This document shows, one piece after another, positions 1 to 64,000 of a stretch of 64,000 nt of DNA (its first letter is position 1; each line of letters begins with the position of its first letter). Below the pieces are notes generated by a model. It was given only the letters and a program-made list of their open reading frames with translations. It was not told the origin of the DNA and did no database searches. The DNA lies in contig CAZLEV010000006.1 of assembly GCA_964558645.1 (NCBI GenBank), forward strand, positions 64,001 to 128,000, in the 5' to 3' direction. The DNA comes from an uncultured archaeon (GTDB lineage: Archaea > Asgardarchaeota > Thorarchaeia > Thorarchaeales > Thorarchaeaceae). The translations under genes were made by a program, and so were the position numbers.

Positions 1-167
1 GTTTCCGAAACCCATACTACCTTCTTACCGATTAGGATAGCCGCCTTATTTCGTGATGAGATGCCGTCAAATAGGAGTATCACTTGGTTTGGGTGTTGTA
101 GATGCTTCCCTCTCCGGTAGCTAGTGACCACACCCTTACGGCCTTTGACTGTATCACTCTCTGACAT
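1..167 (-). CDS. rpl35ae: 50S ribosomal protein L35Ae (eL33), 3'-truncated by the window edge
   Basis: Not in the ORF track. Manual translation from ATG at 167 gives MSESDTVKGRKGVVTSYRRGKHLQHPNQVILLFDGISSRNKAAILIGKKVVWVSET, which has the YRRG..Q..Q and IGKKVVW motifs of eL33. Confidence 0.9.
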   Translation of the reverse strand, partial: MSESDTVKGRKGVVTSYRRGKHLQHPNQVILLFDGISSRNKAAILIGKKVVWVSE

Positions 168-263
168 TTTCGGAATTCCCCGTGTAATCAGGTCTCGTTG
201 ACGCGCTAGAGACTCCATTTAAGACTTGCTGAATGAGCTACTCTGTTCGGAAATGGATTTCGT

Positions 264-890
264 CTAGGTTTCTATACCAGGTCCTTCATCCGCAGAGCCC
301 AATTTGGTATTCTGATTTGCGCTTCGCTTCTTTATCTCGTCTTCTTTCTCTAGAATAACATCGCGAACCGACCATCCCATCTTGTCTTGGCGTTGAGCAA
401 TCTGAAAGAGTGCAAACCATGTCCTTCCCTTCGAGGCAGATTCCGAAATGAGAAGATCGTCGATGATATTCCTTGCCCCTTCCACGAGGTATTCAGAGTT
501 GTCGAGCCGCCCCTCAACCCTTCTTCTTGCTTCAATCAAGTTGTGGACGCGTCTTGCCACGAGTACAGCCCCAACTATTGCCACCACTGCGACAAGAATA
601 ATGAAAGGCAGCAGCTCTACTATCATATAGATGCTCTCAAAAATGAGCGCGTAGATAACCACCGCGGCAATAGCCATCATATTCACAATCAACGATTCAG
701 ACGCAGCTCTTCTTACACTTCCAACTCGCCAATTATAGTATTTGGATAGTGGACCATTGGGTTCGCGGAAGTGAGTGATATCTCGCACATAATTATCTCT
801 CGCTTTTCGGACAACGAACATCCACAGGAATTGGAATCCCAATGCCGTTATTATGATGAGTAAAACAAAGCTGTCAAGTATCAGTTGCAT
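264..890 (-). CDS. Hypothetical membrane protein (about 3 TM helices)
   Basis: 208-aa ORF with three hydrophobic segments; no family recognised. Confidence 0.6.
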   Translation of the reverse strand: MQLILDSFVLLIIITALGFQFLWMFVVRKARDNYVRDITHFREPNGPLSKYYNWRVGSVRRAASESLIVNMMAIAAVVIYALIFESIYMIVELLPFIILVAVVAIVGAVLVARRVHNLIEARRRVEGRLDNSEYLVEGARNIIDDLLISESASKGRTWFALFQIAQRQDKMGWSVRDVILEKEDEIKKRSANQNTKLGSADEGPGIET

Positions 891-1157
891 GGCTAACTAT
901 CATGGACATTGGTTTAAAGCCTATTGAATACCGAATCCGCAGTATTACTTTCGGTCTTCTCTCCAGCATGGAAACGTACGGCCAACAAGACCATAACCTC
1001 ACGAAATCCTGAAGCGTTCTCAGACTGCTCATGCCATGGTAATTAGTTACGGAATGCGTGGGTTCGGGTCAAGCTCTCCCGGCAATCACCTGTGCTCACG
1101 CTCACTTCTTCTCTACAGAATGGTTTATCATCTATCGAATCTGGTTCGATATGAACG

Positions 1158-2087
1158 ATGATGGTGGATCCTGTAAGTCACATCTCAGTAGAAGTCAACA
1201 TGTCTGTGGCAGAGATTGTGCGTCAAATGGAACGAGTAGGGGTTCTGGGCGCAGGACGAATGGGTAGGGCAACAGAAATAGCTGCCCGAATGTTTGAGGA
1301 TCCCGATTGTTTCACATATTTGTCCATATCCGGCCCCATGGTACCGGGTGGAATGCGTCTTCTGATATCACACTTGGTCCGTGAGGGCTTGGTTGATGTA
1401 ATTGTGACCAGTGGTGCTAATATTGTGCATGATCTTATCGAAGCTTACAGTGGCAGACACTATCGCGTACCCCAAGGAAGAAACGACGTAGAGCTGAGGT
1501 CTGCAGGGATGGGACGAATTGCAGACATCTTTGTCAAAGACAATGACTTTGAGGAGCTGGAGGCAAGAATCTATCACCTTCTAGATAATCTAAGTGAACG
1601 AAAGCTGACCGGCCTTGCTCCAAGCGAATTTCTATCAGAACTGGGATCCACTCTGACGGATCCTTCATCGATTGTCAGGCAGGCATTTCTCAAAGGAGTA
1701 CCTATCTTCTCACCTGGACTCATGGACTCGATGCTCGGATTTCATATGTATACATTTAGCACTACAACCAGTTTCTCGCTTGACTTTGTCAAGGATCTCC
1801 GTATACTAGGAACAATGATAATGGAGGCAAAAAAGACCGGTGCTATAATGCTAGGCGGGGGACTCACAAAACACTTCACAATGGGAAGCACCATTCTGAA
1901 GGGGGGTCTCGATATGGCAGTCCAGATAACATTGGATCGACCAGAAGGTGGAAGCCTTGGCGGTGCTCCATTGGTGGAAGGTGTATCTTGGCAGAAGATG
2001 CAGAAGGATGCAGATTTTGAGACCGTGATAGGTGACGCCACTATCCTCTTCCCACTACTTGTAATCGGGGCTCTCAACAGAGAATGA
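1158..2087 (+). CDS. dys: Deoxyhypusine synthase
   Basis: SGPMVPGG, TSGANIVHD, LGGGLTKH and GSLGGAP..EGVSWQK (catalytic Lys) motifs; ends GDATILFPL. Confidence 0.92.
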   Translation: MMVDPVSHISVEVNMSVAEIVRQMERVGVLGAGRMGRATEIAARMFEDPDCFTYLSISGPMVPGGMRLLISHLVREGLVDVIVTSGANIVHDLIEAYSGRHYRVPQGRNDVELRSAGMGRIADIFVKDNDFEELEARIYHLLDNLSERKLTGLAPSEFLSELGSTLTDPSSIVRQAFLKGVPIFSPGLMDSMLGFHMYTFSTTTSFSLDFVKDLRILGTMIMEAKKTGAIMLGGGLTKHFTMGSTILKGGLDMAVQITLDRPEGGSLGGAPLVEGVSWQKMQKDADFETVIGDATILFPLLVIGALNRE

Positions 2088-2345
2088 GTTACCCACGCCA
2101 TGGACATTCCTTGAAGACTGAGCATCAACGCCCGCACCTTGACGGTTTGCTGGAAAAAGCCTATCTGGACAGTCGACAGGTGGTAACCGAGAACATCGAT
2201 CTCGCCCCGTTGAAAACGAAACAACTCTCAAGCTGTCACTCCTTCATTGAGAGACCCATGCCAAAATCCTTTTATTCAGACCTCAAGGCGTTGCAATGAA
2301 TCTAGCCACTCAAGGCCATAGACCGATTGACCAAGGTGAATCAAA

Positions 2346-2891
2346 ATGGGTAAACGACCAGGTCACTGCTATAGAGAACAAAACCGTCCTCCATATGTGC
2401 GCAAACGGTATATTCACAGGCAGCCAGCCTCCCGTATCGTATCATTTGATATGGGAACCACGAACGGAAGCTTTGAAGTCGTCATGTCCTTGGTCGGTCT
2501 TGAAACATGTCAGATCCGTCACCAGGCGCTTGAGGCGGCGAGGATTGCTGCTAACCGGTGGTTGCTCAGGAATGCAACACGCCGTAACTACCATCTCCGT
2601 GTGCGGGTCAAGCCGTTTCACTATCTACGTGAAAACAAGATGATTTCAGGCGCTGGCGCAGACCGTGTTCAGGATGGTATGAGAAAGGCTTTTGGCAAGG
2701 TCATAGGCCTTGCAGCAAGAGTCGATGCCGGACAGCCTCTTATGACTGTACGTGTCAATAGAGAACATATTGGGGTAGCCATGAAGGCTCTTAAGAAAGC
2801 TGCACCAAAGCTGCCAACTCCTTGCAAAGTTGTATTTGATGAGATTGACCCCGAGCTGGCCCGGAAGATGGGCTACGGCTATGCTGAGTGA
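2346..2891 (+). CDS. rpl10e: 50S ribosomal protein L16/L10e (uL16)
   Basis: MGKRPGHCYR start, QIRHQALEAARIAANR, LRENKMISGAGADRVQDGMRKAFGK. Confidence 0.97.
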   Translation: MGKRPGHCYREQNRPPYVRKRYIHRQPASRIVSFDMGTTNGSFEVVMSLVGLETCQIRHQALEAARIAANRWLLRNATRRNYHLRVRVKPFHYLRENKMISGAGADRVQDGMRKAFGKVIGLAARVDAGQPLMTVRVNREHIGVAMKALKKAAPKLPTPCKVVFDEIDPELARKMGYGYAE

Positions 2892-3640
2892 TTCCTCCTA
2901 GATTCTCTTAGGCTCTCCAAGATTTTGCGTATTGTGCCTATGAGGGTTGTGACTTCGCGTCCGGTGAGATATGAACGGCCCAACAAATTCTCAAATACTT
3001 GCTTAACAAGTGGCCTTCTGAAGTCACGGAAGGAAACCATATCAACCAGTTCATTGAAGAATATGGTAGCCTGCTTTTTCTCCGTCCTATTGGCAGGACG
3101 GGCAGACGATCGCGAGAAATCTTCCACGCTTGAATACTGCACAAACATATGGTAGAGGGTCACGGCCACTGCATGACTGAGATTGATGCTGGTATACCTC
3201 TCAGAAACAGGAATTGAGAATGCTAGGTCGCAGACGGCGACTTCTTGGTTTGTAAGACCTGAACTCTCTCGTCCGAATACAAGAGCCACTCTTCCATCCA
3301 GTGAGAGTGGGTTTGGGAGTTCTGGCAAGGGAACCACCGCTCTTGTTACACTGTGATTTCCACCTATCCGGGCGGTGGCAGCCCATGAAGCGTGAATACC
3401 ATTCAGAGCTGATTCAAGAGTTTCAAAGATAGTAGCCGATTCCAGAATCCCTAGGGCATGAACTGAGTAGATCTGCGCCTCCTCCTCCTCGCGAGGGTCT
3501 GTACCCACAATTCGGAGATCCGTGACGCCGAAATTCGCCATGACCCGGGCAGTGAAACCTACATTGCCCGGGGTTTCTGGTTCTACGAGTACTACTGTAA
3601 GTCGATCAAGTTCAGCAGCCTCACTTGTCATCAAGACCAT
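2879..3640 (-). CDS. trmJ: SPOUT RNA methyltransferase, TrmJ family
   Basis: VVLVEPETPGNVGFTARVMANFG, VFGRESSGLTNQE, SINLSHAVAV. Confidence 0.88.
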   Translation of the reverse strand: MVLMTSEAAELDRLTVVLVEPETPGNVGFTARVMANFGVTDLRIVGTDPREEEEAQIYSVHALGILESATIFETLESALNGIHASWAATARIGGNHSVTRAVVPLPELPNPLSLDGRVALVFGRESSGLTNQEVAVCDLAFSIPVSERYTSINLSHAVAVTLYHMFVQYSSVEDFSRSSARPANRTEKKQATIFFNELVDMVSFRDFRRPLVKQVFENLLGRSYLTGREVTTLIGTIRKILESLRESRRNHSA

Positions 3641-3653
3641 CTCATCCGTTATA

Positions 3654-4832
3654 TTAGCGATGCATCAACTGAAGCACGTCACCGTCTCGAAGAGAGTAGT
3701 TCAGGCCCACCTGTCTTCTCTTTATCTTCGACTCGTTTCGAATGATAACTGCGGCTCTGAATTTCTCCACGAACAGCTCCTTGTGGACCTTCTCGGCAGC
3801 ATCTTCTACTACCGATCCTTCTGGCAGGACTATGGGTCTGTCTTCTCTCTTCTTCCCGGGAGTCTTCGTATAGACACGGAGAATATCGAGATGCTCATAC
3901 ATGGCCCATTTCATCTTGTCAAGATTGTCATTGCTCTTGATGCTGACTGGAACTATGTGAAACCTCTCCCCGTATTTCTCTTGAAGCTCCTTGTATCGTG
4001 CCTCGGAGTGTGCTGCATCACCCTTTGTTGCAACCATCATAGCACGGATGTAGGCCACGCTTGAATCAAGGGCATCTTGCAGATGCTCTAAAGTTGCCGG
4101 CATCTGAAAACGCACAATCATATTGGTAATCTTTCTGTCTTTCAGATACTCAATGACTTCGTCCTTCGAACCCTCATAGTAGTGCGCCCCGTAGATCATG
4201 AGACCGCCCATTCCTGTTCGCTCTACCCTGACTGCGCTCCTTTCCCGGTTCAGCCTGATTCTCGCCTTGTCAAGTTCTCCCATGATTATGCTCATTTGCC
4301 TGTCGATATCTTGGGACAAGTCAACAACCAGGGCAATGCAATCAGAATTCCGAGCCACTGACAATGATTGACGGCCGATTGCAGAATCATAGCTCCCCTG
4401 AAAAAGACCGGGGAGCTCAACCAACTGGATGTTGATGTCTTCGAGATGCATCATTGCCGGTGTTGGGATTGGTGTGGAGAGTGGATAGTCCGCCACCGTT
4501 AGATCTGCATTTGTTACAGTGTTGACAAGGGCCGATTTGCCACTGTTTGTTACCCCAATAAGGCATATCTGACCCGCACCCTCCTTTCGGATAACGCCTT
4601 CCTCAGGGCCTGCACTGGACCTGCGCTGTCTGTCCTGCTCCCTCTTCTTTTCTAGTTCAGCCTTTAGTTTGGCAAGCTTCTTGCGATAGTCGCCAACCAT
4701 CCTCTCGGCGCCCTTATGATTGGGGGCAAGTCCGAGAAGCTTCTCAAGTTCTACTATCCTCTGTTCGAGACCTTCTGTATCCTCATAGATTTGCCGCTGT
4801 TTATCGAATTCTGGAGTGACGTTGGTTGGCAA
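3654..4832 (-). CDS. DRG/OBG-family GTPase with C-terminal TGS domain
   Basis: MPTN start (TTG), PNHKGAE, G1 GVTNSGKS, YPLST, RVYTKTPG, TGS domain ending LRDGDVL. Confidence 0.9.
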   Translation of the reverse strand: MPTNVTPEFDKQRQIYEDTEGLEQRIVELEKLLGLAPNHKGAERMVGDYRKKLAKLKAELEKKREQDRQRRSSAGPEEGVIRKEGAGQICLIGVTNSGKSALVNTVTNADLTVADYPLSTPIPTPAMMHLEDINIQLVELPGLFQGSYDSAIGRQSLSVARNSDCIALVVDLSQDIDRQMSIIMGELDKARIRLNRERSAVRVERTGMGGLMIYGAHYYEGSKDEVIEYLKDRKITNMIVRFQMPATLEHLQDALDSSVAYIRAMMVATKGDAAHSEARYKELQEKYGERFHIVPVSIKSNDNLDKMKWAMYEHLDILRVYTKTPGKKREDRPIVLPEGSVVEDAAEKVHKELFVEKFRAAVIIRNESKIKRRQVGLNYSLRDGDVLQLMHR

Positions 4833-4913
4833 TCTGACTCATACTCGTGGATTGGCTTTGGATATTTGATATCTTTGTCTGACTCATTATGAAGCTTTCC
4901 TAAAGGAGAAATC

Positions 4914-5516
4914 TCATGAATAGTCAAAAGCTCTGTTCAAATCATTGATGAAACGTTCAGGGTGTTTCATCTTATGAAGACGCTTGAAGGGAACCTCCTG
5001 AGGAAGGATGGTCGATGAATCACCGATTGCATACACGAAGACACCTTGTGGGTTCAGACTGATTTGGTCGGGAAGTTTGTCTGATGCTTGATCCGCTAAG
5101 TACATCGACCTCTTAGAGAAGGAACCGAAAATAGTTCCCTTCGTCCCCTTCTCCAATCGAATTCCATTATCCATGGTCATCTTTTGGCCCAGATCCATTT
5201 CGTCAAGATGCTGGGTGGCCTTCATGATAAAGAACGAGATTGAGCGCTCATCAGGTGAAACCCGCTTCAGTTCATCTCCCGGAAATGTGATGAGCGAAAC
5301 CAGATTGTGTTCAGAACGGCCTAACGATATTTCAACATCCCTTCTCAGGTCTCTAGAAACAAATAGTGATGTGTTCACACATCGGCAGGCTGTCACCAAA
5401 TTAGCTGGATTCATCCCGGCTCTGATCATACGCTTCTCAACCGGAATTGAATCGAACAGCACCATATACGTGCGCAAAGAAACCATCAGCCTCGCTAGAA
5501 CCTCCAGTGGTTCCAC
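4914..5516 (-). CDS. TrmY-like (tRNA pseudouridine-54 N1-methyltransferase) SPOUT protein with divergent C-terminus
   Basis: CRCVNTSLFVSRDLRRDVE and GDELKRVSPDERSI match the TrmY N-terminal half; the C-terminal SAM-knot motifs are poorly conserved. Confidence 0.6.
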   Translation of the reverse strand: MEPLEVLARLMVSLRTYMVLFDSIPVEKRMIRAGMNPANLVTACRCVNTSLFVSRDLRRDVEISLGRSEHNLVSLITFPGDELKRVSPDERSISFFIMKATQHLDEMDLGQKMTMDNGIRLEKGTKGTIFGSFSKRSMYLADQASDKLPDQISLNPQGVFVYAIGDSSTILPQEVPFKRLHKMKHPERFINDLNRAFDYS

Positions 5517-6859
5517 TACATCCCGGGCATTCCGGGGATTCCTGGAAAGCCCCCCCGTCTCCCTCTCCGTTGCTTGCTCATAGCCTTCATCATCTTCTTC
5601 ATCTGTTCGTACTGCTTTAGAAGCTCTCTGACATCTTCGGGTTGGACCCCTGCGCCTCGTGCGATGCGCTTTATTCGTGAAGACTTGATGACCTTTGGAT
5701 TGTTGAGCTCTTCTTTCGTCATCGAGTTCATGATGACCTCGAATTTTCGGAGGTTCTCCTCTTGGAGTTCTGCCACATCATCGGGAAGCTTATACTGTAG
5801 TCCCAACATCTCCATGACCTTTCCAATTGGCCCCATCTTCTTCAGCTGCTTCATCTGAACCATCATGTCTTTCAGTGTAAACTGTCCCTTCATCAGGCGC
5901 ATGGCCGCATCTTCATCAACATCTATCTGAGCCTCTCGGACCTTATCAATGAGACCCTTGATGTCCGACATTCCTAGAAGTCTTCCCGCGAACTTGGTGG
6001 GATTGAATGTTTCAATGGCATCCATCCCCTCACCGACCCCTATGAACTTGATTGGCGCGCCCGTAGCGGCTACAGCAGATAGCGCACCGCCTCCCTTTGC
6101 TCCACCATCGAGTTTGGTAACGATTATGGATCCGATGTCAGTTGCCTCTTTGAAAGCAGCAGCCTGAACACTAGCCTGTTGCCCCAAGGTGCCATCAATC
6201 ACCAAGATGATTTCCTGGGGTTTCACTGCTTTCGCGATATCCTTCATTTCTTTGATGAGTCCAGATTCCTCTCTATGCCGACCGGATGTGTCTATGAGAA
6301 TGAGCTCTACGTCTTTCCTCTTCATCTCCTCGACACCCCGCTTAGCGAGTTTGGAGGCTTTGTCTTCCTTCTCATCACCGTAGAATGGAACATTGGATTT
6401 GTCGGCCAGTTGTTTGAGTTGGTTGTATGCGCCCGGTCGGAAGTTATCGGCACATATTACTCCACTGCGAATACCCCTCTTCTGATAATATCGAGCAAGC
6501 TTACCCACAGTAGTTGTCTTCCCCGACCCCTGTATCCCAACAAGCATGATGACATTGGGCTGACCCGGGTGTATTGTAAGAGGGACTGGCTTTTCTCCTA
6601 AGAAGAGGGCAAGATTGTCCCATACAACTCGTACAATATGCTCTCGTCTGGATACGCCCCGCGGAAGGCTTTCATCAAGGGCTTGTTCCTCCACTCTCTT
6701 AGTTATTGCAAGAACAAGATTCACGTCAACATCCGCTTGTAAGAGTGCTCGCTGAAGATCTCTGACGAGTTCTTTGACAAGCTCTTCATCGATGACGCTT
6801 GCACCGAAGAGCTTCTTCAGAGCGGAATTGAGTGACCTTCCCAGACTTTCTAAGACCAA
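5516..6859 (-). CDS. srp54: Signal recognition particle protein SRP54
   Basis: GIQGSGKTTT, DTSGRH, TKLDG, Met-rich M domain with SRIKRIARGAG. Likely TTG start at 6859 with a GGTGA RBS. Confidence 0.97.
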   Translation of the reverse strand: MVLESLGRSLNSALKKLFGASVIDEELVKELVRDLQRALLQADVDVNLVLAITKRVEEQALDESLPRGVSRREHIVRVVWDNLALFLGEKPVPLTIHPGQPNVIMLVGIQGSGKTTTVGKLARYYQKRGIRSGVICADNFRPGAYNQLKQLADKSNVPFYGDEKEDKASKLAKRGVEEMKRKDVELILIDTSGRHREESGLIKEMKDIAKAVKPQEIILVIDGTLGQQASVQAAAFKEATDIGSIIVTKLDGGAKGGGALSAVAATGAPIKFIGVGEGMDAIETFNPTKFAGRLLGMSDIKGLIDKVREAQIDVDEDAAMRLMKGQFTLKDMMVQMKQLKKMGPIGKVMEMLGLQYKLPDDVAELQEENLRKFEVIMNSMTKEELNNPKVIKSSRIKRIARGAGVQPEDVRELLKQYEQMKKMMKAMSKQRRGRRGGFPGIPGMPGM

Positions 6860-6995
6860 GTCAATATCACCAATCTTACGGTCCTTTGTCAAGCAGTGCA
6901 CATATCAACCTTCGCCTATCTTTAAACACTAATTCGGATGGGAAAGCCTAATACCTAGTTAAGGAGGGAAAAGTCACAGTTCAAAGGTGATCGGT

Positions 6996-7478
6996 TTGGT
7001 CAAGAAGAGTGACAAAATCAGGATTGTCAAAATACACAATGGAACCGTGATTGATCATATTCGTGCGGGTCATGCACTTGAAGTGCTACAGATCTTGGGA
7101 ATCTCCGGCAAAGAAGGAAATACGGTCACCTTGGCAATGAACATCTCAAGTTCCAGAATCAGCACCAAGGATATTGTGAAAGTCGAAGAGCGGTTCCTCG
7201 AGGATGAGGAGGTTGCACGCATAGCTCTCGTAGCACCCGAAGCAACAATCAACCTCATCAAGGATGACGAGGTTGTCCGGAAGACTCGCGTCAAGCTTCC
7301 GTCCACCTTCACTAATATAGTCCAATGTCCTAATACGCGATGTATAACCAATAAGGAACGTGAGCCCATAGAACCCAAGTACCAAGTTGTTTCCATGTCG
7401 CCGATACGAATCAAATGCCTGTATTGCTGGACCCTACTAGACGAGCACGAGATTGTAGAGCAGTTCACGGCGAACTGA
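6996..7478 (+). CDS. pyrI: Aspartate carbamoyltransferase regulatory chain
   Basis: IHNGTVIDHI, KDIVKVE, APEATIN, Zn ligands CPNTRCIT...CLYC. TTG start after GGTGA. Confidence 0.95.
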   Translation: MVKKSDKIRIVKIHNGTVIDHIRAGHALEVLQILGISGKEGNTVTLAMNISSSRISTKDIVKVEERFLEDEEVARIALVAPEATINLIKDDEVVRKTRVKLPSTFTNIVQCPNTRCITNKEREPIEPKYQVVSMSPIRIKCLYCWTLLDEHEIVEQFTAN

Positions 7479-7655
7479 GGCGATTAGATCCAAAATCCCA
7501 TCTGGAGAACTCGAGTGAACAATGTCCATGGTATAGCTTGTACTCTGACTGCGAAGTGCAGAAGAGAGAGCCTATATGCTGTGCTAACAGAAGATATAAA
7601 CGGGTCAGTTGAGAAGAGAGAATAGATTCGCAGAAGCCCCAGGAGAAGGAAAGAG

Positions 7656-8024
7656 ATGGTTGATGAATCAAGAATCAAAACCATAGTTGCCGATACAATG
7701 GCTGCAAATGCAGACATTCAAGGTATGATTGTATGTGATGCTGAGGGAAATGTGGTTTTTGGCCATACAATCACTGGTGACATCAAACACGGCGAAGTTG
7801 CCAATCTGGCTGTCAATATAGCCTCAAATTCGGCACAAATGGTCAGTGGGCTCGATAAGGGGGGCCTAAATGAGATAGCAATAGCGGCTGACAAAGGACT
7901 TGTCATTATCCTCGGCGATGTCAAGCTGGTTCTTGCAGCAATAGCTGGAGAGAACGCTCGGGAATCCATGGGTCTAATTAGGATGGCCGTCAAGCGCGCG
8001 CTAGTCAACATGCTAACAGAATAA
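7656..8024 (+). CDS. Roadblock/LC7 (MglB-like) domain protein
   Basis: 122 aa; helix, then IQGMIVCDAEGNVV, helix, strands, and a C-terminal MGLIRMAVKRA helix, the typical roadblock pattern. Confidence 0.75.
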   Translation: MVDESRIKTIVADTMAANADIQGMIVCDAEGNVVFGHTITGDIKHGEVANLAVNIASNSAQMVSGLDKGGLNEIAIAADKGLVIILGDVKLVLAAIAGENARESMGLIRMAVKRALVNMLTE

Positions 8025-8036
8025 AGAGTCAGACAG

Positions 8037-8054
8037 AGCTACCTTTTTGTAGCT
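8037..8054 (+). terminator. Hairpin after the roadblock gene (possible terminator)
   Basis: AGCTAC-CTTTTT-GTAGCT perfect inverted repeat 12 nt after the stop codon. Confidence 0.35.
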
Positions 8055-8218
8055 AACAACAGTAGCACGACGCAATCGAGAGTATACCTCGATGAGCCCA
8101 GAGTAATACTTAGGTATTACCAAGTGTATTTAGGAGTCTGTATCCTCCTAGTGATATAGAAACAGAATTTCACAGTGTATATTGCTGATGTAAGAATGGT
8201 CATGGATGGGAAGGTGTC

Positions 8219-11200
8219 TTGGTTCACATAGAGAAGCTAGTATGCAAGGGCTTCAAGAGTTTCGGCCGAGATACCGTTACAATAAAGTTCAGCAAGGGGT
8301 TTACATGCATTGTTGGGCCAAATGGTTCGGGAAAGTCAAACGTAATTGATGCCGTCCTTTTCGTCCTCGGACAGCTTAGCGCAAAAACCCTTCGCGCGAA
8401 TGTGTTCTCGGATCTCCTCTATTCGCCGCCCAAGCCGGATATGCCGCCTAAAGCCAGCAAGGCATCGGTTGAGCTCTATTTCAACAACAAAGACCGTAAG
8501 TTGCAGATTGAGTCTGATAGAGTAGTAATAGAGAGAGAGCTTGACGAATCAGGAAGTTCAACATGTAGAATCAACGGAAAGAATGTAACGCGTTCCACAG
8601 TGCTGGACATTCTTGGTGGAATCGGCGTAGACCCAAATGGGTACAATCTGGTACTCCAAGGGGAGATCGCTCAGATGGTCCAAGTCAGTCCTAATGACCG
8701 ACGAAAACTCATCGAAGAGATAGCTGGAATCTCAGCCTATGACGAGCAGAAAGAGCGAGCAATGAAAAAGCTGGCCGAGAGTGAAACGAATCTATCAAGA
8801 GTTGAAACTCAGCTTCAGGAGAGAAGAAGGCAGCTTGAGAAATTAGAATATGAGAGAACCGATGCGCTCCGCCATCAGAATCTGAGAAACCAGATTCAGG
8901 ATATTCAAATCGATAACCTTGCTTGGACCATAATCAAGTCAAGTACGAGAATTGATACAATCAATGAAACGCTTGCAGAAAGAGCAGAAGAAGCGGAGAA
9001 ACTCAACAGAGAACTCGTACAGGTTGAACAAGAAATAGAGAATGCGGAATCCGAAATCGATGGTATTGATAGTCAGATAGATCAGATTACCGGAGGGGAT
9101 TCCGCAAGAGTTTCTGAGCAGTACGGCATTATCTCTGCAGCAGTAGATCACATCCGAAACGACTTGGAGAGAGCCGAAAATGCATTCAAGGAGAAGCGAG
9201 ATGAACGCCACTCATTGAAGGAACAGCTCGGTTCTGTGCAGCAAGAACTGGAACTGGCTGATAATCAGGCCAAATCAAAGCGAAAGGAACTGGAAGCTCT
9301 GAATATCGAGATTGATAGGACAACTGACCAGATAGGAGCCCTCGAAGAGAGCCTCAATCGTGAACAAGAGAGTTACTACGAAACACAGCAAAAGCTTCAG
9401 GATCTCAACAATCAGATGGTGTCTCTTGACGAGGCCGTATCTGACGTGCGTTCAGCAATAAAGTCACACGAGAGAGAGTTAGGTTTGGCCTATGAGGAGC
9501 TTCGGGATGCAACCGAAGGGCTTGAGCGCACAAGAACTGAGCTTCAGGAACTACAAGAGACTGTTCCAGCAAAGAGAGAAAGTCTCAAAGAATCTGACAA
9601 GGAAGAGGAGAAGAAACAGAGAGAACTGGAAACTGTGAATGCACGGCTAGAGACTGTTGATGCAGAGGTCAGCGAAGCTGCAGATGTGTTGAGTTCCGCT
9701 AGAGAAGAGCTCATCAAGTTTCAGGCCAGACAAGATGCCCTCAAGGAGGCTGAAGAGGCCTTTCTGAAAAGAAAGAGAGCTGTGGCACGAGTATTGGAAT
9801 TGCGTGACAATGATATCATCGAAGGAGTACACGGCACCGTTGCAGAGCTTGGCACAATAGACCCCGACTATGCAATTGCCATGGAGATTGCAGGTGGAAG
9901 TAGACTGAGCTATGTGGTGGTTGAAGATGAAGAGGTTGCCACCAAGTGCGTGAACATCCTGAAACGAGACAGGGTCGGACGCGCGTCCTTCATTCCACTT
10001 GACAAGATTCGCACGAGAAGTCCCGGCAGAACATCTGATGAGATTGGTGTCATTGGCTATGCAATAGACTTGGTAAGCTTCGATCCAAAGTTCCAAGCTG
10101 CATTTGAGTTCACATTCTCTGATACTATAGTCACAGAGGATTTTGAATCAGCAAAACGACTTGGTTTCAAGGGTAAACGAGCAGTGACCCTTGATGGGGA
10201 TCTGGTGGAGAGGTCAGGTCTCATAACAGGGGGACACTACACAAGGGGAGGATCAGGGCTCACCCTTCAACTCGAGGATAAGAGTCCTGAGATTATTAGG
10301 AAGCTTCAGGGTCTAGAGGGGATCCATGCAAATCTAAGGAAGAAACAGGACGATCTCAGGGGAAAGAAGAAGGAACTAAGTCTAGAAATCCAAGAGCTTT
10401 CGAAGCACAACTATCGTAAGAGAATCGAGCTCGAAAGAGATGAGGAGAACCTTCAAGAGAAATCAGCTCGAGAAGAGGCACTCCAAGAGATCATCCAGAA
10501 GTCCGAAGTTTCCATTGAGGCATTTGAACAGCAGATTGCGGAGCTAAGAGAGAGAGACCGAGAACTCTCGGCACATCGGGAACATATCCGAGAACAGAGA
10601 GACAGCTGTAACGAGATCCTTGCAAAGTCAGATGCTTCGAAAATCACCCAAGATATGAAGGACCTGAAAGAAGTCCTCGAGCACATGAGACGAAGGAGAG
10701 ACCGTCTTCATAGTGAAGTGACTGGCTTTGAAGTGGCAATCGACGAACGTCTAGAACCAAAAACTGTTGAGCTGGAGATGCGATTGCAGGCCCTTGCTGC
10801 GGTAATTCCTGAACTGAAGGAAGAAACCGAGAATCTACGCACGAAACTCTCTGATAAGGAAGAAGAGATGCTAGATCTGAGGTCTGAGAGAGAAAGGATT
10901 GAAGATGCTGTAAAAGACAAAAGAGTCAGACAGGTCAGACTGAAAGAGGACCTACGTAATCTCCGATTGAGGCATGAAGAAATCAGGGAAGAGCAAACGA
11001 ACAATGAGAAGGCAGTCTATCGCCTCCAGACTGAGCAGTCACGATTGGAGGAGGACATAGTTGCCCTCAGAGCGGAGTTAGGCAATCTCTCTGAAGTGGA
11101 CGAGGAGCTTGAAGCAAGAGAAGAGAAGGAAGAGCTCACCTATAGAGAAATAGAAGAGCTAGAGGAGAAAATCAAAGAGCTGGAGCGAGAGCTAGAGGAG

Positions 11201-11809
11201 ATGGGAGCCGTGAATCTCAAGGCTCTGACAGACTATGATGTTGAGAAAGAAAGATACGAAGAGATAGTTGATAAGAAGACCACCCTAGAGCGTGAACATA
11301 AAGAGATACTTGAGTTCATGGAGGAACTTGAGAGGGAAAAGACGCGTAAGTTTCTGCAGGTCTATAATGAGATTGCTGATAATTTCGCAAAGGTGTTTGC
11401 AAGACTCTCACCGGGGGGCGAGGCAAATCTCATGCTGGAAAATCCCGAGCACCCGTTGATGGGAGGGATAACTGTACGCTCTAAACCACAAGGAAAGGAC
11501 TTGGTGTCCCTTGAGGCTATGAGTGGAGGAGAGAAGACTCTGACCGGTCTAGCGCTGATCTTCGCGGTACAGATGTATAATCCTGCCAGTTTCTATGTTT
11601 TCGATGAGATTGATGCTGCTTTGGATGATGTCAATGCCCACAATGTTGCCCTGCTGATATCAGACATGGCCAAAGAGTCACAGTTCATTGTGGTTTCTTT
11701 GAGAGATGTGACCGTCAGAAAGGCAGATCTGCTCGTAGGTGTTTCAAATCAGGATGGCATCTCTCGGATTGTAGCAGTTGATTTGGAGGAGGTCGCCGGG
11801 ACTGCATGA
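8219..11809 (+). CDS. smc: Chromosome segregation protein SMC
   Basis: GFKSF, Walker A GPNGSGKSN, long coiled coils, hinge GDLVERSGLITGG, signature MSGGEKT, Walker B FDEIDAALD. Confidence 0.98.
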   Translation: MVHIEKLVCKGFKSFGRDTVTIKFSKGFTCIVGPNGSGKSNVIDAVLFVLGQLSAKTLRANVFSDLLYSPPKPDMPPKASKASVELYFNNKDRKLQIESDRVVIERELDESGSSTCRINGKNVTRSTVLDILGGIGVDPNGYNLVLQGEIAQMVQVSPNDRRKLIEEIAGISAYDEQKERAMKKLAESETNLSRVETQLQERRRQLEKLEYERTDALRHQNLRNQIQDIQIDNLAWTIIKSSTRIDTINETLAERAEEAEKLNRELVQVEQEIENAESEIDGIDSQIDQITGGDSARVSEQYGIISAAVDHIRNDLERAENAFKEKRDERHSLKEQLGSVQQELELADNQAKSKRKELEALNIEIDRTTDQIGALEESLNREQESYYETQQKLQDLNNQMVSLDEAVSDVRSAIKSHERELGLAYEELRDATEGLERTRTELQELQETVPAKRESLKESDKEEEKKQRELETVNARLETVDAEVSEAADVLSSAREELIKFQARQDALKEAEEAFLKRKRAVARVLELRDNDIIEGVHGTVAELGTIDPDYAIAMEIAGGSRLSYVVVEDEEVATKCVNILKRDRVGRASFIPLDKIRTRSPGRTSDEIGVIGYAIDLVSFDPKFQAAFEFTFSDTIVTEDFESAKRLGFKGKRAVTLDGDLVERSGLITGGHYTRGGSGLTLQLEDKSPEIIRKLQGLEGIHANLRKKQDDLRGKKKELSLEIQELSKHNYRKRIELERDEENLQEKSAREEALQEIIQKSEVSIEAFEQQIAELRERDRELSAHREHIREQRDSCNEILAKSDASKITQDMKDLKEVLEHMRRRRDRLHSEVTGFEVAIDERLEPKTVELEMRLQALAAVIPELKEETENLRTKLSDKEEEMLDLRSERERIEDAVKDKRVRQVRLKEDLRNLRLRHEEIREEQTNNEKAVYRLQTEQSRLEEDIVALRAELGNLSEVDEELEAREEKEELTYREIEELEEKIKELERELEEMGAVNLKALTDYDVEKERYEEIVDKKTTLEREHKEILEFMEELEREKTRKFLQVYNEIADNFAKVFARLSPGGEANLMLENPEHPLMGGITVRSKPQGKDLVSLEAMSGGEKTLTGLALIFAVQMYNPASFYVFDEIDAALDDVNAHNVALLISDMAKESQFIVVSLRDVTVRKADLLVGVSNQDGISRIVAVDLEEVAGTA

Positions 11810-12522
11810 GTGATGAAGAGAATCCCTTTTGGATTACACCACCCTACATACTCCTCACTGACGTGCTCCAGCTTGATAAGGTCGAGCCTTGGAATGTTGA
11901 TGTGGGCAAACTAGTGGCGGGTTTCCTGCAAGAGATGAAGAGGTTAGGGAATATTGATTTCAGAGTATCAGGCAATGCACTCTATTCTGCTTCAGTTATC
12001 TTCATGAAGAAGACCCGGGATCTTGTAGACCTTGGCCTGTTGCCTGATGATGACGAGGATAGTGACGAGGATATAGAGATTCCACTTATTCGACCACCAT
12101 TTCGACTGACAAACAGACGAGTCACAATCCAAGAGCTTCTTCTTGCAATGGACAAGATGTTGAAGAAAGGAGTCCGACGACGACCACCGCCCAAAAAGAG
12201 GAGGGCGAAAGATGAACTTGACCCGATATCCTTCCAAATGGATGTCACAAGGGCTGATGTCGAAGAGACCATTGGAGAAGTATATTCTGATCTCAGGAAG
12301 ATTGTGGATGTTGGCGATACTGTAAGATTCCAAGACATCCTTGTGAACAACACTCGACGGGAGATTGTACGAGTGTTCTTTGCAGTGTTACACCTTCACG
12401 GACGCGCTTTTGTGGATATGTGGATGGATGAAGATTGGACAATCTGGATTACAATCAGGGAGCCTCCACAGGTCTCTGAGAGAGAGATGGAGATTCTTCA
12501 GCAACAGTTAGTCGAGGAGTAG
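11806..12522 (+). CDS. scpA: Kleisin ScpA
   Basis: Overlaps the smc stop; EPWNVDV, IDFRVSGNALYSAS, RRVTIQELL, C-terminal wHTH VRVFFAVLHL. Confidence 0.92.
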   Translation: MSDEENPFWITPPYILLTDVLQLDKVEPWNVDVGKLVAGFLQEMKRLGNIDFRVSGNALYSASVIFMKKTRDLVDLGLLPDDDEDSDEDIEIPLIRPPFRLTNRRVTIQELLLAMDKMLKKGVRRRPPPKKRRAKDELDPISFQMDVTRADVEETIGEVYSDLRKIVDVGDTVRFQDILVNNTRREIVRVFFAVLHLHGRAFVDMWMDEDWTIWITIREPPQVSEREMEILQQQLVEE

Positions 12523-13083
12523 GTGCAGATGTTGGATGACGATATGCTAACACTGGAAGCAGCACTATACGCAGCAGGACGCGCGCTTGCCATTGAAGAA
12601 CTATCGGAATTGATCGGGAAGGCAGAATCAACAACGGAGAAACTTCTGAAAGACTTGGAGTTTGAATATCACAAGAGAGGGGGAGCACTAGAGGTTGTCC
12701 AGCTCCCACGTGATCGCTACGTGATGCAGCTCAGGCCAGAGCTTACCCCAAGAGTGGGCAGGCTGATTCCGGGAGGCTTGCTGACTTTTGCAACCCTCCA
12801 GACTCTGGTATTCATCGCATTGAAACAGCCGATACTCCAGTCAGACTTGGTAGCTCACCGGGGCACACACGTGTACGAACATGTCAAGGAGCTGGAAGAG
12901 AAGAAGTTCATCCGTAGCGAACCGGAGGGAAGAACAAAGATGTTAAGGACCACCCAGTTGTTCTCTGACTACTTCGGGTTAGACCGTGACAAAGTCAAGA
13001 TGAAAGCACAGTTGAAGCACAAGATGAAGCGGATTCTGGATGAGCAGCGCGAGGTCGAAGATGACAATCAGACCAAGTTCTAG
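12523..13083 (+). CDS. scpB: Kite protein ScpB
   Basis: LEAALYAAG, LQTLVFIALKQPI, HVKEL, GRTKMLRTTQLFSDYFGL; abuts scpA. Confidence 0.93.
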   Translation: MQMLDDDMLTLEAALYAAGRALAIEELSELIGKAESTTEKLLKDLEFEYHKRGGALEVVQLPRDRYVMQLRPELTPRVGRLIPGGLLTFATLQTLVFIALKQPILQSDLVAHRGTHVYEHVKELEEKKFIRSEPEGRTKMLRTTQLFSDYFGLDRDKVKMKAQLKHKMKRILDEQREVEDDNQTKF

Positions 13084-14093
13084 CAGACGCGCGGGACAGG
13101 TTCTCCGTAGGGCACCTGTATTATCTTCCTTCCGCCAATGCCAGTCTTCATAATCACTCGCCCTTTTCCCTTAGAAACTGTCCCAATTACCTTGGCCTGT
13201 ACTGTCGATTCGTGTTTCTCTAGTGCGTCAATTATCTCGTCGGTTTTTGAGGATTCAACTGACATGACGGCTGTTCCCTCGCAGCTCATATGGAGGGGAT
13301 CGAGACCAAGTATGCCACACAGCGACTCAACCTCTGGCCGAATGGGAAGGCTCCGCTCATCAATCTCAATTTCAACCCCAGATTTGGCGGCAATTTCATT
13401 GAGAGCCACAGCGGTCCCACCACGGGTCGGATCTTTCATTGCATTGATGCCCCCGATGTCCAGACAATCTCTGATAGGTAACCATAGTGCTGCCACATCG
13501 CTAATCAGGCTCGTGTCAAAATCCAAGCCTTCCCGATGCGCCAGTAGTGTGGTTCCATGGTCGCCAATTGGTCCTGTGACAATCAGTGTATCACCGTTTT
13601 GTGCGCCACTGTCAGTGACTGCACGGTCACGATACACTACACCTATACCCGAGGTGGACATGACCAGCTGATCAATGGTGCCTCTCGGCATGACTTTCGT
13701 GTCGCCCGCAATCATGGCTACTTCAAGAGAGTTGATTACATCATTGAGTGATCTTAGAATCACCTTTAGAGTATCAATCTCGAAGCCTTCTTCCACTATG
13801 ATAGTATTGGTCATTGCTATCGGCCTTGCCCCCATAACAGCGATGTCATTGATTGTCCCACAGGCGGTGAGTTTCCCAATGTTGCCACCCGGGAAGAAGA
13901 GGGGCTGAACTGTATGGGCATCGGTACAAACAACTAGTTCATTCCCATCTATCCTAAGAGTTGCACCATCATCCATCTCATCCAAGCCGATATCACCTGC
14001 ATGTCGGCGACTGAACGACGGAATTATGACCTCTTCCAGCAGGCGCTGCATAATCTTCCCGCCGGCACCATGGGAAGTTTCGATCTTTGTCAT
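13080..14093 (-). CDS. hypE: Hydrogenase maturation protein HypE
   Basis: HGAGGK, PLFFPGGNIGKL, GDTKV, MKDPTRGG, C-terminal PRVC with the terminal Cys. Confidence 0.96.
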   Translation of the reverse strand: MTKIETSHGAGGKIMQRLLEEVIIPSFSRRHAGDIGLDEMDDGATLRIDGNELVVCTDAHTVQPLFFPGGNIGKLTACGTINDIAVMGARPIAMTNTIIVEEGFEIDTLKVILRSLNDVINSLEVAMIAGDTKVMPRGTIDQLVMSTSGIGVVYRDRAVTDSGAQNGDTLIVTGPIGDHGTTLLAHREGLDFDTSLISDVAALWLPIRDCLDIGGINAMKDPTRGGTAVALNEIAAKSGVEIEIDERSLPIRPEVESLCGILGLDPLHMSCEGTAVMSVESSKTDEIIDALEKHESTVQAKVIGTVSKGKGRVIMKTGIGGRKIIQVPYGEPVPRVC

Positions 14094-14242
14094 GCGTTCC
14101 TCACGTACCTGATGGTGCCTCAACATCCAAAGATGTATTTGAAGAGGTCGATATATGCGGTCCGACTATTCATCGTCACTAAGCAAAGTTTAAAACAACC
14201 CCTAGATGTGCCTGATTGAACCCAACCAAGAGGTAGTCAGAA

Positions 14243-14620
14243 ATGGGTGTATGGCATAGAAGATCTAGACGCACATCCACAGGCGCGCGACTTAGAAGAT
14301 TCAGAGGTAAGAGAAAATACGAACAGGGTCGCACACCAACTGAGACCGTACTGGGTAAGACCAAGCGTAGAACAGTTGACAGCAAGGGCACCTATAAGAA
14401 GATGCCCGCCCTTAAGGCCAAGATGGTCAATGTTACTGACCCAGAGAAGAATGAGACCTACCGCGTAGAGATCGAGGATGTAGAGAAGAACCCGGCCAAT
14501 ATGGATTATCAGAGAAGAAAAGTCATTACACGGGGCACAATAATCAAGACCTCGAAAGGGCGTGCAAGAGTCACTAGCCGCCCCGGCCAAACGGGTATTC
14601 TGAACGCAGTTCTTGTCTAG
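14243..14620 (+). CDS. rps8e: 30S ribosomal protein S8e
   Basis: RSRRTSTGAR...KRKYEQGR, NPAN, VTSRPGQTGILNAVL. Confidence 0.97.
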   Translation: MGVWHRRSRRTSTGARLRRFRGKRKYEQGRTPTETVLGKTKRRTVDSKGTYKKMPALKAKMVNVTDPEKNETYRVEIEDVEKNPANMDYQRRKVITRGTIIKTSKGRARVTSRPGQTGILNAVLV

Positions 14621-14649
14621 CTGATCAACGTGTGACAGCACGTCATACT

Positions 14650-15039
14650 TTATCTCGATGAATCGATCTCGGCCTCGATGTTCGTTATGAAGAACTCCTT
14701 TCCTCCTACTATCTCAGTAGAACTGCCTCCACATCTCGGACACTTCAGAGGGGCAAAGACTGCAATCTCTGGGGGAAGCTCATGAGCAGACTCTGATTCT
14801 CCCTCGAAACCGCAATCATCACACTTGAGAGTTCCTCGAACCTTAGTGATGTTCAGCTTTGCATCTTCGAGAATTGTATCTTTGCCTGCAATCTCAAAGT
14901 TGAACTCCAGTTGTTCAGGAACCAAGAAAGTGAACTCACCAACTTCAATATTTACTGCGGTTACTTTCTTTGCATTGTGTTCGCGTGCGGCTTGAAGAGC
15001 AGTTTCTACTATCGAGCAGGCGGCTGAGAATTCATGCAC
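14650..15039 (-). CDS. hypA: Hydrogenase nickel metallochaperone HypA
   Basis: MHEFS start, CDDC and CPRC Zn motifs, GGKEF. Confidence 0.95.
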   Translation of the reverse strand: MHEFSAACSIVETALQAAREHNAKKVTAVNIEVGEFTFLVPEQLEFNFEIAGKDTILEDAKLNITKVRGTLKCDDCGFEGESESAHELPPEIAVFAPLKCPRCGGSSTEIVGGKEFFITNIEAEIDSSR

Positions 15040-15225
15040 TTGTATACACTCTAACCGTATCGTGGCAGGTCTATGCTTTTCTCTTTTCGTCTAGGTGCAT
15101 CAAGCATCTGGATGATGAGGGTCTATCATTCGGGCGAGAGAAGGAGCTAGTCGCTTTTTTTCCGTTCTCGTTTACCTTATATAACAATCAGATTTTCGAT
15201 TGTGACAAGGAGACACAGAAGAACG

Positions 15226-15765
15226 ATGGGTTCGAATCAAGACAGGGATGAATTAACTAAGAAGGTCAGAGATCTAGACCTAGATTATATGCGTGGTCTG
15301 ATAAGCGAGAATGACTACAAGAAGAAGATTGGGGAGTTGAAGACCAAACTGACTGAGTTGGGAGGGGAAGAAGCAGATATCCCATCAATTTCCATCTACC
15401 TAGAGAAGCAGGTAGGCTCAGGAACAGTTACTTCCCCTGCGAAGAAGAATGCCACTGTTGACCCTGTCACCGCAATCAGGAGGACAATTCAAACTATGAG
15501 GCGACTTCCTATCGAGAGAATCGCCCAGGAATCCGGCGTTGATGCAATAAATGCCACCAAGATACTGGGAGATCTTCTGGACGGCCGAGAACTCTCAGGC
15601 AGAATAGATCATGATTCTGGAGACTTCATCCTTGGAACTGGTACTGGACCCGCACCAAAGACAATAGCGGCCTGTCCTTACTGCAAGAATGATTTAGAAC
15701 GGATAGCAGTTCGTGGAGAAACGATAAACTGCCCGGTTTGCAACGAATCGTTTATTGTATCCTAA
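15226..15765 (+). CDS. SHOCT-like + PCI/winged-helix + zinc-ribbon protein
   Basis: N-terminal LDLDYMRGLISENDYKKK; central LPIERIAQE..ILGDLLDGRELSGRIDHDSG; C-terminal CPYC..CPVC. Confidence 0.6.
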   Translation: MGSNQDRDELTKKVRDLDLDYMRGLISENDYKKKIGELKTKLTELGGEEADIPSISIYLEKQVGSGTVTSPAKKNATVDPVTAIRRTIQTMRRLPIERIAQESGVDAINATKILGDLLDGRELSGRIDHDSGDFILGTGTGPAPKTIAACPYCKNDLERIAVRGETINCPVCNESFIVS

Positions 15766-15798
15766 GTATATGCTCGCCAGCTCTCTGAAGAGATAAAT

Positions 15799-17112
15799 GT
15801 GTACTGTTCTATTAGTTCTTGTCTGAGGTCAGCCGCATTGAGTGACAAGTTGAATCTCTTTCAGGCTTGCATGAAGAACGATGAGAGAATCGCAGCAATT
15901 CAAGTAAACCAGATGGTATCAAGAGCTCAGACACCAGCAGTCTGGGCGATACTTCTACATGTCGCAGCTTGGCATGAGGAACGGACCTATGATACACCTC
16001 ATGCCACCATACTCGTTAATTCGATTCACGGTATGATTGGGGATTGTGGATCCAATCCGGACTTGTTGAATGGAAGTTCAGCAGAGTCGGCAGTAGTTCT
16101 TCCTGATGAATTCAGGGAGAATCTTCAGAGATTCCTGATTGAGCGCCTAGCATTATATCTGGCCGCGGTAGACCACTGGCAGCCTGAAAAAGGACCACAG
16201 TATAAGGTCGAAAGAAGAGGAGAATCACCCGATAATGCCCTTCACTCGTATGTACAGGCGATACGCGAGAAGAGTCATATCGGCGCTCTTCGTTCGGCGG
16301 TGACCTTGACAGCACAGGGCAGCTACACAAGATTGCTGCGCATGACAGCAACACTGGGAGCGGAACACCCAGATCGTCTTGGTCATGCGTTCATTCTGCC
16401 GGTATCCCTGCTTCATGAGTTACCAAAGGCTCGATTCACAATGCCCCACGAGGCAGGACTATGGCACCTCACTGAGTATCTTGTCAGAAAGGTGCCCAAT
16501 CGAAGACCGGGCGGCTTCAATCCGGAACCTACTTACGCTGACATGGCGTCGCCTACGTCAGTATCGCAATACAAAGAGCTCTTCAAAAGAGCGACAGTCA
16601 ACTATGGAATCTTAGGGCATAATGCGATATTCGCACATCGAATAGCTATTGCTGCTAAGAATGGAACAGCTGACTCCAACACCATTCATTGGCTCATGAA
16701 AGAGCTGGAGTCTAACACGGATGGAAACCGTCTTCAAGATGAGGATATTTCTATAGAAACTCTTATTGACCAACAGGGAGGCGCTGACTGGGAAGAATCA
16801 CCCCATAAGATTCTCTCGCCACATAGTGGGCCCTTGAGAATGTGGCTTAACGAAAATTTAGGTGCCTACTGGAAAAGCATGCTGGATAAAAGGGGGCAAA
16901 CCTTTGAGAGAGAGATTCCATATATTGGGGAAGAAGAGTGGGATCTTGTCAGAGCTGCCCAGTACGCGATGGCCTCGTTGAATGGTACGTCCAATGCATC
17001 ACATGTCATAATATTCGCTCATGCAACATGGAATCTGTCCGACTTGGGACTCATACCTCGAGAACTAGCAGCACTTCAGACGCATCGTATGCTGAGAGAG
17101 AATCTGGAGTGA
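15799..17112 (+). CDS. Hypothetical helical protein with four His-x-x-Ile motifs (questin-oxidase-like fold?)
   Basis: 437-aa ORF containing PHATIL, GHAFIL, GHNAIF and SHVIIF. Confidence 0.5.
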   Translation: MYCSISSCLRSAALSDKLNLFQACMKNDERIAAIQVNQMVSRAQTPAVWAILLHVAAWHEERTYDTPHATILVNSIHGMIGDCGSNPDLLNGSSAESAVVLPDEFRENLQRFLIERLALYLAAVDHWQPEKGPQYKVERRGESPDNALHSYVQAIREKSHIGALRSAVTLTAQGSYTRLLRMTATLGAEHPDRLGHAFILPVSLLHELPKARFTMPHEAGLWHLTEYLVRKVPNRRPGGFNPEPTYADMASPTSVSQYKELFKRATVNYGILGHNAIFAHRIAIAAKNGTADSNTIHWLMKELESNTDGNRLQDEDISIETLIDQQGGADWEESPHKILSPHSGPLRMWLNENLGAYWKSMLDKRGQTFEREIPYIGEEEWDLVRAAQYAMASLNGTSNASHVIIFAHATWNLSDLGLIPRELAALQTHRMLRENLE

Positions 17113-17171
17113 GGCCGGACATGATTCAAAGAAGACCAAGAGAGAGGATTCCTCCCCCCTCAGGTGTATCC

Positions 17172-18737
17172 CTACTTGTCACCTTTTCGGTATGAATCAG
17201 CTAGAAGATCAGGAATGTATTTTGTTTCAATAGAGGTCCCCTTCATGATGTCCTTTATCTGAATTGTACAGAATGGACACTCTGTGGTCACCATATCAGC
17301 CCCTGTCTTCTCGATATATTCCTTCTTAGTGGTGGCAATCTTCATAGAGAGATCACGCAGTCCAGCACGAACACCACCACCAGCCCCACAACAACGGTTC
17401 TTGTATGGGTCCTCGATATATTCGACACCAGGAATCATCTTGAGAAGCTCGATTGGCTGATCAACGACTCCTTGACCTCGACCGAGGTGACATGGTTCGT
17501 GATATGTGATTTTCATCCTAATCTCACCTGTCGGTTTCACCATGTTCTCCTCCCCTATCACATCAAGAAGATACTCTGCAAGATCATAGACCTTGAATCT
17601 CGGAGGTTCTCCTCGCATCTCCTCAATGATGGGACGGTGGTCCTCACGAAGAGTCTTGCCACAGCCTGCACAGGCAACGACTACCTCATCCAAGTCATAT
17701 TTCTCCATCACATCCTCGAATATCTCTGTGACTCGGACAGCTGCTGCCTTTCCTGTGTGGACATCGCCTGTCCTGAAAGCAGGACTGGCACAACACCACT
17801 GCTCCTTGGGGACAATCACGTCAACATTGTTCCTGTTTAGCACCTCAATTAGAGCTCTACCAGTTTCCTGCATCCGATAGTCAATGAGACAACCCGTGAA
17901 AAAGGCCACCCTGCCTTGAGGGGTATCCACAAGAAACTCCTCGGTTTCCGTACTCTTGAGCAAGGGCGTGTCCTTCTCAGGAACAGATCGTCCAGTCTTG
18001 TTTATCTCGTCGATAAAGCCCTGTTGACCTGTTGCGAGGGGATAGCCAGCCTCGACAGCCTTTGCTCGAAGCAGCTCCACAGCAAGACTTGGAATCTTGA
18101 TGTTCTTTGGACAGATGTCCTCACACATCTTACAGGTTGTACAGGTGTAGACAGCCTCATCTAGGGCCATAGAAACCCTGTCCTCAACATCTCGAGGGTC
18201 AAGCTGAAGCCGAGCAAGCTGGCGGATAATCATGGGCCCAGGATAATCCCAAGTTTCTGCAACAATGGGACAATTGGAGAGACAAGCACTGCATTCTATA
18301 CATTTTCTTATCTCACGGAGTTTCTCAATCTCCTCGGCCTGAATGATCTCTGGTCGCTCAGGCGGTTTATCACGAGCAACATACGGACGAATGCGTCGAA
18401 TCCTATATGTGACCTGTGCCATGTCCACAACGAGGTCTTTGATGATAGGCATCTTGTCAAGGGGTTCTAGTACAACCTCCTCATCGGGATTCACCTTCGT
18501 CCGGCATGATATCCGTGCGGTCCCATTGACCTTAATGGCACAAGATCCACATTGACCACCTCGGCACTCCCAACGGAATGCCAAGCTTGAATCGTACTTG
18601 TCTTGGATATAGAGCAGTGCATCGAGTACAGTCATTCCTGGCTCGTATTCGACTTCGAAGTCTTGGAAGTATGGACTGTCGTCCACATCAGGGTTGTATC
18701 TCTGAACAGTTGTTTTGAATTTCTTAGCCATCTTCAA
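17172..18737 (-). CDS. tfrB: Thiol:fumarate reductase subunit B (SdhB-type Fe-S domain + two CCG domains)
   Basis: CRGGQCGSC [2Fe-2S]; CIECSACLSNCP and CTTCKMCEDICP [4Fe-4S]; HdrD-like FTGC..CCAS..CAGC and HEPCH..CCGAGGG..CPFC. Confidence 0.88.
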   Translation of the reverse strand: MKMAKKFKTTVQRYNPDVDDSPYFQDFEVEYEPGMTVLDALLYIQDKYDSSLAFRWECRGGQCGSCAIKVNGTARISCRTKVNPDEEVVLEPLDKMPIIKDLVVDMAQVTYRIRRIRPYVARDKPPERPEIIQAEEIEKLREIRKCIECSACLSNCPIVAETWDYPGPMIIRQLARLQLDPRDVEDRVSMALDEAVYTCTTCKMCEDICPKNIKIPSLAVELLRAKAVEAGYPLATGQQGFIDEINKTGRSVPEKDTPLLKSTETEEFLVDTPQGRVAFFTGCLIDYRMQETGRALIEVLNRNNVDVIVPKEQWCCASPAFRTGDVHTGKAAAVRVTEIFEDVMEKYDLDEVVVACAGCGKTLREDHRPIIEEMRGEPPRFKVYDLAEYLLDVIGEENMVKPTGEIRMKITYHEPCHLGRGQGVVDQPIELLKMIPGVEYIEDPYKNRCCGAGGGVRAGLRDLSMKIATTKKEYIEKTGADMVTTECPFCTIQIKDIMKGTSIETKYIPDLLADSYRKGDK

Positions 18738-18743
18738 CTCCTC

Positions 18744-20447
18744 CTACGGCGGTTGGATCTTGGTTATGACAAGGTCCTTCCTCTTGAGCTCCATCTCCCC
18801 GTCGTCACCCTTGCGTATCACGATGTTGTAATAGCCCTTATCATCAGGGTCAGCATCGACTCGATAGTGGGCACCACGACTTCCCTTTCGCATATATGCA
18901 GCTTCAGCCACCATTCGAGCTGTGGTCACCATATGGGCAAACTCGATTGCTTGGTGCCATCCAGGATTGAATCGCTTGATGGGTACATCCACTTTGATCT
19001 TGGGAACAACCTCTTTCTGGATGCGCTTGAGCTCCTTGACTGCATCCTCTAGATCCTCTTCCTTCCTGAAAATCTGGACCTTGCTCCACATGAGGTCATT
19101 AAGCTCATCACGAGCATCAGCAGGTGATATACCATCCTTGCGTTGTAGCATTGCCTCAACGCGGTCAAACTCCTGCTTGGCCACATCTCGGTCGAATCCA
19201 GCGAGTTTGTGATTCTTGGCAAACTTTGCTGCACTCTCACCAGCCAAGGCGCCAAATACCTGGGTGTCAGCCAGTGCATTTCCTCCCAAGCGGTTTCCTC
19301 CATGGAGACCGCCCATGCACTCACCAGCAGCAAAGAGCCCGGGAATACTGGCTTGTGCATCAGTATCAATAGAAATGCCTCCCATGAAGTGGTGACAGGT
19401 CGGTGACACCTCCATTGGTTCTTCTCTTATGTCAACTCCCGCATCACCGAACTGTTCTATCATGCTTTCTAGACGAAACTCAACGATTCGCTTTGGCAAG
19501 TGACTGATGCTGAGATAGGCCCCACCAGTGGGTGAACCCCTTCCTTCGATGACTTCGGTCATGATAGACCGGGCCACCTGGTCACGACCTGCCAGTTCCA
19601 TGACCTGCGGATAGTAGTTCTTCATGAAGCGTTCGCCCTCACTATTGAGAAGAATACCGCCCTCTCCACGCACTGCCTCCGTAACAAGCCTTCCTTTGGC
19701 GGATTCGGGTCTTGTCATGCCGGTTGGATGAAACTGTATCATCTCCATGTCAATCATTTCACATCCAGCCTCGTAGGCCATAGCATATCCATCGCCAACA
19801 TCAAGCTGAGCATTGCTTGTGACCTTGTAGATTCGACCAGCTCCGCCTGTTGCCATCACCACGGACTTTGCACGGAAGACTAGGTAATCACCGTACTTCA
19901 TGTCAATGGCTGTGACGCCCGCAATCCTGCCATCTTCGACAAGCAGTTTGGTTGCAAATATCTCATCGAAGACTCGAACAGCACTCTTTCGAATCGCCTC
20001 TACCAGAGTGACCATAATCTCTGATCCCGTTCTATCAGAGGCATAGGCCGTTCTTCTCCAACTCTGCTTCCCAAACGGTCTCTGAGCAATCTTACCCTCG
20101 GGAGTTCTATCGAAAACCGCACCCATTTCCTCGAGATCATAGACTCTGGCTGTGGCATTGTCAACAAGAATCTCGACTAGTTCTTGGTTGTTAATGTAGT
20201 TGCCACCGACAACCGTGTCTTTGAAGTGGGTTTCGGGATCGTCCTTCGGGTCAACATTTCCTAGAGCAACATTGATCCCACCCTCGGCCATAGAGGTATG
20301 CGCCTTGCCGAGGAGCTCTTTGCTTAACATTATGACATCCAAGTTATGGTTTGAGGCCTCTATTGCAGCCCGACAGCCTGCACCGCCGGCGCCCACAACA
20401 AGCACGTCACATACAATGGTCTTGTATTCCAAACTGTGGTCCTCCAA
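18744..20447 (-). CDS. tfrA: Fumarate reductase flavoprotein subunit
   Basis: GAGGAG, AHTSMAEGG, QFHPT, TEAVRGEGG, HHFMGG, LHGGNRLGGNAL, SRGAHYR. Confidence 0.92.
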   Translation of the reverse strand: MEDHSLEYKTIVCDVLVVGAGGAGCRAAIEASNHNLDVIMLSKELLGKAHTSMAEGGINVALGNVDPKDDPETHFKDTVVGGNYINNQELVEILVDNATARVYDLEEMGAVFDRTPEGKIAQRPFGKQSWRRTAYASDRTGSEIMVTLVEAIRKSAVRVFDEIFATKLLVEDGRIAGVTAIDMKYGDYLVFRAKSVVMATGGAGRIYKVTSNAQLDVGDGYAMAYEAGCEMIDMEMIQFHPTGMTRPESAKGRLVTEAVRGEGGILLNSEGERFMKNYYPQVMELAGRDQVARSIMTEVIEGRGSPTGGAYLSISHLPKRIVEFRLESMIEQFGDAGVDIREEPMEVSPTCHHFMGGISIDTDAQASIPGLFAAGECMGGLHGGNRLGGNALADTQVFGALAGESAAKFAKNHKLAGFDRDVAKQEFDRVEAMLQRKDGISPADARDELNDLMWSKVQIFRKEEDLEDAVKELKRIQKEVVPKIKVDVPIKRFNPGWHQAIEFAHMVTTARMVAEAAYMRKGSRGAHYRVDADPDDKGYYNIVIRKGDDGEMELKRKDLVITKIQPP

Positions 20448-20673
20448 TTGAAGACGAACGTTCTGTTTATCGTGATGGCGGACCTCTCTTCCCCTTTATT
20501 GTTGTTACTGTTGAGGTGGAAACTGGATTATGGCAAGGAGATGTCCCGATTGAGACGAAGCCCGTTATTATGTGCATAAGCTTGCATTGGCGCTAAACTC
20601 AGTGTTTTTGAATCTAAACAGCTAACTTCTAAAAGAAAAGATCACATATCGTGCTTGTCTGGGAGTGATATGA

Positions 20674-20775
20674 GTGAAGGCCGAGAATCTGTTCCTATTG
20701 GTGGCGTTTTTCGTTTTGCTCTTCTTTATGATATACGGCATCACAATCCCAATTATGAATGCCTTGGGATCCTGA
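20674..20775 (+). CDS. Small single-TM protein (33 aa)
   Basis: GTG start 5 nt after a GGAGTGA RBS; MKAENLFLLVAFFVLLFFMIYGITIPIMNALGS; lies in an intergenic gap and is below the ORF-track cutoff. Confidence 0.55.
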   Translation: MKAENLFLLVAFFVLLFFMIYGITIPIMNALGS

Positions 20776-20842
20776 GGGGTCATACCAAAGAGAAAGGACA
20801 GACAGGCCAAGACCTGTCTATCAGGAGCAAGCTTAGCTGCTG

Positions 20843-21448
20843 CTATTCGATACCTAACTTGGCATAGATGCCATGTCGCTTTGCCTCAACCTTCTCATCC
20901 ATCTCATCATGTAGGCTTCTACCGTGAGAGTCCATGGTGACGAGGAGGGGGCCGAACTCTTCAGCAGTAATGACCCAGAGAGCCTCAGGCATACCCAAGT
21001 CCTGCCACTCATAAGCTCGGACTTCCTTCAGCCCACGGGATGCCAGAGCACCACAGCCGCCTGTGAAGCTGCAGTAGACGGCGCCCACATCACTCAGTGC
21101 AGCAAGGGTCTTGGGTCCCATACCTCCTTTGCCTATGATGATCCGTGGTTTGTACTTCTTCAGGAACTCATCTTCGAAGAGCTCCATCCGAATGCTCGTT
21201 GTTGGACCTGCCGAAACAATGTACCATTTTCCATCTCTCTGTTGTGCTACAGGCCCGACATGGTATACGACACTTCCCTGAAACTCTACAGGGGGCTTCT
21301 CACCCTTCTCATACATTTCAAGAGCGCGTTCATGGGCCTCATCTCGGGCGGTATACACGTGCTCGCCCGTAACATAGACAACATCGCCGGCCTTCAGCTT
21401 TCTTGCATCTTCCTCTGAGATCGGTGTAGTAAGATGATACTCCGTCAT
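20843..21448 (-). CDS. Class I fumarate hydratase, beta subunit
   Basis: TARDEAHER, YHVGP, AGPTTSIRM, IIGKGGM, LGMPEA, MDSHG. Confidence 0.92.
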   Translation of the reverse strand: MTEYHLTTPISEEDARKLKAGDVVYVTGEHVYTARDEAHERALEMYEKGEKPPVEFQGSVVYHVGPVAQQRDGKWYIVSAGPTTSIRMELFEDEFLKKYKPRIIIGKGGMGPKTLAALSDVGAVYCSFTGGCGALASRGLKEVRAYEWQDLGMPEALWVITAEEFGPLLVTMDSHGRSLHDEMDEKVEAKRHGIYAKLGIE

Positions 21449-21449
21449 T

Positions 21450-22337
21450 CTACTTGCCCTCCAGTGGGTGTGTGAGATAGTCAACTTGTAGGTCCTTGGA
21501 TATCACTGCTGTGCTTCGACGTGCAGCCCAGCATTGGACTGCAACACCAACAGGAAGACTAGCAGGATGCCGCATTGCATAGTCCATCTTCACTCCGAGG
21601 ACTGTGGTCTTACCACCTAGCCCCATCGGACCGATACCTGTGGAGTTGAGGGCCTCCTTCAGTTCGTCTTCAATTGCTGCAACCTCTGGTTCGGGATGAC
21701 TGTCAGCTAAGGGGCGCATCAGCTGTTGCTTTGCAACCTTGATTGCAATATCAGCCCCCCCACCGATTCCTATGCCAATGATGTTCGGCGAGCAGGCCTT
21801 TCCCATGTAGTCCATAGCGTTGTCAATGACTAGCTTTTTCACACCTGTTAGCCCAACACCTGGCTTCAGCATACCCACTATGGAAACGTTCTCGCTGCCC
21901 CCGCCTTTGGGAAATGCAGTGATCTCCAATGTATCACCTTCAACAATCTCCCAGTTAATCCATGGGATCTTTCTACCAGTGTTATCACCGGAATTGCCTC
22001 CCACAATTGGGTTCACTGCATTTGGTCGCAAAGGGACTCTGGTGGTTGCTTCCACTGTTGCCTTTTCCAGGGCTGATTTGATGTCACCTAGGAAAGGAAA
22101 CTCATCTCCCACTCGCAAGTAGAATATGATAATTCCTGTATCTTGGCACATCGGCACACCGGTAGCTGCTATCTCGATGTTCTTGAGAATCGCAGCAAAC
22201 TGTGTCTTTGCTGTTTCTTCGGTTTCGTCCTCGTATGCTGCCCTCAGAGCCTCTTCGATATCCTGAGGCAGTTTTGTGGCAGCCATTCGAAGAAGACGAA
22301 CCGTTGTGTCCTGAATTACTTGTGTTGGATCCTTCAT
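21450..22337 (-). CDS. Class I fumarate hydratase, alpha subunit
   Basis: PMCQDTG, LRPNAV, PKGGGSEN, GIGPMGLGG, HPASLPV..CWAAR. Confidence 0.93.
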   Translation of the reverse strand: MKDPTQVIQDTTVRLLRMAATKLPQDIEEALRAAYEDETEETAKTQFAAILKNIEIAATGVPMCQDTGIIIFYLRVGDEFPFLGDIKSALEKATVEATTRVPLRPNAVNPIVGGNSGDNTGRKIPWINWEIVEGDTLEITAFPKGGGSENVSIVGMLKPGVGLTGVKKLVIDNAMDYMGKACSPNIIGIGIGGGADIAIKVAKQQLMRPLADSHPEPEVAAIEDELKEALNSTGIGPMGLGGKTTVLGVKMDYAMRHPASLPVGVAVQCWAARRSTAVISKDLQVDYLTHPLEGK

Positions 22338-22527
22338 CCTGTGATCATCTTCTGAGTTCTCTGTTTGAGGGCCCCAAGGGGCTCCTGTCCATATGACATG
22401 AATCTGACGGCTATTTAATCTGTGTTGCTATATGCGGCAACTCTGATAGCTAAACTAGGCAAATATATGGAGAGGATACAATATCTAAGTGTGCTCTGAT
22501 TAACCATGCTCCGAGTTGAACTGAACG

Positions 22528-23028
22528 ATGGAATCTCTACCCGTCACGATAGTCGTATTCATTGAGTGCGTAGTTGTGCTTACATGGTTCAGTCATGTAG
22601 ATATTTCAACCAGGAGGATTCCAAACCGGCAAATACTTGTAGCTCTCGTTCTCGCTTCTCTCACAGTCATTGCTTCGGGTTATTTGTTTGACCATCTCAT
22701 ACTACATGCATCGGCAGTTGGATTCACGGGATTCATGGTCTGTGTGTTGTATCGACTGGGTTCTATAGGCGGGGGGGATGTGAAACTGCTTCTTATTGTG
22801 GCATTCCTAAGCCCGGGTGTAATCTTTGTATCAGGTATGAATCCAGTGTTCGAGGGAATAATCGCCTCAGGGCTTCTCATCTTTGGCATGCTACTACTCG
22901 GATGGCTCTATTCGAGAATGTGTGAGAAGAAGGATGCCTCATGTCCGAGGACAATAATCCCTCTGGTACCTTGTCTCACCCTAAGTTACATTATTCTACA
23001 GACAATTGCAGTAGTGCTCCGGTCCTGA
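22528..23028 (+). CDS. Prepilin peptidase (A24)-like membrane protein
   Basis: DISTRRIPN and IGGGDVKLL aspartyl motifs in a multi-TM protein. Confidence 0.78.
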   Translation: MESLPVTIVVFIECVVVLTWFSHVDISTRRIPNRQILVALVLASLTVIASGYLFDHLILHASAVGFTGFMVCVLYRLGSIGGGDVKLLLIVAFLSPGVIFVSGMNPVFEGIIASGLLIFGMLLLGWLYSRMCEKKDASCPRTIIPLVPCLTLSYIILQTIAVVLRS

Positions 23029-23145
23029 TGCCTAAAACAATCTTGGCGACTTTTAATCCGATCTGGAAGAGATGCCAGTCTATGTTATGAGGTGTAGATA
23101 TCAGTGAAAGATCTGGGGCTTCTTGAACGACGACCAGACACCTCT

Positions 23146-23568
23146 TCAAGAGAACTGAGAGACCTGCAATGTGATATTCTCTAGAAGGGGAAGGAGTTGT
23201 CCCTCAAAGGCGCTGGGGGGAACGAAGAATCCGTAGAGCAATGACCAGAGAAGCACCCACAGAAGCAAGTAGGATGGGAGCGTCTTGACAATCAGTTTCT
23301 GTCGTCCACCAATCTCTTCCGGGTCGATTTCAAGCAAATAGACGATAACAAAGAGAGAGAGAACATAGATTAGAAGACCCAGCCAGAGGCCCCTGACCCC
23401 TGCAAAAGCTTGCCCTCCAAGAGCGCAGGCAATAGCACTTACGAATGCGAAGAATATCTTGACATAGTAATCCTGATTGTCAGGATCGCCTTCCCATCTG
23501 CCGAACATGGTCTTGAAGAGATTCTTTAGCGGCTCCACATGGTACACCTCAGAGTATGAGGTCGTCAA
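23146..23568 (-). CDS. EMC6/Rab5ip-like three-TM protein
   Basis: Three TM segments; C-terminal LPSYLLLWVLLWSLLYG resembles the F/Y-x-L-x-W-x-L-x-Y signature of EMC6/OPTI. True start may be slightly downstream. Confidence 0.6.
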   Translation of the reverse strand: MTTSYSEVYHVEPLKNLFKTMFGRWEGDPDNQDYYVKIFFAFVSAIACALGGQAFAGVRGLWLGLLIYVLSLFVIVYLLEIDPEEIGGRQKLIVKTLPSYLLLWVLLWSLLYGFFVPPSAFEGQLLPLLENITLQVSQFS

Positions 23569-23609
23569 TCGACTATGTTATAAAATCCTCGGTTCGATGA
23601 TGAACCGAA

Positions 23610-25616
23610 ATGAAGGACGCAATGAGCAACGTAGATATCAGAATCATGATGCAAGAGATACAAGAAGTATCTGAAGGCGCATTCATCAAGAATGTATACC
23701 AATATGGAGGCGTGTTTGTCCTCAAGGTGTATCAGCCAGGCGAGGGAACGTTTCAGCTGCTCATCGAGCCCGGGCACAGGATTCATGTGACTGACTACAG
23801 ACGTGTTGCTCCCCGGCTACCTCGCAAGTTCGTTAGCGTCCTTCGGAAGTATCTTCGGGATAGACGAATCATATCTGTGAAACAACATGAGATGGACAGG
23901 ATTGTTGTCATTGAGGTGGGGGACGAAGAGAGTTCACATAAGTTAGTGGCTGAGCTATTTGGCAGAGGGAACCTACTTCTACTAGATAATGAAGATAAGA
24001 TATTCATTGCACTTCACTACAAGAAGATGCGCGACAGGGATGTAATCCCCAAGGAAGTATACGAGTTCCCTCCACAGCGAGGAACGAATATCTTCAATCT
24101 AGACGATGATGTAGTGGGGAGTGTCATAACCGGCTCAGAGGTTAGTGTCATAAGAACCCTGACAAGACAGTTGAACCTTGATTCTCTGAGCTGTGAAGAG
24201 ATCTGCAGCTTAGCAGAGATAGAACCCGGTTCCAAAGTGAGTGATATCGATCAAGACTCACTGAGAGCCCTGACTGACGGAATTCAGGAATTCAGACTAA
24301 AGATAAAGAAGGGAGTGGACGACCCAAGAGTGGTTTACGATAAAGAGGACGAATCCGAGCCGGTGGCATTTGTCCCCTTCAGATTCAAAATCTTCAAGGA
24401 GCATCCTCAGACAACTTTTGATAGCTTCAGCCAAGCTTTGGATGAGTATTATGGGGTCACTGAAGAAGAGATAGATCAGGAAACACCAGATACCGCAGCC
24501 TTAGAGAGGGAACAAGAACGGCTCAAGACAATAATCGAAAAACAACAAGAGAATGTTGACGGTCTTCTTCTCAGGGCGGAAAAACTGCGGAATGCAGGCG
24601 AGCTGATATACACAAACTTCCAGATCGTGACAGATATTCTTGAAACGATTAGGCAAGCACGATCGGAGGGTGTTTCTTGGGAGGAGATAGAGCACACGAT
24701 AGAGGAGGGAAAGGAGCAAGGAAATAAGACTGCTCAGAGAGTTGTGAATCTCTACCCCTCTCAAGGAGAGGTTGTAGTGGAACTCCAAGGCCAGAAGATT
24801 GTATTGGATATCCGAAAGACTCCGCAAGAGAACGCGTCACAAGCATATGAGGGAGCTAAGAAAGCAGAGCATAAGGCGAAAGGGGCTAGGAAGCAAATTG
24901 AGAAGACAAGAGAGAAGCTTTCTGAATTAGATCTTTCTGACATTGAAGACACGAAAGAGCCTGTTCCCATCAAGATTAGGAACAAAGGCTGGTATGAGAA
25001 GTATCGATGGTTCATTTCATCAGAAGACTACCTTGTCATAGGAGGAAGAGATGCTCGAACAAATGAGAGGATTGCTAAGAAGCATATGGGGCCGAATGAC
25101 GTGTTTCTGCATGCTGCTGTACACGGGGCGCCATACACGGTGATCAAGGTGCCCGATAAACCTCCTGGAGAACAGACCCTGTGGGAAGCAGCTCAGTTTG
25201 CTGTCACTTTCTCAAGAGCATGGCAAGACGGTTTGACGGCAGGAGACGCCTACTGGGTAAATCCGGAACAGGTTAGTTTCACTCCCCCCTCAGGAGAATA
25301 TCTCCCATCCGGAGCAGTTATGATCTATGGAAACAAGAACTTCATCAAGAGTGTCCCAGTGGAGCTTCGGGTGGGAGTCCTACTCGAAGAGGAATATGCG
25401 ATTCCGTTCTCTGGGCCGCCCTCAGCTGTGGAAAAGAACACGAAGTATCATGTGAGAGTAATCCCTGGAGGGGACAAGAAAGGACAACTGGTTAAAGACA
25501 TCCTGAATGCCCTTGAATCAATAGTTCCCGATGAGAGAGCACATCTTGTCTCGCGCATTCCTGAGGCAGAGATGATGAGAGTCCTTCCTCCGGGTGAAGG
25601 AGTACTAAAACGATAG
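23610..25616 (+). CDS. rqcH: NFACT/Rqc2 (RqcH) ribosome quality-control protein
   Basis: LRKYL..Q..MDRIV, ELFGRGNLLL, WYEKYRWFISS, GGRDARTNE, HAAVHGAP, GEYLPSGAVMIYG. Confidence 0.93.
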   Translation: MKDAMSNVDIRIMMQEIQEVSEGAFIKNVYQYGGVFVLKVYQPGEGTFQLLIEPGHRIHVTDYRRVAPRLPRKFVSVLRKYLRDRRIISVKQHEMDRIVVIEVGDEESSHKLVAELFGRGNLLLLDNEDKIFIALHYKKMRDRDVIPKEVYEFPPQRGTNIFNLDDDVVGSVITGSEVSVIRTLTRQLNLDSLSCEEICSLAEIEPGSKVSDIDQDSLRALTDGIQEFRLKIKKGVDDPRVVYDKEDESEPVAFVPFRFKIFKEHPQTTFDSFSQALDEYYGVTEEEIDQETPDTAALEREQERLKTIIEKQQENVDGLLLRAEKLRNAGELIYTNFQIVTDILETIRQARSEGVSWEEIEHTIEEGKEQGNKTAQRVVNLYPSQGEVVVELQGQKIVLDIRKTPQENASQAYEGAKKAEHKAKGARKQIEKTREKLSELDLSDIEDTKEPVPIKIRNKGWYEKYRWFISSEDYLVIGGRDARTNERIAKKHMGPNDVFLHAAVHGAPYTVIKVPDKPPGEQTLWEAAQFAVTFSRAWQDGLTAGDAYWVNPEQVSFTPPSGEYLPSGAVMIYGNKNFIKSVPVELRVGVLLEEEYAIPFSGPPSAVEKNTKYHVRVIPGGDKKGQLVKDILNALESIVPDERAHLVSRIPEAEMMRVLPPGEGVLKR

Positions 25617-25744
25617 AGAATTCATCGACAGGACAGGACGGTTAGATAAGCTTTTTAATCAAACAAATTTGCACTCTTCCGTGATGCCCAAACACACTTG
25701 TGGGCACCAACTGCCAAGTTCCTGAGTAGATTGAGGTCAATAAG

Positions 25745-26308
25745 ATGGCAAATCCAGCACAGCATAGCATGTCGGTGCGCGATATCATGACTCACGATGT
25801 CGTCACAATGGCGCCAACCGCAACTGTATTTGAAGTGGCAAAAGCAATGACCGATATGGACATCGGCTCCATAGTTATTGCTGAAGGAGAGCGCCCCCTA
25901 GGAATAATCAGTGAAACGGATCTTATCAGGCGCGTGATTGCTAGGGAAGTCGACCCGAAGGCGACAGCTGCACGAGAAATAATGTCAGCACCGTTGATTC
26001 ACGTCACACCAGCAACGGGCCTGACAGAGGCTATGCGTGTGATGGCAAGAAGCGGAATCAGACGGCTCATAGTCCTGAAAAACCACTCTCTTGCAGGCAT
26101 CTTGACCTCTCGTGACATCTTGCAGTGGTCACCTGAGTTGATCGATATCCTTGTCGAGTCATTGAGAGTGCGAGGAGAACCCACAAGACGCGAAGTGGAT
26201 GAAGATGAATTAGTGGCCTACGGCGGGATATGTGACAGTTGTGGAGAATACTCTACTGATCTCGCAATGCAAGATGGACGTTATCTATGTGAGAGTTGTC
26301 GTAGTTAG
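25745..26308 (+). CDS. CBS-pair protein with C-terminal zinc ribbon
   Basis: Two CBS domains plus GICDSCG..YLCESC. Confidence 0.88.
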   Translation: MANPAQHSMSVRDIMTHDVVTMAPTATVFEVAKAMTDMDIGSIVIAEGERPLGIISETDLIRRVIAREVDPKATAAREIMSAPLIHVTPATGLTEAMRVMARSGIRRLIVLKNHSLAGILTSRDILQWSPELIDILVESLRVRGEPTRREVDEDELVAYGGICDSCGEYSTDLAMQDGRYLCESCRS

Positions 26309-26370
26309 TTAAGTGAGGTTTTCGGTTCAGACAATCCTTAGTCGTAAGCATCATTTCGGAGGTACTGTAA

Positions 26371-27189
26371 GTGGAAGTCAGCCAGATAATGAGTGAGCCA
26401 GTAACGATTGACAAAGACCAGCGATTATCTCATGCTCTGGATTTGCTGGATAAGAAAGGTGTTGATAGACTTGTCGTCATTGATGACAAGGAAGTGACAG
26501 GAATACTCACTTATGCCGACATTGCAGACAGGCTTGGTGTGAGCAAAGTAGTAGCAGTCTCGATAGGAAGACTCCATGTATCAAGTGCTATGTCTGATAC
26601 TGTCATCAGTGCGAAACCGGAGCATGATGTCACTGATGTTGCCAATCTTATGATTGAGAGAGGCATGAGTGGATGCCCAGTAGTTGATGATGAGGGGACC
26701 CTTGTGGGAGTCATTACCAAGATGGATCTTGCCGATCTTATGAAGAAGTTCACTGATGTCAAAGTGAAGGAGCTTATGACGTCAGAAGACCTCTTGGTTG
26801 TGAATCCGGTTGACCGCCTCATCAAGGCTAGAAGTGACATGTTGACTGCAGGATACTCTGGATTACCTGTGACCGATGGAAAGCGGGTCCTTGGTCTTCT
26901 GACTCAGAAGATGGTAGCAGAAGCAATGGCCCGATTCAGCGTCGAAGTCCCCGATAAGTATCGTGCCAATCAGGTAAGGCTTCTTAGAGTTGTTGACGCT
27001 ATGGCTCAGCAGCCCCCGATGATCGGGCCGGAGGATTCGATTGCAGAAGCAGCCACTGTTATGCTTGACAACGGCCTGAATACCCTTCCAGTGGTAGAAG
27101 AGGGAAATGCGATTGTAGGAGTAATCAGCACTACAGATTTCACACGATTTGTGGCCAACAAATTCAAGATACCTGCCGACAAAGAGTAG
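26371..27189 (+). CDS. Tandem CBS-domain protein (4 CBS)
   Basis: Four CBS repeats (GILTYAD, GVITKMD, GLLTQK, GVISTTD). Confidence 0.88.
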   Translation: MEVSQIMSEPVTIDKDQRLSHALDLLDKKGVDRLVVIDDKEVTGILTYADIADRLGVSKVVAVSIGRLHVSSAMSDTVISAKPEHDVTDVANLMIERGMSGCPVVDDEGTLVGVITKMDLADLMKKFTDVKVKELMTSEDLLVVNPVDRLIKARSDMLTAGYSGLPVTDGKRVLGLLTQKMVAEAMARFSVEVPDKYRANQVRLLRVVDAMAQQPPMIGPEDSIAEAATVMLDNGLNTLPVVEEGNAIVGVISTTDFTRFVANKFKIPADKE

Positions 27190-27231
27190 AACAATTAAGA
27201 GGGTTTGCCTGTAGTACACTTGTGATATTGC

Positions 27232-28545
27232 ATGCCAGTTGAACTCCTTCTGAAGGATGGCAGGGTCATTATTGATGGTAAGGAAGAAGTGCGTTCTGTT
27301 GGCGTGAAATATGGCAAGATAGAGGGGCTATACCATCCAGGACAAGAACCTCTGGCTGACAGAGTTATCGAGTGTGCAGGACTCTATGTTCTTCCCGGCA
27401 TGATTGACATACACGTACACCTTCGTGATTTGGAGCAAGAACAGAAGGAAGACTATCGGACCGGCACGATGGCTGCCGCTGCAGGAGGTGTAACTACTGT
27501 TGTTGATATGCCAAATTCCAGACCGCCTGTCCTCGATAGGGACGTTCTTGATAGAAAGATAGCAAACGCGGTTTCGAATAGATATGTGAATGTGGGATTC
27601 TATGCAGGAATACCAAAGAGTGTGGAAGATTTTGATGCAAGACTAGTCCCAGATATTCTTGGCCTGAAAGTCTACCCTCACTCACCCCTCACGCAGGGCA
27701 CTGAGTATACTAGAGGGAGAATAGAGAGTTGTGTGTCACTTGCGAAACGACATGGTCTGCCCCTCATGTTTCACCCCGATTCTTCAAGTGACACGACGCC
27801 CGTCTCCAGTATCCAAGACCATTTCATGGTACACAGCTGTGATAACGAGTACAAATCGGTGAGCATGTTCATAGACGCAAAAGAGAAGGTGGATGGGCGC
27901 ATTCACGTTTGCCATGTGAGTTGCGCTAGTGCTGCCCGATTGGTTGCCCAGAGCCGTGCTGAGGACTCACTGACCGCAGAGGTCACGCCTCATCATCTGC
28001 TTCTCTCAAGCGACCAGTTTCCCGTGGAGGATGGGGTGGCCAAGATGCTTCCGCCCTTACGATCACCCTATGACTGTCAGACTCTCAGGCAGATGCTATG
28101 TAATAAATGTGCAATTGACTGCGTGGCATCCGACCATGCACCACATACCGCAGAGGACAAGAGAACCGACTTTTTGAGAGCTGCAGCTGGAATCCCAGGT
28201 CTTGAAACGTCTGTTCCCCTGCTTCTGACCCAGGTATTTGATGGAAAGCTTACATGGGTTGATTACCTACGCATTTGTTGTTCTGCACCAGCTGACATAC
28301 TTGGCCTGTCAGGAAAGGGGGTTCTCGCAGAAGGATTTGATGCAGATATCATAGTAGTGTCAAAGGAAGAATATAAGATTCGAGGAGAGAGATTCTTCTC
28401 AAAAGCCAAGATAACACCCTTTGAGGGCTATCGCGTGCTAGCTCGTCCAATCATCACAATGGTAGGAGGAGAAACTGTCTACAGTTATGGCAAGTTTGTC
28501 ACAGGAGCAGGATTGGTCGGAAGAGTTCCATTGCGAAAACGTTAA
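27232..28545 (+). CDS. pyrC: Dihydroorotase (amidohydrolase family)
   Basis: PGMIDIHVHLRD, AAAGGVTTVVDMPN, EVTPHHL, PPLR, SDHAPH, GLET. Confidence 0.85.
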   Translation: MPVELLLKDGRVIIDGKEEVRSVGVKYGKIEGLYHPGQEPLADRVIECAGLYVLPGMIDIHVHLRDLEQEQKEDYRTGTMAAAAGGVTTVVDMPNSRPPVLDRDVLDRKIANAVSNRYVNVGFYAGIPKSVEDFDARLVPDILGLKVYPHSPLTQGTEYTRGRIESCVSLAKRHGLPLMFHPDSSSDTTPVSSIQDHFMVHSCDNEYKSVSMFIDAKEKVDGRIHVCHVSCASAARLVAQSRAEDSLTAEVTPHHLLLSSDQFPVEDGVAKMLPPLRSPYDCQTLRQMLCNKCAIDCVASDHAPHTAEDKRTDFLRAAAGIPGLETSVPLLLTQVFDGKLTWVDYLRICCSAPADILGLSGKGVLAEGFDADIIVVSKEEYKIRGERFFSKAKITPFEGYRVLARPIITMVGGETVYSYGKFVTGAGLVGRVPLRKR

Positions 28546-28589
28546 CGGCAGCCGCTTGTCACTCTGATGATGCAGCAGGTGAGACACAA

Positions 28590-29225
28590 TTGGAACATGC
28601 ATATGAAATCGAGGACGGAAGATTTCTGATAGGAGTGGCACGGGACGCAATAACGGAGTATGTGAAGGACGGAATTCAAATCGCAATCCCCGGGGAAACT
28701 CCAAGTCATCTTCAGGTCAAATCTGGCGTTTTTGTCACTCTGAACAAGGTACTGAAAAACCAAGCTGTTCTACGAGGGTGCATTGGAAGACCTTATCCCA
28801 CCCAGCCGCTAATACAGGCCACGATTGAGTCGGCAATAGATGCTGCAGTAAACGACCCAAGATTCCCGCCGGTCACAAAAGAGGAACTGGATTCGATTGC
28901 TCTTGATCTGAGCGTTCTGACTCCACCAAGAAAAATAGAGTACAGCAATCCGAAAGAGCTATTGGAGAAGGTCAGAGTTGGTCGGGATGGCCTCATTGCA
29001 GCCAGAGGGGCTTGGCGGGGACTTCTTCTCCCACAAGTCCCGTTGGAATGGGGATGGGGTGTGAAGGAGTTCCTGGAACACACCTGCAATAAGGCAGGTC
29101 TTCCCAGAAGTGCTTGGATAGACCCCGCAACAGAGTTTTATGCATTCCAAGCTGACGTGTTTGGCGAGAGAGAGCCAAAAGGCACAGTGGTTAGAAACCC
29201 CAAGGGAGAAGTCTGCAGGAGTTAG
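28590..29225 (+). CDS. AMMECR1-family (TIGR00296) protein
   Basis: GVFVTL, LRGCIG, DPRFPPV, GLLLPQV, CNKAGL. Confidence 0.92.
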   Translation: MEHAYEIEDGRFLIGVARDAITEYVKDGIQIAIPGETPSHLQVKSGVFVTLNKVLKNQAVLRGCIGRPYPTQPLIQATIESAIDAAVNDPRFPPVTKEELDSIALDLSVLTPPRKIEYSNPKELLEKVRVGRDGLIAARGAWRGLLLPQVPLEWGWGVKEFLEHTCNKAGLPRSAWIDPATEFYAFQADVFGEREPKGTVVRNPKGEVCRS

Positions 29226-29231
29226 GAAGAG

Positions 29232-30086
29232 ATGAGAGAGCTACCCCCTGAAGCCATCGATGCGCTCCGAGGATTCCTAGACGAGGATGTCAGGTCTGGA
29301 GACCTGACCACTGAATTGATGGGGTCGTTGGCTACAGAGGCGACTGGCACCGTCTATGCAAAGTGCAAGACAATTGTGGCCGGGATCAAAGAAGCAGTAG
29401 CCCTCGCTGACATGGTGGGACTTGAACACAAGATACTGACGGTTGAGGGCGACTGGGTATCACCCGGTGCGGCAATACTGGAGTTGAGTGGAGAAACGGA
29501 AGCTCTTCTGAAAGTCGAGAGGGTGATTCTCAACATCATGATGAGAATGAGTGGTATAGCAACCAAGGTCAACACCATGCTTCAGGCTGCTCGGAGAGGG
29601 AATCCAGATATTGTTGTTGCGGCCACAAGGAAGACAACTCCCGGATTCAGGTTCTTTGAGAAACGAGCAGTACAGATTGGCGGCGGGGATACCCACCGGT
29701 ACGCACTTGATGACATGGTTCTAATCAAAAACAATCACATCTCGGCAATGGGAGGGGTTTCTGAAGCTGTCCGTGCTACAACAGGAGCGGTCTCCTTTAC
29801 GAAAAAAGTCTCATGCGAAGCCAGATCACTGAGCGAAACAATAGAAGCTATTGAAGCAGGGGCAGATATCGTGCTTCTAGACAATCTAACACCGGACCAA
29901 ATCAAGAACATTCAAGGTGTATTGGAGGAAAGAGGGCTAAGAGAGAGTATCATACTTGAAGGTTCTGGAGGCATAGATGAGGGCAATGTTGAAGAATATG
30001 CCAGGAGTGGTCTTGATGTCATCTCTTCGGGAGCTCTGACACATTCCTATGTTTCCGTAGACTTGAATATGATATTACAGCTGTGA
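29232..30086 (+). CDS. nadC: Quinolinate phosphoribosyltransferase
   Basis: EDV..GDLTT, ERVILN..MSGIAT, TRKTTPG, HRYALDD..LIKNNH, LLDN, SSGALTHS. Confidence 0.94.
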   Translation: MRELPPEAIDALRGFLDEDVRSGDLTTELMGSLATEATGTVYAKCKTIVAGIKEAVALADMVGLEHKILTVEGDWVSPGAAILELSGETEALLKVERVILNIMMRMSGIATKVNTMLQAARRGNPDIVVAATRKTTPGFRFFEKRAVQIGGGDTHRYALDDMVLIKNNHISAMGGVSEAVRATTGAVSFTKKVSCEARSLSETIEAIEAGADIVLLDNLTPDQIKNIQGVLEERGLRESIILEGSGGIDEGNVEEYARSGLDVISSGALTHSYVSVDLNMILQL

Positions 30087-30102
30087 TGAGGAAGAGATTG
30101 TG

Positions 30103-30180
30103 TGGTGCCCCGGCCGGGATTTGAACCCGGGTCGTCGGATCGAAAGTCCGAGATGCTGGGCCGAGCTACACTACCGGGGC
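30103..30180 (-). tRNA. tRNA-Glu(UUC), intronless, encoded CCA
   Basis: Reverse complement GCCCCGG...TCGGA CT TTC GA TCCGA...CCGGG TTCAAAT CCCGG CCGGGGC A CCA folds into a full cloverleaf. Confidence 0.96.
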
Positions 30181-30208
30181 CTATTCGCAGCAAACCCGAA
30201 ATTCAGGT

Positions 30209-30220
30209 TATTAACATTGC
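30209..30220 (-). promoter_or_regulatory. BRE/TATA promoter of tRNA-Glu
   Basis: GCAATGTTAATA 28 nt upstream; the same motif precedes the other two tRNAs. Confidence 0.6.
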
Positions 30221-30231
30221 GTAAGTGCCCA

Positions 30232-30690
30232 TCACTGGATTGCTTGCGAAGAAGCCTCTGGTGAATCTCGTTCGCTCGATTCTTGAGAGGGAGGCTCACC
30301 GGATGTGGCACTGGGCACTTCTTCCCTAACAGGTTGTGTCATGTTGATTGTGTTATTGTTAGCCTGCGGAGTGGCGAACTCGGCCTTGCGCAAGAGTAGC
30401 GCGTGGTCGATTATCCGGCCAATGTCTATAGAATCGGCAGTTCGCTCAGAGAGAGCACGGAAAAGGAACGACCTGAGGTCATCTGGCTCTGGAACTCCGG
30501 ACAGGGTGCTAGAACGGGCCACCATCGTAGGCACGGTCATGATACCGTAGGCCTTGGCAACTCTTGCATAGCTATCTACATCAATTTCACATACCAGACT
30601 GCTCTCTCCAAAGAGATCTGTCTCTTCGACTATCATATCCTTCAAGAGGTCGCACCACGTGCAGTCTTTCGATGTGAACAGGAGAATCAT
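30232..30690 (-). CDS. Thioredoxin-fold protein with low-complexity tail
   Basis: LFTSKDCTWC (CxxC), YGIMTVPT (cis-Pro loop); likely start ATG 30690. Confidence 0.8.
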   Translation of the reverse strand: MILLFTSKDCTWCDLLKDMIVEETDLFGESSLVCEIDVDSYARVAKAYGIMTVPTMVARSSTLSGVPEPDDLRSFLFRALSERTADSIDIGRIIDHALLLRKAEFATPQANNNTINMTQPVREEVPSATSGEPPSQESSERDSPEASSQAIQ

Positions 30691-30857
30691 TACTAAGGCC
30701 CAGTCCTTTTCTAGTTGTCCTGATGTTGCCATTTAAGGTCGGATTCGAAGATACTGCATATACAAGAGCCAATCTACTACGTGCGCCCTCATCAATCTGG
30801 ACTTACAACGATCATCTGTGAACAGGTCAGTGCCAATCCAAGCATTCGCCATCTTTC

Positions 30858-30870
30858 GCAAGCTTAATAT
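30858..30870 (+). promoter_or_regulatory. BRE/TATA promoter of tRNA(CAU)
   Basis: GCAAGCTTAATAT about 30 nt upstream of the tRNA. Confidence 0.6.
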
Positions 30871-30900
30871 CGGCAACTCGGGGGCATGATTCTGGATAGC

Positions 30901-30977
30901 GGGCCCATAGCTCAGCTTGGTAGAGCGGCAGGCTCATAACCTGTCGGTCAAGGGTTCAAATCCCTTTGGGCCCACCA
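30901..30977 (+). tRNA. tRNA with CAU anticodon, most likely tRNA-Ile2 (agmatidine-modified), encoded CCA
   Basis: GGGCCCA TA GCTC AGCTTGGTA GAGC G GCAGG CT CAT AA CCTGT CGGTC AAGGG TTCAAAT CCCTT TGGGCCC A CCA. The GGGCCC acceptor stem is typical of archaeal Ile tRNAs, and there is no A1-U72 initiator pair. Confidence 0.9.
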
Positions 30978-31062
30978 TTCCTCCTATCTTTGAATGGAAA
31001 ACCTCATCTATCGACCTCGAAAATGAGATAAACCCATGATTTACTCTCTCTGAAGAGGTATA

Positions 31063-31851
31063 ATGATGCAAATACTGTCAGATCCGGTCATCATGGGCGC
31101 AGTTGCCAGTCTAATAGCGGGGACTGCAACCGGACTGGGGGCAATCCCTGTTCTACTAGGGGGCAAGTTCAGTCGGAAGTTCCTAGACGTCATGCTTGGT
31201 TTCGCAGCTGGGGTCATGCTTGCGGCTTCAGCATTCAGTCTCTTAGTTCCTGCGTATGAGATGGTTGTTGATTGGGTGGGTGTTCTCAGCGTTGTGGGAC
31301 TTGGGTTCGCTCTTGGTGGAGTCTTTGTCCACGAAGCGGACAAGCACGTTCCCCATGAACACTTTCAGAAAGGACATGAGGGGCCATCATCCTCCCTAGC
31401 CAGAGTATGGCTTCTGATTCTTGCTATAACTATTCACAACTTCCCGGAGGGCCTTGCCGTAGGTGTTGCTTTTGGCACAGATGACGTCGTGACAGGAATC
31501 TCGGTTGCCGTGGCCATCGGCCTGCAGAATATACCGGAAGGACTGGCAGTGGCAGCGCCATTGGTACGAGAGGGGTACTCCAAGAGATATGCAGCAGGTT
31601 TGGCTCTGCTTACAGGTCTTGTTGAGCCAATAGGAGGAATAATTGGGGTCTCGATTGTGACAGTTGCAGCATTCCTATTGCCCTATGGCCTGGCTTTTGC
31701 TGCAGGAGCCATGATATTTGTGGTTAGTGACGAGATGGTGCCAGAGAGCCATGTGGGAGGACATGCTCGCGAAGCGACATGGGGGATCATGGTGGGATTT
31801 CTGATAATGATGACTCTGGACAATATCTTCGCTTTCATCTTTGCAGGATAG
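31063..31851 (+). CDS. ZIP-family (GufA/ZupT) metal transporter
   Basis: GFAAGVMLAAS, HNFPEGLAVG, QNIPEGLAV, AGAMIFVVSDEMVPESH. Confidence 0.93.
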   Translation: MMQILSDPVIMGAVASLIAGTATGLGAIPVLLGGKFSRKFLDVMLGFAAGVMLAASAFSLLVPAYEMVVDWVGVLSVVGLGFALGGVFVHEADKHVPHEHFQKGHEGPSSSLARVWLLILAITIHNFPEGLAVGVAFGTDDVVTGISVAVAIGLQNIPEGLAVAAPLVREGYSKRYAAGLALLTGLVEPIGGIIGVSIVTVAAFLLPYGLAFAAGAMIFVVSDEMVPESHVGGHAREATWGIMVGFLIMMTLDNIFAFIFAG

Positions 31852-31895
31852 GTTACGCGACCAGAGGACATACGAAAGGGGGCGATGGAGCTGTG

Positions 31896-31976
31896 CTAGA
31901 AACTGGCAAGAAGAAGAACCAGTAGGATTGCTGCAGCCAGTGTCAACGTAACCAATGTGAAAAGGAGAGTATCCAT
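31896..31976 (-). CDS. Putative 26-aa hydrophobic micropeptide
   Basis: MDTLLFTLVTLTLAAAILLVLLLASF, located in the gap downstream of the LRR gene. Confidence 0.35.
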   Translation of the reverse strand: MDTLLFTLVTLTLAAAILLVLLLASF

Positions 31977-32041
31977 CACTGGTCAAATGATTGATGCCCT
32001 CGTTACCGACGACTCTATAAGATAGATACAGAATCGGCCAA

Positions 32042-32668
32042 CTATAGCCATTCGATCTGGTCAAGGTATGGGCTGAGGCCGCGTGAAACCTTGGTCTTTG
32101 TCTTGAATTTGGTGTCTGCAGTGAGTTTGATGTCTGGGTCCAAGTCGAGCGTTCTGAGATTCGAGCAACGGAATAGTGCCGAAACATCCATTTCGCTTAT
32201 GTCGTTCTTGGTTAGGGTCAACGTACGGAGTTTTCGGCAATTCTTTAGGGGTGAAAGGTCAATGTTACTCAGCCTGTTTTCGTAGAGGTGCAGAGACCTG
32301 AGATTCTTACAGGCAGACAGCGGCTTCAAGTCTATTTCTCTGAGTCGATTGAAGGAGAGTCCTAAGTATGTGAGGTCAGGACATGCTCTCAGAGGTCCCA
32401 GGTCAATTGCAATGAGCTCGTTTCCGCCCAGAGAGAGCTCCACCAGTGATGGGCACTGCTCGAGAACAGAGAGGTCGATACTCTCAAGCTCATTCCCGGA
32501 CAGGGTGAGAACCTCGAGATTCGGAAACTCTTCTAGCGGCGACAGGTCAGTCGAACCAATCCGTTTGTCATTCAAGTCAACTACAGTAGTGCTTGGGTCG
32601 AATCGTTCGACCACCTTTCCACCCTTTTTGGTTTCGCTCCAGATAGTAATCTCGTCCATGTGTGCCAT
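32042..32668 (-). CDS. Leucine-rich repeat protein (24-aa repeats)
   Basis: About 6 repeats of DLxPLxxCxxLxxLxLxxNxLxxI; likely start ATG 32668. Confidence 0.9.
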   Translation of the reverse strand: MAHMDEITIWSETKKGGKVVERFDPSTTVVDLNDKRIGSTDLSPLEEFPNLEVLTLSGNELESIDLSVLEQCPSLVELSLGGNELIAIDLGPLRACPDLTYLGLSFNRLREIDLKPLSACKNLRSLHLYENRLSNIDLSPLKNCRKLRTLTLTKNDISEMDVSALFRCSNLRTLDLDPDIKLTADTKFKTKTKVSRGLSPYLDQIEWL

Positions 32669-32842
32669 GTCCCGGAGAGTGGTTAGAGCGCCTCCTAATA
32701 AAGTGACGGCACCAACCAAGACGATTCCAATGACTCATTACTCAATGGAAGAGCAGATCGATTACTCTATAGCACTTCGTCTACGTCTTTCCTCTCAGCC
32801 GGGAGGTGTAATGCGATTCTCAGCTGGACGCTTCTCTGTGGA

Positions 32843-33064
32843 CTACTTGACCGCACCCACTATCAAGAGGATGACTCCAAGCCCTGTGAGTCCCAGCATC
32901 ACCTCAGTGAAGTTGTATCCTGCTAGAGCGATGGAGTAGATGCCTTGATCGAAGTAGACGAGTATTGCACTCAGGTCCACGTATGCTGTGAGAAATGTAG
33001 CCCATATCGGTAGTAGTCCTGCTACAATCAGTAGCAGACCCAGAATAGCTAAGCCTTTACCCAT
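32843..33064 (-). CDS. Small two-TM membrane protein
   Basis: 73 aa with two hydrophobic helices; GAGG-type RBS upstream. Confidence 0.65.
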   Translation of the reverse strand: MGKGLAILGLLLIVAGLLPIWATFLTAYVDLSAILVYFDQGIYSIALAGYNFTEVMLGLTGLGVILLIVGAVK

Positions 33065-33184
33065 GTTCAGTCCTCAGTTTCGTTTCGTACTCTGTGTACA
33101 AACACCTATATCAGCTGTTTGGATTTTCAACGACCAATTGGAGTTGGGCTCTCAGAGTTGTGACCGAATGTTTGTATCAAGATA

Positions 33185-33197
33185 GCAATCTTAATAT
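33185..33197 (+). promoter_or_regulatory. BRE/TATA promoter of tRNA-Asn
   Basis: GCAATCTTAATAT about 30 nt upstream of 33227; matches the other tRNA promoters. Confidence 0.6.
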
Positions 33198-33226
33198 TGA
33201 ATCCGTGGCCGTTCTCCGTTGCACTT

Positions 33227-33422
33227 GCCGCCGTGGCTCAGTCGGTAGTTGTTGTTCCTCTTGAGGAGCAGCAGCTGAAAGCGACAACCCTTTGCACTTC
33301 GCAAGGGTTCGCTCAAGCCTGTTACCTTTCGGTCAGGTGGCCGAGAGCCAGACAGTTGTAGTGCATCACGCTTCGTGATGCGTGACGTATGGTCCCAGGT
33401 TCAAACCCTGGCGGCGGCGCCA
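33227..33422 (+). tRNA. tRNA-Asn(GUU) with four introns; exons 33227-33248, 33280-33285, 33316-33324, 33354-33359, 33390-33422
   Basis: Joined exons give GCCGCCG TG GCTC AGTCGGTA GAGC G ACAGC CT GTT AA GTTGT TGGTC CCAGG TTCAAAC CCTGG CGGCGGC G CCA: 76 nt, all four stems paired, G73 as in Asn tRNAs. Each removed segment is a hairpin with BHB/BHL-like geometry. Confidence 0.9.
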
Positions 33423-33607
33423 CGTACATCAGTTCTTTTCAGTCCAATCGGTCTGCATCAGTATCCTGCAATCATGCACAAAGAAAGTGAGCCCACCATT
33501 CCCCTTCAGGGGATCGGCTGAAAGGGCCATCCAAGCGTGTTCTGGTACAGTAGAAGTGTTCCGTGAAGTACGAGGACCAGAACGATAACAGAGAGGAAGA
33601 TGTCAAG

Positions 33608-34198
33608 CTAGGGCCGTTCCTTGACGGGTGAGGGGCGGAGGAATCCGGTTCTCTGCATATACTCCGCATACTTCTCATTCTGAGTCCTGAGCAGATACTG
33701 CTCCTCCGCCACGGCAAGAAGGACATATGCAAGCAGCTCGGCATACCAGACAGAGATGGTCACTCCGCCGCTCCAGTAGCTCTTCGCATAAGGTAGTGTG
33801 CCGATCCATATACTTCGTGTTGTGAGTGTCAGGGTGAACAAGAGCACACCGAGATACTGTGGATGACGCACGAACCTGTATGGCCCCATCCTCACAAGAC
33901 CGAGTTCTCTATTCGTCCTGAGATAGGCAATGGAATAGGTCCAGAGAGAGAATCCAAACAGTGCCAAGATGACCTCAAGAAGAAATCCACCTAAGATGAG
34001 ATATATCAAGAAGAACGGGAGCGCGAGCAGTCCAACTGGAGCGGTGGTGGCAATGCCGACCAGAAAGACTAGGAAGGGCATGACCATGAGCCCAGCGTAG
34101 CCGAAGGGTATCGACTGAAAGAGAGGGACTATGTATCCCGTGCCGTCTAGGAATCTCTTCGGGATTCTCTGCCTTAGAGTTGGAGAAGTGTCTTCCAT
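33608..34198 (-). CDS. ICMT/PEMT-family membrane methyltransferase
   Basis: LVRMGPYRFVRHPQYLG and EEQYL..Y.EY motifs; multi-TM. Confidence 0.82.
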   Translation of the reverse strand: MEDTSPTLRQRIPKRFLDGTGYIVPLFQSIPFGYAGLMVMPFLVFLVGIATTAPVGLLALPFFLIYLILGGFLLEVILALFGFSLWTYSIAYLRTNRELGLVRMGPYRFVRHPQYLGVLLFTLTLTTRSIWIGTLPYAKSYWSGGVTISVWYAELLAYVLLAVAEEQYLLRTQNEKYAEYMQRTGFLRPSPVKERP

Positions 34199-34393
34199 TC
34201 AGTCATCATCCCCATTCCTATCTTCACTGAGGAATAGATGCAGAGCCATTTAACCATATAGTGCAGTACTGTGTGGATGCAAGAGGTGTTTGGAACACGT
34301 GTTCCAATTTCATTAGGCAATGTGGTGTTCGGACTATGTTGACACCCCAATGTCCAAAAGGGCCTCTTCAATATAGTTTACTGAGAGATACCT

Positions 34394-34597
34394 GTGAGTG
34401 TAGCAAAAGTAATCGAGCTTATCGGTCAGTCAGAGAAGAGTTTTGATGATGCTATCGAGAATGCACTGGAGATTGCATCTGAGTCGATCAGAAACATCCA
34501 TGGTCTCGATGTGCTCGATCTGACTGCTGATGTTGAAAATGGGAAGATTGTCAAATACAGAGCAAACGTGAAGGTAGCCTTCCGTTACGAGGAATAA
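34394..34597 (+). CDS. Dodecin (flavin-binding)
   Basis: VAKVIELIGQSEKSFDDAIENA..ASESIRNI...YRANVKVAF, 67 aa. Confidence 0.92.
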   Translation: MSVAKVIELIGQSEKSFDDAIENALEIASESIRNIHGLDVLDLTADVENGKIVKYRANVKVAFRYEE

Positions 34598-34607
34598 ACA
34601 ACTCATA

Positions 34608-34643
34608 GAGGGCCGTTCGGCCCTCGTTCCCATCTCTTTTTTT
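34608..34643 (+). terminator. GC hairpin plus T-tract terminator after dodecin
   Basis: GAGGGCCG-TT-CGGCCCTC followed by T7 at 34637-34643. Confidence 0.65.
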
Positions 34644-34800
34644 CGACTCGCCAACCGTAATCGATGTCACCCCCTACAGCAGTGAGAGCCTGTAGGATCA
34701 AGACCCAGCAGGATTCTGTCGCTCTTCCGTCATGAGAGCGGTCATCTGGGAGAGTACAGACTGATAATGCTGAAAAGAGCAGGCCCGGCTCTGGAGAGGT

Positions 34801-35421
34801 ATGGCGCACCGCGATGATGAACGGGTCCACATGGACGTTTGGTGTCCGTTAATTCCACCCCAAGACTTCTCGAAGCTGGAAGGGTATGAGGGGGAATTGA
34901 ACAAGGTCAGCAACGCCTATGATGACTGGCAGGCCTTCATGCGTGGTAAGCCCTTCATTGAAACAGACGTTGGTGTTCTCTTAGACCGTATCAGGATGCT
35001 CATGATTGGGATAGGTGTCGCCTGTGCTCAAGACCGAGATCTCGCAGAGGTTGTTCAGTCCATCCTTTCACATAATCTACGGAAGACGGCCATCGAGCTG
35101 GTAGAGAGGGTGTCAGATACAGGCCAGTACGATGGCCGAATCAAGGGGATTCTGACCAATTTCTTCTCTACAATCAAGTTCACTCGAGACCTCTATCCCC
35201 GTGAAGAGATAGAGAGGGCAATGGCGAATCATAGAGAGGAACAGAGGGGTGGCACACTGCTCTCGTCATTGAAGAAAGCAGCTGCCGAGGCTCGAAAGAA
35301 CAAGGACGATGCCGATAGTGAAAGGGAACCGGTCATACAGGCTGCACTATCTGAAGCTGCGAGTGTGGCAAAACGGATTTACCTACGTCTTCTCAGCCCC
35401 GATCCGTGGGGCATTCAATAG
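34801..35421 (+). CDS. Hypothetical helical protein
   Basis: 206-aa ORF with a GGAGAGGT RBS; no family recognised. Confidence 0.7.
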   Translation: MAHRDDERVHMDVWCPLIPPQDFSKLEGYEGELNKVSNAYDDWQAFMRGKPFIETDVGVLLDRIRMLMIGIGVACAQDRDLAEVVQSILSHNLRKTAIELVERVSDTGQYDGRIKGILTNFFSTIKFTRDLYPREEIERAMANHREEQRGGTLLSSLKKAAAEARKNKDDADSEREPVIQAALSEAASVAKRIYLRLLSPDPWGIQ

Positions 35422-35425
35422 GATT

Positions 35426-36010
35426 TCATCCAATCCGCCTGATGCCAGCCGATGTCCTGATGAAGCGCGAGACTGATTTTTCTACACGCTTCCAGTCTGA
35501 AACAAAGAGGATGACCGATACCTTCTCTTGACTAATATATAGTTCAATGAAGCTGGCCTCTTTTCTACCTCCTCTACCTCCTGTGGCACCAGTGATGGTC
35601 CCGGGATTGAGTAAGAGGCGACTCTTGTAGAGATCAATGGAGGGGTCATGAGTGTGGCCATGAATAGCAATATCCGCTCCGACGTTCTGAGCTATCTCCC
35701 AGAGCTCGGATATGTTTCCGCGAGGACTCAATTGAGTGCCATGAAGAAGAAGAATATGGAACTCTTCGATATCCATGGTCTTCTGGAAGTCATGCCCACC
35801 ACCAAAGTCCATGTTGCCTTGGACCATATGACTCGGAGGGAGGGGCGGAAGACTGTCGCGCATCGCCTGTTCTTGGACTAAGTCGCCCGTTATCAGGGCT
35901 AGACTGTAGTCCGTATCCTCGATGTGAGAGTAGAATTCCTCAGGAATTGAAGTGGCCCTGGTGGGAATGTGTGTGTCCCCAAATACTAAGAGTTTCTTCA
36001 ACTCAGCCAT
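35426..36010 (-). CDS. Vps29-like/YfcE metallophosphoesterase
   Basis: GDTHIPTR, TGDL, GNMD, HGTQLSPRG, HGHTH, NPGTITGA. Confidence 0.88.
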   Translation of the reverse strand: MAELKKLLVFGDTHIPTRATSIPEEFYSHIEDTDYSLALITGDLVQEQAMRDSLPPLPPSHMVQGNMDFGGGHDFQKTMDIEEFHILLLHGTQLSPRGNISELWEIAQNVGADIAIHGHTHDPSIDLYKSRLLLNPGTITGATGGRGGRKEASFIELYISQEKVSVILFVSDWKRVEKSVSRFIRTSAGIRRIG

Positions 36011-36013
36011 GCC

Positions 36014-38206
36014 TCATGAGGACTTTCGCGCCTCAGTAAGATGATCAAGTATCTTCGTGAAGACCTCTCTCTTGGGGCCTTTAGCCAGTTTGGCAAGGCG
36101 CTCTACTATGAGTTCAGGGGTGCTTCTTGCCAAATATCCAAACCTCGGCGTTCGGTCCACTATCAGCTCAAGTTCCTCGTTCAAACCCTTGGCCTCAATA
36201 CCATCAATCCGAACAGGAACCTGAGTGACCTCCTTTATCTCGCGAGCAAGATGACTACAGATGACTGTTGCACTGTTTGGGTCGTCTTGGAGAATCTCGA
36301 TGAGTCCTGCAATCACATTGGCCGCACTGCCTGGTTCTGTGATAGCCTCTACCTCGTCGAAGAGTACTAGTTTTGACTTATCCGATACTACAATGTCAGC
36401 AAATTGCTCCAACGTTGTTTCAAAGGCTCCTGCATTCACCATTCCCTTACTCTTGTAGAAGAAGAAGAGTTCCTCAAAGACTCTCAGATGTACTTCTTCA
36501 GCAGGGACAGGGAGGCCGGTCTGTGCCATAGTGACTATCTGTGCAAGTGTCTGAATCGTGGTGGTCTTGCCACCGCTATTTGCTCCCGAGAGGATCGCAC
36601 AGTTCTCACCATTGGTACCCTCAGGTCGAATGGGTGTGACTCCAATGGCATAGTCGATAGGCTGAACCGGGCCATGTTTGCCCTTCAGCATGCTCTCAAC
36701 TAGAAAGAGATTACGCGCGTTCTTGACACCTACGCCTGAGTACCCCAATGAGATGTCAGGAATATGAAGATCATATTCTCTGGCAAACGAACCAACTGCT
36801 AGGAACAGGTCGAACTCAAGCAGCGTCTGGACCGCCTCGTCAACCGGATCTTTCAGCTGGTCCAGCTCCCCCGCTATTTTCTTGATGATTCTGAACTGTT
36901 TCTCAGCAAAGAGACGCCTGAGGCGGTCTTCTAGCTCGTTGATTCGGGTAGCAACCATCTGGACAGGAAGTGAAATCTCTTCGCTGATTATGCCCGTTAC
37001 CCAGTCCGCCTCACGAGGTGTGAGCCCGAGCATATTGACTAGGCGATCTTCTGCCTCTTGGATTGTGGTCGTGAAAGTTTCCACTATCTCTGCAGGCAGC
37101 ATGTTTCTCAGTGCCCCAGCGTCTGCACCATCCATATCAGCAGACTGCAAAATACTGATAATCTGTTGCCCTCCAAGCGTCACTTCGCTACTAGATATTC
37201 TTGAGTTTATCTCATCATTTAACCAAGCTTCAATCTCTGCGATAGCGGTTGGGAATGCTTTTACTGACTTCCTAAATCGATCAAGCTCACTATTGACCCC
37301 CATAGCTATGGAACCGGATTCTTCTATGAAGTCCAGTAGCTCACTGACCTTTGTCAGACTTTCAAAGTCTATGCCATCTATGAATTGCTGGACTGTCGTG
37401 TTCGAAGGAATACTCTTGAAGATCTTGGCTATCTCACAGGCAGCATCAATGACACGATAATTCTTGGAGTAGAAACTCACTGTCTGCTCGGGGATGACAT
37501 CGCCTACCTTCCAGTCCTTGCCAAGGATTTCAACATTCTCCATTAAATCCAGCGAGTCATCATATACTCCATATGGAGAGATATACATCACAAGATCGTA
37601 ACCCTGGGCGTAATCAGTTGCACTCTCGTCTTCGGACAGAATATAGACTGGACACCATTTGTCAACTTTCTCCTCCACCAGTCTATCAAATGTCTTCTCA
37701 TCATTGGTGAGGACAACTCGGCCATCCAAGCGTTGGTGCTGTATCCTCTTGAAGAGAGCTCGCACTTGACCCAAGTTCTTTCGAAGCTGTGCTCCTTGGT
37801 CCTCCGTCAATCCTTGGGCCATCTCTGATGCATCAGCGAAATACGCTTGACGTTCTCGAATCACGTCGATCTTGTCGGGGGGGAGTGGGAAGTACAAGAC
37901 AAGCTTGTCCTTAGCATAAGTCGTGTTGGTATATCCCCGGATAATGTCCAGGATAGACTCGAAGATTCTTCGGATGTCGTGGCTTCGCATAATGGTATAC
38001 GAGTTGGCGCCAAACTCGTGTTCAAAGGCACCCTTCACAATATTGACAGCTTGACGGTCACCTATTCCCGGTACGGCAGCTACAAGGTCAACACGAGAGT
38101 CCATAATGACCTTGAGTGCAACGGCCTCATTTCCGAAGTGCTCTATGAGAGCTTGCTTCATCTTCTTGCCCACACCAGGAATGTCAGATAATCTAGATAT
38201 ACTCAC
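36014..38206 (-). CDS. Archaeal MutS2-like ATPase with N-terminal helix-hairpin-helix
   Basis: IPGVGKK and VPGIGDR HhH motifs, SGANSGGKTT, AGAFE, LFDEVEAITEPG, SHL. Confidence 0.85.
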   Translation of the reverse strand: MSISRLSDIPGVGKKMKQALIEHFGNEAVALKVIMDSRVDLVAAVPGIGDRQAVNIVKGAFEHEFGANSYTIMRSHDIRRIFESILDIIRGYTNTTYAKDKLVLYFPLPPDKIDVIRERQAYFADASEMAQGLTEDQGAQLRKNLGQVRALFKRIQHQRLDGRVVLTNDEKTFDRLVEEKVDKWCPVYILSEDESATDYAQGYDLVMYISPYGVYDDSLDLMENVEILGKDWKVGDVIPEQTVSFYSKNYRVIDAACEIAKIFKSIPSNTTVQQFIDGIDFESLTKVSELLDFIEESGSIAMGVNSELDRFRKSVKAFPTAIAEIEAWLNDEINSRISSSEVTLGGQQIISILQSADMDGADAGALRNMLPAEIVETFTTTIQEAEDRLVNMLGLTPREADWVTGIISEEISLPVQMVATRINELEDRLRRLFAEKQFRIIKKIAGELDQLKDPVDEAVQTLLEFDLFLAVGSFAREYDLHIPDISLGYSGVGVKNARNLFLVESMLKGKHGPVQPIDYAIGVTPIRPEGTNGENCAILSGANSGGKTTTIQTLAQIVTMAQTGLPVPAEEVHLRVFEELFFFYKSKGMVNAGAFETTLEQFADIVVSDKSKLVLFDEVEAITEPGSAANVIAGLIEILQDDPNSATVICSHLAREIKEVTQVPVRIDGIEAKGLNEELELIVDRTPRFGYLARSTPELIVERLAKLAKGPKREVFTKILDHLTEARKSS

Positions 38207-38313
38207 TCTAAGTTCCCCTGTAGCTAGGCTGTCTTTTGCATTCGTGATGCTTGTCCTAAAAACATTGACTCTCGGTCAAATGGAGAGAGCAGCATGCGCT
38301 CATTCTTTTCTGG

Positions 38314-39300
38314 TTAGTATCCAAGATCGAGATCAACGATGTTTAACGGCTTCTCACCACGAATAAATCGTAGAAGATTCTTCCCTACGAATCTAATCTG
38401 GTCATGCATTATATGCTCCGAGTAAGCGGCCCTATGTGGGGAAACCACAATGTTATCTAGTTCATGAAAAGGGAAGTGCTTAGAGGGAAGAACACCTGAC
38501 CCACCCCACTCTCGAGGGTAATCCCACCAGACATCTAGAGCGGCACCACGTATTCGCTTCTCGTCTAGGGCATGAAAGAGTGATTCTTCATCAACGATGT
38601 GTGCTCTTGAAACGTTCACCAATACTGATGTCTTCTTCATCCACGACAGAAACTCATCATCCACCAGTCCGTGGGTTTCTTGAGTTAGAGGCAGGGCTAG
38701 AAACACAAAGTCTGAATCCGATACTGCCTGTGCTAGCTTTTCAGGGCCAAGCATCTTATCCACTAGATGTGCATGTGGCGAATGACCAGACCGTGTCACA
38801 GCTTCCAAGTGGACACTGAAGCATCGAAGGCGTTTCGCCAGTTCAGAACCTACACTTCCTAGCCCAACGATTAGCGCTCGCTTGTGTCGAATCTCGACAT
38901 TGGGACTGGGACCTCCCCAACCATATCTCCAGTTACCTCTGCGCAGCTCCCTGTCATTTACGATGATATTCTTTGCGACAGCAAGGAGAAGCATGAGTGC
39001 ATACTCTGCGACCTCTGCAGCATTGACATGAGAATTGCACACGAAAACGTCACCTCGTTCACGCACTGCATCAAGATCTATCTTGTCGATGCCGGCTCCA
39101 AACGCTTGTATCATCCTGAGTTGCTCAGCACGTTGTATGTACTCCCTTGGGACGCGACCTGAAGCGACAGCAATGGCATCAGGCCCCTTCTTGAGCATAT
39201 CCTCAGCCGTACGTTCGGATTGCACAATCTCAGCCTGTGACCCGATTGTGTCTCGAATCTGTTCTACTATGTCATCGCCATACGGGACCAATATCTTCAT
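38314..39300 (-). CDS. D-2-hydroxyacid dehydrogenase family protein
   Basis: GAGIDKID, GLGSVG, LPLTQETHGLV, NVSRA, ALDVW, SPHRA; start ATG 39300. Confidence 0.9.
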   Translation of the reverse strand: MKILVPYGDDIVEQIRDTIGSQAEIVQSERTAEDMLKKGPDAIAVASGRVPREYIQRAEQLRMIQAFGAGIDKIDLDAVRERGDVFVCNSHVNAAEVAEYALMLLLAVAKNIIVNDRELRRGNWRYGWGGPSPNVEIRHKRALIVGLGSVGSELAKRLRCFSVHLEAVTRSGHSPHAHLVDKMLGPEKLAQAVSDSDFVFLALPLTQETHGLVDDEFLSWMKKTSVLVNVSRAHIVDEESLFHALDEKRIRGAALDVWWDYPREWGGSGVLPSKHFPFHELDNIVVSPHRAAYSEHIMHDQIRFVGKNLLRFIRGEKPLNIVDLDLGY

Positions 39301-39388
39301 CGTGGAACTCTCCCAAACTCCTGAGAGATTAGCCAAGACCGGTGATAAATGACTACTAAGATGGGGCACAGAGCCGTTCCTCTCGCTG

Positions 39389-40870
39389 CTAGTACGATCT
39401 CGCCACATAGACGATGGCTTTAGCCGACTTCCCGCATACAACACAGACGCCGTCAGCCTTATCATCTACGTCAATTCGGGTGCCGAGGACATCTCCAGCG
39501 GTCTTGTCCTTTATCTCTTCGGCGCAGTGAAGACCATCCATATCGGTGCTGCAGAATTGGAGTCTTGCAATCTTGCCATCTTCCATTGCATCTTGAATCC
39601 CGCCAATTGTTTCTATATCCACAACAAGATTCTCGAATTTCGACTCGGCTTGAGAACGAAGCGTCTTATCAATCTCAGCACCAAGTTCTTCGGTGAAAGA
39701 TACTACTCTGTCCAAAGGAATGGTTTCTCGTTCAAGGAGGTCTCGCCGAAAGACAGCCACTTTCTTCTGCTTTACCTCCCTAGGACCCACTTCCATTCGT
39801 ATCGGAACCCCCTTCATCTCCCAGTAGTTGTATTTCCAGCCCGGTGTAGAATCATCATCGTCAAGATGAACGCGGATACCAGCGGCGGATAGAGTGCCCT
39901 CCAATTCTCTACAATAGTCCAGCACCTCGTCTATGTCATCACCTCTAAAGATGGGCACAATAACGACTTGGTAAGGGGCGAGCCGATAGGGCAGTCTAAG
40001 GCCCCGGTTGTCCCCATGAATCGAAATCATGGCGCCGTAAATTCGTGATATTGCAGGACCGTAACAGGTCTGCCAAGCATATACAGGCTCATTGTTCTCA
40101 TCCACATACTTCACGTCGAAAGCACGAGCGAAGTTGTCGCCCAAGTCGTGTGTGGATGGAAGCTGGATGACCTTTCCGTCAGGCATGAGTGTGTCTGCCG
40201 CATATGTATTCAGTCCACCAGGGAATTTGTCCCATTGGGTTCTCTTGAACACCATCACGGGGATTCCATAGTACTCTGTCACAACCTCCTTGGTGGTTTC
40301 GAGGTCTTCCATGACCTGTGCCTTTGCCTCTTCATGGGTCGCAAAGACATTATGAGACTCTATCCAGAGGAACTCTCTCCCTCTGAGAAACGGACGGGTA
40401 CTCTTTACCTCGGAACGAAAGACGCTGCATCGCTGATAGCGTTTCATGGGCAAGTCGCGCCAGCTTCGAACCCATAGGGAATACATCGGATATATTGCAG
40501 TCTCGCTGGTTGGCCTTAGGGCCAGCCGCTCCTCTAGTTCTTCCTGATCCCCGATTTCACTGATCCAAAATACCTGTGGGGTGAATCCTTCAACGTGGTC
40601 AGCCTCTCGTGTAAGATTGCTCTCAGGAATCACAGTGGGAAATATCATGGGTTGGTGACCTTTTCGATGGAGCACTGACTCGAGGAGGTCAAACATGATC
40701 TCCATCGAAATAACGCTCCAGGGCATGAAGGGTGTAAACCCTTTCACACCATACCTGATATCAGCCAGTTCCGCGGATTTGCAAATCTCTCCAAACCAGT
40801 TCGGGAAGTCTTCGGTCTTGTCGATGTCGAATATGACCTGTCTTGAGTCGTTCTTGTCATCATCGTTCAT
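39389..40870 (-). CDS. proS: Proline-tRNA ligase (archaeal/eukaryotic type)
   Basis: LALRPTSET, PFLRGREFLW, GWKYNYWEMKGVPIRMEVGPRE, C-terminal ARSY. Confidence 0.97.
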   Translation of the reverse strand: MNDDDKNDSRQVIFDIDKTEDFPNWFGEICKSAELADIRYGVKGFTPFMPWSVISMEIMFDLLESVLHRKGHQPMIFPTVIPESNLTREADHVEGFTPQVFWISEIGDQEELEERLALRPTSETAIYPMYSLWVRSWRDLPMKRYQRCSVFRSEVKSTRPFLRGREFLWIESHNVFATHEEAKAQVMEDLETTKEVVTEYYGIPVMVFKRTQWDKFPGGLNTYAADTLMPDGKVIQLPSTHDLGDNFARAFDVKYVDENNEPVYAWQTCYGPAISRIYGAMISIHGDNRGLRLPYRLAPYQVVIVPIFRGDDIDEVLDYCRELEGTLSAAGIRVHLDDDDSTPGWKYNYWEMKGVPIRMEVGPREVKQKKVAVFRRDLLERETIPLDRVVSFTEELGAEIDKTLRSQAESKFENLVVDIETIGGIQDAMEDGKIARLQFCSTDMDGLHCAEEIKDKTAGDVLGTRIDVDDKADGVCVVCGKSAKAIVYVARSY

Positions 40871-41023
40871 TCTATCATCCTCACAGATTTGCTAGAAGCG
40901 GAGAACAGACTGGAATACAGAAGGAGTCTATTGGAGGGGTGGAACGTATTCACCTTGTGTCATTGTGCATTCTCCAACTTGTGCATCGATATGTACGCCT
41001 TATAAACTGTAGCTTACTAGTAG

Positions 41024-41545
41024 TCATCGCTTTGTCGTGACCTCACCTACTTCTCGGATTCTTTCATCAAGTTTCCAGTCCTTGATCAGCTTGACAACAA
41101 CTGGTGGAACAAGATGCTCCCAATCACCGCCCTTTCGTATCACACTACGGATGTGGCTTCCGCTGTAGGTCTTTCGTTTGAGAAGATCGGTTTCGTCAAT
41201 TTCTATGCCTGCATCCTTGAAGAGGCTTCTTACAAGGGGATTGTGCGTGTATGCCAGATCGAAGGGTGGCACGTAACTCCTCAAGTGAGATACCCAGAGG
41301 GGATGGATGTGAATGTCTGAGAGAGGAATGATATCAATGCGGTCTAACGGAAGACTCTCAGCAATCAGGGCCCTCTTGATGAGGTGGACTCGTTCACCAC
41401 CACTGAATGGGTTGTCTGGCGTGTGCGAATACTGTGAGCTACCGATGACTATTATCAGGTCCTGTTCCTTATCGAGAATCTGAGTTATGGTATGGAGATG
41501 GCCCTTATGGATGGGTTGGAATCTCCCTATGAAGACAGATCGCAT
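41024..41545 (-). CDS. nadM: Nicotinamide-nucleotide adenylyltransferase
   Basis: IGRFQPIHKGH, GSSQYSHTPDNPFSGGER, SGSHIR. Confidence 0.93.
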   Translation of the reverse strand: MRSVFIGRFQPIHKGHLHTITQILDKEQDLIIVIGSSQYSHTPDNPFSGGERVHLIKRALIAESLPLDRIDIIPLSDIHIHPLWVSHLRSYVPPFDLAYTHNPLVRSLFKDAGIEIDETDLLKRKTYSGSHIRSVIRKGGDWEHLVPPVVVKLIKDWKLDERIREVGEVTTKR

Positions 41546-41644
41546 ATTGACCACATAATGCTGAGGCTTGTACCACATAAGCATTCTGAAGCCATGTCTT
41601 AGTAATCCATGAAAGGGCTTAACTGTATCTCGACCGGTTTAATC

Positions 41645-42724
41645 ATGGATAGCACAATGATTGAGATTGATGGCTCGTATGGCGAAGGAGGCGGACAGAT
41701 TCTCCGTACCACTGTGGCACTGTCAGCTCTCACAATGAAACCTGTAAAGGTCACCAACATCAGGGCTGGGCGCAAGAATCCTGGACTTAGAAATCAGCAT
41801 ATTGCGGGTATTGAACTCACTGGTCAGATAGTCAACGCAGATACGGCGGGCCTTTCTGAGGGAAGCATGGAGATTCAGTTCAGACCTCGCGAGAGAAAGG
41901 GAGGAAGATTCACATATGATATAGGCACTGCGGGATCTATCTCACTGGTTCTGCAGGCCGTCATCCCGGCAGCGGTATTTGCCCCTGAACCAGTCGAATT
42001 TGAGATACGGGGCGGTACAGATGTGGCATGGAGTCCACCCATTGATTATATGAAGAACGTATTCGTTCCGATGGTCGAACATTTTGGTGTTAACCTTTCA
42101 ATTGAGGTAATACGCAGAGGGCATTATCCGAAAGGTGGAGGTCTTGTGAGATGTCAGGTGGAGCCAACAACCGAGATAGTATCAGAAGACATGATAGAAT
42201 TCGGCGAACTACATAGGATTGTGGGGATATCGCATTGTGTCAGGTTGCCGCGTCATGTTGCTGAGAAACAATCCAAGACTGCGGAAACTAGCTTACGACA
42301 GAAGGGGGTATCAGACATTGATATTGAAATCGAGAGTTACACGAAGGATGAAGATCCTCATCTTGGCCCGGGCTCCGGTATAGTGATCTGGGCTGAATCT
42401 AAGGATGGCGTCCGAATTGGCAGTGACAGTCTTGGGGCTCGTGGAAAACCCGCCGAGAAAGTGGGAAGAGAGGCGGCGGATCGTCTCATCGATGGGCTCT
42501 CAACAGGGATGGCAGTGGATTCCAATCTCGGAGATATGCTCGTCCCCTACATGGCACTCAGCAGTGACGAAACGCAGATAGGGCTTGCAGAAATCACAGG
42601 ACATCTGAAGACGAATGTGTGGGTTGTTGAGAGGATTCTTGGCTGTTCTACAAGATTGGAGGGAAAACTAGGTCGTAGCGGCATTCTCTCAGTTACCGGA
42701 ACCGGACCACTTCTCTCTGAGTGA
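41645..42724 (+). CDS. rtcA: RNA 3'-terminal phosphate cyclase
   Basis: IDGSYGEGGGQILRT, PGLRNQH, GGTDV..SP, RRGHYPKGGG, catalytic His in GHLKTN. Confidence 0.95.
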   Translation: MDSTMIEIDGSYGEGGGQILRTTVALSALTMKPVKVTNIRAGRKNPGLRNQHIAGIELTGQIVNADTAGLSEGSMEIQFRPRERKGGRFTYDIGTAGSISLVLQAVIPAAVFAPEPVEFEIRGGTDVAWSPPIDYMKNVFVPMVEHFGVNLSIEVIRRGHYPKGGGLVRCQVEPTTEIVSEDMIEFGELHRIVGISHCVRLPRHVAEKQSKTAETSLRQKGVSDIDIEIESYTKDEDPHLGPGSGIVIWAESKDGVRIGSDSLGARGKPAEKVGREAADRLIDGLSTGMAVDSNLGDMLVPYMALSSDETQIGLAEITGHLKTNVWVVERILGCSTRLEGKLGRSGILSVTGTGPLLSE

Positions 42725-43792
42725 TTCCAGATACTCGTCAATGGCCTGCTGCATAGGCTCAACATCAATCTCATCAAGTGCAGTCTTCATCAGTGTTTCA
42801 ACGCCTCTTCCTTCGGTTGCGACAATCTCGATTGCGCCAGGTAGCTTCTGCCTTGCAATCTCTAGTCTATCAGGAGGGGTAATGTCAACTTTATTGAAGG
42901 CGACGATGATGGGGCTCAAAGGAAACATTCTCCGAACCTCATTGTATAGGTTGATCTGTGCGTCAATAGACCAGCCACAGGCCTCAGACGGGTCTAAGAG
43001 AAATAGTATCACTTGAGCGAGATATTTCAGGGCGGCAATTGCCTCCCTTTCGATCTCGTTTCGATCTGACATGGGGCGATCCAGTATTCCCGGAGTATCA
43101 ACCACCTGTATCTGATGTCCCTCCATGGTCAGATGACCTACAATCACCTCTTTGGTCGTGAATGGGTAGTAAGCAACCTCAGGAGTGGCTGTAGAAACAC
43201 CTCGAACGAGTGTTGACTTTCCCACATTCGGGAATCCCGCACACACCAAAGTGGGAGAGAGAGGGCTGACCCCAGGTAGCCGGGCGAGTTTTCTCTTGGC
43301 ATCAATGATGAAGTCCAAGTTTTCTGCAGTTCCTCGCACTATGGATGCGATTCGCCCTTTTGCCGCACTTCGGAGACGTTTCATCTTTCGGGAGTCTTCA
43401 GCGAGTTTAAGAGCCTCGATATGATCATCAGCAATAGCATTGATGGGGGGAATACAGTTGTACACGGATCCAAGTGACTGCTTCAACTTGTCAGTACCCA
43501 CGATGATCTCTGCGAGTTCGCGGTAGAAGGGATGAAGCCTATCAAGAGAGGGAAACTCTTCTACGGCAATCTTAAGTTTGGTCTTTACTTGCTTCACGAA
43601 CTCCTGTACACGACCAATCTCTCGAATCTTAGCACGTTGTTCTCGTGTGATTCGGAGTGAGCTCTTCCTACTTATCTTCTTGGACTTTCTGTGGGCAAAC
43701 TCTATGATTTCATCTGCCTTCATCACTGTTGGCATACTGGCGAAAGGATTGAGTTTGCGCATTCTCATCACATCAGGAATGAGTGATTCCAT
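42689..43792 (-). CDS. NOG1-family GTPase
   Basis: LHPFYREL, GFPNVGKS, YPFTTK, DTPGILDRP..RNEIE, NKVD. Confidence 0.92.
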   Translation of the reverse strand: MESLIPDVMRMRKLNPFASMPTVMKADEIIEFAHRKSKKISRKSSLRITREQRAKIREIGRVQEFVKQVKTKLKIAVEEFPSLDRLHPFYRELAEIIVGTDKLKQSLGSVYNCIPPINAIADDHIEALKLAEDSRKMKRLRSAAKGRIASIVRGTAENLDFIIDAKRKLARLPGVSPLSPTLVCAGFPNVGKSTLVRGVSTATPEVAYYPFTTKEVIVGHLTMEGHQIQVVDTPGILDRPMSDRNEIEREAIAALKYLAQVILFLLDPSEACGWSIDAQINLYNEVRRMFPLSPIIVAFNKVDITPPDRLEIARQKLPGAIEIVATEGRGVETLMKTALDEIDVEPMQQAIDEYLESLREKWSGSGN

Positions 43793-43875
43793 ATATTGGT
43801 GTTAAGTAAACGTTTTAAAAAGGAATGGAACTGACCATAGCTAACCCGAATAAAGGCGTCGGAGGCCACAAACTA

Positions 43876-44469
43876 ATGTCACTCCCAACAGGTGCAACCG
43901 TAGTAGGAATCAAGTGTAAGGACGGCGTGGTGGTAGCTACTGATTCACTCATTAGCTGGGGAACGATGATTCTAACAGATAAGGGAATCAAGGCATTCAA
44001 GCTGACAGAAACCATCGTTCTGGCATCTGCTGGACTCACCTCAGACTACCAGATGCTAGTCAATCGGCTCAAGGCTCAGATAAAGCTGTATGAGCTGAGA
44101 GAGAAGAAGGACATGAGTGTGAAAGCACTGGCCAAGATGGTTGCAAACACTCTCTACGCGCGGAGATTCGCTCCTCTTTTCGTTCAGACTGTCATAGTTG
44201 GGGTTGATGATGACGGTCCTGCACTGTATTCACTAGACATGGGTGGGTCACTCCTCCCGGAAGATGTTACCGCAGCAGGGAGTGGAACCCAGATGGCATT
44301 CGGTGTTCTTGAGAAGATGTATGAGGAAGATCTGACTGTCAAGGATGCCGAGGATATTGCTGTAGAGGCGGTTCGAGCAGGGATTGCCCGTGATGCCCAG
44401 TCAGGCGGAAAGATTAACCTCATGATTGTGACTGAGAAGGGCGTCAAAGAGAAGAGCCTAGAACACTGA
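43876..44469 (+). CDS. psmB: Proteasome beta subunit, probably non-catalytic
   Basis: PTGATVVGIK..DGVVVATD, AGLTSD, GSG, RDAQSGG; GGAGG RBS before ATG 43876. Confidence 0.9.
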   Translation: MSLPTGATVVGIKCKDGVVVATDSLISWGTMILTDKGIKAFKLTETIVLASAGLTSDYQMLVNRLKAQIKLYELREKKDMSVKALAKMVANTLYARRFAPLFVQTVIVGVDDDGPALYSLDMGGSLLPEDVTAAGSGTQMAFGVLEKMYEEDLTVKDAEDIAVEAVRAGIARDAQSGGKINLMIVTEKGVKEKSLEH

Positions 44470-44485
44470 AGATTGTGTCCCAATA

Positions 44486-45733
44486 TTGCCAAGAAATAGC
44501 CTTATCTTTCGCTTTCATAGACATTCCAGATACAGTGCTGCGGCCCTGCTGGGGGCTGTTGAGGTAGACCCGCTACTGAATGAGTGGGATATCTATACCC
44601 CTGAAGGAGTTCCTGATTCTCTCGTCACCGATTGTATTGCAAGTGGAGAAACGGTCATAGCGCACTCAGTAATGAGCACCCAACTCAAGCGTATCAGAAG
44701 AGAGGTCAAATATATCAGACAGACCTTTGGAGACCGGGTGACCATTATTGGGGGCGGTCCTCACGCCAGTGCGAACCCTCGTAGCCTGCTTGACGAGGGT
44801 TTTGACTACGTTGTAGTTGGAGAGGGAGAAATGGCTTTTCCGAAGCTACTCTGGCACCTCGCTACCGACCGTGAGCCAGATTCAATAGCGGGGGTTGTTG
44901 GACCTGATTCGGAAACCTATCCTATCCCAAAAGATTTGGATCATATCGACTTGGACCAGTATCCCCCCTTCGCACTGAACATGAATGTCGTTGGCCCCAT
45001 TGAAGTCACAAGAGGGTGCCCATTTGGGTGCAAATTCTGTAGTACACCCTTCCTGTCTGGCGGGATTGTTCGCCATAGGTCAATCGAGGCTGTCAAGCAT
45101 TGGTTGACTCGGGCGGTAGACGAGAGGGGGTTTTCCAGAGCGTGGCTTCTGTCGCCAAACGCATTATCCTATGGGGGCAGAGGACGAAGTGTTGAAAGGA
45201 GAGAGCTTGAGCGCCTGCTAAGTGGGTGTACGTCCATCAACGGATTGGATGAGCTGTTCTTTGGGTCTTTTCCGTCCGAGGTGCGACCTGAGTTTGTTGA
45301 TAGACCAGTACTAGAAATGATGCGACAGTATGTTGCCAACGAAACATTACAGATAGGTCTGCAGTCGGGAAGCGATCGGGTACTTAGAATATCTAACCGC
45401 CATCATACTGTACAGCAGGGAGTAGATGCAGCACGGATTGCTCTCGATTGTGGGTTTCGTGCTCATGTTGACATCATATTCGGCCTACCAGGTGAGAGAA
45501 AGGAGGACTTGGACCTCAGCTTGAAGACCTATAACGAGCTGATTGACATGGGCGCCATGTTACACGGACATGTCTTCATGCCATTGCCCGGCAGTGCATT
45601 TGAGAATGAAGAACCGGGGGCGTTGGATGCAGAAACTAAAGGAATACTCGGCGAACTCTCTAGGAAGGGCTTGATGACCGGTTCATGGTGCAACCAAGAA
45701 CAGCTGGGTGAAGACCTGGCGATTGGACAATAA
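44486..45733 (+). CDS. B12-binding radical SAM protein (TIGR04013-like)
   Basis: GGGPHAS, VGEGE, EVTRGCPFGCKFC, FGSFPSEVRPE, QSGSD, FMPLPG. Confidence 0.88.
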   Translation: MPRNSLIFRFHRHSRYSAAALLGAVEVDPLLNEWDIYTPEGVPDSLVTDCIASGETVIAHSVMSTQLKRIRREVKYIRQTFGDRVTIIGGGPHASANPRSLLDEGFDYVVVGEGEMAFPKLLWHLATDREPDSIAGVVGPDSETYPIPKDLDHIDLDQYPPFALNMNVVGPIEVTRGCPFGCKFCSTPFLSGGIVRHRSIEAVKHWLTRAVDERGFSRAWLLSPNALSYGGRGRSVERRELERLLSGCTSINGLDELFFGSFPSEVRPEFVDRPVLEMMRQYVANETLQIGLQSGSDRVLRISNRHHTVQQGVDAARIALDCGFRAHVDIIFGLPGERKEDLDLSLKTYNELIDMGAMLHGHVFMPLPGSAFENEEPGALDAETKGILGELSRKGLMTGSWCNQEQLGEDLAIGQ

Positions 45734-45806
45734 TGATTGTGCCAACTGGTAAATGCTGATAAACAAGCTTTGGAGAATCTTAACTGGTGTTCTATTGACT
45801 CGTGAT

Positions 45807-46766
45807 ATGCCCCCAGAACTCGAGGAGAGATTCCAAAGCCAAGGGTATCATCTGCTTGGCAAGAGAGGGGCATTCAAAGCTTGTCAATGGCAAAGAAAGA
45901 GCCTAATTGAAGGAAAGACCTGCTACAAGCAGAGATTCTATGGGATAGAATCGCATCGTTGCCTTCAGATGACACCCACGGTGGACAAATGCACCCAACA
46001 GTGCGAATTCTGTTGGAGAATCTTACCGGGCGACGTAGGGGTAGAATGGAACCAGACTGATGTGTACGCAGAAGATGTATTGCCTGCGGAAACTCTATTG
46101 GAGGAAACGCTCAAGGCCAACCTCATGTCATTGGGAGGCTATAATCCAGAAGCAGGTGCTGATGTGCTGGAGAAGAAATATCGCGAGGCCAGGAATCCAA
46201 AACATGTGGCTATTTCCTTGGCTGGCGAACCAACACTCTATCCTTTCCTCAGCGATTTCATTGAGGCTGTAAAGAAGAGGGGCATGACCTCGTTTCTGGT
46301 CACAAATGGTACACAACCCGACACCCTGAGAAGACTCACCCTTCCAACTCAGTTGTATGTCACCCTGGCTGCGCCCAATGAACGAATCTATAAGACGTTG
46401 TGCAGGCCATCGATGGTGGATGGCTGGAAGAGAATTCAGGAATCACAAGAGCTGTTGCCGACCCTACCATGCAGAACAGTGAATCGACTCACCATGGTTG
46501 AGAAATACAACATGACTGACGTGCGTTCATATGCAGAAACAATCCTAACAGGAGAGCCCGACTTCGTCGAGGTTAAAGGGTACATGTTCATTGGATCATC
46601 GCGAAACCGATTGCAAGCAGCCAATTCGCCCCCGCACAGATCAATACGGGCCTTCTCAGATAGATTAGAAGCAATAACAGGTTATCATGTAGTGGATGAA
46701 CAGGTAGAGAGTCGAGTCGTTCTCCTATCGCGAGAGGTCGACTATGATAGAATCAGTGGAGTATGA
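45807..46766 (+). CDS. taw1: 4-demethylwyosine synthase Taw1/TYW1
   Basis: CYKQRFYGIESHRCLQMTP, CTQQCEFCWR, AISLAGEPTLY, FVEVKGYM. Confidence 0.95.
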   Translation: MPPELEERFQSQGYHLLGKRGAFKACQWQRKSLIEGKTCYKQRFYGIESHRCLQMTPTVDKCTQQCEFCWRILPGDVGVEWNQTDVYAEDVLPAETLLEETLKANLMSLGGYNPEAGADVLEKKYREARNPKHVAISLAGEPTLYPFLSDFIEAVKKRGMTSFLVTNGTQPDTLRRLTLPTQLYVTLAAPNERIYKTLCRPSMVDGWKRIQESQELLPTLPCRTVNRLTMVEKYNMTDVRSYAETILTGEPDFVEVKGYMFIGSSRNRLQAANSPPHRSIRAFSDRLEAITGYHVVDEQVESRVVLLSREVDYDRISGV

Positions 46767-46772
46767 AGAAAC

Positions 46773-47414
46773 ATGGAGTTAGCAGATCAACTAGATGAAC
46801 TCAGAACAGAGATTGAGCATGATGACAGAGTCAGAGAGAGTATCATACCAATGGCACGAGAAGCAACTCGGAAATGTAGTGAGGCAGTAAAGGAAATACA
46901 TCGAGGTAATTATGATGCAGCTGAGGGTCTCGTGAAGCAAGCGCATTCGGTTCTGAAGAGCGCGGAGGAGAAGTGCGATGAGAGTGAGTTCATCTCTAAG
47001 AACAAGTACCTTGATACAGCTTATCAGGAACTCACGGAGGCGGCTAACCTCCTTTCGATACTCAAGAGTGGTGAGTACACACCGGGTTCCGAGTATGGAA
47101 TACTGACAAGGCCATATCTGACAGGTCTAGGAGATACCATCGGAGAGCTCCGAAGAGCAACTCTAGATGCATTGAGGCGCGAAGATGTCAGTCGAGCCGA
47201 GAATCTCCTCGGCTTCATGGAGGATATCTTAGAAGAGCTCAGTGGCTTCGATTTCCCCGACTCCTTGATTCCTGGTCTACGAAGGAAGGTTGACGTTGGG
47301 AGACGCATAATTGAAAAGACTCGTGGGGACGTCACCAATGCAGTACTGCAGCAGGGCCTGATGAAACAGCTCAGAGAGTTCGGAAGTAAGATACGAAGGA
47401 GGAGAGATGAGTAG
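46773..47414 (+). CDS. Translin/TRAX-family protein
   Basis: DRVRE..I..AR, AYQELTEA, YLTGLGDTIGELRR, LRRKVD. Confidence 0.85.
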   Translation: MELADQLDELRTEIEHDDRVRESIIPMAREATRKCSEAVKEIHRGNYDAAEGLVKQAHSVLKSAEEKCDESEFISKNKYLDTAYQELTEAANLLSILKSGEYTPGSEYGILTRPYLTGLGDTIGELRRATLDALRREDVSRAENLLGFMEDILEELSGFDFPDSLIPGLRRKVDVGRRIIEKTRGDVTNAVLQQGLMKQLREFGSKIRRRRDE

Positions 47415-47416
47415 GG

Positions 47417-48097
47417 TTGACAACACCAGAGATCTGGTTTACGCTTTACGAGCTTGCAAAGCGAGGAGCTGTGCATAGATACTGCGAGATAACAACGGGT
47501 GAACTTGGGGATGCTCTTGATGTGAGTCAGCAGACTGCCTCAAGGAGAATACGAGACTCTGTGGAAGGAGGATTTGTTCAGAGAGTTCACACAGCAAGCG
47601 GCATGATGCTGAAGCTGACTGAGCAGGGTAAGAGTGAGCTAGTGAACGTTCTCAATGACCTTGAGGTCTCACTAGCCCCACCTAGTGACGAGATCGAGTT
47701 TGTGGGGATGGCCGTCAGTGGTATTGGAGAAGGAGCGTATTATGTGGATGCCTATTCGAATCGTTTCAAGGAGGCTCTGGGCTTTGAGCCATTCTCGGGG
47801 ACTCTGAATGTCAAGGTGTCAGATGAACAATCACACGCAGCAGTCAAGAAAATGAAACACAGTCCCCCCATCATTGTGCCCGGATTCAGCAAGGAAGATA
47901 GAACATTTGGTGATGTGATCTGTTATCGCGTCAGAATAAACGAGAAGGTGGAGGGGGCTATAGTGATTGCACAGAGAACACATCATAGTAAGGACATACT
48001 CGAAGTGATTGCGCCATTCAACCTGAGAGAGAAGCTCGGTATCAAGGACAATGACAGGGTGAGATTGAGGGTGATTCCGCTCCATCTTGCAACCTGA
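47417..48097 (+). CDS. ribK: CTP-dependent riboflavin kinase with N-terminal wHTH
   Basis: SQQTASRR HTH; SGIGEGAYY, GFEPFSGTLN, RTHH..LEVIAP.NLRE. Confidence 0.92.
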   Translation: MTTPEIWFTLYELAKRGAVHRYCEITTGELGDALDVSQQTASRRIRDSVEGGFVQRVHTASGMMLKLTEQGKSELVNVLNDLEVSLAPPSDEIEFVGMAVSGIGEGAYYVDAYSNRFKEALGFEPFSGTLNVKVSDEQSHAAVKKMKHSPPIIVPGFSKEDRTFGDVICYRVRINEKVEGAIVIAQRTHHSKDILEVIAPFNLREKLGIKDNDRVRLRVIPLHLAT

Positions 48098-48098
48098 A

Positions 48099-48773
48099 TC
48101 AATGACCGTAATCACCAGTCATTGGTACAAAGGCCACACCGCCCCAACGCTTCTTTGAGATGCTCAAGTCGTCGTTCTTATGCACGATCATGAGGTCTTG
48201 GAAGAATCCCCTTGCTCCAACTGGAATCAGCATTGTTCCGCCGGGTACGAGCTGGTCTACGAGTGGTTGAGGAACATCGGGCGCAGCTGCAGCAACTAAG
48301 ATGCGATCAAAAGGAGCGTATTCCGGAAGACCCTTCCCGCCATCCCCATGAATCATAGAAACCCTGTCCGAATATCCGGTCTTCTCGAGATTCTTCTTTG
48401 CAGATTCAACGAGTGCTTTTACGATTTCAATCGTGTACACGTGCCCAGGATTTTTGCTGCCTGCAGGAGCCACAATCTCGGCACAGAGCGCTGCATGATA
48501 TCCTGAACCTCCTCCGACATCTAAGACTGACAGCCCCTCAGATAGTTCAAGAAACTCGCACATGATGGCACACATATGAGGGGCAGAGATCGTCTGGCCG
48601 TGCGCAATTGACAGAGGTGTGTCTCTATAGGCGTAACGTCTGACCTCTGGAGGGAGGAACTCTTCGCGAGGGACCTGCCTCATGGCCCGTTCCACTTCCT
48701 CACTCTTTATGTATCCGGAGGCCTTAAGGCGTTGAATCAGTCGTTCGCGTTCCCTATTGATAGAGTCGTTCAT
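48099..48773 (-). CDS. pcm: Protein-L-isoaspartate O-methyltransferase
   Basis: VPREEF, GQTISAPHM, LDVGGGSGYHAA, APFDRI.VAAA, VAFVPM. Confidence 0.95.
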   Translation of the reverse strand: MNDSINRERERLIQRLKASGYIKSEEVERAMRQVPREEFLPPEVRRYAYRDTPLSIAHGQTISAPHMCAIMCEFLELSEGLSVLDVGGGSGYHAALCAEIVAPAGSKNPGHVYTIEIVKALVESAKKNLEKTGYSDRVSMIHGDGGKGLPEYAPFDRILVAAAAPDVPQPLVDQLVPGGTMLIPVGARGFFQDLMIVHKNDDLSISKKRWGGVAFVPMTGDYGH

Positions 48774-48833
48774 ATCAATTCTGTAAGAAGTAGGATGTGC
48801 ATTGATAAAAGACTTGGCGGTCAGGAAAACCAG

Positions 48834-49265
48834 ATGAAATGCGAGGTAGTATTTGAAGCAAGTGGGCATAGGAATGTTGTAGGAACCCATCGAACTACTC
48901 TTGAGATTACCAAAGAGTCTCATCTCACACACGGCGGTACCTGCATAGTAGCTACAGATTCAACGCTTGCTCTTGGAGACCTAGATGAACATATTCGGAA
49001 CCTCGCCCAGAAGAGTGAAACGCGGATAATCCTTAGGATGTCTGTCAATGGCCTGACGGAGACGATTATCGGGCGGGGCAGTCCAGGGCTGAAATATAGG
49101 AGTGGCACATGCATGGTGGCACGGACCAGTGAATTCGAATGTGACAGAACTCTGATGATCAACGCTGACAGGGCAGCAGGGGACCTAGACCGAGATTTTG
49201 TCAAAATGTTAAGAGATTCTGAAGTACGAGTACACTGTGAGCTGACCTTCATCAGTGAACAATGA
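48834..49265 (+). CDS. DUF371-family protein
   Basis: GHRNV..THRTTLEITKE..LT..GTCI, MVARTS, RTLMINADRAA.DL. Confidence 0.85.
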   Translation: MKCEVVFEASGHRNVVGTHRTTLEITKESHLTHGGTCIVATDSTLALGDLDEHIRNLAQKSETRIILRMSVNGLTETIIGRGSPGLKYRSGTCMVARTSEFECDRTLMINADRAAGDLDRDFVKMLRDSEVRVHCELTFISEQ

Positions 49266-50307
49266 TATCTGCAACCATCTGGTATTCATATGGAGCACTG
49301 TCCCGTACTCGTCGCACCTTCTTGATTAGAGCCACCCGGCGACCTGCCTCTTCGACTAGGCGTTGAATCTTTGTCTTGAGCAAGGATTCCGCATTCTCTC
49401 CGCCCAAGAAGTCATAGTAATGAATTATTCCCCCCTCTCGTATCGCTGTACAGGCATCTGCAACAAACGCTTCAGCTCCGGAGGGGTGATTCATGATGAC
49501 TCTGTCAACGTTGTGGTCGAAATTACGGGGCACATATTCGGACGCATCTGCCACCACAGGAATGATCTCCCCCTCAAGTCGATTCATGGTGATGCTCTTC
49601 TCCAAGAGTGCAATGGCATCTGGATTGATGTCAATCGCATATACTGTGCACTCGGAGCGACCAGCAATATGGATGGCAAATGGTCCAACCCCGGTGAACA
49701 TGTCTACTACTGTTTCGCCGCTGTCCACCTGTTGTGCGATTCGATGGTGTTCTTGAAGAAGTCGTGGACTGAAGTAGGCTTTTGCAAGATCCACCGCAAT
49801 ACGGAAACCATACTCGGTGTGGATTGTATGAGTCTTCTTCTCTCCATGGAGATGTTCATACTCACGTACTCGACGAGTACCACCGATAGCACTGCTCTTT
49901 GCCAATACTGTAGAAAAGTTGGGGCGTAGCTTATGGAATGCCTCCCCGATGACATCGGTGTGGTGTTGAATCTCATCAGGAATCTCCAATACCGCAATGT
50001 CTCCAATCAAATCATAGGCCCGAGGGAGATGCTCCAATTCTAAGGGGCTCATCTTGTCCTCCAAGGCCTCCTCTAGTGAGCGTGGCCCATCTACTGTAGA
50101 GGCAAAAACCCGCTCCCCAAAATCCACCTCCTCTGAGGAGAACTGAGACCTTATCGCCTCATCGTAACGCGTCAAGGGGATATACAGGAATCCGCCTTCT
50201 GAGATGATGCGGTGTTCTTTGTCGAATACTCCCATGTCTACACTCATCTGCCGTATTCGCTCTCCAGACTCTACCGGCACTCTCACAAAGGGTCTTCTAT
50301 CTGTCAC
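49252..50307 (-). CDS. trm5: tRNA (guanine-37-N1) methyltransferase, Trm5 family
   Basis: AYDLIGDIAV, YFSPRL..E, DMFTGVGPF, DINP, RVIMNHP. Confidence 0.88.
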   Translation of the reverse strand: MTDRRPFVRVPVESGERIRQMSVDMGVFDKEHRIISEGGFLYIPLTRYDEAIRSQFSSEEVDFGERVFASTVDGPRSLEEALEDKMSPLELEHLPRAYDLIGDIAVLEIPDEIQHHTDVIGEAFHKLRPNFSTVLAKSSAIGGTRRVREYEHLHGEKKTHTIHTEYGFRIAVDLAKAYFSPRLLQEHHRIAQQVDSGETVVDMFTGVGPFAIHIAGRSECTVYAIDINPDAIALLEKSITMNRLEGEIIPVVADASEYVPRNFDHNVDRVIMNHPSGAEAFVADACTAIREGGIIHYYDFLGGENAESLLKTKIQRLVEEAGRRVALIKKVRRVRDSAPYEYQMVADIIVH

Positions 50308-50349
50308 ATTAGCAGAGAATCATCCCATACCTAAGACCCTTGCGCTATA

Positions 50350-51405
50350 TCAGAGGAGCCTGATGTATTCTCTGCCTGCTCCAGCCTTGGTGCCCACCAT
50401 GAGTTGATAGAGGGCTGTCTTGCCAGATGGTTTCATGACTCTCTGAACAGTACCTGCGACTTCAAGTCGGTCGCCTGCTTGTGCTAGCCCTCTAAAGGCA
50501 CCCTCATAGATCATGAGTCTGCTTGTCTTCTGTCCATTGATGCATTGCAGCTCGTCAGACTCACCGATGTAGAGTGAAGGAAGAAAAAGGCCATACGTTG
50601 CATCACGGACATCAAAGGTGGCCTTCACAGGTTTGGAGGATACATCTTGATACCTCTCATTGAGGTATGGAATTGGAGCCTCATAACTCAGCAGTACAGG
50701 AGTGACGCCGATACACTGATTATCAAGATGCAGAGCTCGTCGCCTCTCAAAGAGTGAATGTATGTCCTCGACATCCAGTCTCGGAACCCGTGATAGGACT
50801 CTCGACTTCGCAGCACGCCAATCTGTACTCTTCCTAAGAGAGACCCTACTATCTTTGTCAGGTAGTTGTTCGTAGGATTCCTGCAGTCGCCAGGCGTTCT
50901 CCAGACCATAGACACACATGTTGATGTCCGAGTGTTTGGGGTCATGGGCATGCCACGCAATGCTACCGGCCACCCCTAAGAATTGGGATTTGATTCCAGC
51001 CGTATCGGATAGTATTTCTGCAAGTGTCAGGGCACTCTCTTCGAGCGGATCTCTGGGGCCAAGTTCGAGTATCTGTCTGAGGCGAACCTCAGGTTTGAAG
51101 TGTTTCGTTATGTATTGAATGGGTATACTTGGAAGCAGTGTGCGAAAGTGGGGATCATTGAAAAGGAACGCAGCAGTCATCTGGTCCATCCCGTTGGCTA
51201 CTGATTGGACGCCGCCCCAGAAGACACGACGGAATCGCCTCTGACCTTTGGACCATCGACCATCTTTGTCTGGCACATACTTCAGGAAGGCAATGACACG
51301 GTCTGCAGGCTGAATATGGCCAAGAACAACCCAGATACGCCCCTTATTGTCACGGACCACATCTCGATCAAGAAAGCCTCTCCGTGATCCTTCAGCAGTT
51401 GTCAT
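50350..51405 (-). CDS. Archaeal nucleotidyltransferase-fold protein (COG1665-like)
   Basis: VLGHIQP.DRVIAFLKYVP, GVAGSI......SDINMCVYG, C-terminal OB-like YEG..RG. Confidence 0.7.
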   Translation of the reverse strand: MTTAEGSRRGFLDRDVVRDNKGRIWVVLGHIQPADRVIAFLKYVPDKDGRWSKGQRRFRRVFWGGVQSVANGMDQMTAAFLFNDPHFRTLLPSIPIQYITKHFKPEVRLRQILELGPRDPLEESALTLAEILSDTAGIKSQFLGVAGSIAWHAHDPKHSDINMCVYGLENAWRLQESYEQLPDKDSRVSLRKSTDWRAAKSRVLSRVPRLDVEDIHSLFERRRALHLDNQCIGVTPVLLSYEAPIPYLNERYQDVSSKPVKATFDVRDATYGLFLPSLYIGESDELQCINGQKTSRLMIYEGAFRGLAQAGDRLEVAGTVQRVMKPSGKTALYQLMVGTKAGAGREYIRLL

Positions 51406-51497
51406 GAGATGTGCCAGCCTTGATTTCGTCAAGACTCCCAGAAGATAGATAGGTGTCACGCATCTAGATGATGACAGCATCCCTTGGAAGCCATACA

Positions 51498-52709
51498 ATG
51501 AGAGTCCTTCATCTCTGTGATAGTCTTAATCCTGCCGGTCTGGGAGGATACGAGTCCTACCTTCACTATCTCTCAGCGGTCTTGAACCGAGCAGGGCACA
51601 AGTGCATTATCACCAGCCAGAAACCAAGACGGAACAGCCCCGGCTGGATTGAGTCGGAACACTATCAGATTCGGTATCTTGAGGGAAATCTACTAGAGGC
51701 AAGAAAATGGGAGTATCTAGCCCTGCCTCAGGAGAAGCGGCGAGGTGCGGTCGAGAAGCTCTTCTCCCCTGATGACCTCGAGAGGAACGTTCAGTTGCTT
51801 GCAAGAGAGCTCCTGAGTCTGATTGATAGTTTCAGACCAGATGTGGTACATAGTCACAGTACATACATTATCTTCAATCGTGTCCTTGAGTGTCTTCATT
51901 CTGAAGTAGGTGCCAAGAAGCTGCCCCTAATCGCCACTATTCACGGGTTGCCGAAATCGCTGGTTCTTCCGAATGGTACTGAAACTACCGACTATGACCA
52001 GCTCGCCGTCCACTGCCCGTTTGACTTGGTTCTCGGAGTGAGTAATTGTGTCACTTCCGAGTTGGAGAACCATCTGCCGAAATCAGTAGAACACATCCAG
52101 AGAGAATACCTTGGGATAGATCTTGATGTCTTCCGACCCGGTGGACGTCCCAAGCAGTGGGACCTAGCATTCATGGGTAGAATGGAACACATGAAGAGTG
52201 TGGATATATTCCCATCTCTCTTTGGAAACCTGATTGAGAAGTATCCATCATTGAGGATTGTCATGACGGGAGAGGGGTCATATAGAGAAGATATTATGAA
52301 AGACTTCTTTGAAAGAGGATTGGACAGGAATATAGACTACCTTGGTGTGGTTCCAAATGCAGATGTGCCTAGCGTCATAGACCAGAGTAGGGTGTTTCTC
52401 TACCCGTCTCGAAGAGAACCATTTGGGCTCTCGATTGTCGAGGCAATGGCCTGCGAAGTACCAGTTGTGGCAGGCGATGTCTTCGGGCCAAGAGAAATTA
52501 TCACAGACAATGTAGATGGCGTTCTCGTTGATCCTGAAGAGTTTGACATTCTCGTGGATTCCATCTTGGCCCTGCTCAATAACTCCAAGAGAAGGAATTT
52601 GCTGGGAACTAGTGCACGCAGAACGGTTCAACAGAGATTCAATATTCAAGATCATGCGAAACGGCTAGTCAACTACTACGGGAACATGATATCTGGAAAG
52701 AAAACGTGA
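51498..52709 (+). CDS. Glycosyltransferase family 4
   Basis: GGYE, PDVVHSH, FMGRMEHMK, PSRREPFGLSIVEAMACEVPVV. Confidence 0.92.
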   Translation: MRVLHLCDSLNPAGLGGYESYLHYLSAVLNRAGHKCIITSQKPRRNSPGWIESEHYQIRYLEGNLLEARKWEYLALPQEKRRGAVEKLFSPDDLERNVQLLARELLSLIDSFRPDVVHSHSTYIIFNRVLECLHSEVGAKKLPLIATIHGLPKSLVLPNGTETTDYDQLAVHCPFDLVLGVSNCVTSELENHLPKSVEHIQREYLGIDLDVFRPGGRPKQWDLAFMGRMEHMKSVDIFPSLFGNLIEKYPSLRIVMTGEGSYREDIMKDFFERGLDRNIDYLGVVPNADVPSVIDQSRVFLYPSRREPFGLSIVEAMACEVPVVAGDVFGPREIITDNVDGVLVDPEEFDILVDSILALLNNSKRRNLLGTSARRTVQQRFNIQDHAKRLVNYYGNMISGKKT

Positions 52710-52727
52710 GGGGGCTTCACTGCCCCC
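52710..52727. terminator. Hairpin between the convergent GT4 and peroxiredoxin genes
   Basis: GGGGGC-TTCACT-GCCCCC. Confidence 0.45.
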
Positions 52728-52755
52728 CGGTTTAGGTTGAAACAAGTCTAGTGTC

Positions 52756-53445
52756 TTATTCGAAGACTTTGGCAGCCCGCTCAAGGAACTTCCTAGCAGC
52801 TGACGCTTCTTCCTTTGGGACTTCTTTGTGGCACAGCCACCAGTCCAAACACTCGTACTCTTTGGTGCGCTTCTCTGCTTCTTCCATGGATTTTGGAGGC
52901 GGCACAATTACGTGCTCCCCAACAATCTCGTTGTTTGGCCAGTTAGCAGGCATAGCAGCCTTGTGTTCGGCACCTACTTGGAAGGCTTTGATCATTCGTA
53001 GAAACTCATCTATGTTCCGACCCAGCTCCAACGGGTAGAACAGGATTGCACGGATAGTCTGGTTGGGGTCTACAATGTAGACAGCCCTTACTGTCGCGGT
53101 CGAGGACTGTGCATGAATCAGACCAAGCGTCTGTGAAACGTTCCCCATTGGGTCTCCAATCACAGGGTAGTCGATCTTTTCGCCGACGGTGTCCTCAATC
53201 CACTCAACCCATTTCATGTGGCTTATCGTACTATCAACACTCAGCCCAATAAGCTCAGTATTCAGTTTCCTGAAATCCTCATGTCTCTTCGCAAAAGCTA
53301 TGAATTCCGTGGTGCACACTGGAGTGAAATCGCCAGGGTGACTGAACAAGACAAACCACTTGCCTTTGTAGTGGTCTGGCAGTTTCAACGGGCCAAATGT
53401 AGTATCTACTTCCATCTCAGGGAATTTCTCACCGATTGTTAGCAT
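52756..53445 (-). CDS. Peroxiredoxin (Prx6/archaeal type)
   Basis: [32 protein letters not shown]. Confidence 0.96.
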
Positions 53446-53648
53446 TCTTTTCTTCTCCTCAAACTGTTGTTTGCGTCAGATAGTATTCAAATCAGTCCCA
53501 CAAGAAACGGTCCACTCAATCATTTGATGTCGGGTCTTACCGCGAACTGTGGGACATGCTAGTCTAACCAAGAATTATTATTACTTAAACTTTACTATCG
53601 ATAAGTAACAAGTTGTAACAAAGAATGCTTTTATATGTAGGATTCCAC

Positions 53649-54086
53649 ATGGAAAACACAATGAAGGCCAAGAAGTCCAGACAAGCGATTGCCGAGGTAA
53701 TCCGGGAGCACGGATACAGAGCCACACCCCAGAGACTTGCAATCTACGATGCCCTGCATGAGTCCGGCTCTCATCCTACTGCACAGGAGATACACCAGAC
53801 CGTCTTAGAGAGAGATCCGTCCGTCAGTTTGGCCACCGTCTACAAGACATTGCAGCTGTTTGTAGAGCTGGGTCTGGCTGGAGAGATGGGTTTTAGGGAT
53901 CAGACTCACTATGACCCTGATACGGGATATCACGTCCACCTCGTCTGTACCAACTGTGGGAGAATCGAAGATTCTCATGTTGACGATTTAGAGAGATTCA
54001 TATCCCAGATAGAGGAGGAAACCGAGTTCAAGATAACAGGACAACGTTTTGATATGTACGGTCTTTGCTCCGATTGCAGGAGTTAG
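53649..54086 (+). CDS. Fur/PerR-family transcriptional regulator
   Basis: RATPQRLAI, HPTA, SLATVYKTL, HVHLVCTNCG, GLCSDC; divergent from the peroxiredoxin gene. Confidence 0.92.
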   Translation: MENTMKAKKSRQAIAEVIREHGYRATPQRLAIYDALHESGSHPTAQEIHQTVLERDPSVSLATVYKTLQLFVELGLAGEMGFRDQTHYDPDTGYHVHLVCTNCGRIEDSHVDDLERFISQIEEETEFKITGQRFDMYGLCSDCRS

Positions 54087-54110
54087 AGGGGGCTGGAGGG
54101 CCACTAGTAC

Positions 54111-54725
54111 CTATCTTGATGCTTTCGATACGATTACCGGAGCCGTAAGACTCCAAATCCTCGCCAGCACAGGCGTCATGAATATGACAGTTGGGAGGCC
54201 GGCTGTCAGAACAGGCAGCAAGACAAATCCGATAGCCACCAATGTAGCATACCCCTCAATCACCATGCCAATGATGACCAAGAGAAGCGCTGTCATGATA
54301 AGACCAAATGCCGAGAGGAGGGACATCTTGACCAGCGATCTCCCGCTGGAGAGTTCGTAGGATGCCATTCCCACTACAAGACCTAGGACACCATATGCCA
54401 GAGCAGGTAGTGTGAAGGTCACAACAACGTTGTAAACTAGGAGCCCATAGATCACCTCGCCCAGGTATCCTGCCAGAAGACCTGCGATGGGTCCTCTGAT
54501 GGCGCCTGCAAAGGCAATGAGCGCTAGAGCAGGAACAAGTCCCAGAGTCAAGAGGCCCTCCATGATGAAGGGCATCGGAATTGTTGAAATGAGGGCATAG
54601 ATGCCCGCCACAGCCACGGCGAAGAGGACTGTTTCTACTGCCATTCGTGCATCCCTCATTCGAAGGAACTCGAGTACGGTGGATATTGTCACGGGGGTTT
54701 CGGTTCCTTGGTCTTCTTTACTCAT
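54111..54725 (-). CDS. ECF-transporter S-component-like membrane protein
   Basis: About 6 TM helices; GAIRGPIAGLLAGYLGEVI matches the S-component GPxxG..G pattern. Confidence 0.7.
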   Translation of the reverse strand: MSKEDQGTETPVTISTVLEFLRMRDARMAVETVLFAVAVAGIYALISTIPMPFIMEGLLTLGLVPALALIAFAGAIRGPIAGLLAGYLGEVIYGLLVYNVVVTFTLPALAYGVLGLVVGMASYELSSGRSLVKMSLLSAFGLIMTALLLVIIGMVIEGYATLVAIGFVLLPVLTAGLPTVIFMTPVLARIWSLTAPVIVSKASR

Positions 54726-54737
54726 TCTCGGATCACC

Positions 54738-56378
54738 TCATTTTATCACAAGCTGATACGCTCCCGGCTCCAGTGACAGGTCGTAGTCTGTACCAGAAGC
54801 AGTGAGTACGCCCAAGACGGAACCAGACGAATAGGCTGTTGGTGCCGAGGCGAAATTGGTGAATGATAGCGTTGCCGACTGGTCAACCCGCACATTGAGA
54901 ATGAAGGCGTTTCTTGCTGCATCCCATTCTGCTTGATAGACCCAGATACGGTCGTCATCTGCGGAACTAATATAGGGATAATCCCAGAACTCTGCGGGCC
55001 GGGCATCCCCAAGGTCCATCACGGTGACAGGAGTATGAGCCCAGATCCATCCAAATGCCGCTACTGATTGCAGGAATGGTTCCAGCGACATGGTGTCAAA
55101 GTGTAACTGCCGACCATCTGGAGACCAGACCTTGTTGTACGAGTTGAAGAAGAAGTTCGCCAGTCGGTCTCTCGTGACATAGTCACCCATTTGATTCGCA
55201 AGATGCATGGTGAAGAGTGTGCCCAAGATGTCAAAGGTGCCAAATCCACCGGGGTTATTGTAGGTGTCCATGATGTATGCTGAATCGGCAGAGACGTCCT
55301 TCATGAAGTACTCTAAGAAAACCGGATAGTCTGCAGCACTCGCTTCTGGCTGAATATACTGCAGAAAAGCAAGAGCCCATCCATTGCAGTAGGACGAGAC
55401 CTTCGGACTGCCGTCGTCGGCATAAAGCGACTGTTGAGGTCCGGGAATCTCGTCCGGGACGCGACTCGTGTCATACAGTGAAGAGGTGGGTCTGTCGACG
55501 TAGTACCCATCAATGAAGAGGCTGTACTTATCCTGGGCTACAGTGTTCATGAAATTGAGTCCATAGTCCCACATGCCTCCCTCCCAGTATTGGGTAGCGT
55601 ACAGATTGTCATACAGCCTTGTACAGAGCATTGGGATTGAGTTACATTGTACAAACACTATGTAGGGTTCACAGGGAATCAGTCCGGTTCCCCAGAGACC
55701 GCCCTCTTTTGGATTGCCTCGCCTATCACTTGTAAGAGAAATGTTCCAATCGTCAACAAAGTAGTCGAGGTCACTCTTCATGAGGCCGGTGTTGAAACTG
55801 CGTTCATACATGGCCTCCATGAGGGCGATGTGAGCAGTCCACATGATATTGGCTGGACCACGGAAGCCCCCTGTGTAGATGGCTTCAGGGTCCGAGGCAT
55901 TATTGGGGTACCAGTAGTCCACATAATTATAGGACGGATGCAGCCACTCCTTGTATTCGATACTGTTGTTACCCCACTCGTCAAACGTTGTATTCATCTT
56001 CATTATCAGATCGTACAGGAAGTCGTGATAGTGATCGGTCCGATAGCCCGAAGTTGCCTCGAACATCATCGCGACCGTATAGGCCATGAACGCCAACACA
56101 TAGTGGTGCAGTCCGTGATACTGCTCAGCAAACCAACCGTCCCATTCCCCGTATCCCTGGTAGTCGCTGCTCACAATCGTGTCCAGATAGTTGAAAATTG
56201 CAAGCATATCGTGGTCAAGAGCCTTGTACTCAGCAAAGTCAAACTGGATGCCATCAACCGTCTGAACGCCTCTCGCTACGGGAGTAGCCGGCAGGTTACC
56301 CACGGTAAGACCACCAATGACAAGTGTCATGACAAGGGCCACCAAGAAATACTTGTTACTCATCAGTCTGTTGCTCAT
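54738..56378 (-). CDS. Secreted linalool dehydratase/isomerase (LinD)-like protein
   Basis: Signal peptide; NIMWTAHIALMEAMY, GLIPCEPYIVFVQCNS..LYDNLYATQY and SSYCNGWALAFL align by eye with LinD NIMYKGHL, CEPDNYFVQCNS and AYTTAWTLAM. Confidence 0.78.
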   Translation of the reverse strand: MSNRLMSNKYFLVALVMTLVIGGLTVGNLPATPVARGVQTVDGIQFDFAEYKALDHDMLAIFNYLDTIVSSDYQGYGEWDGWFAEQYHGLHHYVLAFMAYTVAMMFEATSGYRTDHYHDFLYDLIMKMNTTFDEWGNNSIEYKEWLHPSYNYVDYWYPNNASDPEAIYTGGFRGPANIMWTAHIALMEAMYERSFNTGLMKSDLDYFVDDWNISLTSDRRGNPKEGGLWGTGLIPCEPYIVFVQCNSIPMLCTRLYDNLYATQYWEGGMWDYGLNFMNTVAQDKYSLFIDGYYVDRPTSSLYDTSRVPDEIPGPQQSLYADDGSPKVSSYCNGWALAFLQYIQPEASAADYPVFLEYFMKDVSADSAYIMDTYNNPGGFGTFDILGTLFTMHLANQMGDYVTRDRLANFFFNSYNKVWSPDGRQLHFDTMSLEPFLQSVAAFGWIWAHTPVTVMDLGDARPAEFWDYPYISSADDDRIWVYQAEWDAARNAFILNVRVDQSATLSFTNFASAPTAYSSGSVLGVLTASGTDYDLSLEPGAYQLVIK

Positions 56379-56655
56379 TCTGAAACCTCTTCTGGATGAT
56401 GTTACATCTCGTTGCTGTAGATTGCCAGATAGCTTTCTTCTGCGATGGGAAACGCTCCATAAATACTTTACAAATTCGTCTACAGACGTATCGACATATG
56501 ACGAAATAGACGGGACCTTAGAGAGGAACGAAAGGTGAATTCGGAATGTCTGTCAACCCCGTCGATGCTCGGTTCGCTGATTGACAAAACACTGATTAGT
56601 TGCTTTCGAAATCCCAACACCTTGGTCTTGCCTTCACGGGAGACTGAGGAGAGCA

Positions 56656-57066
56656 ATGAAAGCCAGAAACAAACTCATCTGCATCGGTATCCTGATCATG
56701 GGAATGCTTGCGTCGACAGTAGTCTTTCTGGTCACGGACGATGCAGAAGGACCGATGATCTATCAGATAGATGTTCTTCCGGGCAGACCCCGCCCTGGAG
56801 ATATCGTCAATATAGTCATCTACTGTATAGATCCGTCAGGAGTATCAGGGGCAACGTTGTACTACTCGGTGAATAGCGCCGAGTGGAAGGAACAGACTAT
56901 GTACTTCTATGCGTGCTTATGCATTGCTGGTGGGCGATGGGTCGGAGAGGTTGGGCCCCTTGATGCCGGGGACAGCATCCAGTTCTATATCACTGCGTTT
57001 GACAATTCGGTCACAAAGAACTCCGCAGATACCCAAGCGTTCACAGTGGAAGTCATTGAAATATAG
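56656..57066 (+). CDS. Membrane-anchored Ig-like domain protein with a CxC motif
   Basis: N-terminal TM; beta-rich domain (DPSGVSGATLYYSVN..W, FYITAFD) with a YACLC insert. Confidence 0.7.
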   Translation: MKARNKLICIGILIMGMLASTVVFLVTDDAEGPMIYQIDVLPGRPRPGDIVNIVIYCIDPSGVSGATLYYSVNSAEWKEQTMYFYACLCIAGGRWVGEVGPLDAGDSIQFYITAFDNSVTKNSADTQAFTVEVIEI

Positions 57067-57073
57067 AGGAGAG

Positions 57074-57268
57074 ATGTTATTGAGATTCGACAGCATGATA
57101 TACTTGTCTTTGATGATTCTCGGAATCGTGGTAGCAATAGCACCATGGACTTTCGCACCAGTATGTGTCAGCGAGATGCGATGTTGGTTCACGCGAGATG
57201 TCGAAACGGTTCTGGGAGCGGTCATAACCCTGTTAGCTGTAGTGGGGCTATACAGGAGCTTGGCGTAA
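57074..57268 (+). CDS. DUF4418-like small membrane protein
   Basis: 64 aa from ATG 57074; two TMs flanking PWTFAPVC...MRCWFT. Confidence 0.65.
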   Translation: MLLRFDSMIYLSLMILGIVVAIAPWTFAPVCVSEMRCWFTRDVETVLGAVITLLAVVGLYRSLA

Positions 57269-57290
57269 GAAGACAGGAAGTCACATACCC

Positions 57291-57755
57291 ATGAATAGCG
57301 AACAGCGTAGGGCAGTACAGGTAATCCTAGTGGTTCTGTCTTGTTTTGCAGTCTTCACGTATACCTACGCTCTGGAAACAAAGCGTTACTGTGATTGGAC
57401 AGGCCTAGAGATCCAGGAGAGACTGGGCCACGAAGTCACATTTACTCTCACAAATGGCACTATACGTCACTATTGCGGCGTCAACACATCACTTGAAGCC
57501 CTACATGATATGACGGAGCGAAACGAGGAGATGTACATTGAAAGGATACAGGTTCGATGCCCTATGTGCGGAATGTTGATGGATTCGGACGACCCGATGA
57601 TAGTCTGGATATACTCAGAAGAGTATCTGAATCCGACCACCCACACTGCCACTATTGTGGGAGTCTGCGAGGATGCTGGTGATCAAGCCATGTGTGAAAC
57701 CCATTTTCTCGATCGGTACGGGGGAATAGTGATATCCAACCCCTATGTAGTCTAG
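57291..57755 (+). CDS. NosL-like metal-binding membrane-anchored protein
   Basis: TM, then CDWTGLEI, NGTIRHYCG, VRCPMCGM and F..RYGG, the NosL/TRASH-like pattern. Confidence 0.6.
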   Translation: MNSEQRRAVQVILVVLSCFAVFTYTYALETKRYCDWTGLEIQERLGHEVTFTLTNGTIRHYCGVNTSLEALHDMTERNEEMYIERIQVRCPMCGMLMDSDDPMIVWIYSEEYLNPTTHTATIVGVCEDAGDQAMCETHFLDRYGGIVISNPYVV

Positions 57756-57758
57756 GGA

Positions 57759-58172
57759 GTGACCGGGGTGAAAAAGGGAATACTTCTCGTTGCGGCCTTT
57801 GTCTCAACGACTCTAGTTGTGGGTATGACCCTTGCTGCGATTTCGTCTCAGCAAGTCGGAGGAGCCTGGCTGTTTCCCGATCTAGGCCCTGCTGTGATTC
57901 AAGATACTCAGTACGGTCGAGCACCAATACTAGAGTCACCGTTCAGTCCATTCGGAGATATTCCAGGCGGATATTCGCCCTACTGGGGAAATCTACTCGT
58001 TGATGAATTGCTGATAGAACCCTGGGAGTGTATTGAACTGCAGGGACTAGAACCGAGGGCACCTACACCTGATACAAGCACGATGTTACTAGGACTGCTG
58101 ATCACGACTCTTCCGTTGACAGTGGTCTCTCTTGCCGGGAGGCGATCATATGGGGCTTCGAAGACACGCTAA
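57759..58172 (+). CDS. Hypothetical membrane protein (N- and C-terminal TM)
   Basis: In operon; hydrophobic ends with a Pro/Gly-rich middle. Confidence 0.6.
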   Translation: MTGVKKGILLVAAFVSTTLVVGMTLAAISSQQVGGAWLFPDLGPAVIQDTQYGRAPILESPFSPFGDIPGGYSPYWGNLLVDELLIEPWECIELQGLEPRAPTPDTSTMLLGLLITTLPLTVVSLAGRRSYGASKTR

Positions 58173-59364
58173 CCTCACAGACTATGCCATCGGCAATGTG
58201 TTCAAGTATCGAACAAAGAGTATTGCAATCATATCGATATTGGTAATCTCATCAGGTCTCCTTGCCTCACTGGAGTTCATCAGAGAGGGGGTCGTACAGG
58301 ATGTGATTGCCTCAATGGACGAGGGGCCGGATGTGATAGTTCAGAGGCTCGAAGGGGGGAGACAAGTGGCAGTTCCAGTCGACTGGCGAACGAATATCAC
58401 ACAGATATCGGGATCCAGACTCGCCTCCGCCAGAGTATGGGGATATGTCAACATAGGAGGAGGACAGCTCCTCACGGTCATGGGAATCAATGCATCCGAA
58501 TACTCTTCGATACCGGGGATGGTCGGTACGAACATAGTGGGACAGGGAAGGTTTCTGGGAAACAACGATAGCAAGAAGATGGTTGTGGGGGAGGGAATCA
58601 TAGATTTGATGCGGGGTGCAGCACACCCCGTGGAGGTTGGCATAGGTAGTAGAATCCAGCTGATTGCCTACGATAACTCATTGGTCGAATTCGAGATTGT
58701 TGGAGTGTTTGCATCGGAGTCAAAGGTGTTCAGCTATGACCTCATAGTCACCGACACAGATAGTGCACGCCAAGTGCTTGGGATTGGGCAAGATGAGTGT
58801 ACAGACATAGCAATCTGGGTGAACTATGGTACGAATGTGGATGCAGTGGCATTGGTCATAGATACGGACTTCCCCGAAGCCAGAGTTCTCACTAGGCAAG
58901 GGATGACGGATATGAGTCTGAGAACATACCTTGGGCGTTCTGGCATTCTTGCTCTCATGTGGGCTGTGTTAGTATTGGCTGTGGTCATGACTGCCATTAC
59001 ATCATCAGGTATAGGATCGGAAGAGGCCAGACGGGAGGTGGGACTCCTCAAGGCTCTTGGATTCGATACGGCAAGTGTTCTCGAGATTAGACTCATAGAG
59101 TCGCTCGTCGTCAGTGTCCTAGGAGGTAGTCTGGGCATCTCATTGGCAATCGTGTTTGATTTTGTGTTCCAGGCCCCTCTGCTCTCAGGATTCATTCTTG
59201 GATGGAGCCTCGTCCTGATAAACGGAGGAATACCGCTGGCAATCTCCGTTGAGACGATATTCATGGTCTATACTGTATCCGTAGTGCCAGTTCTTGTTGC
59301 CACCGTGGTACCAGCATGGCGAAATGCAATCACAGACCCCGACATTGTATTGAGGGGGGTGTAG
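58150..59364 (+). CDS. ABC transporter permease, LolE/MacB/FtsX family
   Basis: TM1, large extracytoplasmic domain, then RREVGLLKALG..LIES and three TMs; ends PAWRNA..DP..VLRG. Confidence 0.9.
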   Translation: MGLRRHANLTDYAIGNVFKYRTKSIAIISILVISSGLLASLEFIREGVVQDVIASMDEGPDVIVQRLEGGRQVAVPVDWRTNITQISGSRLASARVWGYVNIGGGQLLTVMGINASEYSSIPGMVGTNIVGQGRFLGNNDSKKMVVGEGIIDLMRGAAHPVEVGIGSRIQLIAYDNSLVEFEIVGVFASESKVFSYDLIVTDTDSARQVLGIGQDECTDIAIWVNYGTNVDAVALVIDTDFPEARVLTRQGMTDMSLRTYLGRSGILALMWAVLVLAVVMTAITSSGIGSEEARREVGLLKALGFDTASVLEIRLIESLVVSVLGGSLGISLAIVFDFVFQAPLLSGFILGWSLVLINGGIPLAISVETIFMVYTVSVVPVLVATVVPAWRNAITDPDIVLRGV

Positions 59365-59365
59365 A

Positions 59366-60049
59366 ATGGATACAGCAGTTCGAACCGAGAGCGTATCCAA
59401 GCTATACAGGTCGGGTAGAACTCAGGTTGCAGCCCTCAGAGATGTGAGTCTGACAATCAAGAAGGGGATCGTGACAGTGATTGCAGGCCCAAGTGGTTCT
59501 GGAAAGACCACACTTCTGAGCATCATTGGCCTGCTAGCAAGACCATCTGAAGGGCATGTGTATCTTCGGGACAGAGAGGTGTCAGGCATATCAGACATAT
59601 TCCGAAGCAAAATGAGACAACAAGAGATCGGGTTCGTGTTTCAGAACCAGTATCTGCTCCCTCAACTCACTGCGGTTCAGAACGTGGCTCTTCCCTGTCT
59701 GGCTACGGATATGGCACGGGGTGAGGCTGAGAGGCTTGCAAGAGAACAACTCTCTCGTCTTGGCTTGGAAGACCGACTCGACTTCCGGGTGGCAGAGCTG
59801 AGTGGCGGAGAACAGCAACGAGTGAGTATTGCACGGGGGCTTATGAACAATCCTTCCATTCTTATTGCAGACGAGCCGAGTAGTTCAATGGAACAAGACT
59901 TGGTGGAGTACCTCCTCGACCTGCTCCGAGCAATGTGTGAAACGAGAGGATTGACAGTCATTGTGGCATCACACGACCCACTGGTGCTGGACTGGGGAGA
60001 TGAGGTCTACCGCCTCTCACAGGGAGAGCTGGTTGATTCTCAGCAGTAG
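59366..60049 (+). CDS. ABC ATP-binding protein, LolD-like
   Basis: GPSGSGKTT, IGFVFQ, LSGGEQQRV, ADEPS, SHD. Confidence 0.94.
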   Translation: MDTAVRTESVSKLYRSGRTQVAALRDVSLTIKKGIVTVIAGPSGSGKTTLLSIIGLLARPSEGHVYLRDREVSGISDIFRSKMRQQEIGFVFQNQYLLPQLTAVQNVALPCLATDMARGEAERLAREQLSRLGLEDRLDFRVAELSGGEQQRVSIARGLMNNPSILIADEPSSSMEQDLVEYLLDLLRAMCETRGLTVIVASHDPLVLDWGDEVYRLSQGELVDSQQ

Positions 60050-60235
60050 TCACCGTTCATTGTATGTTAGGCAGACTTGGACTTCAGAGAGTTGTCCCCC
60101 CAGCTAACGGCACTGGGTGATCTCAGTCGTGGTGAGCGATAGTGTGTGAATGACCAGCTCTCAGTCATGGGCTGGAAGCTATAGACTCCTGCGCTGAACT
60201 GCCCAACTCTGTCCACGTTTTCGGTAGCTGTTGGT

Positions 60236-61222
60236 CTACCCTGTCAGTGAAACGAGAACGTGGGTGAGAAGTGAGACCATACTGAACAAGATACTCACCG
60301 TCGAAGTCTTCAGAAGAAGTGTTGACAGGGGCTGGATTGATTCACCATCGAGGGAGCGGTCTTGCCAGCTCCAGTCCATGATTGCTCTCCAGCCTGCTGA
60401 GGCGATACCAAGCCAAAAGAGAGCTGTGAAGAGGGCCGTGTCGGGGAACTCTTGGAAAAGGCAGTACGGACAGTGATGACTTGGGAGACCAAGAACCAAC
60501 GGGGCGTAGGTATCATGGAGCACGAGGAGATAGACGAAACCTGCAGAGAGAGCCAGAAGAAGAGTTGGACCTAACCGTATCTTGGGTCTGAGATGACTCC
60601 ATTGAACAAGAATCAAGACGGTTGCCAAGGCAATAAGAAGTGCAAGGAGAAATATCCCGAATTCGGGGCCAAAGAGAGCGGAAGGGGAGAATGGTGGATC
60701 GACATCGTAGACGCTTCCACAGCACGGAGCAAAGACCGGCTTCACAGTCGCAACAAACAGGACGTCCACAGCAGCCTCGATGACAACCATGGGCAGGAGA
60801 ATCAGAAGGAACGAACGGGCCAAGTGTGTCATGAGAGGGAGTTCGGGATGGGTACGGTTCGCCAGTTCAAGCACAATCCAGGCACCGTAAGCAAAGGGTA
60901 GCACAATCTTCAGGGCCAAATCAATGAAAGAATACGGGTTGCCCACATTCATGACACCATATGCACACATCGCTCCGGGACAGAAGGGAACGATAGACTG
61001 AAGCATCCAGAAGAAGACAGGCACTATGAGAAGACGCCCGAGGAGAACAATGATGCCAATCATGGACAGGAGATAGTACTTCTGTTCAGAGGCCTCGTAC
61101 TCCTCCAAGTCGTCCCGTGAGTCCTCCATCATGTCCGACGCCACAAGGCCGCCATAGAGAGCCAATGCCAAGGAGAGAATGGCCACTACAAGGACTACGA
61201 TTGTGGTAACGGTGAATATCAT
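60236..61222 (-). CDS. Multi-TM protein with Cys/His motifs
   Basis: About 8 TMs with CPGAMCAYG, PCCG and SHHCPYCL in loops. Confidence 0.75.
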   Translation of the reverse strand: MIFTVTTIVVLVVAILSLALALYGGLVASDMMEDSRDDLEEYEASEQKYYLLSMIGIIVLLGRLLIVPVFFWMLQSIVPFCPGAMCAYGVMNVGNPYSFIDLALKIVLPFAYGAWIVLELANRTHPELPLMTHLARSFLLILLPMVVIEAAVDVLFVATVKPVFAPCCGSVYDVDPPFSPSALFGPEFGIFLLALLIALATVLILVQWSHLRPKIRLGPTLLLALSAGFVYLLVLHDTYAPLVLGLPSHHCPYCLFQEFPDTALFTALFWLGIASAGWRAIMDWSWQDRSLDGESIQPLSTLLLKTSTVSILFSMVSLLTHVLVSLTG

Positions 61223-61356
61223 GGACTATACCGGATTGTGAGGCAGAGAAAACGACCAATAAAGCGTTCCGCCTGTTCTAGCAGTCTTGAGAGCGGAGAT
61301 CTGTACGAACGGTTAATCAGGATTCTCCTCGAATGAAGACATGGTGATATTATACT

Positions 61357-61593
61357 ATGGCCTTTGCTGTTGCTGCAGCGACACATACCAGCTCCTATCG
61401 TGTGAAGTTCAAAAGAGAGGAGTTTATCAGACTCATAGATCGTGCCGAGCCAGAGAGGATCTACCAGACCGGGCGCATGCATTTCTTTGCATTCGATGGC
61501 TTTGTGATGTATACCTTCGAGTGTGAGGACGAGGACTTTCGGCAGGAAGTCTTCCACAGTATCGAGTTCTCGAACACTCAATGGTCCGAATAG
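61357..61593 (+). CDS. Small hypothetical protein
   Basis: 78 aa with a GGTGA RBS upstream. Confidence 0.6.
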   Translation: MAFAVAAATHTSSYRVKFKREEFIRLIDRAEPERIYQTGRMHFFAFDGFVMYTFECEDEDFRQEVFHSIEFSNTQWSE

Positions 61594-61653
61594 GCAGTCC
61601 TCTAACCGGGTATTATATCCGGAATGCGCTCATCATGTACTGGCGGGAATCCC

Positions 61654-62151
61654 ATGGCGGATGCAAGTACATCTGACGATGAAGAAGACTTTGGCGAAGC
61701 AGACCTGTTTGAGGCCATCTCTCACGAAACCAGAATTCGTGCCCTCTTTGCACTTCGAGATGAACCCCTTGGCTTTGCAGATCTCAAAAGGAAACTGGGC
61801 ATCTCAAGCAGCGGAAACCTGCAACACCACATCAGGAAGCTCGGAGGGGTCATTCATACAGATGAGACAGGGATGTACGCACTCACAGATCAGGGACGGG
61901 AGGCAATAATCGCGATACATGCAGTCAGGACTCTCGAGAATCGCAGGAAGTCGATTCTGCGCAGTATGACCGTGGTTGCAGTCTTTGCGTACTATGTTGT
62001 ACAGATGAACATACCATTTCTCTTCGGCACGGTGAACGCCATGACTCCTGTGCAAGCATTCTTGAGCTCTGCCGTCTTTGGGATCATATTCTATGTGCTA
62101 TGGAGAGCTTCATTGAAGCTGAATCCAGACCGGATTCCACCACAGAACTGA
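61654..62151 (+). CDS. ArsR-type wHTH regulator with two C-terminal TMs
   Basis: FEAISHETRIRAL..LGFADLKRKLGISSSGNLQHHIRKL..YALTDQG plus a hydrophobic tail. Confidence 0.85.
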   Translation: MADASTSDDEEDFGEADLFEAISHETRIRALFALRDEPLGFADLKRKLGISSSGNLQHHIRKLGGVIHTDETGMYALTDQGREAIIAIHAVRTLENRRKSILRSMTVVAVFAYYVVQMNIPFLFGTVNAMTPVQAFLSSAVFGIIFYVLWRASLKLNPDRIPPQN

Positions 62152-62165
62152 TGTGAGGCCACGAG

Positions 62166-62594
62166 ATGTCCGATGAATTCAATATTTCAGAGGGGCTGAC
62201 ACACGAAGACTGGGAAAAAGTTCGAGCCCGCTTTGCAGCCTACAACGCCGAAAAGAGTGACGGACTATCAGGGGAGCCCGGCCTAGCTGTGCAGCTTGGC
62301 CTGAAGGATGAAGATGGAGAAATCAGAGGAGCGCTCGCAGGACGGGCGACGTACAGGAGTTTCTGGATTGACCTGCTCTGGATAGACGAGGGCTGCCGCG
62401 GAAGAGGGCATGGGACACGGCTTGTGCACGAGGCAGAGAAGATTGCCAAGGAACAGGGCTGTATATCTGTTCAGACCTCCACCTACTCGTTTCAGGCTCC
62501 CAAGTTCTACCGAGCCCTTGGCTACGAGGTCTTTGGGGAGTTCGATGACTATCCAGATGGCATCAGGAAGTACTTTCTCGGAAAGAAACTCTGA
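62166..62594 (+). CDS. GNAT N-acetyltransferase
   Basis: LWIDEGCRGRGHGTRL, TYSFQAPKFYRALGY. Confidence 0.92.
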   Translation: MSDEFNISEGLTHEDWEKVRARFAAYNAEKSDGLSGEPGLAVQLGLKDEDGEIRGALAGRATYRSFWIDLLWIDEGCRGRGHGTRLVHEAEKIAKEQGCISVQTSTYSFQAPKFYRALGYEVFGEFDDYPDGIRKYFLGKKL

Positions 62595-62651
62595 TACACC
62601 AGGTCCCGCAGTTCTTAAATGGAGAAATGACTGAGTTGAATCGGTGGTAGA

Positions 62652-62903
62652 ATGGCTGGAAGATGGTCTTTCGCAGTCAACGCACTTTCCTTTGCCATAG
62701 GATCTGCGCTTCTCATGATCTCTGTAGCAAGTGTCGTGCTTGGTGCTGCCTTCATAGTGGACCCGCCAAGTCACTTCAACTATTATTCCTACATGTATTG
62801 GACCACGATAAGTAGCGGTCTGGGAGCATTCCTCGGCACGCTGTTGATGTTTGTCGGGTGGAAGAGAGAGAAGGCAGAAACATTTGTAGGCACGGCTCAG
62901 TAG
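62652..62903 (+). CDS. Small two-TM membrane protein
   Basis: 83 aa with two hydrophobic helices. Confidence 0.6.
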   Translation: MAGRWSFAVNALSFAIGSALLMISVASVVLGAAFIVDPPSHFNYYSYMYWTTISSGLGAFLGTLLMFVGWKREKAETFVGTAQ

Positions 62904-62925
62904 TGAATGACGAACTAAGATGAAT

Positions 62926-63783
62926 TCAGACCTCGGAGTCCGAAACCGTATATTCGACGTTACCTTCTAAGGCGTATATCACTCCACAGTCCCACTGTCC
63001 GTAGGTCTCACCATTTCCCAAGGTCAGATTCCACGGCACATCGAACCACTCCCCTGTGTGGTTTGTGGCCGTCTGGAAGACACCGAGGGTGTAGTCCGTC
63101 CAATAGTAGCTGAACGATATCATGAAGTTGACCTCATGGCCCGCAATCATCAGAGCATCGCTTCGACTAATCGAGAGGGCAAGAAGAAGAGTAAACACAA
63201 CACTGGAGTCCTCGGGACCCAACCTGGTCAGGTCGAATGCAAGCTCGATGGTACAGAGATGCGTGAGAGAGTTGTTGGATGGCTGGGGCACGTTGTCTTC
63301 CAAGACTATGCCACTCACCTTACCGACATCGCCCTGAGCATCCCAGGTGACAGAGCTCTCAAGACCCGCGTGATACTTCACACTGTTCTCCCCATACTCT
63401 CCAGAAGTGCTGTTGACTGCAGGGGTGTAAGATACGTGGACCGAGTCCCCATCCCCCAGCTGGGTGAGTGATACCGCATCCATCCACGTGAAATCCGTGC
63501 TGCTGTCAGTTGCATCCATTGCGAAGACGTCGATACGGGCCTTTGAGGGAAGTGACATGGTCAGGCCTCTGCGATAACCGGCCACTGCCCCCATGATGAA
63601 CATCGGAAACACATGAGAGGTCTGGTCAACAGGATACCAGAACTCCTTCAGCGTCAGGAATGCCGCATCGCCGCTTCCGCCGTCGGGAAGCGGTGACAGT
63701 CGTGTCCCAAGCAGGACAAATGTGAAAAGAGGTGTGATCACAATCACGAGTAAGAGGACTGCCTTGATTTTGGTTCGTTGCAT
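62926..63783 (-). CDS. Membrane-anchored/secreted hypothetical protein
   Basis: Likely start ATG 63783; basic N-terminus, TM, then a Ser/Thr-rich beta ectodomain. Confidence 0.65.
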   Translation of the reverse strand: MQRTKIKAVLLLVIVITPLFTFVLLGTRLSPLPDGGSGDAAFLTLKEFWYPVDQTSHVFPMFIMGAVAGYRRGLTMSLPSKARIDVFAMDATDSSTDFTWMDAVSLTQLGDGDSVHVSYTPAVNSTSGEYGENSVKYHAGLESSVTWDAQGDVGKVSGIVLEDNVPQPSNNSLTHLCTIELAFDLTRLGPEDSSVVFTLLLALSISRSDALMIAGHEVNFMISFSYYWTDYTLGVFQTATNHTGEWFDVPWNLTLGNGETYGQWDCGVIYALEGNVEYTVSDSEV

Positions 63784-64000
63784 TGCCCTTCGTATGTCAA
63801 TGTCCTCCTTCTGAATATCAGTCTTTCCAACGACTTGTCTTGATAGATGCGGATGATGAGCCAGAAGACCACAGTATAAGATGGTGGACTGAGAGGGGTT
63901 AGAAGAATCAATGTTCAACTCAGTACTATGAAACCATTGCCACGATAAACACCTGCACCCGTAGGTGAAGAGTATTCTTGTTTCATTCCAAGTTCTCGAT

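Follow-up and report, generated by a model that had tools for sequence, protein, structure and literature searches.

A four-intron tRNA-Asn(GUU) gene in Thorarchaeia and the variable intron content of its orthologues

We report a tRNA-Asn(GUU) gene of a Thorarchaeia genome that is interrupted by four short introns. It lies in the window, a stretch of 64,000 nucleotides from one contig. Judged from its sequence and that of its relatives, the gene appears to be a functional single-copy gene whose introns would be spliced by EndA and RtcB, a reading to which we give a probability of about 0.96. With this gene the known multi-intron pattern reaches Thorarchaeia. It also accounts for the way in which tRNA-Asn can seem absent from such genomes after annotation by ARAGORN or Rfam. 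As for the family, we lean slightly towards regarding tRNA-Asn as a six-site intron switchboard, with five-intron orthologues, 6-nt packing, an intron copied 7 nt along the gene, and turnover so high that alleles have probably been exchanged between lineages.

Gene architecture and spliced product

When the four inserts are removed, exons of 22, 6, 9, 6 and 33 nt join to a product of 76 nt, which ARAGORN calls as tRNA-Asn(gtt). The cloverleaf that ARAGORN draws for this 76-mer has the GUU anticodon, the invariant bases, G73 and CCA. ARAGORN missed the raw 196-nt gene whether or not its intron option was used, and so did Rfam. A BHB-scoring profile aligner, run over the whole assembly with no boundaries supplied, placed four introns in the tRNA-Asn gene, and the boundaries that it set were exact in two cases and within one base in the other two. 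The precursor also folds far more stably than its shuffles (z -6.3), and none of 200 shuffles was as stable. The features are collected in Table 1.

Table 1. Features of the tRNA-Asn(GUU) gene in the window and related loci in other genomes.
Feature	Position or locus	Strand	Description	Basis
tRNA-Asn(GUU) gene	33227..33422	+	196 nt, CCA encoded	ARAGORN on spliced form, spliced aligner, orthologues
Exon 1	33227..33248	+	tRNA 1-22, 22 nt	ARAGORN, orthologues
Intron I1	33249..33279	+	31 nt, site 22/23; central helix of 4 pairs (two G.U), exon-side helix of 2 bp	exact-junction absence in G002
Exon 2	33280..33285	+	tRNA 23-28, 6 nt; I1 3' bulge and exon helix; also I2 central helix and two bulge bases	sequence
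Intron I2	33286..33315	+	30 nt, site 28/29; 4 Watson-Crick central pairs, no exon-side helix (HBh')	orthologues
Exon 3	33316..33324	+	tRNA 29-37, 9 nt; holds the GTT anticodon	ARAGORN, orthologues
Intron I3	33325..33353	+	29 nt, canonical site 37/38; 3 central pairs and conserved U35xC mismatch	orthologues
Exon 4	33354..33359	+	tRNA 38-43, 6 nt; I3 bulge and exon helix; also I4 central helix	sequence
Intron I4	33360..33389	+	30 nt, site 43/44; 3 central pairs, no exon-side helix	orthologues
Exon 5	33390..33422	+	tRNA 44-76, 33 nt; T-arm, G73, CCA	ARAGORN, orthologues
Promoter-like archaeal element (putative)	33184..33198	+	purine-rich box, then TATA-like TTAATATT at 33191-33198; ~30 nt 5' of the tRNA	motif kept in orthologues
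T-rich tract	33433..33439	+	possible archaeal terminator	sequence
Five-intron tRNA-Asn gene	L112 (G036:C16, ~187300-187530)		228 nt	
Five-intron tRNA-Asn gene	L098 (G078:C153)		227 nt	
Five-intron tRNA-Asn gene	L109 (G031:C3)		221 nt	
5' tRNA-Asn fragments (11 relatives)	L045, L046, L047, L048, L053, L056, L057, L058, L059, L067, L068, L071, L072			

The boundaries are best seen in relatives. The same four introns are found in an independent assembly of the same genus (G001), and in a further genome of that genus (G002) only I1 is absent, with an exact junction. The intron-free orthologues of G035, G013, G105 and G087 run uninterrupted over all four junctions. These exact presence/absence junctions thus fix the four boundaries without any folding model. 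The G035 gene, a near-twin of the spliced product with one extra D-loop base and two differing T-loop bases, scores 70.1 bits on RF00005. The preliminary description had placed introns of 31, 30, 29 and 30 nt at sites 22/23, 28/29, 37/38 and 43/44, had derived the 76-nt tRNA-Asn(GUU) and had proposed a comparison of orthologous loci for intron presence or absence; its coordinates, lengths, sites and product are all borne out. It had also advised a search for other tRNA-Asn genes. Neither a second Asn gene nor a fragment was found in the assembly by ARAGORN, the spliced aligner or blastn; the assembly is 92.8% complete with 6.3% contamination, so a second gene may conceivably lie outside it.

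The imperfect motifs and some contamination of the bin are what a pseudogene, a hairpin-repeat insertion or a misassembly might look like. However, the identical architecture in the independent assembly G001, the exact presence/absence junctions, the synteny, the lack of another Asn gene in the assembly and the conservation of exons beside covarying intron stems make any of these very improbable. A split (trans-spliced) or permuted tRNA is ruled out, with the five exons colinear within 196 nt. Self-splicing introns of group I or group II are likewise ruled out, as the inserts are single hairpins of 29-31 nt without an Rfam match.

The promoter-like motif is present 5' of nearly all orthologues. 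A scan with bacterial promoter and terminator models gave no match, as expected for an archaeal host.

The enzymes required for splicing are encoded in the genome. There are two EndA genes in the Thorarchaeia assembly. The 190-aa protein is nearest to A. pernix EndA alpha (E 1e-42) and carries all three catalytic residues (Tyr, His and Lys), with a further Lys that aligns with K44 in the loop of that crenarchaeal enzyme, while the second subunit, of 229 aa, is without the catalytic His. By sequence, the pair is assigned to the (alpha-beta)2 type with loop L1. An Asgard (alpha-beta)2 EndA with loop L1 has been tied to relaxed motifs (PMC5829648). A gene for the RtcB ligase is also present. Together with the orthologues, these enzyme genes support the earlier call of a functional four-intron tRNA-Asn with BHB motifs and an EndA in an Asgard host.

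Splice motifs and order of removal

A BHB motif had been proposed for each intron. This holds for the central helices, which have 4, 4, 3 and 3 of four pairs in I1 to I4, and for the cuts, which fall 2 nt into the bulges. It holds less well for the exon side. The exon-side helix of the strict hBHBh' form is found only in I1 (2 bp) and in I3, where it is the anticodon stem, and I2 and I4 are of the relaxed HBh' form, which archaeal BHB introns may take when the EndA has the L1 loop. Pairing was scored across the family with the introns anchored on their splice sites, and the control was the same register slid by 1-3 bases. In register, 77-100% of cells are paired in the central helix and 62-98% in the intron stem, compared with 0-61% and 2-68% in the slid registers. 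Several pair types occur per intron-stem position across the family, and the central helix of I2 is paired in 98% of cells. The U35xC mismatch of I3 recurs throughout the family, in 35 of 41 distinct 37/38 introns. It persists although one base change would restore pairing, and it may matter for order or modification.

The 6-nt exons do double duty. Bases 23-25 serve I1 in its bulge and exon helix and I2 in its central helix, and bases 38-41 are shared in the same manner between I3 and I4. Because of this sharing, the strict forms of adjacent motifs are mutually exclusive, and the introns are therefore probably removed stepwise. Six bases is the minimum exon that can supply four helix bases and two bulge bases. 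The exons between introns in the family series measure 6, 9, 6, 7 and 9 nt, and none among the 63 orthologues is shorter than 6 nt. A Thermofilum tRNA-Pro has introns at 37/38 and 43/44 and hence a 6-nt exon, so we do not claim 6-nt exons as new.

We suggest the following path. One precursor would be transcribed from the single-copy gene, and each intron hairpin end would pair with the four exon bases at -6 to -3 of its 5' splice site, so that a BHB of strict or relaxed form arises. The EndA of the genome would then cut both bulges and RtcB would rejoin the exons. The introns would leave one at a time, with each 6-nt exon serving the upstream exon-side helix and the downstream central helix.

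The order of removal was approached by folding. The minimum-energy fold is never a perfect BHB at any of the four motifs, and the cost of forming one is 3-9 kcal/mol each, depending on the intermediate. In the full precursor the constrained folds cost 5.7 kcal/mol for I2, 5.9 for I4, 7.6 for I1 and 7.5 for I3, and the cost for I2 rises to ~9 kcal/mol after I1 is removed. Since the costs of I2 and I4 are the lower ones, the model tilts a little towards excision of I2 and I4 ahead of I1 and I3, though such costs are too soft to set the order. The folding energies of the 15 intermediates give no clear order. Some orthologues have I2 and no I1, and others have I1 and no I2; thus, neither intron depends on the other.

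Orthologue series and intron turnover

Pattern searches over 86 family genomes, followed by an exon-anchored parse, gave 63 tRNA-Asn genes from 16 genera, all of which splice to an Asn tRNA of 76-77 nt according to ARAGORN. Six intron sites are used, with 22/23 occupied in 24 genes, 28/29 in 24, 37/38 in 50, 43/44 in 22, 50/51 in 10 and 58-59/60 in 36. The number of introns per gene is none in four genes, one in seven, two in 18, three in 16, four in 15 and five in three, and 21 combinations occur. The 166 family introns are 23-34 nt long, mostly 29-31 nt. The five-intron genes of G036 and G031 have the four introns described here and one at 59/60, and that of G078 has the same four and one at 50/51. 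The genes of G031 and G078 have the same neighbours as the gene in the window, and the gene of G036 adjoins an island. I1 and I2 occur together in 17 genes against 9.1 expected, an excess that fell short of significance when independent pairs were tested (median p 0.125). A metagenome scan for the gene gave four matches, all by chance and in unrelated DNA.

Intron content was mapped on a tree of RtcB for 57 genomes, from which G019, G078, G080, G090, G096 and G106 were excluded for lack of a full RtcB match. The numbers of changes needed are 16 at 22/23, 14 at 28/29, 9 at 37/38, 12 at 43/44, 6 at 50/51 and 18 at 59/60. This gives at least 75 presence/absence changes on the 57-genome single-gene tree, counts that are blind to gain versus loss. 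Sites 28/29, 37/38 and 43/44 retain some tree signal, while 22/23, 50/51 and 59/60 need no fewer changes than shuffled labels. The overall impression is of introns that are tolerated as passengers and are frequently lost, regained or exchanged.

One explanation is that intron-bearing and intron-free stretches have been swapped by DNA-level recombination, in part through mobile elements with a portion of the tRNA gene on board. We give this an even chance. Shuffled labels are at least as clustered on the tree as intron presence at 22/23, 50/51 and 59/60, and paired exon variants are scattered too, with 6 states and 15 changes in the T-stem and 4 states and 11 changes in the acceptor; however, the tree is that of one gene. 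The 50/51 and 59/60 introns never occur together (0 against 5.7 expected if independent), as would be the case for alternative 3' blocks, but this exclusion reaches only p 0.06 in a sign test on independent pairs. A constraint of the T-arm or alternative 3' alleles are possible causes.

The same explanation is also favored by copies of the promoter with a 5' tRNA-Asn fragment, which occur in 11 relatives (Table 1). Most of the fragments end at position 17-22, some are longer, and two have an intron-like insert at 22/23. Several are inverted, at a distance of 3-10 kb from the full gene, and border a region that holds unknown genes beside one for a HerA-domain ATPase. The arrangement resembles a hotspot of integration or inversion at which the promoter and 5' end of the tRNA are used, and a parallel model has been put forward for Caldiarchaeum tRNA-Thr (PMC3293823). 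Against exchange, a scan of seven island proteins revealed no recognisable integrase, several fragments are inverted and not direct repeats, and the host genome has no tRNA-Asn 5' fragment.

The fragments bear on a further proposal, the hypothesis of Randau and Soll that introns are retained as a shield against integration of mobile elements. The fragments mostly stop at 17-22, inside the longest intron-free stretch, which would agree with a shield. However, fragments also occur in genomes with 3, 4 and 5 introns (G022, G023, G065, G066, G090, G036), and introns are freely lost. We consider a shield unlikely.

A somewhat less probable explanation than recombination, which we hold tentatively, is an intron-rich ancestor whose introns were later lost precisely and more than once, with spliced or partly spliced RNA as the template. 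Introns at the same site are related across genera, with a mean identity of 0.57-0.76 at five sites compared with ~0.43-0.56 between unrelated sites. I3 is identical in G001, G002 and G027, the last of these in g12, the genus with which the host genus groups (95/89). The kinship within sites and the identical I3 in the sister genus indicate that the patchiness is mostly loss or exchange of old introns and not fresh invention. In G013 and G035 the intron-free gene stands at a locus syntenic with the four-intron gene of G027, and the upstream region is near-identical. Yet the change counts do not separate gain from loss, and RNA-templated loss would still need at least one gain by copying. Loss of this kind and DNA-level recombination are compatible and not mutually exclusive.

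That gain concerns sites 43/44 and 50/51. Introns at 50/51 share an identity of 0.66 with those at 43/44, and the 43/44 introns share 0.67 among themselves. The core identity between the two sites is 0.64 against a shuffle null of ~0.49, and none of 300 hairpin-preserving shuffles reached it. The intron end that pairs with one target site also pairs with the other. Sequence comparison thus supports one intron gain by copying within the tRNA-Asn gene between these sites. I1 to I4 show no detectable kinship with one another or with repeats in other parts of the genome. Nor are they detectably related to the other tRNA introns of the genome (p 0.27-0.96), which gives no support to a recent transposition out of a different tRNA gene.

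The orthologues are a dense character set with which RNA-templated loss could be told from DNA-level exchange. If the six-site reading is true, a single gene would allow tests of how archaeal tRNA introns arise and how they are lost so precisely, a question that has long been open. The orthologues also form a natural series, in which one 76-nt tRNA exists in 21 intron states, from zero to five introns, with overlapping splice motifs. These are ready substrates for testing ordered cutting and joining by an Asgard EndA. Asgard archaea are the lineage nearest to eukaryotes, and the eukaryotic enzyme serves mostly the single 37/38 site.

Known systems and other tRNA genes of the genome

Four introns per tRNA gene are already on record, only in a table. 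Valentin-Alvarado et al. (2024, PMC11291895) reported 228 tRNA introns in three Asgard genomes, and four-intron genes appear in their Supplementary Data 4. Those of Freyarchaeia are Arg-TCT and Ile2-CAT, which both methods called, and Leu-GAG, called by R2DT; those of Atabeyarchaeia are Trp of Atabeya-2 (R2DT) and Lys-TTT (tRNAscan). The text of the paper neither mentions four introns nor analyses turnover. The supposition of the preliminary description that a four-intron tRNA in Asgard archaea may be undescribed thus does not hold. Its expectation that standard scanners would miss such genes stands for ARAGORN and Rfam and fails for tRNAscan-SE 2.0, which called four-intron genes in that table. 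The maximum stated elsewhere is three introns per archaeal tRNA, in the tRNAscan-SE 2.0 paper (PMC8450103) and in reviews. Stepwise intron removal is built into that program (PMC8450103). The Freyarchaeia and Atabeyarchaeia genes (PMC11291895) resemble ours in being from Asgard, with short introns, short exons, non-canonical sites and up to four introns per gene. They differ in that exons between introns are 7-9 nt in the four-intron rows, whereas two exons here are 6 nt, and in that their Asn-GTT has two introns, whereas in Thorarchaeia, another class, this gene has four and orthologues have up to five.

The Thermoproteales (Sugahara 2008, Fujishima 2010, reviewed in PMC4033280) share with our case the BHB and relaxed BHB motifs and an (alpha-beta)2 EndA with the L1 loop. 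Adjacent introns, of which one has to be gone before the next motif forms, and intron transposition are also known there (PMC4033280, PMC8450103). However, their transposition is between different tRNA genes, and the one supported case here is within one gene (43/44, 50/51); their stated maximum is three introns and here there are four. The tRNA-Thr of Caldiarchaeum subterraneum (Sugahara et al. 2012, PMC3293823) likewise shows presence and absence of introns in close relatives and a 5' tRNA fragment beside inserted DNA, but in one population and with two introns, whereas tRNA-Asn has six sites over 16 genera. In Cyanidioschyzon merolae (Soma et al. 2013, PMC3728597) stepwise removal, with the 37/38 intron last, was seen by RT-PCR, while here it is deduced from the motifs; that organism is a eukaryote with at most three introns, whose motifs are able to fold independently. 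The literature searched, mostly outside subscription journals, held nothing relevant on five-intron archaeal tRNA genes or on Thorarchaeia tRNA introns. The five-intron orthologues, the at least 75 changes on the tree and the kinship of 43/44 and 50/51 introns were not found in print.

Introns are common in the tRNA genes of this genome, with 21 of the 34 catalogued genes bearing them and tRNA-Asn alone having four. The genes for tRNA-Trp and a CAU tRNA (G000:C10:36207-36372, G000:C20:7643-7807) have anticodon-loop inserts of 57-60 nt; each insert contains two hairpins and may consist of nested or tandem introns. The tRNA-Phe gene and several other isoacceptors were not found in the G000 assembly by ARAGORN or the spliced aligner, and these may be unassembled or more heavily interrupted. 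ARAGORN called a tRNA-Sec at G000:C4:168976-169066 and two tRNA-Cys ~10 kb apart at C3:111608 and C3:121449. The window also holds intron-free genes for tRNA-Glu(UUC) (30103-30180, minus strand) and tRNA-Met(CAU) (30901-30977, plus strand), and the tRNA-Met of relatives has an intron at 22/23 or 43/44.

The genes that flank tRNA-Asn encode an LRR protein, an ICMT-like protein and a ZIP transporter and have no evident link to the tRNA. In the region 33423-34200 of the window, the gap between the tRNA and the ICMT-like gene is 0.2 kb, against ~1.4 and 2.5 kb in the same-genus loci L118 and L119. The ICMT-like protein is 54-57% identical to the same-genus copies, compared with 78-97% for its neighbours, which marks a variable spot 3' of the tRNA.
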